From positions 1 to 38,732 of the forward strand of contig JBJTIJ010000336.1 in the NCBI GenBank assembly GCA_046094945.1: 38,732 bases of DNA, in the 5' to 3' direction. Position 1 is the stretch's first letter. Every line of letters starts with the position of its first letter. The translations under genes and the position numbers were made by a program. The stretch comes from Planctomycetia bacterium (GTDB lineage: Bacteria; Planctomycetota; PLA2; JAEUHO01). Shown in pieces: positions 1-38,732 of the stretch. Below the pieces are notes generated by a model. It made no database searches, was not told the DNA's origin, and saw only the letters and a program-made list of their open reading frames with translations.

Positions 1-40
1 CGCCGGCGCCGGCGCCCGGCACGGGCCGCGACCCGCCCCC

Positions 41-1450
41 ATGGCCAGCCCCGCCCGCCGCCAGCGGACCGTCGCGCGCGCGGGCGAGGTGGCCGGCGTG
101 GGCCTGCACTCGGGCGCGCGCACCAGCCTGCGCATCCAGCCCGCGCCCGCGGGCTCGGGCGTCACCTTCGTGCGCACCGACCTGGCCGGCCGGCCGCGCA
201 TCCCCGCCGACCACGCGCACATCGGCAAGCGCCCGCGCTGCACCTCCATCCAGGAGGGCTCGGCCGAGGTGCACACCATCGAGCACCTGCTGGCGGCGCT
301 GCTGGCGCTGCAGGTGGACAACCTCGAGGTCGAGATCGACGGCCCCGAGTGCCCCGGGCTGGACGGCTCGGCGCTCGAGTTCCTGGCGCTGGTGGAGCAC
401 TGCGGCAGCGTCGAGCAGGACGCGCTGCGCGAGCGGCTGGTGGTGGAGCGGCCGGTGACCGTGGCCGCCGGCGAGGGCGCGGCGGTCAGCGCGCTGCCGG
501 CGCGTGCCGGCCTCACGCTGGGCTACACGCTCGACTACGGGCCGGGCTTCCCCGGCCGCCAGCACGTCACCTTCCCGCTGGATGCCGAGACCTTCCGCCG
601 CGAGGTGGCGCCCGCGCGCACCTTCTGCATGGAGGCCGAGGCCGACGCGCTGCGCAAGGCCGGGCTGGGCAAGGGCGCCAGCACCGAGAACACGCTGGTG
701 CTGCAGCCGGGCGGCGGCGCGCGCGACACCACGCTGCGCTGGCCCGACGAGCCGGCGCGCCACAAGCTGCTGGACCTGATGGGCGACCTGTTCCTGCTGG
801 GGGCCGACCTGCAGGCCACCGTGCTGGCCCACCGCACCGGCCACGAGGCCAACCAGGACCTGGTGCGCGCGCTGCGCCGTGGCGAGGGCGCGGCCGCGGC
901 TGGCGCGCCCGCCGCGGCCGCCCCCGCCGGTGCACGCGCCGGTGCGCCCGGCGGCCCCGGCCCGGCGGCGCCCGCCGCCGACGGCCCCGGCCCCTTCGCG
1001 CCCCGGCCCGGCAGCATGTGCTCCACGCAGGTGCGCCGCGTGCTGCCGCACCGCTACCCCTTCCTGCTGGTGGACCGCGTGGTGGAGATGGAGGGCTTCC
1101 AGCGTGCGGTGGGCCTCAAGAACGTGAGCGTCAACGAGCCCTTCTTCCAGGGCCACTACCCGGCCGAGCCCATCATGCCGGGCGTGCTCATCGTCGAGGC
1201 CTTGGCCCAGCTGGCCGGCCTGCTGCTGCTGCGCAAGCTCGAGCTCTCGGGCAAGCTGCCCGTGCTGCTGAGCATCGACCGCGTGAAGTTCCGCCGTACC
1301 GTGGTGCCCGGCGACCAGCTGCGGCTGGAGGCCGAGACGCTGCGCCTGGCCGGTGGCCGGGGCCGCGTGCGCTGCCGGGCCTCGGTGGACGGCGCGCTCG
1401 TGGCCGAGGCGCGGCTCAACTTCGCCCTGACGGAGGCTTCGCAGGCATGA
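41..1450 (+). CDS. lpxC-fabZ: bifunctional UDP-3-O-acyl-N-acetylglucosamine deacetylase / 3-hydroxyacyl-ACP dehydratase (LpxC-FabZ fusion)
   Basis: Track ORF 41..1450. N-terminal ~290 aa look like LpxC (QRTV..GVGLHSG..VTFVRTDL, HKLLDLMGDL, AHRTGHEAN). A ~55-aa Ala/Pro/Gly linker follows. The C-terminal ~145 aa look like FabZ hot-dog fold (LPHRYPFLLVDRV, FFQGHYP..PIMPGVLIVEALAQ). The stop overlaps the lpxA start (ATGA at 1447-1450). Confidence 0.93.
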   Translation: MASPARRQRTVARAGEVAGVGLHSGARTSLRIQPAPAGSGVTFVRTDLAGRPRIPADHAHIGKRPRCTSIQEGSAEVHTIEHLLAALLALQVDNLEVEIDGPECPGLDGSALEFLALVEHCGSVEQDALRERLVVERPVTVAAGEGAAVSALPARAGLTLGYTLDYGPGFPGRQHVTFPLDAETFRREVAPARTFCMEAEADALRKAGLGKGASTENTLVLQPGGGARDTTLRWPDEPARHKLLDLMGDLFLLGADLQATVLAHRTGHEANQDLVRALRRGEGAAAAGAPAAAAPAGARAGAPGGPGPAAPAADGPGPFAPRPGSMCSTQVRRVLPHRYPFLLVDRVVEMEGFQRAVGLKNVSVNEPFFQGHYPAEPIMPGVLIVEALAQLAGLLLLRKLELSGKLPVLLSIDRVKFRRTVVPGDQLRLEAETLRLAGGRGRVRCRASVDGALVAEARLNFALTEASQA

Positions 1451-2280
1451 CGCGCGTGCACCCCACCGCGGTGGTCGACCCCCGGGCCACGCTGGCCCCC
1501 GACGTGGTCGTGGGCCCGCACGCCGTCGTGGACGGTCCCGTGCGGCTGGGCGCCGGCTGCGTGCTGCACGCGCAGGCGGTGGTCATGGGCCACACCACGC
1601 TGGGCCCCGGCAACGTGGTCTACCCCGGCGCCGTGCTGGGCGCCCCGCCGCAGGACCTCAAGCACGCCGGCGAGCCCACGCGGCTGGAGATCGGCGAGGG
1701 CAACCACTTCCGCGAGCACGTCACGGTGCACCCCGGCACGCTCAAGGGTGGGGGCCTCACGCGCGTGGGCAGCCACGGCCTCTTCATGGTGGGCAGCCAC
1801 GTGGCCCACGACTGCGTGGTGGGCGACCGCGTGGTGCTGGCCAACCACGTGCTGCTGGCCGGCCACATCCGCGTCGGCGACCGCGCCATCCTCAACGGGG
1901 CCGCGGCCTGCCACCACTTCACCACCGTGGGCCGGCTGGCCTACGTGGGCGGCCTCACGCGCATCACGCAGGACATCCACCCCTTCACCATCGTCGAGGG
2001 CCACCCGGCGCGCGTGCGCGGCGTCAACACGGTGGGCATGCAGCGCGCGGGCCTCTCCGCGCCCGCCATCGAGCGCGTCGAGCAGGCCGTGCGGCGCGTG
2101 TTCCTCTCCAAGCGCGAGGCGGCCAGCGAGGCGCTGGCGCGCCTCGAGCAGGAGTGCGCCGACGAGCCGCTGGTGATGGAGTTCGTGGCCAGCGTGCGGG
2201 CCAGCGAGCGGGGCCGGCAGGGCCGGGCCGCCGAGCCGCTGCGGGGGGCGCCCGCGGCCGCCCCCGCGCGGCCGTCGTAA
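1447..2280 (+). CDS. lpxA: acyl-ACP--UDP-N-acetylglucosamine O-acyltransferase (LpxA)
   Basis: In-frame ATG at 1447 inside track ORF 349..2280. MTRVHPTAVVDPRATLAPDVVVGPHAVVDG... is hexapeptide-repeat beta-helix, followed by the LpxA-type C-terminal helical domain. The upstream part of the track ORF overlaps lpxC-fabZ and is an R/A/G-rich shadow frame. TAA stop. Confidence 0.9.
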   Translation: MTRVHPTAVVDPRATLAPDVVVGPHAVVDGPVRLGAGCVLHAQAVVMGHTTLGPGNVVYPGAVLGAPPQDLKHAGEPTRLEIGEGNHFREHVTVHPGTLKGGGLTRVGSHGLFMVGSHVAHDCVVGDRVVLANHVLLAGHIRVGDRAILNGAAACHHFTTVGRLAYVGGLTRITQDIHPFTIVEGHPARVRGVNTVGMQRAGLSAPAIERVEQAVRRVFLSKREAASEALARLEQECADEPLVMEFVASVRASERGRQGRAAEPLRGAPAAAPARPS

Positions 2281-2318
2281 GTCGTTTCCCGACAAGCCTC
2301 TAGGCGCTCGCGCTTGCC

Positions 2319-2347
2319 TTGACCGCCTCCCGGGCAGGGCCTACCAT
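2319..2347 (+). promoter_or_regulatory. sigma70-like promoter candidate for rpsB-tsf (TTGACC-17 nt-TACCAT)
   Basis: TTGACC at 2319-2324, a 17-nt spacer, then TACCAT at 2342-2347. It lies in the relatively AT-richer lpxA-rpsB spacer, about 110 nt upstream of the rpsB start. Motif match only. Confidence 0.35.
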
Positions 2348-2457
2348 CAGCGGTTCGCCCCGGGTCGAGCGACCCGCGGCGCGGGCCGGCCCCGGGCCAG
2401 CCCGTCCCTTGCCTCTTGCCTTGCCTCCCGCCGCGGCGGGGGCTCCTGGAGTCCGGC

Positions 2458-3357
2458 TTGTCGCAGACCATCGCTTCCGCCCCTGCCCAGCTCTCCGTCG
2501 ACGCGCTGATCGAGAACGGCGTCCACTTCGGCCACCGCGCGAGCCGGTGGAACCCGAAGATGCGGCCCTTCATCCACAGCAAGCGCAACTCGATCCACAT
2601 CATCGACCTGCGCCAGACGGTGCGCGGCCTGGTGCGCGCCAGCCACTTCCTCAAGGGCCTTTCGAGCGAGGGCGGCAAGATCCTGCTGGTGGGCACGAAG
2701 CGCTCGGCCAAGGAGGCCGTGCGCGCGGTCGCCCAGCGCACCAAGATGCCCTACGTGACGGAGCGCTGGCTGGGCGGCACGCTCACCAACTTCCGCACCA
2801 TCCGCACGCGCCTGCAGCGCCTGGCCGAGCTCGAGGCCGCCGAGGCCGCGCCCGACTTCGCCGAGCAGAGCAAGAAGGCCCAGGCCCGCCTGCGCACCGA
2901 GAAGAAGAAGATCCTCAAGAACCTCGAGGGCGTGCGCGACCTCACCGACCTGCCGGCGGCCCTGCTGGTGGTCGACCCGCGCAACGAGCACATCGCGGTG
3001 GACGAGGCCAACAAGATGCGCATCCCGGTGATCGCGCTGCTGGACACCGACTGCGACCCCGATCCCATCGACATCCTGATCCCCGGCAACGACGACGCCA
3101 TGCGCTCGGTGAGCCTCATCCTCGGCAAGGCCGGCGATGCCATCGAGGAGGGCGTGAAGGCCTGGGGCCTGGTCGAGGCCGAGCGCCAGAAGGCCGAGGC
3201 CGAGCGCCGCCGCGAGGACGAGGCCAAGCGCGAGCAGGAGCGCCAGCGCAAGCAGGTCGAGAACGAGTGGCAGAAGACGCTGCGCGCCGAGGCCGACAAG
3301 CGTCGGGCCGAGGGCGAGGCCCCGGCTGCCCCGGCGGGCGAGGCCCCCCAGGCCTAG
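2458..3357 (+). CDS. rpsB: 30S ribosomal protein S2 with charged C-terminal extension
   Basis: Track ORF 2416..3357. LSVDALIENGVHFGHRASRWNPKMRPFIH... is the S2 signature. I prefer TTG 2458 because GGAG (2448-2451) sits 6 nt upstream; TTG 2416 is the track alternative. The tail EAERQKAEAERRREDEAKREQERQRK... is an extension beyond canonical S2. Confidence 0.9.
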   Translation: MSQTIASAPAQLSVDALIENGVHFGHRASRWNPKMRPFIHSKRNSIHIIDLRQTVRGLVRASHFLKGLSSEGGKILLVGTKRSAKEAVRAVAQRTKMPYVTERWLGGTLTNFRTIRTRLQRLAELEAAEAAPDFAEQSKKAQARLRTEKKKILKNLEGVRDLTDLPAALLVVDPRNEHIAVDEANKMRIPVIALLDTDCDPDPIDILIPGNDDAMRSVSLILGKAGDAIEEGVKAWGLVEAERQKAEAERRREDEAKREQERQRKQVENEWQKTLRAEADKRRAEGEAPAAPAGEAPQA

Positions 3358-3468
3358 CCCGGCTGGCCGGGGGCCCCCGCGGCCGCCGGCCGGCGTGCGT
3401 CCCGTCCATCCCTGTCCCTTCCCCGTGTCCCACCCGGGCCGCGCGCGGCGCGGCCGAGCGAGGAGCCC

Positions 3469-4326
3469 ATGGCCGACATCAACCCCAAGCTCGTGATGGA
3501 CCTGCGGGCCGCCACCGGCCTGCCCATGATGCAGTGCAAGCAGGCACTGGTCGCCGCCGGCGGCAGCATGGAGAAGGCCATCGACGACCTGCGCAAGGCG
3601 GGCCTCAAGGCCGCGGCCAGCAAGGCCGGCCGCACCATGGCCGAGGGCGTGGTGCGCGTCAAGGCCGAGGGCCGCCCCCCCACGGCCGTGCAGGTGCGCT
3701 GCGAGACCGAGCCGGTGCGCAACACCGCCGACTTCAAGGCCTTCGCCGACAAGGTGCTGGCCATCGCCCACGCGCGCAAGCCCGCCGACGTGGCCGCGCT
3801 CAAGGCCGCCCCGTGGGGCGGGCCCGAGGGCGCCACGGTGGGCGACGCGCTCGCCTCGCTGATCGCCAAGATCGGCGAGAACATGGACCTAGGCGCCGTG
3901 ACGGCCTGGACGGCCGGCCCGGGCGAGCAGCTGTGCTCCTACGTGCACCACGACGACCGCACCGCAGCGCTGGCGCGCATCAGCGTGGCCAAGGCCGGCC
4001 CCGAGGTGGACGAGGTGGGCAAGCAGCTCTGCCAGCACATCGTGTTCAGCAAGCCCGTGGCCATCTCGCGCGAGCAGATCCCCGCCGAGCAGGTGGCCAA
4101 GGAGCGCGAGATCCTGGCCGCGCAGGTGGCGCAGGACCCGAAGATGGCCGGCAAGCCCGCCCAGGTGATCGACAACGTGGTCAAGGGCAAGGTCGAGGCC
4201 TTCTTCAAGGAGAAGGTGCTGCCCGACCAGGGCTGGTACGTGGACGACAAGCAGAGCGTGGCCGCGGTGCTCAAGGCGCGCGGCGCGGCGGTCAAGGAGT
4301 TCGTCCTGCACATGGCCGGCGCCTGA
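3469..4326 (+). CDS. tsf: translation elongation factor Ts
   Basis: Track ORF. MADINPKLVMDLRAATGLPMMQCKQALVAAGGSMEKAIDDLRKAGL is the EF-Ts UBA-like N-terminus. GGAG lies upstream. The stop overlaps the pyrH start (TGATG). Confidence 0.95.
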   Translation: MADINPKLVMDLRAATGLPMMQCKQALVAAGGSMEKAIDDLRKAGLKAAASKAGRTMAEGVVRVKAEGRPPTAVQVRCETEPVRNTADFKAFADKVLAIAHARKPADVAALKAAPWGGPEGATVGDALASLIAKIGENMDLGAVTAWTAGPGEQLCSYVHHDDRTAALARISVAKAGPEVDEVGKQLCQHIVFSKPVAISREQIPAEQVAKEREILAAQVAQDPKMAGKPAQVIDNVVKGKVEAFFKEKVLPDQGWYVDDKQSVAAVLKARGAAVKEFVLHMAGA

Positions 4327-5090
4327 TGCCCGGACGCCCCGCCCCTGCCGCCGGCAGCGCCCGCGCCACGCCGCGCTGGAAGCGCATCCTGCTGAAGGTG
4401 TCGGGCGAGGCGTTTGGCGACGGGGCCGGCCGCGGGCTGGACGGGCCCAACCTCGCCCTGCTGGCCGACGAGATCGTGGCCGCGCACCGCCTGGGCATCG
4501 AGGTGGCGGTGGTCAACGGCGGCGGCAACATCCTGCGCGGGGCCGAGGCCCGGCTCGACGGGGTCACGCGCGCCACGGCCGACACCATGGGCATGCTGGC
4601 CACGGTGGTGAACGCGCTGGCCCTGCAGGACGTGATCGAGTCCAAGGGCGTGGCCACGCGCGTGCTCTCGGCCATCGAGATGCGCACGGTGGCCGAGCCC
4701 TACATCCGCCGGCGCGCCATGCGCCACATGGAGAAGGGCCGCATCGTGATCCTGGCCGGCGGCTCGGGCCACCCGTACTTCAGCACCGACACCACCGCGG
4801 CCCTGCGCGGGCTGGAGGTGGGCGCCGAGGTGCTGCTCAAGGGCACCAAGGTGGACGGCGTCTACGACAAGGACCCCAAGCGGTCCGGCGACGCCAAGCG
4901 CTTCGAGCGCATCTCCTTCGAGGAGGTGTACGCCAAGCGCCTGAAGGTGATGGACCGCACGGCCATCACCATGTGCCAGGAGAACCGCCTGCCCATCGTC
5001 GTGTTCGACATGGGCGTGACGGGCAACCTCGTGCGCCTGCTGGGCGGCGAGGACGTGGGCACGCTGGTGGGCTTCGACGCGGAGGGCTAG
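4326..5090 (+). CDS. pyrH: UMP kinase
   Basis: In-frame ATG 4326 within the giant track ORF 2319..5090. KRILLKVSGEAFG...VVNGGGNILRG...ILAGGSGHPYFSTDTTAALRG..KGTKVDGVYDKDP are PyrH motifs. Everything upstream in that ORF is shadow frame. Confidence 0.93.
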   Translation: MPGRPAPAAGSARATPRWKRILLKVSGEAFGDGAGRGLDGPNLALLADEIVAAHRLGIEVAVVNGGGNILRGAEARLDGVTRATADTMGMLATVVNALALQDVIESKGVATRVLSAIEMRTVAEPYIRRRAMRHMEKGRIVILAGGSGHPYFSTDTTAALRGLEVGAEVLLKGTKVDGVYDKDPKRSGDAKRFERISFEEVYAKRLKVMDRTAITMCQENRLPIVVFDMGVTGNLVRLLGGEDVGTLVGFDAEG

Positions 5091-5092
5091 CC

Positions 5093-5653
5093 ATGGGCGC
5101 GGACGAGATCCTGATGGGCACCGAGGAGCGGCTCGAGGCCGCCGTCAACCACCTCGGGGGGCAGCTCAAGGGCGTGCGCACCGGCCGCGCCTCGCCCGCG
5201 CTGGTGAGCGACCTGCAGGTCAACGCCTACGAGTCGATGACGCCGCTGTCGCAGCTGGGCCAGATCGGCTGCCCCGAGCCGCGCCAGATCCTGATCAAGC
5301 CCTACGACGCCAGCATCATCAAGGCCATCGAGAAGGCCATCCAGGCCACCAACCTCGGCCTCAACCCCAGCAGCGACGGCAAGGTGATCCGGCTGGTGCT
5401 GCCGCCGCTGTCCGAGGAGCGCCGCCGCCAGCTGGGCAAGGTGGTCAAGGACCACGGCGAGGAGTGCCTCGTGGCGCTGCGCAACGTGCGCCGCGACGGC
5501 AACAAGGACGCCGACCAGGCGCTCAAGGACGGCGAGCTCACCGAGGACGCGCACGCCGACCTCAAGGAGCAGGTGCAGGAGCTGCTCAAGGCTTACGAGG
5601 GCAAGGTCAAGGAGCTCGTGGACAAGAAGACCGCCGAGCTGATGGAGATCTAG
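5093..5653 (+). CDS. frr: ribosome recycling factor
   Basis: In-frame ATG 5093 within track ORF 4973..5653, 2 nt after the pyrH stop. LKGVRTGRASPALVSDLQVNAYES...IRLVLPPLSEERRRQL..VRRDGNKD is typical RRF. Confidence 0.95.
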   Translation: MGADEILMGTEERLEAAVNHLGGQLKGVRTGRASPALVSDLQVNAYESMTPLSQLGQIGCPEPRQILIKPYDASIIKAIEKAIQATNLGLNPSSDGKVIRLVLPPLSEERRRQLGKVVKDHGEECLVALRNVRRDGNKDADQALKDGELTEDAHADLKEQVQELLKAYEGKVKELVDKKTAELMEI

Positions 5654-5669
5654 GCCGCGCGCCGGCCTA
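5651..5669. terminator. hairpin containing both convergent stop codons (TAGGCCG-cgcgc-CGGCCTA)
   Basis: A perfect 7-bp inverted repeat with a 5-nt loop. The frr TAG (5651-5653) and the minus-strand TAG (5667-5669) form the base of the stem. No U-tract, so terminator function is uncertain. Confidence 0.3.
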
Positions 5670-6944
5670 GCGGCTGGCCGGCGTGGCCGGTGCGGCGGGG
5701 GCCGCGGGTGCGGCGGCCGGGGCCGCGGAGAGGTCCCAGGCCAGCAGCCAGCGGCTGCCGGCCCGGCGGTAGCCCTGCGCCAGCAGGCGTCGCTCCAGGT
5801 CGGGCAGGTGCGCCGCGCCGTAGAAGATGGCCACGCTGCGCGCCGAGGCGGGCACCTGCGCGAGCCGCTCCAGCGCCACGGCGTTGCGCCGCTCGACGAT
5901 CAGCTCGCTGGCCTCGCTGCCCAGCAGGGCGCCCATGCGCGGCCCCATGCTGCCCATCATCCGGCCCAGCATCGACTTGAGGCTGCGGCGCACGCCGGGG
6001 CCGCGCCGCGGGTCGTCGATGCCCATGCCGCGCAGCAGGCCCTCGAGCAGCTTCACCTGCATGCCCAGCGCGGGGTCGGGCCCCGGGGCCGGCGCCCCGG
6101 CCGGGGATGGTGCACTTCCCTGAGGTGCACTGCCTTGAGGTGCACTGCCTTGGGGTGCACTGCCTTGGGGTGCACTGCCGGCAGGGCCGCTGCCCTGCCC
6201 CGGGCCCGTGCCGGGCGCCGTGCCCGCCGCGGCGGGCGCCCGGCCCGGCAGGCCCAGCATGCGCGTGAGCGGCGTGCTGCCCAGCGACTCGGCCGCCGCC
6301 ATGAACTGCTCCACCGTCATGTCGGCATGCACGAAGTGGGGGCGGTCGTAGGCGATGCCCTCCATCTGGTGCGCGAAGCCAAACCAGCCGGCCATGCGGC
6401 GCTGGAAGTCGCGCAGCGGGTGCTCGCCTGCGTCGGCCGGCTGGGCCTCGACGTCGTCCACGCCCTCGGGCTTGACCAGCTCGTAGAGCACGAGGTCGGC
6501 AGCCTCCAGCAGGCGCTGCACCTCGCGGTAGTAGGCCATGTCGGCGATGTGCACGGCGCCCACGAGGTCCACGCGCCGGCCGCTGGCCTCGTGCACGAGG
6601 TGCAGCAGCGCCACCTGCAGCCCCTCGGGCGCGCCCTGCCCGCTGCGGAAGCGCACCACCTGCTCGCCCTGCGGCGCCTCGGCGTCGGGCAGCACCTGCT
6701 GCACGTCGGCGGCCGCCAGCACCAGCTCCTGCCCGGCGGGCAGCAGCACGCGCAGCGTGGCCGCGGGGCCCTCGCCCGTGCGCGCGAGCACCACGCCCTC
6801 GAGCCGCGTGCCGCCCTGCAGCACCAGCGTGTCGGCCGCGGCCGGCAGGGGGCGGGCCAGGGTGGTGCAGGCCAGCGCGGCGGCCAGCACGGCGCATGCG
6901 CGGCGCAGCAGGCGGCGCCGCAGGAGGCGCGTGGGGCCGGTCAT
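5667..6944 (-). CDS. secreted TraB/GumN (Tiki-like) family protein with low-complexity insert
   Basis: Track ORF. It has an N-terminal signal-like segment (RRRLLRRACAVLAAALA). LVGAVHIADMAYYREV..ADLVLYELV and the C-terminal AIFYGAAHLPDLERRLLAQGY resemble the two conserved blocks of the TraB/GumN family. The centre is Gly/Pro/Ala-rich with GSAPQ x5. Confidence 0.7.
   Translation of the reverse strand: MTGPTRLLRRRLLRRACAVLAAALACTTLARPLPAAADTLVLQGGTRLEGVVLARTGEGPAATLRVLLPAGQELVLAAADVQQVLPDAEAPQGEQVVRFRSGQGAPEGLQVALLHLVHEASGRRVDLVGAVHIADMAYYREVQRLLEAADLVLYELVKPEGVDDVEAQPADAGEHPLRDFQRRMAGWFGFAHQMEGIAYDRPHFVHADMTVEQFMAAAESLGSTPLTRMLGLPGRAPAAAGTAPGTGPGQGSGPAGSAPQGSAPQGSAPQGSAPQGSAPSPAGAPAPGPDPALGMQVKLLEGLLRGMGIDDPRRGPGVRRSLKSMLGRMMGSMGPRMGALLGSEASELIVERRNAVALERLAQVPASARSVAIFYGAAHLPDLERRLLAQGYRRAGSRWLLAWDLSAAPAAAPAAPAAPATPASR
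6109..6183. repeat. 15-bp tandem repeat x5 (ggtgcactgccttgg), in frame inside the TraB/GumN-like gene
   Basis: Copies at 6109, 6124, 6139, 6154 and 6169. The middle three are near-identical and the outer two diverge. The repeat encodes GSAPQ repeats on the minus strand. Each unit contains GTGCAC. Confidence 0.95.
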
Positions 6945-6958
6945 GCGGCCCGCTGCGC

Positions 6959-7519
6959 CTAGAGCTTGCGCGCCGCGGCGTCGAGCTCGGCCAGCCGCGC
7001 GGCGTCAAAGCCCCGGTCGTGCAGCCACACCACCGTGCCCTGCCGGTCCAGCAGCAGCACGCGGCCCAGCCGCGGGTTGTCGTTGCCCAGGAAGGCCACC
7101 AGCGGGTCGGCCGAGGCACCCCACAGCGTCATCACGCTGCCCCACTGGGGCTTGGCGATGCCGTTGCGCATGCCGCCGTCGATCATGCCGCTGAAGGTGC
7201 TCCAGAAGCGGCTGGGGATGGTCGGCAGCTCGATCACGCGCGCGGGCGTGCCTCGCTCCTTGAGGCCGGCCAGCCACGGGTCGATGTCTTCTTGCGCCGC
7301 CTGCACGTAGCCCACGAGGATCACGGCCGGCTGGCCCGCGAGGTCGTGCGGCAGCGTCATGGCCGTGCCGTCGAGCGCCTTGCCCGACACGCTGGGCAGG
7401 CGCTGGCCCAGCGGGCTGGCCTTGGGGGCGGGCACGTGGCGCGGCGCCTGGCAGCCCACCAGCACGAGGCCAGCGGCCACCAGCAGCAGCACCACCACGA
7501 GCAGGGTCTTGAGCAGCAT
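6959..7519 (-). CDS. lipoprotein, possibly thioredoxin-like fold without CXXC
   Basis: In-frame ATG 7519 inside track ORF 6959..8077. MLLKTLLVVVLLLVAAGLVLVGC has a lipobox (LVGC). The rest (GQPAVILVGY..., RVLLLDRQGTVVWLHDRG) resembles TlpA/AhpC-type layout, but the lipobox Cys is the only Cys. It ends 14 nt upstream of the TraB-like gene. Confidence 0.65.
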   Translation of the reverse strand: MLLKTLLVVVLLLVAAGLVLVGCQAPRHVPAPKASPLGQRLPSVSGKALDGTAMTLPHDLAGQPAVILVGYVQAAQEDIDPWLAGLKERGTPARVIELPTIPSRFWSTFSGMIDGGMRNGIAKPQWGSVMTLWGASADPLVAFLGNDNPRLGRVLLLDRQGTVVWLHDRGFDAARLAELDAAARKL

Positions 7520-7583
7520 GCGCACGCGCCTCCGGTGCCCCGAGGCTACCCGAGGGCCGTGCCCCGGGGCGTGCCGCGCGGGG

Positions 7584-7973
7584 CTAGGGCGTCCCGGGCC
7601 GCGCTGGGCTGGTGGCGACGGGCGCGGCCAGGGCGAGCAAGAGCACTTCCAGCACCCACATGCCGCGAGCGTTGCCCAGGCTCGCGAAGCCCAGCTGCAG
7701 GGCCGCCGTGCTGCGCAGCACGACGATGCCCGCATACAGGCACAGTGCGAACAGCAGGCCGGCGCTGCGCAGCGCGGGGCGCAGCGCGGCCACGGCGAAG
7801 AAGGCCCCCAGGCCCAGCTCCAGCCCGCCGTAGACAGCCAGCCACTCCGACTGGCCCGCCGGCCCCGTGGGCTGCAGGCCCACGAAGCGCGCGGTGGTGG
7901 CGGGGTCGAGGGCGCACCACAGGCCCAGCGCCACGTACAGCACGGCGTTGAGGGCGAGGCAGGCCACGGCCAT
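7584..7973 (-). CDS. small integral membrane protein (DUF4345-like, about 4 TM helices)
   Basis: Track ORF of 129 aa, hydrophobic throughout. The motif SEWLAVYGGLELGLGAFF resembles the E-x-R/L-x-x-YGG block I associate with DUF4345. The family assignment is from memory. Confidence 0.6.
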   Translation of the reverse strand: MAVACLALNAVLYVALGLWCALDPATTARFVGLQPTGPAGQSEWLAVYGGLELGLGAFFAVAALRPALRSAGLLFALCLYAGIVVLRSTAALQLGFASLGNARGMWVLEVLLLALAAPVATSPARPGTP

Positions 7974-8075
7974 GGGGGCAGTCTACGCGGCGCGCACGGC
8001 CTCGAGGCCGCCCGCGGCGCGCGGGGCCTGCTTGGTGCCGCGGTCGCGGCGGATAGGGTGCACGCGGAGGCCGCC

Positions 8076-8525
8076 ATGACCGACCTGCGCGCCGAGGACG
8101 TGATCGCTGCGCTGGGCCTCGAGCCGCACCCGGAGGGGGGCTGCTACCGCGAGACGTGGCGCGAGCCTGCCGCCGGCGGCGGCCGCGCGCAGGCCACCTC
8201 GATCTACTACCTGCTGCGGGCCGGCGAGCGCTCGGCCTGGCACCAGGTGGATGCGGCCGAGCTGTGGTGCTTCCACGCCGGTGCGCCGCTGGAGCTCTCG
8301 CTGTGGGCCGAGGGCGAGCCCGGCGTCGAGCGCGCCACGCTGGGCATGGACCTCGCCGCAGGCCAGCGCCCGCAGGCGCTGGTGGCGCCGCGGCGCTGGC
8401 AGGCCGCCCGCAGCCTGGGCGCCTGGACGCTGGTGGGGGCCACCGTGGCGCCCGGCTTCGAGTTCGCCGGCTTTCGCCTGGCCCCCGCGGGCTGGGAGCC
8501 GCCGCGTGGGACGCCCGCCGCCTAG
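8076..8525 (+). CDS. cupin-fold protein, DUF985 family
   Basis: In-frame ATG 8076 within track ORF 7359..8525. LGLEPHPEGGCYRETWR...SIYYLLRAGERSAWHQVDAAELWCFHAGAPLEL...TLVGATVAPGFEFAGFRL is the DUF985/Cupin_5 pattern. Confidence 0.8.
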   Translation: MTDLRAEDVIAALGLEPHPEGGCYRETWREPAAGGGRAQATSIYYLLRAGERSAWHQVDAAELWCFHAGAPLELSLWAEGEPGVERATLGMDLAAGQRPQALVAPRRWQAARSLGAWTLVGATVAPGFEFAGFRLAPAGWEPPRGTPAA

Positions 8526-11500
8526 CGCTTGGGGCCGCCACCGCCGCCGCCGCCGGTGGTGCCCTTGGGCAGGATGGTGAAGGCCTCGCTGGTGGCGCTG
8601 GCCGAGGGCTGCTGGACGCTGGTGATGCGGATGCGGGCCGTGGTGGTGTTGGCGGCCTTCACCTTCCACGCCTGCGCGCCGTCGTTGGCCGTGCCGCTGG
8701 CCAGGGCGAGCCAGGTCAGGCCGTTGTCCAGCGAGTAGTGCAGGTTGACGGTGCCGCTGCCCGGCTGCGAGCAGGTCCAGGCGATGGTGCGCGACTCGCC
8801 CTCGGTCCACGTCACGCCCGCCGCGGGGCTGGAGAGCACGAAGGAGAGCGCCTCGGCGCCCGTGCCGCCCAGCGCGCGCGTGAGGCCAGCCACCCCGCTG
8901 GCGCCGGAGGGGAACAGCACGCTGCCGCTGGCGCTGCCCGCCACGCTGGGGGCGAAGCGCACCGTGACGGTGGCCGACTGGCCGGCGCCCAGCACGTAGC
9001 CGGCGGCGCCCACGAGGCTGAAGCCGGTGCCGCTGGCACTGGCGGTGCCCTGCAGCGTGCCGCCGCCGGTGTTGCTGACGGTGAAGGCGAGGTCCTTGCT
9101 GCTGCCCAGCAGGACGGTGCCGAAGGCCAGCGAGCTGGGGCTCACGGCCAGCACGGGCGGGTTGGTGCCCACGCCGCTGAAGGCCAGCGCCTGGCTGCCC
9201 GCGGGGCTGCTGAAGGTGACCGTGCCGGCGTAGGGCTGCTCGAGCGTGGGGCTGAAGCGCACCGTGATGGACTGCGACTGCCCGGCGGCGAGGCTCCAGG
9301 AGGTGCTGCCCACGAGGCTGAAGCCGGCGCCGGAGGCGCTGGCCTGCCCGGTGAGCGTGCTGCCGCCGGCGTTGCGCACCGTGCACACGAGGTCGCGCGT
9401 GGTGCTGATGCGCACGTCGCCGAAGGAGGTGCTGGCGGCCGTCACCTCCAGCAGCGGCGGCAGGCTGCCGGTGCCCGACACCGGGCGCGTGGCCGTTCCG
9501 GCGTTGCTGGCGAAGGTGACGGTGGACGAGCTGGCCACGGCGCTGGTGGGCGCGTAGCGCACGGTGATCGTCTTGGACTGCCCGGCGTAGAGCGACCACG
9601 AGGCATCGCCCAGCAGGCTGAAGGGCTGGCCGGCGGGCAGCGAGGCCGAGCCGCTGAGCACCTGGCCGCCGCTGTTGCTCACGGTGAAGGAGAGGTCGCG
9701 CGTCGTGCCCACCTCCAGCGTGCCGAAGGCCAGCGTGCTGCTGGGGGAGATGGCCATGCCCGGCGTGGGCTCGGCGCTGGTGTCGATGCTCCAGCGCAGG
9801 GCCTGGCCCGCGCCGAGGCTGGGCGTGTTGCAGCTGTGCTGGGCCAGCATCGTGCTGCTCACCTGCACGCCGGCCGTGGCCGAGGCGCCCAGGTCGCTGG
9901 CGGCGGCCGCGCCGCCGAAGGTGGCGTCGGCGTACTGCGCCAGCACGTCGCTGGAGCCCTCGGGGAACACCAGCTGGAAGCGCACCGTGGCCAGCGCGTC
10001 GCCGTTGGCCACGTAGTGCCGCACGTCGCGCCACTCCACCACCAGCTCGCGCGCAGGCGCCGTGCCCAGCACGCCCCAGAACACGTTCTGGGCCGTGCCC
10101 GGCACGCAGTAGAGGTCGTCCCAGAAGGGCGCCACCAGCGTGCCCGCGGCGCTGGCCGTGCTGGAGCCCAGCGGCGCGTTGTTCCACTCGATGAAGGGCG
10201 CGCTGAAGCCCAGCGTGCCGTTGCTCGACACGTAGGCCGTGCTGAACGAGCCGCCTGCGTAGCGCACGGGGAAGGGCAGCGCCAGCGTGGCGCTGCTGTC
10301 GTCGGAGAGGTCCAGGCTGGTGCCGGCCAGCGTGCGCCAGGCATAGGTGGCCGGGCTGCTGCGGTAGGCCGAGAGCACCATCACGTCGACGCTGTCGCCG
10401 CCGGGGAAGTCCAGCGTCCAGGTGCCGGTGCCCGGCGGCGTGAAGGAGGCCGTGTACAGGCCCTCGTCGGGGCTGGCGGCCTGCAGCACGATCGACTGGC
10501 CGGTCTGGCGCACGCTGGCGGTCACCGGGCCCAGCGCGCCGTCGGGCCCGAGGTGCAGGGCCGCCAGCGGCACGGCCTGCCCGGCCGCCACCGCCACGCT
10601 GGCCCCGGCGGGCTTGGTGCGCGCGACGATCTCGGCGCCCGTGCCGGTGAGCGCCCGCCAGGCGTTGATGCGCCGGCGCGAGAGCGTGGCCGTGCCCATG
10701 GCCGGCGTCGCGTCGCCGCAGGCCATGATGCGGCTCTTGAGCGCCAGCCAGCCCAGCGTGGGGCTGTACGACTTGAGCAGGGCGGCAAGGCCGGCCACGT
10801 GCGGCGTGGCCATCGAGGTGCCGCTGTAGCTGGCGTAGGTGGCGCCCGGCGTGGTGCTCAGGATGCTCTCGCCCGGCGCGCCCACGTGCACGCTGCAGCG
10901 GCCGTAGGAGGAGAAGCCGGCCTTGGCGTCGGTGTGCGTGGTGGCGGCCACCGCCAGCAGGTTGGCGGCGTCGTAGCTGGCCGGGTAGAAGCCGCCCGCG
11001 TCGTTGTCGCTGCTGGAGTTGCCCGCCGCGCAGACGAACAGGATGCCCTCGGCCTTGTGCGCCAGGATCGTGTCGAGCAGGGCCTGCGAGACGCCGCCGC
11101 CGCCCCACGAGTTGCTGGTGGCCACCACCGGCACGCCGCGGCGCTTCTGCGCCAGCACGTACTGCATGCACGAGATGGCGCCCGAGATGCTCCCCGAGCC
11201 GTCGGCCCCGAGGAACTTCATGGCCATCATCTTCACCGACCAGCACACGCCGGCCACGCCCACCCCGTTGCCGCCCGCGGCGCCGATGGTGCCGGCACAG
11301 TGCGTGCCGTGCGAGTCGTCGTCGAAGGGGTCGCTGTCGCTGTTGGCGAAGTCGTAGCCGCGCACGTCGTCCACGTAGCCGTTGCCGTCGTCGTCCAGGC
11401 CGTTGCCGGGCACCTCGCCGCTGTTGGCCCACATGTTGGCCGCCAGGTCGGGGTGGCCGTAGTCGATGCCGGTGTCGATCACCGCGACCACGACGCTGCC

Positions 11501-12001
11501 GTCGCTGCGGCCGCGCGAGAGGTCCCAGGCCAGCGTGGCGTCGATGTCGGCGCCCGCCGTGCCGCCGGTCTGCCCGCTGTTGCGCAGGCCCCAGAGCTGG
11601 CCGAAGGACGGGTCGTTGGGCACCGTCTCGCAGGTGCGCAGCACCCAGTTGGGCTCGGCGTAGGCCACGGCGGGGTGCCGGCGGTAGGCCTCCAGCGCAG
11701 CCTTGGCGTCCACCCCCGGCTCGAGGCGCACGTGCTCGAGTCCCGCCACGATGTCGTAGGCCTGCGCCACGGAGGCACGCGCGTCGGCATGGGCGGCCGC
11801 CCGGGCCAGGCCCGTGGCGCCGGCCGCGAAGCGCACCAGCAGCTCGCCCGGCACGCAGGCCGCGGAGCCCGGCGCGCGGCCCCTCCCGGGGCCGTCAGCG
11901 GCCGGCGGGGCGGCCTGCACGGGCTGCGGCGAGGAGGCCAGCGGGAGCAGCAGCAGCAGCGCTGCGCCCAGCAGGGCGCGCACCGGGAGTCGCCGGGTCA
12001 T
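8522..12001 (-). CDS. secreted subtilisin-like (S8) serine protease with large multi-domain C-terminal extension
   Basis: Track ORF of 1159 aa. It has a signal peptide (MTRRLPVRALLGAALLLLLPLASS) and an I9-like propeptide (ELLVRFAAG...). The catalytic triad blocks are VAVIDTGIDYGHPDL, HGTHCAGTIGA and SGTSMATPHVAGLAA. A beta-rich middle domain follows, then three ~95-aa Ig-like repeats and a terminal beta-sandwich-like domain. The protein ends in GGGGGGGPKR. Confidence 0.9.
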   Translation of the reverse strand: MTRRLPVRALLGAALLLLLPLASSPQPVQAAPPAADGPGRGRAPGSAACVPGELLVRFAAGATGLARAAAHADARASVAQAYDIVAGLEHVRLEPGVDAKAALEAYRRHPAVAYAEPNWVLRTCETVPNDPSFGQLWGLRNSGQTGGTAGADIDATLAWDLSRGRSDGSVVVAVIDTGIDYGHPDLAANMWANSGEVPGNGLDDDGNGYVDDVRGYDFANSDSDPFDDDSHGTHCAGTIGAAGGNGVGVAGVCWSVKMMAMKFLGADGSGSISGAISCMQYVLAQKRRGVPVVATSNSWGGGGVSQALLDTILAHKAEGILFVCAAGNSSSDNDAGGFYPASYDAANLLAVAATTHTDAKAGFSSYGRCSVHVGAPGESILSTTPGATYASYSGTSMATPHVAGLAALLKSYSPTLGWLALKSRIMACGDATPAMGTATLSRRRINAWRALTGTGAEIVARTKPAGASVAVAAGQAVPLAALHLGPDGALGPVTASVRQTGQSIVLQAASPDEGLYTASFTPPGTGTWTLDFPGGDSVDVMVLSAYRSSPATYAWRTLAGTSLDLSDDSSATLALPFPVRYAGGSFSTAYVSSNGTLGFSAPFIEWNNAPLGSSTASAAGTLVAPFWDDLYCVPGTAQNVFWGVLGTAPARELVVEWRDVRHYVANGDALATVRFQLVFPEGSSDVLAQYADATFGGAAAASDLGASATAGVQVSSTMLAQHSCNTPSLGAGQALRWSIDTSAEPTPGMAISPSSTLAFGTLEVGTTRDLSFTVSNSGGQVLSGSASLPAGQPFSLLGDASWSLYAGQSKTITVRYAPTSAVASSSTVTFASNAGTATRPVSGTGSLPPLLEVTAASTSFGDVRISTTRDLVCTVRNAGGSTLTGQASASGAGFSLVGSTSWSLAAGQSQSITVRFSPTLEQPYAGTVTFSSPAGSQALAFSGVGTNPPVLAVSPSSLAFGTVLLGSSKDLAFTVSNTGGGTLQGTASASGTGFSLVGAAGYVLGAGQSATVTVRFAPSVAGSASGSVLFPSGASGVAGLTRALGGTGAEALSFVLSSPAAGVTWTEGESRTIAWTCSQPGSGTVNLHYSLDNGLTWLALASGTANDGAQAWKVKAANTTTARIRITSVQQPSASATSEAFTILPKGTTGGGGGGGPKR

Positions 12002-12196
12002 GCAGGCACCTCACGGCAGGGACCTGCTGGCCGTCCCGTGCGGGAGCGGGCCGTGCGTGCCTGCGCGGGAGCCGTGGCCCGCGCGGGCACGGGAGCGCCC
12101 CCAGCCGGGGGCCTCCCAACCACGGCGCGGACTCTAGCAGCCGCGGCCCGCGGGGACGAGGGCAAGGCGCGGCGCGCTCGCGCCTAGGATCGGGGC

Positions 12197-13885
12197 ATGG
12201 CCCGCGCCCGATCCCGCCCGACTGCGCGTGCCGCGCCCGCCGGCGCCGGGCCCTGCCGCCAGCTGGTGCTGGTGCTGGGCGACCAGCTCGACGAGCGCTC
12301 GGCCGCCCTCGACGGGCTCGACCCGCGCACCGACCGCGTGTGGATGGCCGAGGTGGCGGGCGAGTCCACGCACGTGTGGTCGGGCAAGGCGCGCATCGCG
12401 CTGTTCCTCTCCGCCATGCGTCACTTCCGCGACACGCTGCGCGCGCGCGGCCTGCCGGTGGAGTACGTGGACCTCGAGGAGGAGGGCAACACCCAGTCGC
12501 TGGCCGGCGAGCTGGCGCGTGCGCTGCAGCGCCTGCGGCCCGGGCGCGTGGTGGTGGTGGAGCCGGGCGAGTGGCGCGTGGCGCAAGACCTCGCACGCGT
12601 GGCCGCCGAGGCCGGCGTGCCGCTGGAGGTGCGCACCGACCGGCACTTCTACGCCACGGTGGACGAGTTCCGCGAGCACGCCGAGGGCCGCAGGCAGGTG
12701 CGGCAGGAGTGGTGGTACCGCGAGCTCAGGCGCAAGCATGGCGTGCTGCTGGATGCTGCCGGCGGCCCCGAGGGCGGCGAGTGGAACTACGACGCGGACA
12801 ACCGCGCCTCGTTCGGCAAGGCGGGCCCGCCGCTGCATGCCCCGCCGCGCGCCTTCCCGCCCGACGCGCTCACGCGCGAGGTGCTGGCGCTGGTGGGGCG
12901 GCGCTTCGCGGGCCACCCGGGCGCGCTGGAGGCCTTCGACTGGCCCGTGACGCGCGCGCAGGCGCTGCAGGCGCTGGAGGACTTCGTGCGCCACCGGCTG
13001 CCGTGGTTCGGCGAGTGGCAGGACGCCATGTGGGCTGGCGAGCCCTGGCTGTTCCACTCGCGGCTCTCGGCCGCGCTCAACCTCAAGCTGCTGGACCCGC
13101 GCGAGGTGGTGGGGGCGGCCGAGGCGGCCTGGCGCGCGGGGCGCGTGCCGCTGGCCTCGGCCGAGGGCTTCATCCGGCAGGTGCTGGGCTGGCGCGAGTA
13201 CGTGCGCGGCATCTACTGGACGCAGATGCCCAGCTACCTCGAGCGCAACGCGCTGGGCGCCGGCGAGCCGCTGCCGGCGTGGTTCTGGACCGGCGACACG
13301 CCCATGCGCTGCCTGCAGGACGCGCTGGGGCAGACGCTGCGGCTGGGCTACGCGCACCACATCCAGCGCCTGATGGTGACGGGCCTCTACACGCTGCTGC
13401 TGGGCGTGGCGCCCAAGCAGGTGCACGCGTGGTACCTCGCCGTGTACGTGGACGCGGTGGAGTGGGTGGAGCTGCCCAACGTGCTGGGCATGAGCCAGCA
13501 CGCCGACGGCGGCCTGATGGCCTCCAAGCCCTACGTGGCCACGGGCAAGTACATCGAGCGCATGGGCAACCACTGTGCGTCGTGCCCCTACGACCCGGCC
13601 AAGGCCACCGGCGCGGACGCCTGCCCCTTCACCACGCTCTACTGGGACTTCCTGCTGCGCCACGAGGCGCGCCTGGCGCGCAACCCGCGCATGGGGCTGC
13701 AGGTGAAGAACCTCGCGCGGCTCGCGCCCGCCGAGCGCAAGGCCATCGCGGCCGCGGCGCAGGCGCACCGGGCCGCCATGGCCGCGCCGGCGGCCAAGGC
13801 CGGGCTGGCAGGCAAGGCAGCGCCCGCAGCGGAGGCCGCGCCGCAGGCCCGGGCTCGCCGCCCGCGCGGCGGGCCGCGGCCCTAG
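12197..13885 (+). CDS. cryptochrome/photolyase family protein of the FeS-BCP type ((6-4) photolyase PhrB/CryB-like)
   Basis: Track ORF of 562 aa. LVLVLGDQLD...RVWMAEV..ESTHVWSGKARIALFLSAMRHF is the N-terminal pattern of this subfamily. The C-terminal Cys pattern MRC...NHCASCPYDP..x12..ACPFTTLYWDFL fits the 4Fe-4S ligands. It has an Ala-rich tail. Confidence 0.85.
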   Translation: MARARSRPTARAAPAGAGPCRQLVLVLGDQLDERSAALDGLDPRTDRVWMAEVAGESTHVWSGKARIALFLSAMRHFRDTLRARGLPVEYVDLEEEGNTQSLAGELARALQRLRPGRVVVVEPGEWRVAQDLARVAAEAGVPLEVRTDRHFYATVDEFREHAEGRRQVRQEWWYRELRRKHGVLLDAAGGPEGGEWNYDADNRASFGKAGPPLHAPPRAFPPDALTREVLALVGRRFAGHPGALEAFDWPVTRAQALQALEDFVRHRLPWFGEWQDAMWAGEPWLFHSRLSAALNLKLLDPREVVGAAEAAWRAGRVPLASAEGFIRQVLGWREYVRGIYWTQMPSYLERNALGAGEPLPAWFWTGDTPMRCLQDALGQTLRLGYAHHIQRLMVTGLYTLLLGVAPKQVHAWYLAVYVDAVEWVELPNVLGMSQHADGGLMASKPYVATGKYIERMGNHCASCPYDPAKATGADACPFTTLYWDFLLRHEARLARNPRMGLQVKNLARLAPAERKAIAAAAQAHRAAMAAPAAKAGLAGKAAPAAEAAPQARARRPRGGPRP

Positions 13886-14640
13886 CTGACCGGCCCGGGC
13901 GCGCGCACGAGCACGTGCTCGAGGTCGAGGCGCTCGCGCACCGCGCGCGCGATCGCCAGCGCGCCCGGCGTGTCGCCGTGCAGGCACAGCGTGTCGGCCC
14001 GCACGCTGAGCTCGACGCCCTCCACGCGCAGGCGCCCGTGGGCCAGCTCCACGGCCTGCGCCGCGGCCTGCTCGGGGTCGGTGAGCAGGGCGTCGGGCTG
14101 CGTGCGCGGCACGAGGCGGCCGTCCTGCGCGTAGCGCCGGTCGGCGAAGGCCTCGGCCGCCACGGAGAGGCCCATCGAGCGCCACAGCGCCAGCGCGGGG
14201 CTGCCGGCCTGGCCCACCAGCACCAGCCGCGGGCTCACGCCCTGCACGGCGCGCGCCAGCGCCAGCGCCACCTCGGGCGAGCGTGCGCTGTCGTGGTAGA
14301 GGGCGCCGTGCGGCTTGACGTGCGCGAGCCACGTGCCCTCGGCCCGCGCGCAGGCCGCCAGCGCCTGCAGCTGCTCGAAGACCTCGGCCTCCAGCTGGCT
14401 GGGCCCCAGCGCCATGGGCCGGCGCCCGAAGCCCGCACGGTCGGGGTAGGAGGGATGTGCGCCCAGTGCCACGCCACGCTCCAGGCACAGGCGGGCCAGC
14501 GTGCGCATCGAGCCCTCGTCGCCGGCGTGCCCGCCGCAGGCCACGTTGGCGCTGCTCACCCAGGCCAGCAGCGCGGCGTCCAGCGCGCGCGAGGCGGGGT
14601 CCTCGCCCAGGTCGCAGTTCAGGTCCAGCGCCGCGATCAC
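13882..14640 (-). CDS. pxpA: 5-oxoprolinase subunit A (LamB/YcsF family)
   Basis: GTG 14640 inside track ORF 13882..15597. VIAALDLNCDLGE...ANVACGGHAGD...GAHPSYPD...HVKPHGALY are family motifs. There is a 4-bp GTGA overlap with the pxpC stop. Confidence 0.88.
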   Translation of the reverse strand: MIAALDLNCDLGEDPASRALDAALLAWVSSANVACGGHAGDEGSMRTLARLCLERGVALGAHPSYPDRAGFGRRPMALGPSQLEAEVFEQLQALAACARAEGTWLAHVKPHGALYHDSARSPEVALALARAVQGVSPRLVLVGQAGSPALALWRSMGLSVAAEAFADRRYAQDGRLVPRTQPDALLTDPEQAAAQAVELAHGRLRVEGVELSVRADTLCLHGDTPGALAIARAVRERLDLEHVLVRAPGPVS

Positions 14641-15629
14641 GGGGCCGCTCCTGCGCGCGCGCCGGCGTCCGCGCCCGCCACGGGAGCCAGCAGGGCGTCG
14701 AGCCGCGCGGCGCGCGCCTCGCTGGCCGCGCGCGCCTGCTGCGGCGTGATGCGCACCAGCCGCACCTGCTCGCCGGGGCGCCACTGTGCGGCGCGCGGCA
14801 GGTCCACGGCGGCCAGGCAGGCCAGCATGGGGTAGCCGCCCGTGGGCGGCGCGTCGCACAGCAGCACGATGGCCTCGCCGGCGCGCGGTACCTGCACCGC
14901 GCCCACGGGCATGCCCTCGGTGGGCAGGCGGCCGTCGCCGGGCGGGGCCACGTCGGGCCCACGCATGCGCACGCCCATGCGGTTGCCCTGCGAGCCCACG
15001 CGCCAGGCCCCGGCCCAGAAGCGCTCGCGCGCCGCCGGCTCGAAGAGCGCGGCGTGCGCGCCGTCGGTGGCGTGCACGTGCGGCGCGAGCAGCCAGGCCA
15101 GCAGCTCGGCCTGTGCCGGGGCCGCCAGCGCCGGGCCCGGCCTGCCCCCGGGCGGCGCGGACAGCTCGAGGCGCGCACCGGCGGCCAGCGCGTGCCCGCC
15201 CAGCCCGCTGGGCAGGTGGGCACTGCGGCTGCCGAGCACGGCCGGCGCGCGGATGCCGCCGGCCACGGAGAGGCAGGCGCGTGCGCCCACGCGCGCCGGG
15301 CCCACCTCGAGCTCGCTGCCGTGGGGCAGGTCGTGCGCGGCAAGGGGTTCCAGCAGGCGCGGCGCCGCACCCTGCACGTGCAGCCGTGCCTCCATCGGCG
15401 CGCCGGCCAGCGCCACGCGCGCGCCCTGCTCGATGCGGTAGCGGCCGCCCGTGAGCGTGAGCTCGAGCGCGGCGGCGCCGTCGGGGTTGCCCACCAGCCG
15501 GTTGGCCACGCGCAGGGAGAGCGTGTCGGCCGCGCCGGCGCGCGCCACGCCCAGCGCGGCCAGGCCGGGCCGGCCGAGGTCCTGCACGCTGGTGCACAGG
15601 CCGGGCTCGAGCACGAGCAGCGTGGCCAT
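14637..15629 (-). CDS. pxpC: 5-oxoprolinase subunit C (allophanate hydrolase subunit 2 / KipA family)
   Basis: ATG 15629 inside track ORF 14637..15887. MATLLVLEPGLCTSVQDLGRPG...GNRMGVRMRG...PTGGYPMLA is the typical pattern. Confidence 0.88.
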   Translation of the reverse strand: MATLLVLEPGLCTSVQDLGRPGLAALGVARAGAADTLSLRVANRLVGNPDGAAALELTLTGGRYRIEQGARVALAGAPMEARLHVQGAAPRLLEPLAAHDLPHGSELEVGPARVGARACLSVAGGIRAPAVLGSRSAHLPSGLGGHALAAGARLELSAPPGGRPGPALAAPAQAELLAWLLAPHVHATDGAHAALFEPAARERFWAGAWRVGSQGNRMGVRMRGPDVAPPGDGRLPTEGMPVGAVQVPRAGEAIVLLCDAPPTGGYPMLACLAAVDLPRAAQWRPGEQVRLVRITPQQARAASEARAARLDALLAPVAGADAGARAGAAP

Positions 15630-15630
15630 C

Positions 15631-16353
15631 TCAGCAGGCCCTCGCACCGGCGGCACGGTCCAGCGCGGCCAGCGGCGCGTGCGGGCCGGCCTCCAGGCGC
15701 AGGTGGTCGCCGGGCGCCAGCAGCGCTGGCGGCACGTGCTGCGCATCGAAGAGGCGCGTGGCCGTGCGGCCCAGCAGGCGCCAGCCGCCGGGCGTGGGTG
15801 CCGGGTAGATGCCCGCCTGCGCGCCCGCCACGGCCACGCTGCCAGCCGGCACGCGTGCGCGGGGCGAGGGCAGGCGCGGCACGCCAAGGCGCGGGTCCAG
15901 CCCGTGCAGGTAGGGGAAGCCGGGCGCGAAGCCCAGCAGCTGCACGCGGTAGGTGGGCGCCAGCAGGCGGGCCGTCACCTCGCCCGGCGGCAGGCCGCAG
16001 GCCGCGGCCACGCTGTCCCGGTCGGGCGCGCAGGCCGGGCAGGTGCACACCGCCAGCACCACCGTGCGCGAGGCTCGCGGCAGCGCCGCGGCGTGAAGGC
16101 CCTCGGCCAGCACGTCGGCCACGCGGGCCTCCAGCTGCTCGAGGCCCGCGCCGGCCTCGTCGAGCACGACCAGCAGGCTGTCCCACGCCGGCACGAGGTC
16201 CTGCACGCCGGGCAGCTGCGCGGCGGCCAGCGCGCTGCGCAGCGCGTGCACGCGCTCGCCGCGCTCCTCGGCCTGCGCGCCGGCCACCTGCACGCGCAGG
16301 GCGTGGCCGCCCACCCAGGCGAGCGTCAGGCCGTCGGGCAGGGGCGCAGGCAC
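15631..16353 (-). CDS. pxpB: 5-oxoprolinase subunit B (allophanate hydrolase subunit 1 / KipI family)
   Basis: Track ORF with a GTG start. YRVQLLGFAPGFPYLHGLDPRL..PRLPSPRARVPAGSVAVAGAQAGIYP..TPGGWRLLGRT is the typical pattern. It ends 1 nt before the pxpC start. Confidence 0.88.
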   Translation of the reverse strand: MPAPLPDGLTLAWVGGHALRVQVAGAQAEERGERVHALRSALAAAQLPGVQDLVPAWDSLLVVLDEAGAGLEQLEARVADVLAEGLHAAALPRASRTVVLAVCTCPACAPDRDSVAAACGLPPGEVTARLLAPTYRVQLLGFAPGFPYLHGLDPRLGVPRLPSPRARVPAGSVAVAGAQAGIYPAPTPGGWRLLGRTATRLFDAQHVPPALLAPGDHLRLEAGPHAPLAALDRAAGARAC

Positions 16354-16380
16354 GCGCGCAATCCTACGCCGGTCGCTGCC

Positions 16381-17349
16381 TCAGGACATCAGCACGACGG
16401 TGTAGCCGATCCAGCCCGCCGCCAGCAGCGCGCCTTCCAGCCGCGTGATGCGGCCGCGCCACGCGCTCAGGGACAGCAGCAGCACCGTGGCCAGCAGCAT
16501 GACGGGCGTGTCCAGCTGCAGCACCTGCGGCGCCACGCGCTGCGGCGTGATGGAGGCCGTGGCGCCCAGCACGCCGGCGATGTTGAACACGTTGCTGCCC
16601 ACCACGTTGCCCACGGCGATCTCGGAGCGGCCGCGCAGCGCGGCCACCAGCGAGGTGACCAGCTCGGGCATGCTGGTGCCGCCGGCCACGATGGTCAGGC
16701 CGATGGCGAGGTCGGAGACGCCCCACAGCTTGGCGATCCGCACTGCGTTGTCCACCAGCATGTCGGCGCCCCACACCAGCAGCGCCAGGCCCACGAGGAT
16801 GTAGGCGGCACTCTTGAGCGGGTGCGCCACGGCCTCGGGCGTGGCGCCCTTGAGGTCGGCCTCGGCCCGCGCCTCGATGGCCGGCTCCTTGGCCTGCTGG
16901 CGGCCGGCGCGGTAGGCGCGCACGACGTAGGCCACCAGGCCCAGCACCATCAGCACGCCCAGCCAGCGCGGCAGCAGCGATCCGGGGAAGAAGCATGCCA
17001 GCCAGGGCAGGCTGGCGGTCACCAGCAGGGGCAAGGCCTCGCCGCGCAGCAGGGCCATCGGCACCGGGATGGGCTGCACCACCGCCACGAGGCCCAGGAT
17101 GATGGCGATGTTGAAGATGTTGCTGCCGACCACGTTGCCCACGGCGATGTCGCCCGCGCCCTGCAGGCCGGCGGAGATGGAGGCGAACATCTCGGGCGAG
17201 GAGGTGCCGAAGCCCACGATGGTGAGCCCGATGACGAAGGGCGAGAGGCCCAGCCGGCGGGCCACGGCCGAGGCGCCACGCACGAGGGCCTCGGCCCCGA
17301 GCGAGAGCACGACCAGCGACAGCAGGATCCAGAGGGCGGGCTCGAGCAC
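16381..17349 (-). CDS. Ca2+/Na+ antiporter (CaCA family, YrbG-like)
   Basis: Track ORF of 322 aa. It has two alpha-repeats: GLTIVGFGTSSPEMF...GNVVGSNIFNI and GLTIVAGGTSMPELV...GNVVGSNVFNI. Confidence 0.88.
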   Translation of the reverse strand: MLEPALWILLSLVVLSLGAEALVRGASAVARRLGLSPFVIGLTIVGFGTSSPEMFASISAGLQGAGDIAVGNVVGSNIFNIAIILGLVAVVQPIPVPMALLRGEALPLLVTASLPWLACFFPGSLLPRWLGVLMVLGLVAYVVRAYRAGRQQAKEPAIEARAEADLKGATPEAVAHPLKSAAYILVGLALLVWGADMLVDNAVRIAKLWGVSDLAIGLTIVAGGTSMPELVTSLVAALRGRSEIAVGNVVGSNVFNIAGVLGATASITPQRVAPQVLQLDTPVMLLATVLLLSLSAWRGRITRLEGALLAAGWIGYTVVLMS

Positions 17350-17557
17350 GGGCAGGCCTCGTCGCCCGGCGTGCCCATCACGCCGGATGACGGGACGCTA
17401 GCGGGACACGGCCCCCGGCGCAGCGAAACCGGTGCTGCCGGCACGGGGGCGGGGCCCGGCGCAGGCCGCCTCGCGGCCCGGCCGCGGGGGTGGTGGCGCT
17501 GCCCGCCGGGTGGTAGTCTGCGCCTGCGCCCGCGTGGGGGCGCCCGGAGCAGGTGCC

Positions 17558-18004
17558 ATGGCCTCGACGCGCGGTCCCATCCTCGTCACCACCGACCTCT
17601 CGCCGCTGGGCGACGAGGCGCTGGCCCATGCCACCGAGCTGGCGCGGGCCCAGGGCCTGCCGCTGGTGCTGCTGAGCGTGGTCGAGGTGCCCAGCACGCC
17701 CAACGCGCTCTACGCGCACTACTACCCCACGCCCACGCCGGCGCAGCTGGCCGAGGCCCACAAGAAGCTCGAGGGCCAGCTGGGCGAGCGCGCCGCGCGC
17801 GCCAAGGCGGCGGGGGTGAAGGTGGAGGTGCAGGTGCGCGAGGGCGAGGCGGCGGCCGAGATCGCCAAGGCGGCCGGTGCTCTGTCGCCCTCGGTGCTCG
17901 TGATCTCCACGCACGGCCGCACGGGCCTCAAGCACTTCCTGCTGGGCAGCGTGGCCGAGCGTGTCCTGCGCGGCACGAAGTGCCCGGTGCTGCTGGTGCG
18001 CTGA
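17558..18004 (+). CDS. universal stress protein (UspA family)
   Basis: ATG 17558 inside track ORF 17432..18004. ILVTTDLSPLGDEAL...VLVISTHGRTGLKHFLLGSVAERVLRGTKCPVLLV is the Usp ATP-binding pattern. Confidence 0.85.
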   Translation: MASTRGPILVTTDLSPLGDEALAHATELARAQGLPLVLLSVVEVPSTPNALYAHYYPTPTPAQLAEAHKKLEGQLGERAARAKAAGVKVEVQVREGEAAAEIAKAAGALSPSVLVISTHGRTGLKHFLLGSVAERVLRGTKCPVLLVR

Positions 18005-18151
18005 GGCGACAGGCGCGGCGCGAGGCCGCGATGCCGCGAGGCGGGTGGCGCCGCGGCAAAAGGCCGCCAGCGGCCCGCGGGCGAGGCATCCTCTAGCCTG
18101 CCCCGGCGGCCGTCGTACGGCCCGGGCCGGCCGGCTGCGGAGGGATGGGCC

Positions 18152-19780
18152 ATGCGTGCTGCTGCCTGGACGGCGCTGGGCCTGCTGGCGCTGCTGCTGC
18201 TGGGCGCATGCCGCGCCGTGGGACCCGCCTACCAGCGCCCGGACGCCGGCGTGCCGGCCACCTTCCGTGACGAGGAGGCGGCCTGCGCCCTGTGCGCCGC
18301 CGACCAGTCGTGGTGGCAGGTCTACGCCGACCCGGTGCTGGTGGCCCTCGTGCGCGAGGCCGTGGAGCGCAACCAGGACCTCGAGCAGGCGGCGGCGCGC
18401 GTGGAGGCGGTGCGCGCCTCCATCGGGCTGGCGCGCTCGCAGGGCCAGCCGCAGGTGGACGCCGAGCTGGGCGTGGAGCGACGCAGCTACTCGCAGGCCG
18501 GCAGCCCCTTCCCGCTGAGCAACCGCGTGCGCACCTCGATCGTCGCGGGCCTGGGCGCCAGCTGGGAGCTGGACCTGTGGGGCCGGGTGCGGCGCAGCAC
18601 CGAGGCTGCGTGGGCCGACTGGCAGGCCAGCGAGTGGGGCCGGCGCGCCGTGCTGGTGTCGCTGGTGGCCGAGGTGGCCTCCGGCTACCTCGAGCTGCTG
18701 GCGCTGGACTGGCAGCTGGCCATCACGCGCGAGACGGTGCTCACGCGCCGCAGCACGCTCGACCTCTTCAAGCGCCGCCTCGAGGGCGGGGTGGGCAGCG
18801 AGCTGGAGGTGGCCCGCGCCACGGGCGACCTCGCCGACGTGGAGGCCGACGTGCCGGCCTTCCTCGCGCTCGTGTCGCAGAAGGAGAACCAGCTCTGCCT
18901 GCTGCTGGGCCGCATGCCCGGGCCCATCGCGCGCGGGCTGCCGCTGGACGCAGGCCGCACGGGGCCGCAGATCCCGCCGGGCCTCACCTCCGAGCTGCTC
19001 GAGCGCCGCCCCGACGTGCGCGCGGCCGAGGAACAGCTCAAGGCGGCCGTCGCGCGCGTGGGCGTGGCCAAGGCCGACCGGCTGCCACGCATCGCGCTCA
19101 CCGGCACGGCAGGCGTGCAGAGCGAGGACCTCGAGCTGCTCACCAGCTCGGATGCGCTGGCGTGGACGCTGGGCAGCAACCTGGTGGGGCCGCTGCTCGA
19201 CGGCGGGCGGCGCGCCGCGCAGGAGCGCGCCGCGTGGGCGCGCGCCCGCGAGGCGCAGGCGGCCTGGCGCGGTGCGGTGCAGTCGGCCTTCCGGGACGCG
19301 GCCGACGCGCTGGCCGTGCTGGCGCAGGCGCGCAAGGTGGTCGCTGCGCAGGTGCAGCAGGTGGCCGCGCGCCGGCGCGGCCTGGAGCTGGCCACGAAGC
19401 GCTTCGAGGGCGACCTGGCCTCCTACTTCGAGGTGCTCGACGCCCAGCGCGAGCTGTTCCCGGCCCAGCTGCAGCTGGCGCTGGCCAAGCGCGAGGAGCT
19501 GGTGTCGGTGGTGCGCCTCTACCGCGCGCTGGGCGGGGGCTGGGACAGCGAGCGCGCGCAGGCCGCCGTCGAGCCCGCGCCCCCCGCGCCTGCGCCTGCG
19601 CCTGCGGCGGCGCAGCCCGCGGCGCCCGCGGCGCCTGCCGTCGCGGCAGCCCCGGTGGCGGCTGCGCAGGCGGTCCCGGCGGCCCCGGCCGCCGCTCAGG
19701 CCGCAGCCCCGGCCGCCGCCGCGGTGCGCCTGCCGGCCCAGCCGGCGGTGCCCGAGGCCGCCCCGGCCGGGACGCGCTAG
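18152..19780 (+). CDS. efflux outer membrane factor lipoprotein (NodT/OprM family) with Ala/Pro-rich tail
   Basis: Track ORF of 542 aa with GGAGGGA upstream. Lipobox LLLGAC, then GPAYQRPD...WWQVYADPVL..LV.EA...NQDL typical of NodT-family OMFs. The last ~75 aa are low-complexity A/P. Confidence 0.88.
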   Translation: MRAAAWTALGLLALLLLGACRAVGPAYQRPDAGVPATFRDEEAACALCAADQSWWQVYADPVLVALVREAVERNQDLEQAAARVEAVRASIGLARSQGQPQVDAELGVERRSYSQAGSPFPLSNRVRTSIVAGLGASWELDLWGRVRRSTEAAWADWQASEWGRRAVLVSLVAEVASGYLELLALDWQLAITRETVLTRRSTLDLFKRRLEGGVGSELEVARATGDLADVEADVPAFLALVSQKENQLCLLLGRMPGPIARGLPLDAGRTGPQIPPGLTSELLERRPDVRAAEEQLKAAVARVGVAKADRLPRIALTGTAGVQSEDLELLTSSDALAWTLGSNLVGPLLDGGRRAAQERAAWARAREAQAAWRGAVQSAFRDAADALAVLAQARKVVAAQVQQVAARRRGLELATKRFEGDLASYFEVLDAQRELFPAQLQLALAKREELVSVVRLYRALGGGWDSERAQAAVEPAPPAPAPAPAAAQPAAPAAPAVAAAPVAAAQAVPAAPAAAQAAAPAAAAVRLPAQPAVPEAAPAGTR

Positions 19781-19900
19781 GTGGCCCGGGCACGCCTTGC
19801 CGGCCCGGGCCTCGTGCTGGCGGCCTGAGCGCTGGCGTGGCTGGCCGCAGGCTGCGGCGGCAAGGAGGCCGCCCCGCCCGCGCGCCCGGGGGCCCGGCCC

Positions 19901-21136
19901 GTGCCGGTCAGCGTGCAGGCCGTGGTGCGCGGCCCCGTGACCCAGCGCGTGGAGGGCACCGGCTCGCTGGAGGCCATCCAGGTGGTGGTGGTGCCGGCGC
20001 GTGTGGACGGCGTGGTGGAGGAGGTGTCCTGCGAGGAAGGCCAGGCGGTGGACCCGTCCCGCACGCTGGCCGTGGTGGACGGGCGCCGCCGGCGCCTCGC
20101 CGAGGCCGAGGCGCTGGCCGCCGTCGAGCAGGCGCGTTCGGCCCTGCCGCGCGCAGCGGCGGCCGCGCAGCGCGCCGAGGCCGGCTTGGCCCGCGCCAGC
20201 GCGCAGGCCAACGCGGCCCAGACCGACCTCGAGGAGGCGCAGCAGGTGCTGGCGCGCCGCGAGGCCATGCGCCAGGCCTCGCCCGGCGTGGTGCCCGAGG
20301 AGGAGGTGGCGCTCAAGCGCGCGCACGTGGCCCGCATGCGCGACGCGCAGGCCGAGGCGCGCGCGCTGGCCGACGAGGCGCGCGCGGCGCTGGCCACGGC
20401 CCAGGCGCGCCTGGCGCTGGCGCAGCTGGTGCTGGCCGACACGGTGGTGCGGCCGCCCATCGAGGGCGTGGTGCGCCGCCGGCACGTGACGCTGGGCCAG
20501 TACGTGCGCGCCGGCGAGCCGGTGGCCGAGATCGTGGACCGCAGCCGCCTCAACCTGCGCTTCCGCGTCACCGAGGCCGAGTCGGTGCGCCTCGCACGCG
20601 GCATGGACGCCGGCTTCGTGGTGCCCTCGCTGGGCGCCGAGGCGTACCGGGCGCGGCTGGTGCACGTGGATGCCGCCGCCAGCCCCGTGACGCGCATGGT
20701 GGAGTGCCTGGCCGAGGTGCAGGCGCCCGACCCGCGCCTCAAGCCCGGCTTCTTCGCCGTGGCCGCGGTGGAGGTGGGCCGCAGCGACGGCATCGTGGTG
20801 CCCGACGCCGCGCTGCAGCCGGGCGAGAACGGCTGGGTGGCCTACGTGGTGGAGGAGGGCAAGGCGCGCCTGCGGCGCCTCGCGCTGGGCCTGCGCACGC
20901 GTGACGGGCGCGCCGAGGTGCTCGAGGGCCTGCGCGAGGGCGACCAGCTGGTGGTGTCGGGGGCCAACGTGGTGGCCGACGGCATGCCCGTGGCCGCGCG
21001 CGCGCTGGCCGAGGTGGACGCCGAGCGCAGCGCCGCATTGCGCAACGCCCCTGCGGGCGCAGCCAGCGCGCCGCACGGCCCGGGCGCAGGTGCAGGCGCA
21101 GGCGCAGGTGCAGGCGCGGGGCCCGGGGCCGGCTAG
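19901..21136 (+). CDS. efflux periplasmic adaptor (HlyD/MFP family); the upstream lipoprotein signal is interrupted by an in-frame TGA
   Basis: Track ORF (GTG 19901). VSVQAVVRGPVTQRVEGTGSLEAIQVVVVPARVDGVVEEV... shows barrel-sandwich hybrid, coiled-coil and beta-barrel layout. In the same frame upstream, GTG 19781 reads VARARLAGPGLVLAA-TGA(19826)-ALAWLAAGCGGKEAAPP. The C-terminus is GAGAGAGAGAGAGPGAG. Confidence 0.8.
   Translation: MPVSVQAVVRGPVTQRVEGTGSLEAIQVVVVPARVDGVVEEVSCEEGQAVDPSRTLAVVDGRRRRLAEAEALAAVEQARSALPRAAAAAQRAEAGLARASAQANAAQTDLEEAQQVLARREAMRQASPGVVPEEEVALKRAHVARMRDAQAEARALADEARAALATAQARLALAQLVLADTVVRPPIEGVVRRRHVTLGQYVRAGEPVAEIVDRSRLNLRFRVTEAESVRLARGMDAGFVVPSLGAEAYRARLVHVDAAASPVTRMVECLAEVQAPDPRLKPGFFAVAAVEVGRSDGIVVPDAALQPGENGWVAYVVEEGKARLRRLALGLRTRDGRAEVLEGLREGDQLVVSGANVVADGMPVAARALAEVDAERSAALRNAPAGAASAPHGPGAGAGAGAGAGAGPGAG
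21083..21118. repeat. (GGY GCR)x6 microsatellite-like repeat encoding (Gly-Ala)6 at the 3' end of the adaptor gene
   Basis: ggcgcaggtgca ggcgca ggcgcaggtgca ggcgcg, read in the adaptor frame. Confidence 0.9.
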
Positions 21137-21618
21137 CGCGCTGCCGGATCCGCCGTGGCACCGGCTGCCGGTCCCGCCGCGGGCCCGGCCAGCAGGGCCC
21201 GCACGGCCGCCAGCCGCTCGTTGGGGATGGGCACCGAGAGGTCGTAGAGCAGCACGCGCCAGGCGCCGTCGCTGCCGCGGCGCAGCACGCCGCTGCCGCG
21301 CAGGCGGCCGAGGCCCTCGTGGTCGAGGTCCTCGTCGAACCAGGCCAGCCCGCCCCCGGCCGCGAGGGCGCGCCGCCGGGCCCGCATCACCCAGCCGCGC
21401 CCGCCGGCCATGCGCTCGCGCACGAAGGCGTGGAAGGCCTCGCCCTGCCAGCGCTCGCTGCCGTCGGTGCCCAGGAAGGTGCCCTCGGCGTCGAAGCGCG
21501 CCAGCAGCGCCGCGCTGTCGGCGGCCGCCGCCGCCGCGTGGAAGGCCTCCAGCGCCTGCCATGCCTCGCGCACCTCGGGCGAGGCGCCCTGCGGCGGCCT
21601 GGCATGCGGGGCAGCCAT
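21133..21618 (-). CDS. NTF2-like / SnoaL-like (DUF4440-type) protein
   Basis: Track ORF of 161 aa. AWQALEAFHAAAAAADSAALLARFDAEGTFLGTDGSERWQG.EAF.AFV....GWV...R...L...GGLAWF.E.L is typical of NTF2-fold small proteins. It starts 15 nt after the CBS-gene stop. Confidence 0.7.
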   Translation of the reverse strand: MAAPHARPPQGASPEVREAWQALEAFHAAAAAADSAALLARFDAEGTFLGTDGSERWQGEAFHAFVRERMAGGRGWVMRARRRALAAGGGLAWFDEDLDHEGLGRLRGSGVLRRGSDGAWRVLLYDLSVPIPNERLAAVRALLAGPAAGPAAGATADPAAR

Positions 21619-21633
21619 CGCGCGGGCCGGCGC

Positions 21634-23013
<1,380 letters not shown>

Positions 23014-23084
23014 GGGCGCCTCCTGCACGGCGATGGGCGCCCACCCTACCGCCGCCCCGTCCCGGGCGCGGCGCGGCGCGGCGC

Positions 23085-23945
23085 TCAGCGCGCCGCCTGC
23101 TCGGGCGGCAGCCGCCGGCGCAGCGGCAGGTCGAGCCAGGCCTTGCCGGCGCGCGCCGCCTCGCGGGCGTCGCCGGCCGCCGAGGCCTGGAAGGCACGCC
23201 CGGCCAGCGCCAGCGCGCGGCGCGCCTCGGCCACGCCCGGCTCGCCCAGCCTGTCGAGCAGCACGCCGCCTAGCGTGCCCCACAGCAGGATGCGCGTGCT
23301 GGGCCGCGCGCCCTCGGCCTCGGCCCGCGCCCCCAGCCGGCGCAGCCCTGCGAGGTCGCCCTCGCCGGCGGCCAGGCGCGCCAGCGCCTCGAGGGCCTCG
23401 TCGGCCTGCCAGGGGAGCTCGCGCCGGGCCAGGCGTGCGGCCTGCTCCCAGCAGCCGGCGGCGGCGGCCAGGTCGCCCTCGGCCTCCAGCCGGCTCGCCT
23501 GCAGGTCGCAGCGCGCGGCCCGCTCGGGCTCGTGCAGCGGCGTCTGCTGCGTCGCCCAGGCTTCCAGCGCGGCGGCCGCGTGCACGCGTCCTTGCTCGCG
23601 CAGCACGCGAGCCTCGGCAGCCAGCGCGCGCAGCACCAGCGGATCGCGCGCGTGCGTCGCGTGGCGCACGGCGCGGTAGGCCCGCACGCGCGTGCGCCAG
23701 GGCTGCGCGCCCAGCTGGCGCGTGCGCTCCCAGGCCTCGCGCGCCTCGGCGGGACCGGCGCGGGCCGGCTGCGCCAGGCTGCCCAGCAGCAGCGCGGCCC
23801 ACAGCGCGGCGCGCAGAGAGTCCCACAGAGAGGCCAGCCGTCTGCGGTCGGCGCGCACGCCGGAGGCCCTGCCCGGCGCGGGAAGTCGCTGCGGCCTAGG
23901 GCGCATGCGCCGGCTTCCCGCCAGGTGCAGGGCCTTGCGCGCCAC
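23085..23945 (-). CDS. hypothetical alpha-helical repeat (TPR-like) protein with N-terminal TM/signal segment; candidate anti-sigma partner
   Basis: Track ORF (GTG 23945; alternative ATG 23906). The hydrophobic segment LWDSLRAALWAALLLGSLAQPARA is followed by Ala/Leu/Arg/Glu-rich helical repeats. Third-codon positions are almost all G/C in this frame right up to 23945. No recognisable ZAS motif. Confidence 0.55.
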   Translation of the reverse strand: MARKALHLAGSRRMRPRPQRLPAPGRASGVRADRRRLASLWDSLRAALWAALLLGSLAQPARAGPAEAREAWERTRQLGAQPWRTRVRAYRAVRHATHARDPLVLRALAAEARVLREQGRVHAAAALEAWATQQTPLHEPERAARCDLQASRLEAEGDLAAAAGCWEQAARLARRELPWQADEALEALARLAAGEGDLAGLRRLGARAEAEGARPSTRILLWGTLGGVLLDRLGEPGVAEARRALALAGRAFQASAAGDAREAARAGKAWLDLPLRRRLPPEQAAR

Positions 23946-24846
23946 GCGCGCCGCCCGTCATGCGCGGCACGTGCAGGCGCCCGGGCCCGCGCGCAAGGCG
24001 CGGTGCGCGCCGTGCCGGCGCGGGGACGCGCGGCCCGTGCGCTGCCCGGGCCGGCGTGCTGCCGGCGGCCGGCGGCGCCCCGGCTGCAGGCGGCGCCTCT
24101 GCTGCAGGCCGCACCCCTGCTGCAGGCTGCGCAGGGCCGGCGGGCCGCAGGCGCGCGCCCGCCGTGCGCGTACGGCGCGTGCTGCACGGGCCGGCCTCGC
24201 CGCAGCCGCTGGCCTGGCTGCGCGCCACCGCGCCATGGCGCGGGCCGTCGCCTGCGCCGGGGCCCAGCCGGCCCGCCAGCGCGCTGCGCAGGTGCTCGCG
24301 GGCGCGCACCAGGCGCATCTTCACGCCGCCGCGCGTGGTGCCCAGCAGCTGGGCGGTGCGCTCGAGGTCGTAGCCCTGCAGGTAGTGCAGCTCGACGGCG
24401 GCGCCGTAGCCGCGCGGCAGCGCCTGCACGGCCTCGCGCAGCAGCTGGTGCGTGGCGCCTTGCTCGCGCACCACGTCGGGCGCCGCCTCGCCGGCCCCCG
24501 TGCGCCACGGCTGCAGCGCCTCCGGCACGGGCAGGGCCGAGAGCTGGGCCATGGGGCGGCCGCGCCAGGCGTGCTTGCGCCGCCACGAGGCGGCGCGGCA
24601 GCGCGTGACGCGGAAGCACCAGCTGCGCAGGTGGTCCGCATCGCGGAAGCGCGTGCGCTGGCCCCAGGCGGCCACGCAGGTCTCCTGCACGGCGTCGCGG
24701 CTGGCATGGCCGTCGCCGCGCAGCAGCGAGGAGGCGAAGCGCACGAGGTCGCCCTCGAGCGCGGCAAACGCGCGGCAGAAGGCCTCCTGCTCGCCGTACG
24801 GTGCAGCGTGCGGCGCAAGCGGAGGCGTGGAATGGTTCAACGCCAC
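23896..24846 (-). CDS. ECF-type RNA polymerase sigma-70 family factor (3' end uncertain)
   Basis: GTG 24846 (GGAG 7 nt upstream) inside track ORF 23896..25716. Region 2 is GDLVRFASSLLRGDGHASRDAVQETCVAAWGQRTRF.DADHLRSWCFRVTR. Region 4 is LPRGYGAAVELHYLQGYDLERTAQLLGTTRGGVKMRLVRAREHL. The frame stays open about 130 codons past region 4, but codon-position bias stops supporting it near 24160. Confidence 0.78.
   Translation of the reverse strand: MALNHSTPPLAPHAAPYGEQEAFCRAFAALEGDLVRFASSLLRGDGHASRDAVQETCVAAWGQRTRFRDADHLRSWCFRVTRCRAASWRRKHAWRGRPMAQLSALPVPEALQPWRTGAGEAAPDVVREQGATHQLLREAVQALPRGYGAAVELHYLQGYDLERTAQLLGTTRGGVKMRLVRAREHLRSALAGRLGPGAGDGPRHGAVARSQASGCGEAGPCSTRRTRTAGARLRPAGPAQPAAGVRPAAEAPPAAGAPPAAGSTPARAAHGPRVPAPARRAPRLARGPGRLHVPRMTGGARGAQGPAPGGKPAHAP
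24083..24136. repeat. 18-bp periodic repeat, GCTGCAGGC x3
   Basis: gctgcaggc occurs at 24083, 24101 and 24119, exactly 18 bp apart, giving three PstI-type CTGCAG sites. It lies in the ambiguous stretch downstream of sigma region 4. Confidence 0.9.
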
Positions 24847-25224
24847 GGATCGGCTCCGTGGCCCCGTGCCCTGGCCCACGCCACCCTCGCGCGCAGGCGC
24901 GCGCCGGTCACGCGGGACAAGGCATCCCTGCACGCAGCATCGCGCGCCTCGCCCGCGGCGGTCAAGGGCCCGGTGTCGGCCTGCCGGCTGCGGCAGGTGT
25001 CCTCGCAGGGGGGCACGGCGGGATGGGGGCACGGCGGCATGCGGCAGCGGGCAGGCGGCAGCGGGCCAGGGAGCGTCCCGGCGCCCGTGCATGGCCTGCC
25101 CGCCGCCTGCCAGGGAGCGGCCCAGCGCCCGCTCGGTGCCAGCTGGCGGCCGCCGCCGAGGCCTGCGGCGGCCGCCCTGCCCGCCGTCGGCCTGCCCCTG
25201 GCCGCCCCAGGGCTGGCCTACGGG

Positions 25225-25257
25225 TGCCCTCTGGCTGCCCTCTGGCTGCCCTCTGGA
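25225..25257. promoter_or_regulatory. three tandem 11-bp direct repeats (tgccctctggc) upstream of the PASTA-array gene
   Basis: Copies at 25225-25235, 25236-25246 and 25247-25257 (the last ends in a). They lie 113-145 nt upstream of ATG 25370 in the 523-bp divergent spacer. The repeat is certain; a regulatory role is inferred. Confidence 0.4.
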
Positions 25258-25369
25258 TGGCAGGGGGCGGCGCATGGTTTGCTCTCCCCCCCTGTCGTCT
25301 CCCCACGAGGGCCCCTCGGGGCCTCTGTGGGGGCCCCCAGGGTCCCCCGCGTCCTTCCCGGAGCACCTG

Positions 25370-28090
25370 ATGCCTGCCGCCTGCCCTGCCCGTCCGGCCC
25401 TGCTGCGCACCTGCCTCGCCGCCCTGCTGGCCCTGCTGCTGGCTCCGGCGCTGGCCCCGTGGCTGGGCGTGGGCCAGCCGGCACAGGCGCGCGCCGAGGG
25501 CGAGGCCCCGGGCAACGCTGCCGGCGTGGCCACGGTGGACGTGCCCGACCTCGCCGGCCGCGGCGTGGACGACGCGCGCCACGCCCTCGAGGCGCTGGGC
25601 CTGCAGCCGGTGCTGGTGCCGGTGGCCGGCCCCGCGGTGGACGTGGTGGAGCGCCAGGAGCCGCCGGCCGGCAGCCGCCTCGCGCCCGGCGCGCAGGTGA
25701 TGCTGCGCCACGGCATCGCGCTGCGGCTGGAGACGCGCGTGCCGGCCGTGGTGGGCCGCCTGATGGCCGACGTGGGCGCCGACCTCGAGGGCGCCTACGC
25801 GCTCGAGGTGGAGGTGGTGGTGGATCCTGCGCGCCAGGAGGGCGAGATCCTCGCGACGCGCCCGGCGGCGGGCGAGGCGCTGTGGTACCGCGGCGTGCTG
25901 GCGCTCAAGGTGGCCTCGGTGGCGCCGCCGGCCTACCCGACCTCCATCGTGCCCGCGCTGGTGGGGCTGGAGGAGCAGGAGGCCGTGCAGCAGGTGCTCT
26001 CCAGCGGGCTGCGCGCCAGCGTGGAGGTGCGCCGCGACCCGTCCACGCCCGCCGGGCGCGTGATCTCGCAGGAGCCGGCCTCGGGCGCCGAGATGGTGTC
26101 CGGCGGCACCGTGTTCCTGCGCGTGTCGGGCGACCCGCTGCCCGAGCTGCCGCCCGAGCTGCCGGTGCTAGTGCCGCCGCTGCTGGGCATGGAGATGAAC
26201 GCGGCGCTGGGCACGGCGCAGGCGCAGGGCTTCGTGCCCACGGTGGTGTTCCAGGCGCAGGCCGGGGCCGCGCCCTGGACCGTGCTGGCGCAGGAGCCGG
26301 CGCCCGGCGCGCCGTCGCGTGCGGGCGCGGTGCTGGCCCTGACGGTGGCGCTGCCGGCGGCGCAGCCGGTGCAGGTGAGCGTGCCGTCGCTGGCGGGGCT
26401 GGCCGAGGCGCACGCTGCGGCCCTGCTGCAGTCGCTGGGGCTGGGCGTGGCCTGGGTGCGCGAGCCCTCGGGCTGGCCGGCGGGCCTGGTCTTCGCGCAG
26501 GCCCCGGCGGCCGGCTCGCTGCTGCCGGCGCGCAGCATCGTGAGCGTGCGTGTCTCGACGGGCGGCCCGCCGCCCGTGGCCAGCGCCGTGGTGCCCTCGC
26601 TGGTGGGGATGGACCCGCTGCAGGCCTGGCTGCGCGCGCTGGCGGCGGGCTTCTCGCCGCGCGGCCTCAAGCACCTCGCGCCCGGCCTGCCGGTGGACAA
26701 GGTGGACGCGCAGTCGCCCGCGCCGGGCAGCGTGCTGCCGCGCGGCAGCGAGCTGCGCTTCTTCACGCCGCTGTCGGCGCGCGTGCCCGACCTCTCGGGC
26801 CTGACGCGCTCGCAGGCCATCGCGGCGCTGGAGGCCGCCGGCTTCAACGCGCAGCCGCAGGGCCCGCAGTTCGGCATCGGCACCACGCTGGTCACCGCGC
26901 AGGCGGTGGCCGCCGGGCGCGAGCTGGCGCGCGGCTCGCTGGTGCGCTTCACCTACATCTTCACCGTGGGCGGCGGCCTGCCGGCCAAGGTGGCCGTGCC
27001 CAGCCTGGTGGGCCTGACGAAGGAGGCCGCCGCCAGCGCGCTGCAGGCTGTGGGCCTGGGCATCCGCCTCGTGCGCGAGGGCCCCGTGCAGCCCGGGCTG
27101 GGCACGCGCGTGACCGTGCAGGCCCCGGCGCCCGGCACGCTGCGGCTGGTGGGCTCGCTGGTGGACGTCACCTACGTCGAGGTGGCCGGCGTGGGCCCGC
27201 TGCCGCCGTTGCCCTTCGTGACGGTGCCCGACCTCGCGGGCCTGAGCCTGCAGCTGGCCGAGGGCCGGCTGGGCCAGGCCGGCCTGCGCGCAGCCTTCGA
27301 GCGCCAGGGCCCGGCGCGCCCCGGCGACGGCACGCGCGTGCTGTCGCAGTCGCCCGCGGCCGGCGTGCGCGTGCTCAGCGGCACCACCGTGCGCGCGGTC
27401 TACGAGGAGGTGCTCTCGCTGCTGCCGCCCGCGGGCACGGTGAGCGTGCCCGACCTGGTGGGCGCCACGCGCGAGGATGCGCAGCTGCGCCTGCAGCAGC
27501 GCGGCCTGCAGGGGCAGTTCGAGCGCCAGGGCGCGGTGCTGCCGGGCAACGGCACGCGCATCATCTCGCAGGCGCCGGCGGCCGGCACGCGCGTGCTGCC
27601 CGGCAGCACCGTGCGCGCCACCTTCGTGGAGGTGCTCTCGCTGGAGCCCCAGCCGCTGCGGCGCGCGGTGCCCAGCCTGGTGGGCATGACGCGCGAGGCC
27701 GCGCAGGACGCGCTGCAGGCGCTGGGCCTGCAGGCGCAGCTCGAGCGCCAGGGCCCGGTGGTGGCCGGGCAGGGCACGCGCGTGGTGTCGCAGTCGCCGG
27801 CGGCCGGCACGCAGGTGTTCGCGGGCAGCACGGTGCGCGTCACCTACATCGAGGTGCTCTCGCCGGTGGTGCTGCCGCCCGTGCAGCCGCTGCTGGCCAC
27901 CGTGCCCTCGCTGCAGGGCCTGCGCCTCTCCGAGGCCCGCCCGCAGCTGGAGGCGCTGGGCCTGCAGGTGGCGGTGGTGGGCCCCGCGGGCCTGCCGGCG
28001 CGCCTGCGCGTGGTGGGGCAGTCGCCCGCCGCCGGCGCGCGCGTGGCGCGCGGCAGCACGGTGCGCCTGACGGTGGTGCTCATCCCCTGA
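25370..28090 (+). CDS. secreted protein composed of about 12 tandem PASTA-like domains
   Basis: ATG 25370 (GGAG at 25360-25363) inside track ORF 24452..28090. A signal peptide is followed by 12 modules of about 65-75 aa, each with V-P-x-L-x-G ... L...G[LF] ... Q.P..G..[VL]..G..V.[LV]. No other domain is visible. Confidence 0.85.
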   Translation: MPAACPARPALLRTCLAALLALLLAPALAPWLGVGQPAQARAEGEAPGNAAGVATVDVPDLAGRGVDDARHALEALGLQPVLVPVAGPAVDVVERQEPPAGSRLAPGAQVMLRHGIALRLETRVPAVVGRLMADVGADLEGAYALEVEVVVDPARQEGEILATRPAAGEALWYRGVLALKVASVAPPAYPTSIVPALVGLEEQEAVQQVLSSGLRASVEVRRDPSTPAGRVISQEPASGAEMVSGGTVFLRVSGDPLPELPPELPVLVPPLLGMEMNAALGTAQAQGFVPTVVFQAQAGAAPWTVLAQEPAPGAPSRAGAVLALTVALPAAQPVQVSVPSLAGLAEAHAAALLQSLGLGVAWVREPSGWPAGLVFAQAPAAGSLLPARSIVSVRVSTGGPPPVASAVVPSLVGMDPLQAWLRALAAGFSPRGLKHLAPGLPVDKVDAQSPAPGSVLPRGSELRFFTPLSARVPDLSGLTRSQAIAALEAAGFNAQPQGPQFGIGTTLVTAQAVAAGRELARGSLVRFTYIFTVGGGLPAKVAVPSLVGLTKEAAASALQAVGLGIRLVREGPVQPGLGTRVTVQAPAPGTLRLVGSLVDVTYVEVAGVGPLPPLPFVTVPDLAGLSLQLAEGRLGQAGLRAAFERQGPARPGDGTRVLSQSPAAGVRVLSGTTVRAVYEEVLSLLPPAGTVSVPDLVGATREDAQLRLQQRGLQGQFERQGAVLPGNGTRIISQAPAAGTRVLPGSTVRATFVEVLSLEPQPLRRAVPSLVGMTREAAQDALQALGLQAQLERQGPVVAGQGTRVVSQSPAAGTQVFAGSTVRVTYIEVLSPVVLPPVQPLLATVPSLQGLRLSEARPQLEALGLQVAVVGPAGLPARLRVVGQSPAAGARVARGSTVRLTVVLIP
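27218..27883. repeat. three tandem 222-bp units (PASTA modules 9-11) with DNA-level similarity
   Basis: The GTGCCC(V-P) anchors at 27224, 27446 and 27668 are exactly 222 bp apart. The units share strings such as ttcgagcgccagggc, ggcacgcgc, gcggccggc and gaggtgctctcgc. Confidence 0.85.
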
Positions 28091-28098
28091 GCGCGCGC

Positions 28099-28156
28099 GC
28101 GGCTGCGCGTGCGGCTGCGCGTGGGCCGCTGTGCGGCCGGCTGCGCGGCCGGCTGA
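28099..28156. repeat. two adjacent pairs of 12-bp tandem duplications in a convergent intergenic spacer
   Basis: gcggctgcgcgt x2 (28099-28122) and gcggccggctgc/gcggccggctga (28133-28156), between the PASTA gene stop and the YlbF-like gene stop. Confidence 0.85.
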
Positions 28157-28164
28157 CTCGTGGG

Positions 28165-28635
28165 CTAGGGCAGGATGATGCGGCTGGGGCCGCTGGCGGG
28201 CGGCTCGTCGCGCCTGGGCGCGCCATGGTCGCCATGGCCGTGGCCGCCGTGCCCCTCGTCGCCGTGGTCGCAGTCGGGGCCGTGCTCGTGGGGCTCGGCG
28301 CCCTGCACGCCGTCGAGGGCCGCCGAGATCGACATGGAGACCTGCTCCATCATCTGGGCGAACTCGGCGTTGGCGCGCAGCAGGTCCACCAGCACCACGC
28401 TGTTGCGCACCTGCTGCTCGAGGGCGGCCAGCGACTGCTTCATGGGCGCCTCGACGGGCCGGCCCACGCGCATCAGGTCCTCGACGTCCTGCAGCGCCTC
28501 GACGTAGCGCTGCTGCAGCTTCCTGTCGGCGGCCGAGGCGTCCAGCGCCGCGCGGGCGCGCTTGAGCGCCGCGGTGCGGGGATCGGCGGCCAGTGCCGCG
28601 GCCAGGGACTGCGTGAGGTCGGGGATCGTGCTCAT
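28165..28635 (-). CDS. YlbF/YmcA-like helical protein with His/Asp-rich C-terminal tail
   Basis: ATG 28635 inside track ORF 28165..30831. The helical pattern (LKRARAALDASAADRKLQQRYVEALQDVEDLM..., VLVDLLRANAEFAQMMEQVSMSI) resembles the Com_YlbF family from memory. The tail is EPHEHGPDCDHGDEGHGGHGHGDHG. Confidence 0.55.
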   Translation of the reverse strand: MSTIPDLTQSLAAALAADPRTAALKRARAALDASAADRKLQQRYVEALQDVEDLMRVGRPVEAPMKQSLAALEQQVRNSVVLVDLLRANAEFAQMMEQVSMSISAALDGVQGAEPHEHGPDCDHGDEGHGGHGHGDHGAPRRDEPPASGPSRIILP

Positions 28636-28716
28636 CTCGTAAAGGCTACGCGCAGGGCCGCGGGCGCGCGCCACCCCGACCGACCGGGGCGGCCCGTGGG
28701 CGGCTAGGCTGCAGGC

Positions 28717-30660
28717 ATGAGCACCCCGCCTGGCCTGCCCGGATTGCCCATCCCGCCCGCCGGCGCGCCGGCCCTGCTCGCACGGCGCGCCGTGCAGGGC
28801 AGCGCTGCGGCGGCCGTGGCGTGGGCGTGGCTGGCGCAGGGACGCGGCGCGCTGGCCTCGCCCCCGGGCGCGGCGCCTGCGCCTGCCGCGCCGGCCGGGC
28901 CCGTGCCCGCCGCTGCGCCGGTGCTTGGCTTCGCGCCCGTCGCCGCCACGCGCGCCGACGCGCTCACGCTGCCGCCGGGCTATGCGCAGCGCGTGCTGTT
29001 CGCGTGGGGCGATCCCGTGGTGGCCGGCGCGCCGGCGTGGGATCCCGCCGCGACGCAGGATGCCGCGGCGCAGGCCCTGCAGGCCGGCACGCACCACGAC
29101 GGCATGGAACTGTTCGAGGTGCGCGACGCCGCCGGCGCGCGCCACTGGCTGCTGGCCGTCAACCACGAGTACCTCGACCCGGGCCTGCTGCACGGCGACC
29201 CGGGCCTGCCGCCCGCGCAGCGCGCGCAGAAGGGCATGCAGGCCGTGGGCGTGAGCGTGATCGAGGTGCGCCCGCGCGGCGACGGCAGCTGGGAGCAGGT
29301 GCCGGGCTCGCGCTGGGGCCGGCGCGTGACGGCCACCACGCCCATGGAGCTGGTGGGCCCCGCGGCCGGCTCGCCCCTGCTGGCCACGCGCGCCGACCCC
29401 AGCGGGCGCGCCGTGCGCGGCACGCTGGGCAACTGTGCCGCCGGCCGCACGCCGTGGGGCACCTACCTCACCTGCGAGGAGAACTTCCCCTACTGGTTCG
29501 TGCGCACGCGCGGCGCGGCCACGGCCGGCGAGCGCGCCTACGGCATCACGGCCGAGGGCCGCGGCTACGGCTGGCACCTGGCCGACCCGCGCTTCGATGC
29601 CGCCGAGGAGCCCCACGAGGCCGCACGCTTCGGCTGGGTGGTGGAGGTGGACCCCTGCGACCCCTCCAGCACGCCGCGCAAGCACACGGCGCTGGGCCGC
29701 TTCAAGCACGAGAACGCCTGCGTGGTGGCGCGGCCCGGCCAGCCGCTGGTGGCCTACATGGGCGACGACGAGCGCTTCCAGCACCTCTACAAGTTCGTCT
29801 CCGCCGGCCGGCTGGCCGCCGACGGGGAGGGCCCGCGCGACCTGCTCGAGCAGGGCACGCTGTACGTGGCGCGCTGCGACGCCGACGGCACCGGCCGCTG
29901 GCTGCCGCTGGTGCAGGGCCAGCCGGGCCTGACGGCCGCCGAGGGCTTCGCCACGCAGGCCGACGTGCTGGTGCATGCGCGGCTGGCGGCGCGCGCGGTG
30001 GGGGCCACGCCCATGGACCGGCCCGAGTGGATGGCCGTGCACCCCGGCAGCGGCCGCGTGGTGGTGGCGCTCACCTACAACGAGAAGCGCGGCGCGCCGG
30101 GCCAGCCGGGCGCCGACGCCGCCAACCCCGCGGCGCCCAACCTCTACGGCCACGTGCTGGGGCTGGAGGAGCAGGGCGGCGATGCGGCCGCGCTGGCCTT
30201 CCGCCACGCGCTGGTGGTGCGCTGCGGGCCCGAGGCGCGCGCCGAGGGCGCGCCGGCGGGCACGCCTGCCGTGGCGCTGGGCGCACCCGACGGCCTGCAC
30301 GTGGACGCGCGCGGCGTGCTGTGGATCCAGACCGACGCGCCGTCCCGCGCGCTGGCCGGGCCCGTGGGCGCCGCCTTCCCCAACAACCAGGTGGTGGCGC
30401 TCGACCCGGCCACGCGCGAGCTGCGCCGCTTCCTGGTGGGCCCGGTGGGCTGCGAGATCACGGGTTTGTTCGTGACGCCCGACCTGCGCACGCTGTTCGT
30501 CAACGTCATGCACCCCGGCGAGCCCGAGGACGGGCGCGACGCCTACGCGCCCGGCGACACGGCCTGGAGCAGCAGCTGGCCGCTGGGCGACGGGCGCTCG
30601 CGCCCGCGCTCGGCCACGGTGTGCATCTGGCGCCCCGACGGCCAGCCCGTGGGGGCCTGA
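28717..30660 (+). CDS. phoX: PhoX-family (DUF839) alkaline phosphatase with Tat-type signal
   Basis: Track ORF of 647 aa. Twin-arginine LLARRAVQGSAAAA; AVNHEYLDPGLL; GTLGNCAAGRTPWGTYLTCEENF; ALGRFKHEN; VNVMHPGE. These are all typical PhoX blocks. Confidence 0.9.
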   Translation: MSTPPGLPGLPIPPAGAPALLARRAVQGSAAAAVAWAWLAQGRGALASPPGAAPAPAAPAGPVPAAAPVLGFAPVAATRADALTLPPGYAQRVLFAWGDPVVAGAPAWDPAATQDAAAQALQAGTHHDGMELFEVRDAAGARHWLLAVNHEYLDPGLLHGDPGLPPAQRAQKGMQAVGVSVIEVRPRGDGSWEQVPGSRWGRRVTATTPMELVGPAAGSPLLATRADPSGRAVRGTLGNCAAGRTPWGTYLTCEENFPYWFVRTRGAATAGERAYGITAEGRGYGWHLADPRFDAAEEPHEAARFGWVVEVDPCDPSSTPRKHTALGRFKHENACVVARPGQPLVAYMGDDERFQHLYKFVSAGRLAADGEGPRDLLEQGTLYVARCDADGTGRWLPLVQGQPGLTAAEGFATQADVLVHARLAARAVGATPMDRPEWMAVHPGSGRVVVALTYNEKRGAPGQPGADAANPAAPNLYGHVLGLEEQGGDAAALAFRHALVVRCGPEARAEGAPAGTPAVALGAPDGLHVDARGVLWIQTDAPSRALAGPVGAAFPNNQVVALDPATRELRRFLVGPVGCEITGLFVTPDLRTLFVNVMHPGEPEDGRDAYAPGDTAWSSSWPLGDGRSRPRSATVCIWRPDGQPVGA

Positions 30661-30667
30661 GCGCGGC

Positions 30668-30673
<6 letters not shown>
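30655..30673. terminator. hairpin containing both convergent stop codons (GCCTGAGC-gcg-GCTCAGGC)
   Basis: An 8-bp perfect inverted repeat. The phoX TGA (30658-30660) and clpB TGA (30668-30670) both lie inside the stem arms. No U-tract. Confidence 0.3.
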
Positions 30674-33355
<2,682 letters not shown>

Positions 33356-33377
33356 GGGGCGGGCGTCCTGTCCGGTC

Positions 33378-33411
33378 GCGCGCCAGGCAGGCAGGAGCCC
33401 GCCTGGCGCGC
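33378..33411 (-). promoter_or_regulatory. 11-bp-stem inverted repeat in the clpB leader
   Basis: 33378-33388 pairs perfectly with 33401-33411 around a 12-nt loop. It lies 23-56 nt upstream of the clpB ATG (33355). Its function (operator or RNA structure) is unknown. Confidence 0.35.
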
Positions 33412-33502
33412 AGGGTGCCGGGGAGATGGGGGAGAGAGAGGGAGGGGCGTAGAGAGGGCGAGCGAGGGCGAGGCTTGGAGCAGGGCGCGGCCGGCGCCGG
33501 CC

Positions 33503-33952
33503 CTACTTCACCTTCAGCGTCTTGGGCTTGGCCTTCTCGCTCTTGGGGATGTGGACCGTGAGCACGCCGTCCTTGAACGTGGCCTCGGCCTTCTCGGCGT
33601 CCACGCCCTTGGGCAGCGCGAGCGAGCGCTGGAACGAGCCGTAGGAGCGCTCCACGCGGTGCCAGCCCTTGCCCTCCTGCTCCTCCTCGCGCTTCTTCTC
33701 GCCCGAGATGCTCAGCGTGTTGTTCTCCAGCGTGATCGTCACGTCCTCCTTGGCCACGCCCGGCAGCTCGGCGTGCACCTGGTAGGCGCCCTCCGTCTCC
33801 GACACGTCCAGCGCCGGCTTGAGCATGCGGTCCACCTCGCCGCTGCCGAACGCGTCCGGCCAGCGCGGGAAGGTCATCCAGTCCTCCAGCAGGCGCCCGA
33901 AGGGCGTCAGCTCAGCGCCCTCGCGGCGCACAGGTCGGGGCAAGCTCGTCAT
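33503..33952 (-). CDS. small heat shock protein (Hsp20 / alpha-crystallin family)
   Basis: ATG 33952 (GGAGGAA 5 nt upstream) inside track ORF 33503..34204. PALDVSETEGAYQVHAELPGVAKEDVTITLENNTLSISGEKK...ERSYGSFQRSLALP..VDAEKAEATFKDGVLTVHIPK is the alpha-crystallin domain. Confidence 0.92.
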   Translation of the reverse strand: MTSLPRPVRREGAELTPFGRLLEDWMTFPRWPDAFGSGEVDRMLKPALDVSETEGAYQVHAELPGVAKEDVTITLENNTLSISGEKKREEEQEGKGWHRVERSYGSFQRSLALPKGVDAEKAEATFKDGVLTVHIPKSEKAKPKTLKVK

Positions 33953-34337
33953 CGCAGTTCCTCCACGGCGGTGCCGCTTCCCGGCACGGCCACCCCTCCC
34001 CAAGCAAGGCGCGGGCCATCTCCCGCGCGGCCCGCCCCAGCCGGCCCTGCCGGCGGCTCCTCCGGCCCCTGCGCAGCCTGAATCGCCCGATAGGTTGGTT
34101 TCCCGAGCTGCCAGGCCACCGCCGCCGTGCAGGAATGGCACCCGCGGCCGGGCACCTTGCCAGCCCGGCATGCCGTCGTGCGCGCGAGACGCTTGGCGTT
34201 CCAAGGCCGGTGCGCGCAGCCCTCGCCGGGGCGCAGCCGGGGCCGCCAGCGTGTGGGGCGCGCGCGTGGGCGGCGGGGCAGGGCGTGCTCGCGCGCTGCG
34301 GCGCCGGGGTGCTGCGGCGCGTGCCGCCCTGCGCGGC

Positions 34338-36155
34338 TCAGCGGACGTAGAAGCCGAAGCGGTAGGTGAGGGTCTTGGACTGGCCGGGCTCGAGGGTGAG
34401 GTCCCAGGCGATGTCGCTGTGGTTGTTGACGGCGTAGGCGCCGCCGGTCCAGTCCTCGGCCTTGAGGTCGTTGACCACGATGCGGCCCTGGTCGGAGGCT
34501 TCCTCGACCTTGCCGCCCACCGAGACGGTCACGCGCAGGGGCGAGGCTTCCTTGCGGAAGGAGGTCGCCGTGACGGTGCCCTGCTTGACCACCAGCGAGT
34601 AGGACTCGCCGGACCACGCGATGGCGTTGGGGCGTCGCTCCAGCTCGCGCTCCTCGTAGCGCCCGCGCAGGTCCACGGCGACGGTCATGGGCAGCAGGGT
34701 CTTGCCGCCCGGCGAGGTGTAGCGCAGCACGTCCTGGCCCAGGGGCAGGTCGCCCTTGAGCAGCAGGGCGGCGCCGGTCGTCCAGGGCTGCGTGCCCGTG
34801 TTGGCGAGCTCGAGCTCGTGCCACACCAGGCTGGCCGGGGCCGGCCGGGCGCCGCGGGTGGGCGCGGCCGAGGCGGCCTTGGCGCTCTGGTAGACGTGCT
34901 CGCCCGAGCGCTGGTTGCGCACGACTTCCACGTCCAGCGTGTAGAGGTGGCGCAGCGGCGCGGTCGCCTGCCAGAGGGGCACGCTGGCCCGCGCGCCGCG
35001 CGCGAGGTCCACGCGCCCCACCGCGTGCACGAACAGGTCCTGCTCGCTGCGGCCTGCGAGCTCGGCCGGCGTCGCCGGGGCCGTGTCGCCTTCCTGCACG
35101 GCCATGTCCGACTGCTCGTTGCCGAAGGAGCGCATCGAGTTGGAGAGCATCTGCTGCGCCAGCTGCGGCGCGGCCGACTGCAGCGCGCCGCGCATGGCGC
35201 GCTCCAGGCTGAGCGGCGAGACCACGTCGCGGAAGCGGAAGGAGGGCACGCCGACGACGAGGTCCACGGCGGCGCCCGCGAGGTCCTCGGCCTCGTTGAG
35301 GATCTCGCCCTGCAGCGCGAGGCGCGCGTCGGCCTCGAGCGCCCCGCTCACGCGGTAGGTGGGGATCCAGCGCAGCCCCTCGGCGAAGTAGAGCAGGCGC
35401 AGGCTGGCGGGCTTGCCCGCCGACGCCGCCCCGAAGTCGAAGGTCAGGCGCTTGGCGCGGCGCACGACGCGTTCCGTGAGCAGCGTGCGGGTGGCGAGGT
35501 CCTTGCCGGAGCCGGTGCGCACCTCGGCCAGCGGCAGCACCAGGCGCGTGTCGCCCGACTGCAGCACGACCAGCTGCCCGCCGCGGGGCGTGACCTCCGT
35601 GACGGTCTCGCCTGCCGGCCCGGCCTCGGGGCCGGCCGGCTCGGGCTCGGGCGGCGCGGCCTGCTCGAGCACCTCCAGCACGCCCTCGACGTCGGGCGCG
35701 TTCTCGCGCACGAGCCCCAGCGTGACGCGCCGGCCCACGTTGGCGCGCAGCAGGTCGAGCGTCGTCACCGCGGCCGCCTCCCGCGTGCGCATGGTGCGCG
35801 TCGCGTGCCAGGCCGAGCGCATGGAGAGCACGCGCTCGTCGCCTGTCCCGGTCACGGCCCACACGCAGCCCAGCACGGCGGCGTCGGGCACGGCGTCGGT
35901 GAAGACCTGCCCGCGCTCGTCGGCCGTGCCCGTGGCGGCCTTCACGTACAGCGCATAGCCGTCCTTGAAGATCGCCACCCGCTCGGTGGCCAGCGTGAGG
36001 CGTCCCGGCTCCGCCGCCGCCGCGGCGGCCGGCGGGTCGCCGGCCACGGCAGGGCCAAGGCCGGCCAGCAGGCCCAGCGCCGCCAGCCCCGCCAGCCTCG
36101 CCACCCGGCAGGCCGTGCGTCGCACGCTGCCGCCCCGGACGTTCGTGCTGCGCAT
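34338..36155 (-). CDS. secreted hypothetical protein, DUF4139-like
   Basis: Track ORF of 605 aa with GGAGG upstream and a signal peptide (RVARLAGLAALGLLAGLGPAVAG). The N-terminal ERVAIFKDGYALYVK... and C-terminal ...IAWDLTLEPGQSKTLTYRFGFYV resemble the layout of DUF4140/DUF4139 proteins. The assignment is from memory. Confidence 0.55.
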   Translation of the reverse strand: MRSTNVRGGSVRRTACRVARLAGLAALGLLAGLGPAVAGDPPAAAAAAEPGRLTLATERVAIFKDGYALYVKAATGTADERGQVFTDAVPDAAVLGCVWAVTGTGDERVLSMRSAWHATRTMRTREAAAVTTLDLLRANVGRRVTLGLVRENAPDVEGVLEVLEQAAPPEPEPAGPEAGPAGETVTEVTPRGGQLVVLQSGDTRLVLPLAEVRTGSGKDLATRTLLTERVVRRAKRLTFDFGAASAGKPASLRLLYFAEGLRWIPTYRVSGALEADARLALQGEILNEAEDLAGAAVDLVVGVPSFRFRDVVSPLSLERAMRGALQSAAPQLAQQMLSNSMRSFGNEQSDMAVQEGDTAPATPAELAGRSEQDLFVHAVGRVDLARGARASVPLWQATAPLRHLYTLDVEVVRNQRSGEHVYQSAKAASAAPTRGARPAPASLVWHELELANTGTQPWTTGAALLLKGDLPLGQDVLRYTSPGGKTLLPMTVAVDLRGRYEERELERRPNAIAWSGESYSLVVKQGTVTATSFRKEASPLRVTVSVGGKVEEASDQGRIVVNDLKAEDWTGGAYAVNNHSDIAWDLTLEPGQSKTLTYRFGFYVR

Positions 36156-36283
36156 GGCGTGGGCCTCCGGGGAGCGAGGACGGCCAGCCTAGCCCAGTGG
36201 GCTCACGGGCGCGCGGGGCCGGCCATGGGGATGGGCGGCATCGCCCGCAGCCGCGCACGAGCGGCGCAGGCCCCCGGCGCGAG

Positions 36284-37198
36284 CTAGTCCGGCGTGCGGA
36301 ACGGCTCGAGCGCGCGCAGCAGCAGGGCGCGGGTGGCGGGCGTGGCCTCGGTGAGGGGCAGGCGCAGGGCGCCGTCCTCGAGCAGCCCCAGGGCCAGCAG
36401 GGCGGCCTTGCAGGGGATGGGGTTGGGCTCGACGAAGAGGGCGTGGTGCAGGGGCGCGAGGCGCTCGTGGAGCGCGAGGGCCTGCGGGAAGCGGCCCTCG
36501 AGGGCCAGGCGCACCATGCTGGCCAGCGGGTGGGGGAGCACGTTGCTGCTGACGCTGATGGCCCCGACGGCGCCCAGCGCGATCATGGGCAGGGTGAGGC
36601 CGTCGTCGCCCGAGAGCACCGGCACGCGCGCCGCGAGGCGCAGGTCGGTGACGCGCGCCACGCTGCCCGTCTCCTTGATGGCGAGGATGCCGCCGGCCTC
36701 GGCGCAGCGGCGCACGGTGTCGACCTCGATGGCGACCACGGAGCGGCCGGGGATGTGGTAGAGCACGGCCGGCAGGCCGCCGCGGTCCACGATGGCGCGC
36801 ACGTGGCGGTAGATGCCCTCTTGCGTGGGCTTGCTGTAGTAGGGCGTCACCACGAGGCAGGCGTCGGCGCCGGCCTTGCGCGCCTCCTGCGTGAGGTGCA
36901 CCGAGTGGTGCGTGTCGTAGGTGCCCGTGCCGGCCACGACGGGCACGCGCCCGCGGGCCGCCTCCACCGTGGCCTCGATCACGGTGCGGCGCTCGGCGTC
37001 GGAGAGCGTGGGCGACTCGCCGGTGGTGCCGCAGGGCACGAGGAAGGTGATGCCGGCCTCGACCTGCGCCTGCACCAGCCGCTGCAGCGCGGGCACGTCC
37101 ACCTGCCCGCCGCGGAAGGGCGTGACCAGCGCGGTGCCGCAGCCGCGCAGCACGAGGGCCTTGGACGGCGTGGCGGCCGTGGTGGGCGTGCCGCTCAC
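36284..37198 (-). CDS. dapA: 4-hydroxy-tetrahydrodipicolinate synthase
   Basis: GTG 37198 inside track ORF 36284..38518. GTALVTPF...VPCGTTGESPTLS...VVAGTGTYDT...VVTPYYSKPTQEG...LYHIPGRS...AIKETG are DapA blocks. There is a 4-bp GTGA overlap with the upstream PdxJ-like gene. Confidence 0.9.
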   Translation of the reverse strand: MSGTPTTAATPSKALVLRGCGTALVTPFRGGQVDVPALQRLVQAQVEAGITFLVPCGTTGESPTLSDAERRTVIEATVEAARGRVPVVAGTGTYDTHHSVHLTQEARKAGADACLVVTPYYSKPTQEGIYRHVRAIVDRGGLPAVLYHIPGRSVVAIEVDTVRRCAEAGGILAIKETGSVARVTDLRLAARVPVLSGDDGLTLPMIALGAVGAISVSSNVLPHPLASMVRLALEGRFPQALALHERLAPLHHALFVEPNPIPCKAALLALGLLEDGALRLPLTEATPATRALLLRALEPFRTPD

Positions 37199-37893
37199 GG
37201 CGTGTCGTCCCCGCCGGCGGCCGGCGCGTGCGCGGCGAGGTCGCCGCGCAGGTCGCGCACGGCCTGCGCGAGGCCCGTGAACAGCGCGCGGGCCAGCGCT
37301 TGGAAGCCCACGTGCACCTCCTCGAGGTCGTCGAGGGCCGCGAGGCGGGCCAGCGTGGGGGCGTCGAGGCCCCCGCCGGCCGTCACGCGCAGGCCCACCT
37401 GCCGGGCGGTGCTGGCGGCCTGCCCCAGGGCGCGGAACTCCTGCCAGCGGCGCGCGTCCTGCGACGCGGCGGCCAGCGCCCGCGTGTCGAGGTCGGCCCA
37501 CGCGGCCCCGGCCTCGTTGGCCAGCAGCACGGCCTGCTCGGTGGGGGGCACGCGCAAGGCCACGGAGAGCCCGCCGGCGCCCAGCCGCTCCAGCAGGGGC
37601 GCGAGCGCCGCCGCGCCGGGGCCGGCCTCGCGCGGCACCACGCACACGCGCTCGGGCCGGATGCGCAGCGCGGCCTCGACGGCCGTGGCCTCGGGCGGGA
37701 TGTCCAGCAGCAGGGCACCGTCGAGGCGGCGCCGCAGGTCGGCGGCCTCGGCCTCGTCGCCGAGCGTGAGGCGCACGCCGCTGGCCCCGCCCAGCAGCGC
37801 GGCATGGGCCAGCGCGTGCAGGTCGGGCGTCTTGGCGCCGGGCGCACGGCGCAGGGCGGCGAAGGGGTCGAGGCTCACGACGAGGCGCAGCAT
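37195..37893 (-). CDS. PdxJ-like (pyridoxine 5'-phosphate synthase fold) protein with substituted catalytic residues
   Basis: Track ORF of 232 aa. It is colinear with E. coli PdxJ as I recall it: LVVSLDPFAALRRA vs LGVNIDHIATLRNA, VRLTLGDE vs ITVHLREDRRH, CVVPRE vs CLVPEKR, LRVTAGGGL vs LKVNAGHGL, EVHVGF vs ELNIGH. Confidence 0.6.
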   Translation of the reverse strand: MLRLVVSLDPFAALRRAPGAKTPDLHALAHAALLGGASGVRLTLGDEAEAADLRRRLDGALLLDIPPEATAVEAALRIRPERVCVVPREAGPGAAALAPLLERLGAGGLSVALRVPPTEQAVLLANEAGAAWADLDTRALAAASQDARRWQEFRALGQAASTARQVGLRVTAGGGLDAPTLARLAALDDLEEVHVGFQALARALFTGLAQAVRDLRGDLAAHAPAAGGDDTP

Positions 37894-37973
37894 GGCCCCA
37901 GCCTACCGCCCGCCGGCCCCCGGCGGCTGCGCGTGGCGCGCGGGCCCGGCCCGCCCTCGGGTAGGACAGGTGC

Positions 37974-38525
37974 ATGCGCATCCTCGCCGGTCGCTTCAAG
38001 GGCCGCGCGCTGCCCGTGCCGCCGCAGGCGCGGCCCGCCGGCGCGCGCCTGCGCACCAGCCTCTTCGGCGTGCTGGGCGCCACGCTCGAGGGCGCGCGCG
38101 TGCTGGACGTGTGCGCCGGCGCGGGCGGGCTGGGCCTGGAGGCGCTCTCGCGCGGCGCCGCCCGCGTCACGCTGCTGGAGCGCGATCCCGCCAGCGTGCG
38201 CATGCTCGCGGCGTGGATCGAGCGCGTGGGCGCGCACGCACAGGCCGAGGCCCTGCGCTGCGACGTGCTGGCGCGCGCCTGGCCGCAGGGTCCCTTCGAC
38301 CTCGTGCTGCTGGACCCGCCCTTCGAGTTCTGGGCCGACACGCGCGCGCTGGGCCTGCTGGACCGCGCCGCCGAGGTGCTGGCGCCCGGCGGCCGCGCGG
38401 TGCTCAAGCTGCCCACGCGGCAGGTGCTGCCGCTGGGCCCGCGCTGGCGCCTGCTCGAGCGGCGCGCGGCCGGCGACGCCGCCTTCGCGCTGCTGGAGGC
38501 GCTGCCGGCGCGCGGCACGGCCTAG
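37974..38525 (+). CDS. rsmD: 16S rRNA (guanine966-N2)-methyltransferase RsmD
   Basis: Track ORF of 183 aa. MRILAGRFKGRAL..P......RPT..R.R..LF, VLDVCAGAGGLGLEALSRGA and LLDPPF are RsmD/N6-MTase motifs. Confidence 0.88.
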   Translation: MRILAGRFKGRALPVPPQARPAGARLRTSLFGVLGATLEGARVLDVCAGAGGLGLEALSRGAARVTLLERDPASVRMLAAWIERVGAHAQAEALRCDVLARAWPQGPFDLVLLDPPFEFWADTRALGLLDRAAEVLAPGGRAVLKLPTRQVLPLGPRWRLLERRAAGDAAFALLEALPARGTA

Positions 38526-38612
38526 GCCACGGGCGCCGGGGCCTCGCGCGCGCCTGCGGGCCGCGCTCCCGTGCCCCCGCGCTCCTGCGCGCCCTGCCGC
38601 TGGGCGCAAGAA

Positions 38613-38732
38613 ATGGCCTCCGGCGTGGTGTCGGTCAAGGGCCCGGGCGTGGGGTCCGATCCAACCCAGAAGCCGGCGCCCCAAGCGCCCGGCAGCGGGG
38701 GTCGATCCCCCGTAGACTGCCCCCCAGTGGCC
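38613..38732 (+). CDS. possible 5' end of an unidentified gene running off the window
   Basis: ATG 38613 opens a frame with no stop to the window edge (MASGVVSVKGPGVGSDPTQKPAPQAPGSGG...). The first 15 codons all end in G/C. No similarity recognised and it is not in the ORF track. Confidence 0.2.
   Translation, partial: MASGVVSVKGPGVGSDPTQKPAPQAPGSGGRSPVDCPPVA

Follow-up and report, generated by a model that had tools for sequence, protein, structure and literature searches.

A predicted exported protein made only of twelve PASTA modules in a diderm planctomycete, a putative multivalent peptidoglycan-binding rod

To our knowledge, work on PASTA domains has been confined to those that form short appendages, for sensing or localisation, of Gram-positive kinases and PBPs, and the studied PASTA kinases carry three to five modules. 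In Planctomycetota, the cell wall was not demonstrated until 2015, and how it is organised is poorly understood. The PASTA repeats of PrkC, Stk1, PknB, and StkP bind muropeptides in vitro (PMC5786024), and those of StkP control septal wall thickness (cited in PMC5786024); PASTA roles vary, and binding differs between PASTA domains (PMC5786024). Planctomycetes have peptidoglycan (PMC4432640, PMC4432595), and no relevant paper was found in the literature on poly-PASTA, PASTA-only, or planctomycete PASTA proteins.

The window, that is, the whole 38,732-nt stretch of DNA analysed, encodes a 906-aa protein that is identical, when read from the ATG at 25370, to NCBI MFM8980520.1, a "PASTA domain-containing protein" from a Planctomycetia MAG. 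The gene and its parts are laid out as follows.

25370..28090, plus strand: coding region for the poly-PASTA protein (906 aa) with its stop codon (GC periodicity, Pfam, NCBI identity)
25370..25489, plus strand: Sec-type signal peptide (aa 1-40) with cleavage predicted after AQA (sole hydrophobic segment; A-x-A)
25541..27223, plus strand: PASTA modules 1-8 (aa 58-618), the constant part, matched position for position in every orthologue
25739..25948, plus strand: module 2 (aa 124-193), divergent and PASTA-like (13.5 bits, E = 0.07, under the Pfam cut-off)
27224..27901, plus strand: PASTA modules 9-11 (aa 619-844), a variable cassette found in 0-3 copies in orthologues
27902..28087, plus strand: PASTA module 12 (aa 845-906), terminal, ending in ...TVVLIP (best single-module score, 53 bits)

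Over the whole protein, the Pfam PASTA profile (PF03793) matches 11 stretches (E = 3.3e-109, 357 bits against a cut-off of 23.2), and 12 modules are recognised, beginning at aa 58, 124, 194, 268, 338, 408, 472, 543, 619, 693, 767, and 845, every one of which opens with VP-x-[LV]-x-G. When 10 modules (1-9 and 12) are scanned singly against the same cut-off of 23.2 bits, nine of them score 25-53 bits, with 25-40 bits for modules 1-8 other than module 2, and modules 10 and 11 fall within the 11 stretches of the whole-protein match. Module 2, the divergent one, is modelled by AlphaFold as one helix and three strands (pLDDT 80-87), and its conservation among orthologues is on par with that of the other constant modules (19 invariant columns). 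The strand-helix-three-strand layout is predicted in 12 of the 12 modules, module 2 and the rest of the eight constant modules included, in agreement with the PASTA fold of one alpha-helix packed on a three-stranded sheet in about 65-70 residues. The modules are modelled with a pLDDT of about 80-90 and the short, proline-rich linkers between them with less than 50, in a beads-on-a-string layout whose overall shape is uninformative, since the pTM of the model is 0.23. Sequence matches in the PDB are limited to PknB PASTA regions (2kui, E = 3.7e-10), and the top 29 Foldseek matches are all PASTA domains, belonging to PknB, S. aureus Stk1/PrkC, PBP1, PBP2x, and StkP, with a best single-domain TM-score of 0.83, to 3ouv; the PonA2 PASTA domain (PDB 2mgv), also among the Foldseek matches, is not known to bind peptidoglycan, and such binding is not shared by every PASTA domain. 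At about 20-30% identity, the PrkC ligand residue Arg500 is not reliably alignable onto the modules. By profile and by predicted fold, the 12 modules are genuine PASTA domains. The initial annotation had proposed about 12 tandem PASTA modules, a reading that it would have given up if PASTA profile matches were missing or the fold differed; the proposal stands, with 12 modules found, 11 of them above the Pfam threshold and module 2 divergent with the same predicted fold, and with predicted modules that best match the PASTA domains of PknB, Stk1, and PBP2x.

The signal peptide was called by rule, as a 19-residue stretch with a mean Kyte-Doolittle hydropathy above 1.6. The only stretch above 1.6 lies within aa 7-36 and is followed by AQA and, past the predicted cleavage site, by RAE; 12 of 12 close homologues also have a hydrophobic stretch at the N-terminus with an A-x-A motif after it. 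By the same kind of rule, the signal peptide contains neither a twin-arginine motif nor a lipobox; there is no second hydrophobic segment in the 906-aa protein, cysteine is absent from its mature part, and no sorting signal is recognised by eye in its C-terminus. Pfam reports PASTA only, and neither a kinase nor a transpeptidase domain is found in the ORF or the neighbouring genes scanned. Specifically, the protein belongs neither to the Stk1/PknB PASTA kinase family, whose model (NF033483) gives 244.5 bits against a cut-off of 450 with its best stretch at model positions 364-561, in the PASTA part only, nor to the class B PBPs with PASTA (SpoVD/PBP2x), whose SpoVD model (TIGR02214) gives 98 bits against a cut-off of 688 with its best stretch at model positions 581-632 only. 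An N-terminal signal peptide (by rule) and the lack of a kinase, a transpeptidase, or a further anchor had both been noticed earlier, and both observations are borne out.

The architecture is shared by many proteins. An exhaustive HMMER search returns 9,855 representative clusters at E <= 0.001, 157 of which have E <= 1e-30; among the best 150 hits (clusters), 86 are PASTA-only, 76 of these 86 have at least 8 modules, and the biggest reach 31-32. The named hits of the PASTA-only class come from Planctomycetota (P0032 and P0073, for example) and Hydrogenedentota (P0081, Candidatus Hydrogenedentota), and Ser/Thr kinases with 12-13 PASTA modules (Pfam) exist as well. The uniqueness that the initial annotation had implied is thus not supported; the database label already reads "PASTA domain-containing protein", and the search that it had proposed, for proteins with 8 or more PASTA modules and no other domain, finds the 76 just mentioned. 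Likewise, the general range that it had given, one to five copies attached to enzymes, describes the studied proteins and not the natural range, because PASTA-only proteins of 8-32 modules and kinases with 12-13 occur. The uncharacterised PASTA-only proteins, those labelled COG2815 included, form the same class, with a signal peptide, then 8-32 modules and nothing else, and the window protein does not differ from them in architecture; own to its orthologue group are the plan of eight constant modules, a variable part, and one terminal module, the ClpB/Hsp20 synteny, and an ECF sigma neighbour. Among the putative outer-membrane proteins listed for Leptospira is one of COG2815 (PMC1664576).

The cellular setting is given by three further genes of the window.

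41-1450: LpxC-FabZ fusion (lpxC 225 bits against 187; fabZ 179 bits against 113)
1447-2280: LpxA-like acyltransferase
18152-19780: TolC-type OEP

With LpxC-FabZ, LpxA, and a TolC-like protein, the genome of this Planctomycetia MAG is diderm, as had been claimed from the first two genes. For ClpB, the named matches are a Planctomycetia bacterium at 96% identity and Planctomycetota bacteria at 71-73%, with mixed phyla below about 63% and no cultured organism above it. More distant PASTA homologues adjoin genes for HtrA-type proteases or a gene with PfkB and CTP_transf_like domains, which we take to be the heptose enzyme HldE, with the same domains.

The reading preferred here, to which about even confidence is given, is that of an elongated periplasmic protein that would bind peptidoglycan at many sites. 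The precursor would be exported by the Sec pathway and its signal peptide removed, leaving a soluble chain of 12 PASTA domains with no catalytic or membrane-spanning part, for which the periplasm would be the default destination in a diderm planctomycete. By analogy with the PASTA of PknB/PrkC/StkP and of PBP2x/PBP1, peptidoglycan or its precursors are the most likely ligands of the modules, and twelve weak sites in a row would produce a multivalent, elongated, wall-associated rod. At about 3-3.5 nm per PASTA module, the rod would measure roughly 35-45 nm, and its role would be that of a scaffold, tether, or spacer and not enzymatic. The initial annotation had suggested a peptidoglycan-binding scaffold or sensor, which homology makes plausible.

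The orthologues bear on this reading in two ways. Modules 1-8 keep 14-26 invariant columns each across ten orthologues sharing about 50% identity, which suggests that these modules are individually under selection, and the eight of them may have module-specific partners. Conversely, the number of modules ranges from 9 to 12 in orthologues, with gaps that fall in the region of modules 9-11; these are mutually 53-65% identical, the DNA contains a tandem repeat at 27280-27863 (period 222 nt, 2.6 copies, 78% matches), and the cassette appears to be recently duplicated. Its 0-3 copies near the C-terminus alter the length of the protein between lineages, while the last module ends in Pro in every orthologue. 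A change in module number by tandem duplication is also seen in many adhesins, and it would suit a different, rather unlikely reading in which PASTA is a mere structural block of a fibre, stalk, or adhesin located on the outer membrane or outside it, providing length and no peptidoglycan binding. The proline-rich linkers, which suggest an extended rod, the giant poly-PASTA proteins of 20-35 modules in the exhaustive search, and three PASTA genes in a row on one contig are consistent with it; moreover, P0051 is fused to a right-handed beta-helix/NosD and P0094 to eight InlB B-repeats, both typical of surface proteins, so a generic structural role of the repeats fits. However, no outer-membrane secretion or anchoring signal is recognised at either end of the window protein, whose C-terminus is a plain PASTA module, the position-specific sequences that modules 1-8 hold across orthologues would be unexpected in a pure spacer, and the PASTA domains studied so far are all cell-wall-associated (PMC5786024).

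To return to the proposed periplasmic peptidoglycan-binding rod, a more speculative proposal, judged unlikely, is that poly-PASTA-only proteins act in the periplasm as rulers or tethers of tunable length, which set or sense spacing in the enlarged planctomycetal envelope. Each, a free rod of PASTA beads, would bind all along its length to the thin peptidoglycan layer, and the gain or loss of modules (9-12 here, as many as 35 in the largest of the related proteins) would adjust the spacing.

As for its expression, transcription of the PASTA gene probably starts at a conserved sigma-54-type promoter.

25269..25282, plus strand: candidate sigma-54 (-24/-12) element, cGGCGCATGGTTTGCt, 88 nt before the start codon

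The sigma-54 consensus is TGGCACG-N4-TTGCW, and the element has its -24/-12 spacing, with C or G in place of the T before GG in the close clade. It is the sole GGC-N6-TTTGC match on either strand of the window, and GGC-N7-TTGC occurs on the coding strand 46-101 nt upstream of the PASTA gene in eight of nine homologous loci, where the chance of such an element is about 0.01-0.02 per locus; distant loci carry TGGCCCGCTCCTTGCA and TGGCAGGGATCTTGCG. No Sigma54_activat domain is found in the window genes scanned. If sigma-54 uses the promoter, synthesis of the protein would depend on a signal relayed by an enhancer-binding activator; comparative genomics ties sigma-54 to the control of envelope components (PMC3162934).

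Three genes flank the PASTA gene.

23896..24843, minus strand: ECF-type sigma factor gene, divergent from the PASTA gene (Pfam Sigma70_r2, Sigma70_r4_2)
23085..23858, minus strand: 257-aa sigma partner, N-terminal membrane helix then TPR-like superhelix (AlphaFold, Foldseek)
28165..28635, minus strand: YlbF/YmcA-family gene, convergent with the PASTA gene (Pfam Com_YlbF, E = 4e-11)

The sigma factor scores 68 bits against a cut-off of 42.9 with the NCBIfam sigma70-ECF model, and its divergent arrangement with the PASTA gene recurs in L001, L007, L008, L009, and L010, the YlbF/YmcA gene being similarly placed in L001, L007, L009, and L010. The 257-aa partner has no Pfam or NCBIfam match and belongs to a family of only 9 clusters; its AlphaFold model is all helical (pLDDT 91.8) and retrieves the TPR of kinesin light chain and OGT in Foldseek. 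An ECF-type promoter common to the sigma and PASTA genes was looked for by eye in the intergenic alignment and none was found; the sigma gene has its own conserved TTGAC[CG]-N17/18-TAGGAC-like element.

This neighbourhood raises the improbable alternative that the PASTA protein is the ligand-sensing arm of an ECF sigma system, a kinase-free counterpart of the PASTA kinases, in which the periplasmic protein would bind wall fragments and report through the membrane-anchored TPR protein, acting as an anti-sigma partner. The sigma gene and a gene for a TPR protein of about 250 aa adjoin the PASTA gene in the window, L001, L007/L008, L009, and L010, at loci whose PASTA proteins are 47-72% identical to that of the window; the TPR fold is confidently predicted, one member of its family, P0188, resembles an anti-sigma factor in carrying a fused cytoplasmic segment and membrane helix, and in L007 and L010 a distinct gene for a single-pass protein of 133-151 aa stands between those for the sigma factor and the TPR protein. 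Against this, no sigma gene adjoins the PASTA gene of the more distant homologues (39-41% identity), and L015, from a related genome, keeps the operon of sigma, small-protein, and TPR genes in the same ClpB-Hsp20-DapA-PdxJ region with no PASTA gene there. Moreover, the conserved element before the PASTA gene is of the sigma-54 and not of the ECF type, and the linkage is equally well explained by common descent in a narrow clade. The ECF sigma factor is therefore downgraded as a functional partner, because the linkage is lost outside the closest clade.

A role as a beta-lactam-binding decoy in the periplasm, which the automatic label of homologues in JGI annotations, "beta-lactam-binding protein with PASTA domain", would suggest, is very improbable. 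The PASTA domain was named after the cefuroxime seen bound in a PBP2x crystal, and the unrelated PASTA-only P0015 has a beta-lactamase gene 1.6 kb downstream; however, the label derives from the COG family name and not from data, we know of no demonstration that beta-lactam binding is a general PASTA property, and the conserved neighbours of the window PASTA family include no resistance gene.

Lastly, the view that the ORF is an artefact, either a frame left open by chance at high GC or what remains of a kinase or PBP gene broken in assembly, is already refuted: long ORFs are present in all six frames of the window (77% GC) and the PASTA frame is open for 918 nt before the ATG, but coding periodicity sets in at the ATG, the upstream extension is without a Pfam match, 12 independent homologues from different samples start with the same kind of signal peptide, and the PASTA profile matches with the E-value given above. 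Specifically, the plus-strand frame is open from 24452 to 28090, while third-position GC periodicity, the mark of coding, is strong only from about 25380 onward and missing from 24841-25380; the in-frame extension 24452-25369, which partly overlaps the sigma-factor gene of the opposite strand, has no Pfam match and is non-coding. These results, together with homologues that all begin with a signal peptide, rule out on the window DNA an in-frame upstream kinase or PBP domain, which, according to the initial annotation, would have made this an ordinary PASTA-bearing enzyme. At the RNA level, neither the 5' leader of the PASTA gene (z = -1.1) nor the 75-nt spacer that separates the PASTA gene from the convergent ylbF gene (z = -1.7) folds better than shuffled sequence, Rfam at gathering thresholds reports no RNA element anywhere in the window, and a generic promoter/terminator scan of 24700-28300, whose AT-rich consensus motifs are unlikely in 77% GC DNA, returns no sites.

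Predicted exported proteins of only 8-32 PASTA modules constitute a large unstudied class, with named members from diderm phyla, whose functional readings stand at the level of annotation. If the binding of peptidoglycan by these proteins is true, they would be envelope components of a new kind and would give a way into the wall biology of planctomycetes, as well as a natural test of multivalent binding versus length in PASTA arrays. If the ruler proposal is true, they would define a new class of envelope architecture, the diderm counterpart of the pneumococcal control of wall thickness by PASTA repeats. The conserved sigma-54-type promoter, in turn, provides a concrete regulatory hypothesis.

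Among known systems, the PknB/PrkC/Stk1/StkP kinases (NF033483; 2kui, 5e12, 3m9g, 3py9) share the domain family and the fold with the window protein, and the PASTA regions of PknB-type kinases, its best sequence and structure matches, are tandem beads-on-a-string arrays outside the cytoplasmic membrane, as the window protein is predicted to be. Unlike these kinases, the window protein has neither a kinase domain nor a transmembrane helix, it has 12 modules against the three to five of the studied kinases, and its host is a diderm planctomycete instead of a Gram-positive bacterium. The class B PBPs (PBP2x, S. aureus PBP1, SpoVD; Foldseek matches 7o61, 2z2l, 5oau) have the same fold and are extracytoplasmic and wall-associated, as the window protein would be; in contrast to them, it lacks a transpeptidase and a pedestal domain and has 12 modules against 2. 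In StkP as in the window protein, the number of PASTA repeats may be a length parameter; the StkP repeats are anchored to a membrane kinase, whereas the window protein is a free chain, and length may matter for its orthologues too, judging by analogy from their copy-number variation of 0-3 modules.

The 906-aa protein encoded at 25370-28090 (+) is predicted to be a non-catalytic string of twelve PASTA folds on proline-rich linkers, with an N-terminus that fits export. The features that define it are the following:
25370-28090, plus strand: PASTA gene, with modules 1 to 12 starting at aa 58, 124, 194, 268, 338, 408, 472, 543, 619, 693, 767 and 845
27280-27863, DNA: tandem repeat with a period of 222 nt, 2.6 copies and 78% matches

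Pfam assigns the protein to PASTA (PF03793) with E = 3.3e-109 over 11 stretches and gives nothing else of note, and each of the twelve modules opens with VP-x-[LV]-x-G, which bears out the initial annotation, where about twelve PASTA modules opening with VP had been read from the sequence. As a count of profile hits this holds for the 11 stretches that pass Pfam, within which modules 10 and 11 fall, but not for module 2: when modules 1-9 and 12 (n = 10) were scanned singly against the cut-off of 23.2 bits, nine scored 25-53 bits and module 2 only 13.5. In an AlphaFold model based on 13 homologues, every module, module 2 included, has one helix and three strands; the mean pLDDT is 76.8 (about 80-90 in the modules, below 50 in the linkers) and the pTM 0.23, as expected of independent beads. 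The comparison with PknB and PBP2x folds proposed at the outset has a clear outcome: PASTA domains account for all of the top 29 Foldseek matches in the PDB, including those of Mycobacterium tuberculosis PknB (5e12, E = 3.4e-10), Staphylococcus aureus Stk1/PrkC, PBP1, PBP2x and StkP, with single-domain TM-scores up to 0.83, and a sequence search of the PDB returns PknB PASTA regions only. By profile and predicted fold, the modules belong to the PASTA family.

Within aa 7-36 lies the only hydrophobic stretch of the protein, with AQA|RAE after it; cysteine is missing from the mature part, and all 12 close homologues have a similar N-terminus with an A-x-A site. Judged by rule (hydrophobic stretch and A-x-A site), the N-terminus fits a cleavable Sec signal peptide, in agreement with the initial annotation. 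Its statement that kinase and transpeptidase domains are missing also holds, since the models for the kinase family NF033483 and for SpoVD are matched through their PASTA parts only and far below their cut-offs. Moreover, the window encodes an LpxC-FabZ fusion, an LpxA-like protein and a TolC-type OEP, which confirms the diderm context claimed in that annotation. The genomic setting of the protein is envelope-related.

In an alignment of 13 orthologues, modules 1-8 correspond position for position in all sequences, and each carries a signature of its own, with 14-26 invariant columns over the ten orthologues that share about 50% identity, so that the eight N-terminal modules appear individually constrained. 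The last module is present in all orthologues, while modules 9-11 form a cassette of 0-3 copies and are the most alike within the window protein (53-65% identity). Together with the 222-nt repeat, this variation in copy number implies that the length of the protein shifts by recent tandem duplication towards the C-terminus.

The relatives that can be placed in assemblies are metagenome-assembled genomes (MAGs) of a Planctomycetota bacterium (71% identity), an uncultured Planctomycetales and a Planctomycetia bacterium (about 50%). For the ClpB of the window, relatives that carry a name occur in 'Planctomycetia' and 'Planctomycetota' MAGs only, and none of its matches above about 63% identity names a cultured organism. 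A word-indexed search yields 12 close PASTA-only relatives and then distant actinobacterial kinases, and an exhaustive HMMER search retrieves 9,855 representative clusters at E <= 0.001, 157 of them at E <= 1e-30. A module census of the best 150 of these 9,855 matches, based on a PASTA profile made from the window protein, classifies 86 as PASTA-only, defined by the absence of any non-PASTA stretch longer than 120 aa; at least 8 modules occur in 76 of the 86 and at least 12 in 29, and an N-terminal hydrophobic segment is found in 48. The largest PASTA-only proteins contain 31-32 modules, the maximum among the best 150 being 35. Proteins with at least 8 PASTA domains and nothing else, which the initial annotation proposed to look for, are thus common among these matches, and the few matches that carry a taxon name belong to Planctomycetota (P0032, P0073, P0319) and Candidatus Hydrogenedentota (P0081). 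By profile count, ten of the best 150 combine a kinase-like layout with 8-14 modules, and Pfam confirms the kinase domain, along with 12-13 PASTA modules, in both of the two that were checked; other matches fuse PASTA arrays to beta-helix regions or InlB B-repeats. From these counts, the window protein is one member of a large class, for which a literature search found no study and the annotation is automatic.

Several unreported combinations were noted along the way: a beta-helix/NosD region with 22 PASTA modules (P0051), 14 PASTA modules with 8 InlB B-repeats (P0094), and Ser/Thr kinases bearing 12-13 modules (P0057, P0086). Giant PASTA proteins (P0022, P0029, P0033) hold 31-35 modules in 2,161-2,633 aa and have a 3,802-aa relative (P0175), and one contig carries three consecutive PASTA genes flanked by DUF8575 genes (L011, 8001-17281).

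The PASTA repeats of kinases and penicillin-binding proteins (PBPs) bind muropeptides in vitro and direct the proteins to where the wall is synthesised; those of StkP control the thickness of the septal wall (PMC5786024); peptidoglycan is present in Planctomycetes (PMC4432640, PMC4432595). By analogy with this literature, the window protein would be elongated and periplasmic, would offer many peptidoglycan-binding sites and would act as a scaffold, tether or spacer; this is the reading with the most support, and we give it about even confidence. Its main rival, suggested by the giant adhesin-like relatives and in our judgement rather unlikely, is that the repeats are plain structural beads of a surface fibre.

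The PASTA protein is probably expressed from a signal-dependent promoter. The intergenic sequences upstream of the gene barely align among homologous loci, and one short element stands out:
25269-25282, plus strand: sigma-54-type -24/-12 element, cGGCGCATGGTTTGCt

Over both strands of the window, GGC-N6-TTTGC has no other match. The sigma-54 -24/-12 consensus is TGGCACG-N4-TTGCW, and the core GGC-N7-TTGC has matching spacing. This core lies on the coding strand, 46-101 nt ahead of the start codon, in eight of nine homologue loci (the window, L001, L006, L007, L009, L010, L013 and L014), with a probability of a chance match at that position of about 0.01-0.02 per locus; in the ninth, the upstream sequence spans only 152 nt. 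The best matches to the consensus come from the two most distant loci (TGGCCCGCTCCTTGCA, TGGCAGGGATCTTGCG); in the close clade, conservation does not extend to the T that precedes GG. No activator gene was found among the scanned window genes. The element leads to the prediction that the PASTA gene is transcribed in a sigma-54-dependent way, in line with a proposed role of sigma-54 in the control of envelope components (PMC3162934). Immediately 5' of the element, at 25226-25260 (+), an 11-nt unit is repeated three times in the same orientation (TGCCCTCTGGC/TGCCCTCTGGA), and L001 has a sequence of partial similarity there (CTTCTGGCTGGCT); a regulator might bind these repeats.

The neighbourhood of the PASTA gene keeps its gene order in the homologous loci L001, L007/L008, L009 and L010, with an ECF sigma factor gene and a gene for a protein of about 250 aa upstream and divergent, and a YlbF/YmcA-family gene, of a family best known from Bacillus, downstream and convergent. 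After the latter come PhoX and ClpB, both in the window and in L001, and in the window then Hsp20, DapA and PdxJ. Window genes of note are:
8522-12001, minus strand: exported subtilisin-like serine protease of 1,159 aa with three 'choice-of-anchor D' domains
23085-23858, minus strand: 257-aa protein without a family match, confidently predicted to have an N-terminal membrane helix and then a TPR-like superhelix (pLDDT 91.8)
28165-28635, minus strand: YlbF/YmcA-family protein whose C-terminal tail, rich in His, Asp and Gly (HEHGPDCDHGDEGHGGHGHGDHG), resembles a metal-binding tail
34338-36047, minus strand: 569-aa ORF between Hsp20 and DapA, with a strong coding signal and no match in Pfam or NCBIfam; an unannotated 244-aa gene takes its place in L012

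The conserved neighbours raise the possibility that the PASTA protein is a sensor linked to the ECF sigma system. The family of the 257-aa protein comprises 9 clusters only, its gene lies just downstream of an ECF sigma gene in all the loci examined, and one member (P0188) carries a fused cytoplasmic segment and membrane helix in the manner of an anti-sigma factor; in L007 and L010, a single-pass protein of 133-151 aa is encoded between the two genes. Conversely, the PASTA homologues P0023 and P0031 (39-41% identity) adjoin HtrA-type protease genes, and P0028 has no adjoining sigma gene, its neighbour encoding PfkB and CTP_transf_like domains, the pair present in the heptose enzyme HldE. In addition, a related genome (L015) has the sigma/small-protein/TPR operon beside the same ClpB-Hsp20-DapA-PdxJ block and lacks the PASTA gene there. 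Because the link fails at greater distance, the ECF neighbour is taken to reflect shared descent in a narrow clade, and a functional link is a possible minority hypothesis of low probability.

At its C-terminus, the sigma ORF (23896-24843, -) is extended by about 100 aa in which Arg, Pro and Ala abound; the extension shows partial conservation with L001 (motif PGRLHVPR). In L007, L010 and L015 its place is taken by a separate small protein of 118-151 aa, which is a single-pass membrane protein in L007 and L010; the extension may be real, or it may stem from a gene fusion or a frameshift. The region 5' of the sigma gene, 24844-24970 read on the minus strand, contains a conserved TTGAC[CG]-N17/18-TAGGAC-like promoter element, found at the same place in L006, L007, L009 and L010, and an inverted repeat (GTGGGCCCC/GGGGCCCAC) lies just 5' of the ribosome-binding site, where an RNA thermometer is conceivable given the heat-shock genes nearby.

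That the PASTA protein serves as a beta-lactam decoy is highly improbable. That its ORF is an artefact has a negligible probability: at a GC content of 72-80% the window has long open frames in all six frames, attributed to chance, and real genes were therefore sought by codon-position GC. The PASTA frame (+) is open from 24452 to 28090, and its coding signature (third-position GC about 1.0, second-position about 0.5) begins only at about 25380 and extends to the stop codon. No codon periodicity was detected at 24841-25380, and the 306 codons upstream of ATG 25370 have no Pfam match, which speaks against an in-frame kinase or PBP domain there. The 906-aa translation is identical over its full length to MFM8980520.1 ('MAG: PASTA domain-containing protein [Planctomycetia bacterium]'), so the gene model of the initial annotation was correct.

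The architecture is already in databases under an automatic name and the PASTA domain is well known; hence, the protein is neither unknown nor categorically new. What sets it apart is that it is made solely of numerous PASTA modules, in a diderm planctomycete host, along with a plan of eight plus variable plus one modules and a conserved, predicted sigma-54-type promoter. Large and so far unexplored, the PASTA-only class is relevant to the biology of the planctomycetal wall. The catalytic domains that define the PASTA kinases and the PASTA-bearing PBPs were tested for and are absent, which places the window protein outside both families; at most, it would work like their extracellular arm without the enzyme.
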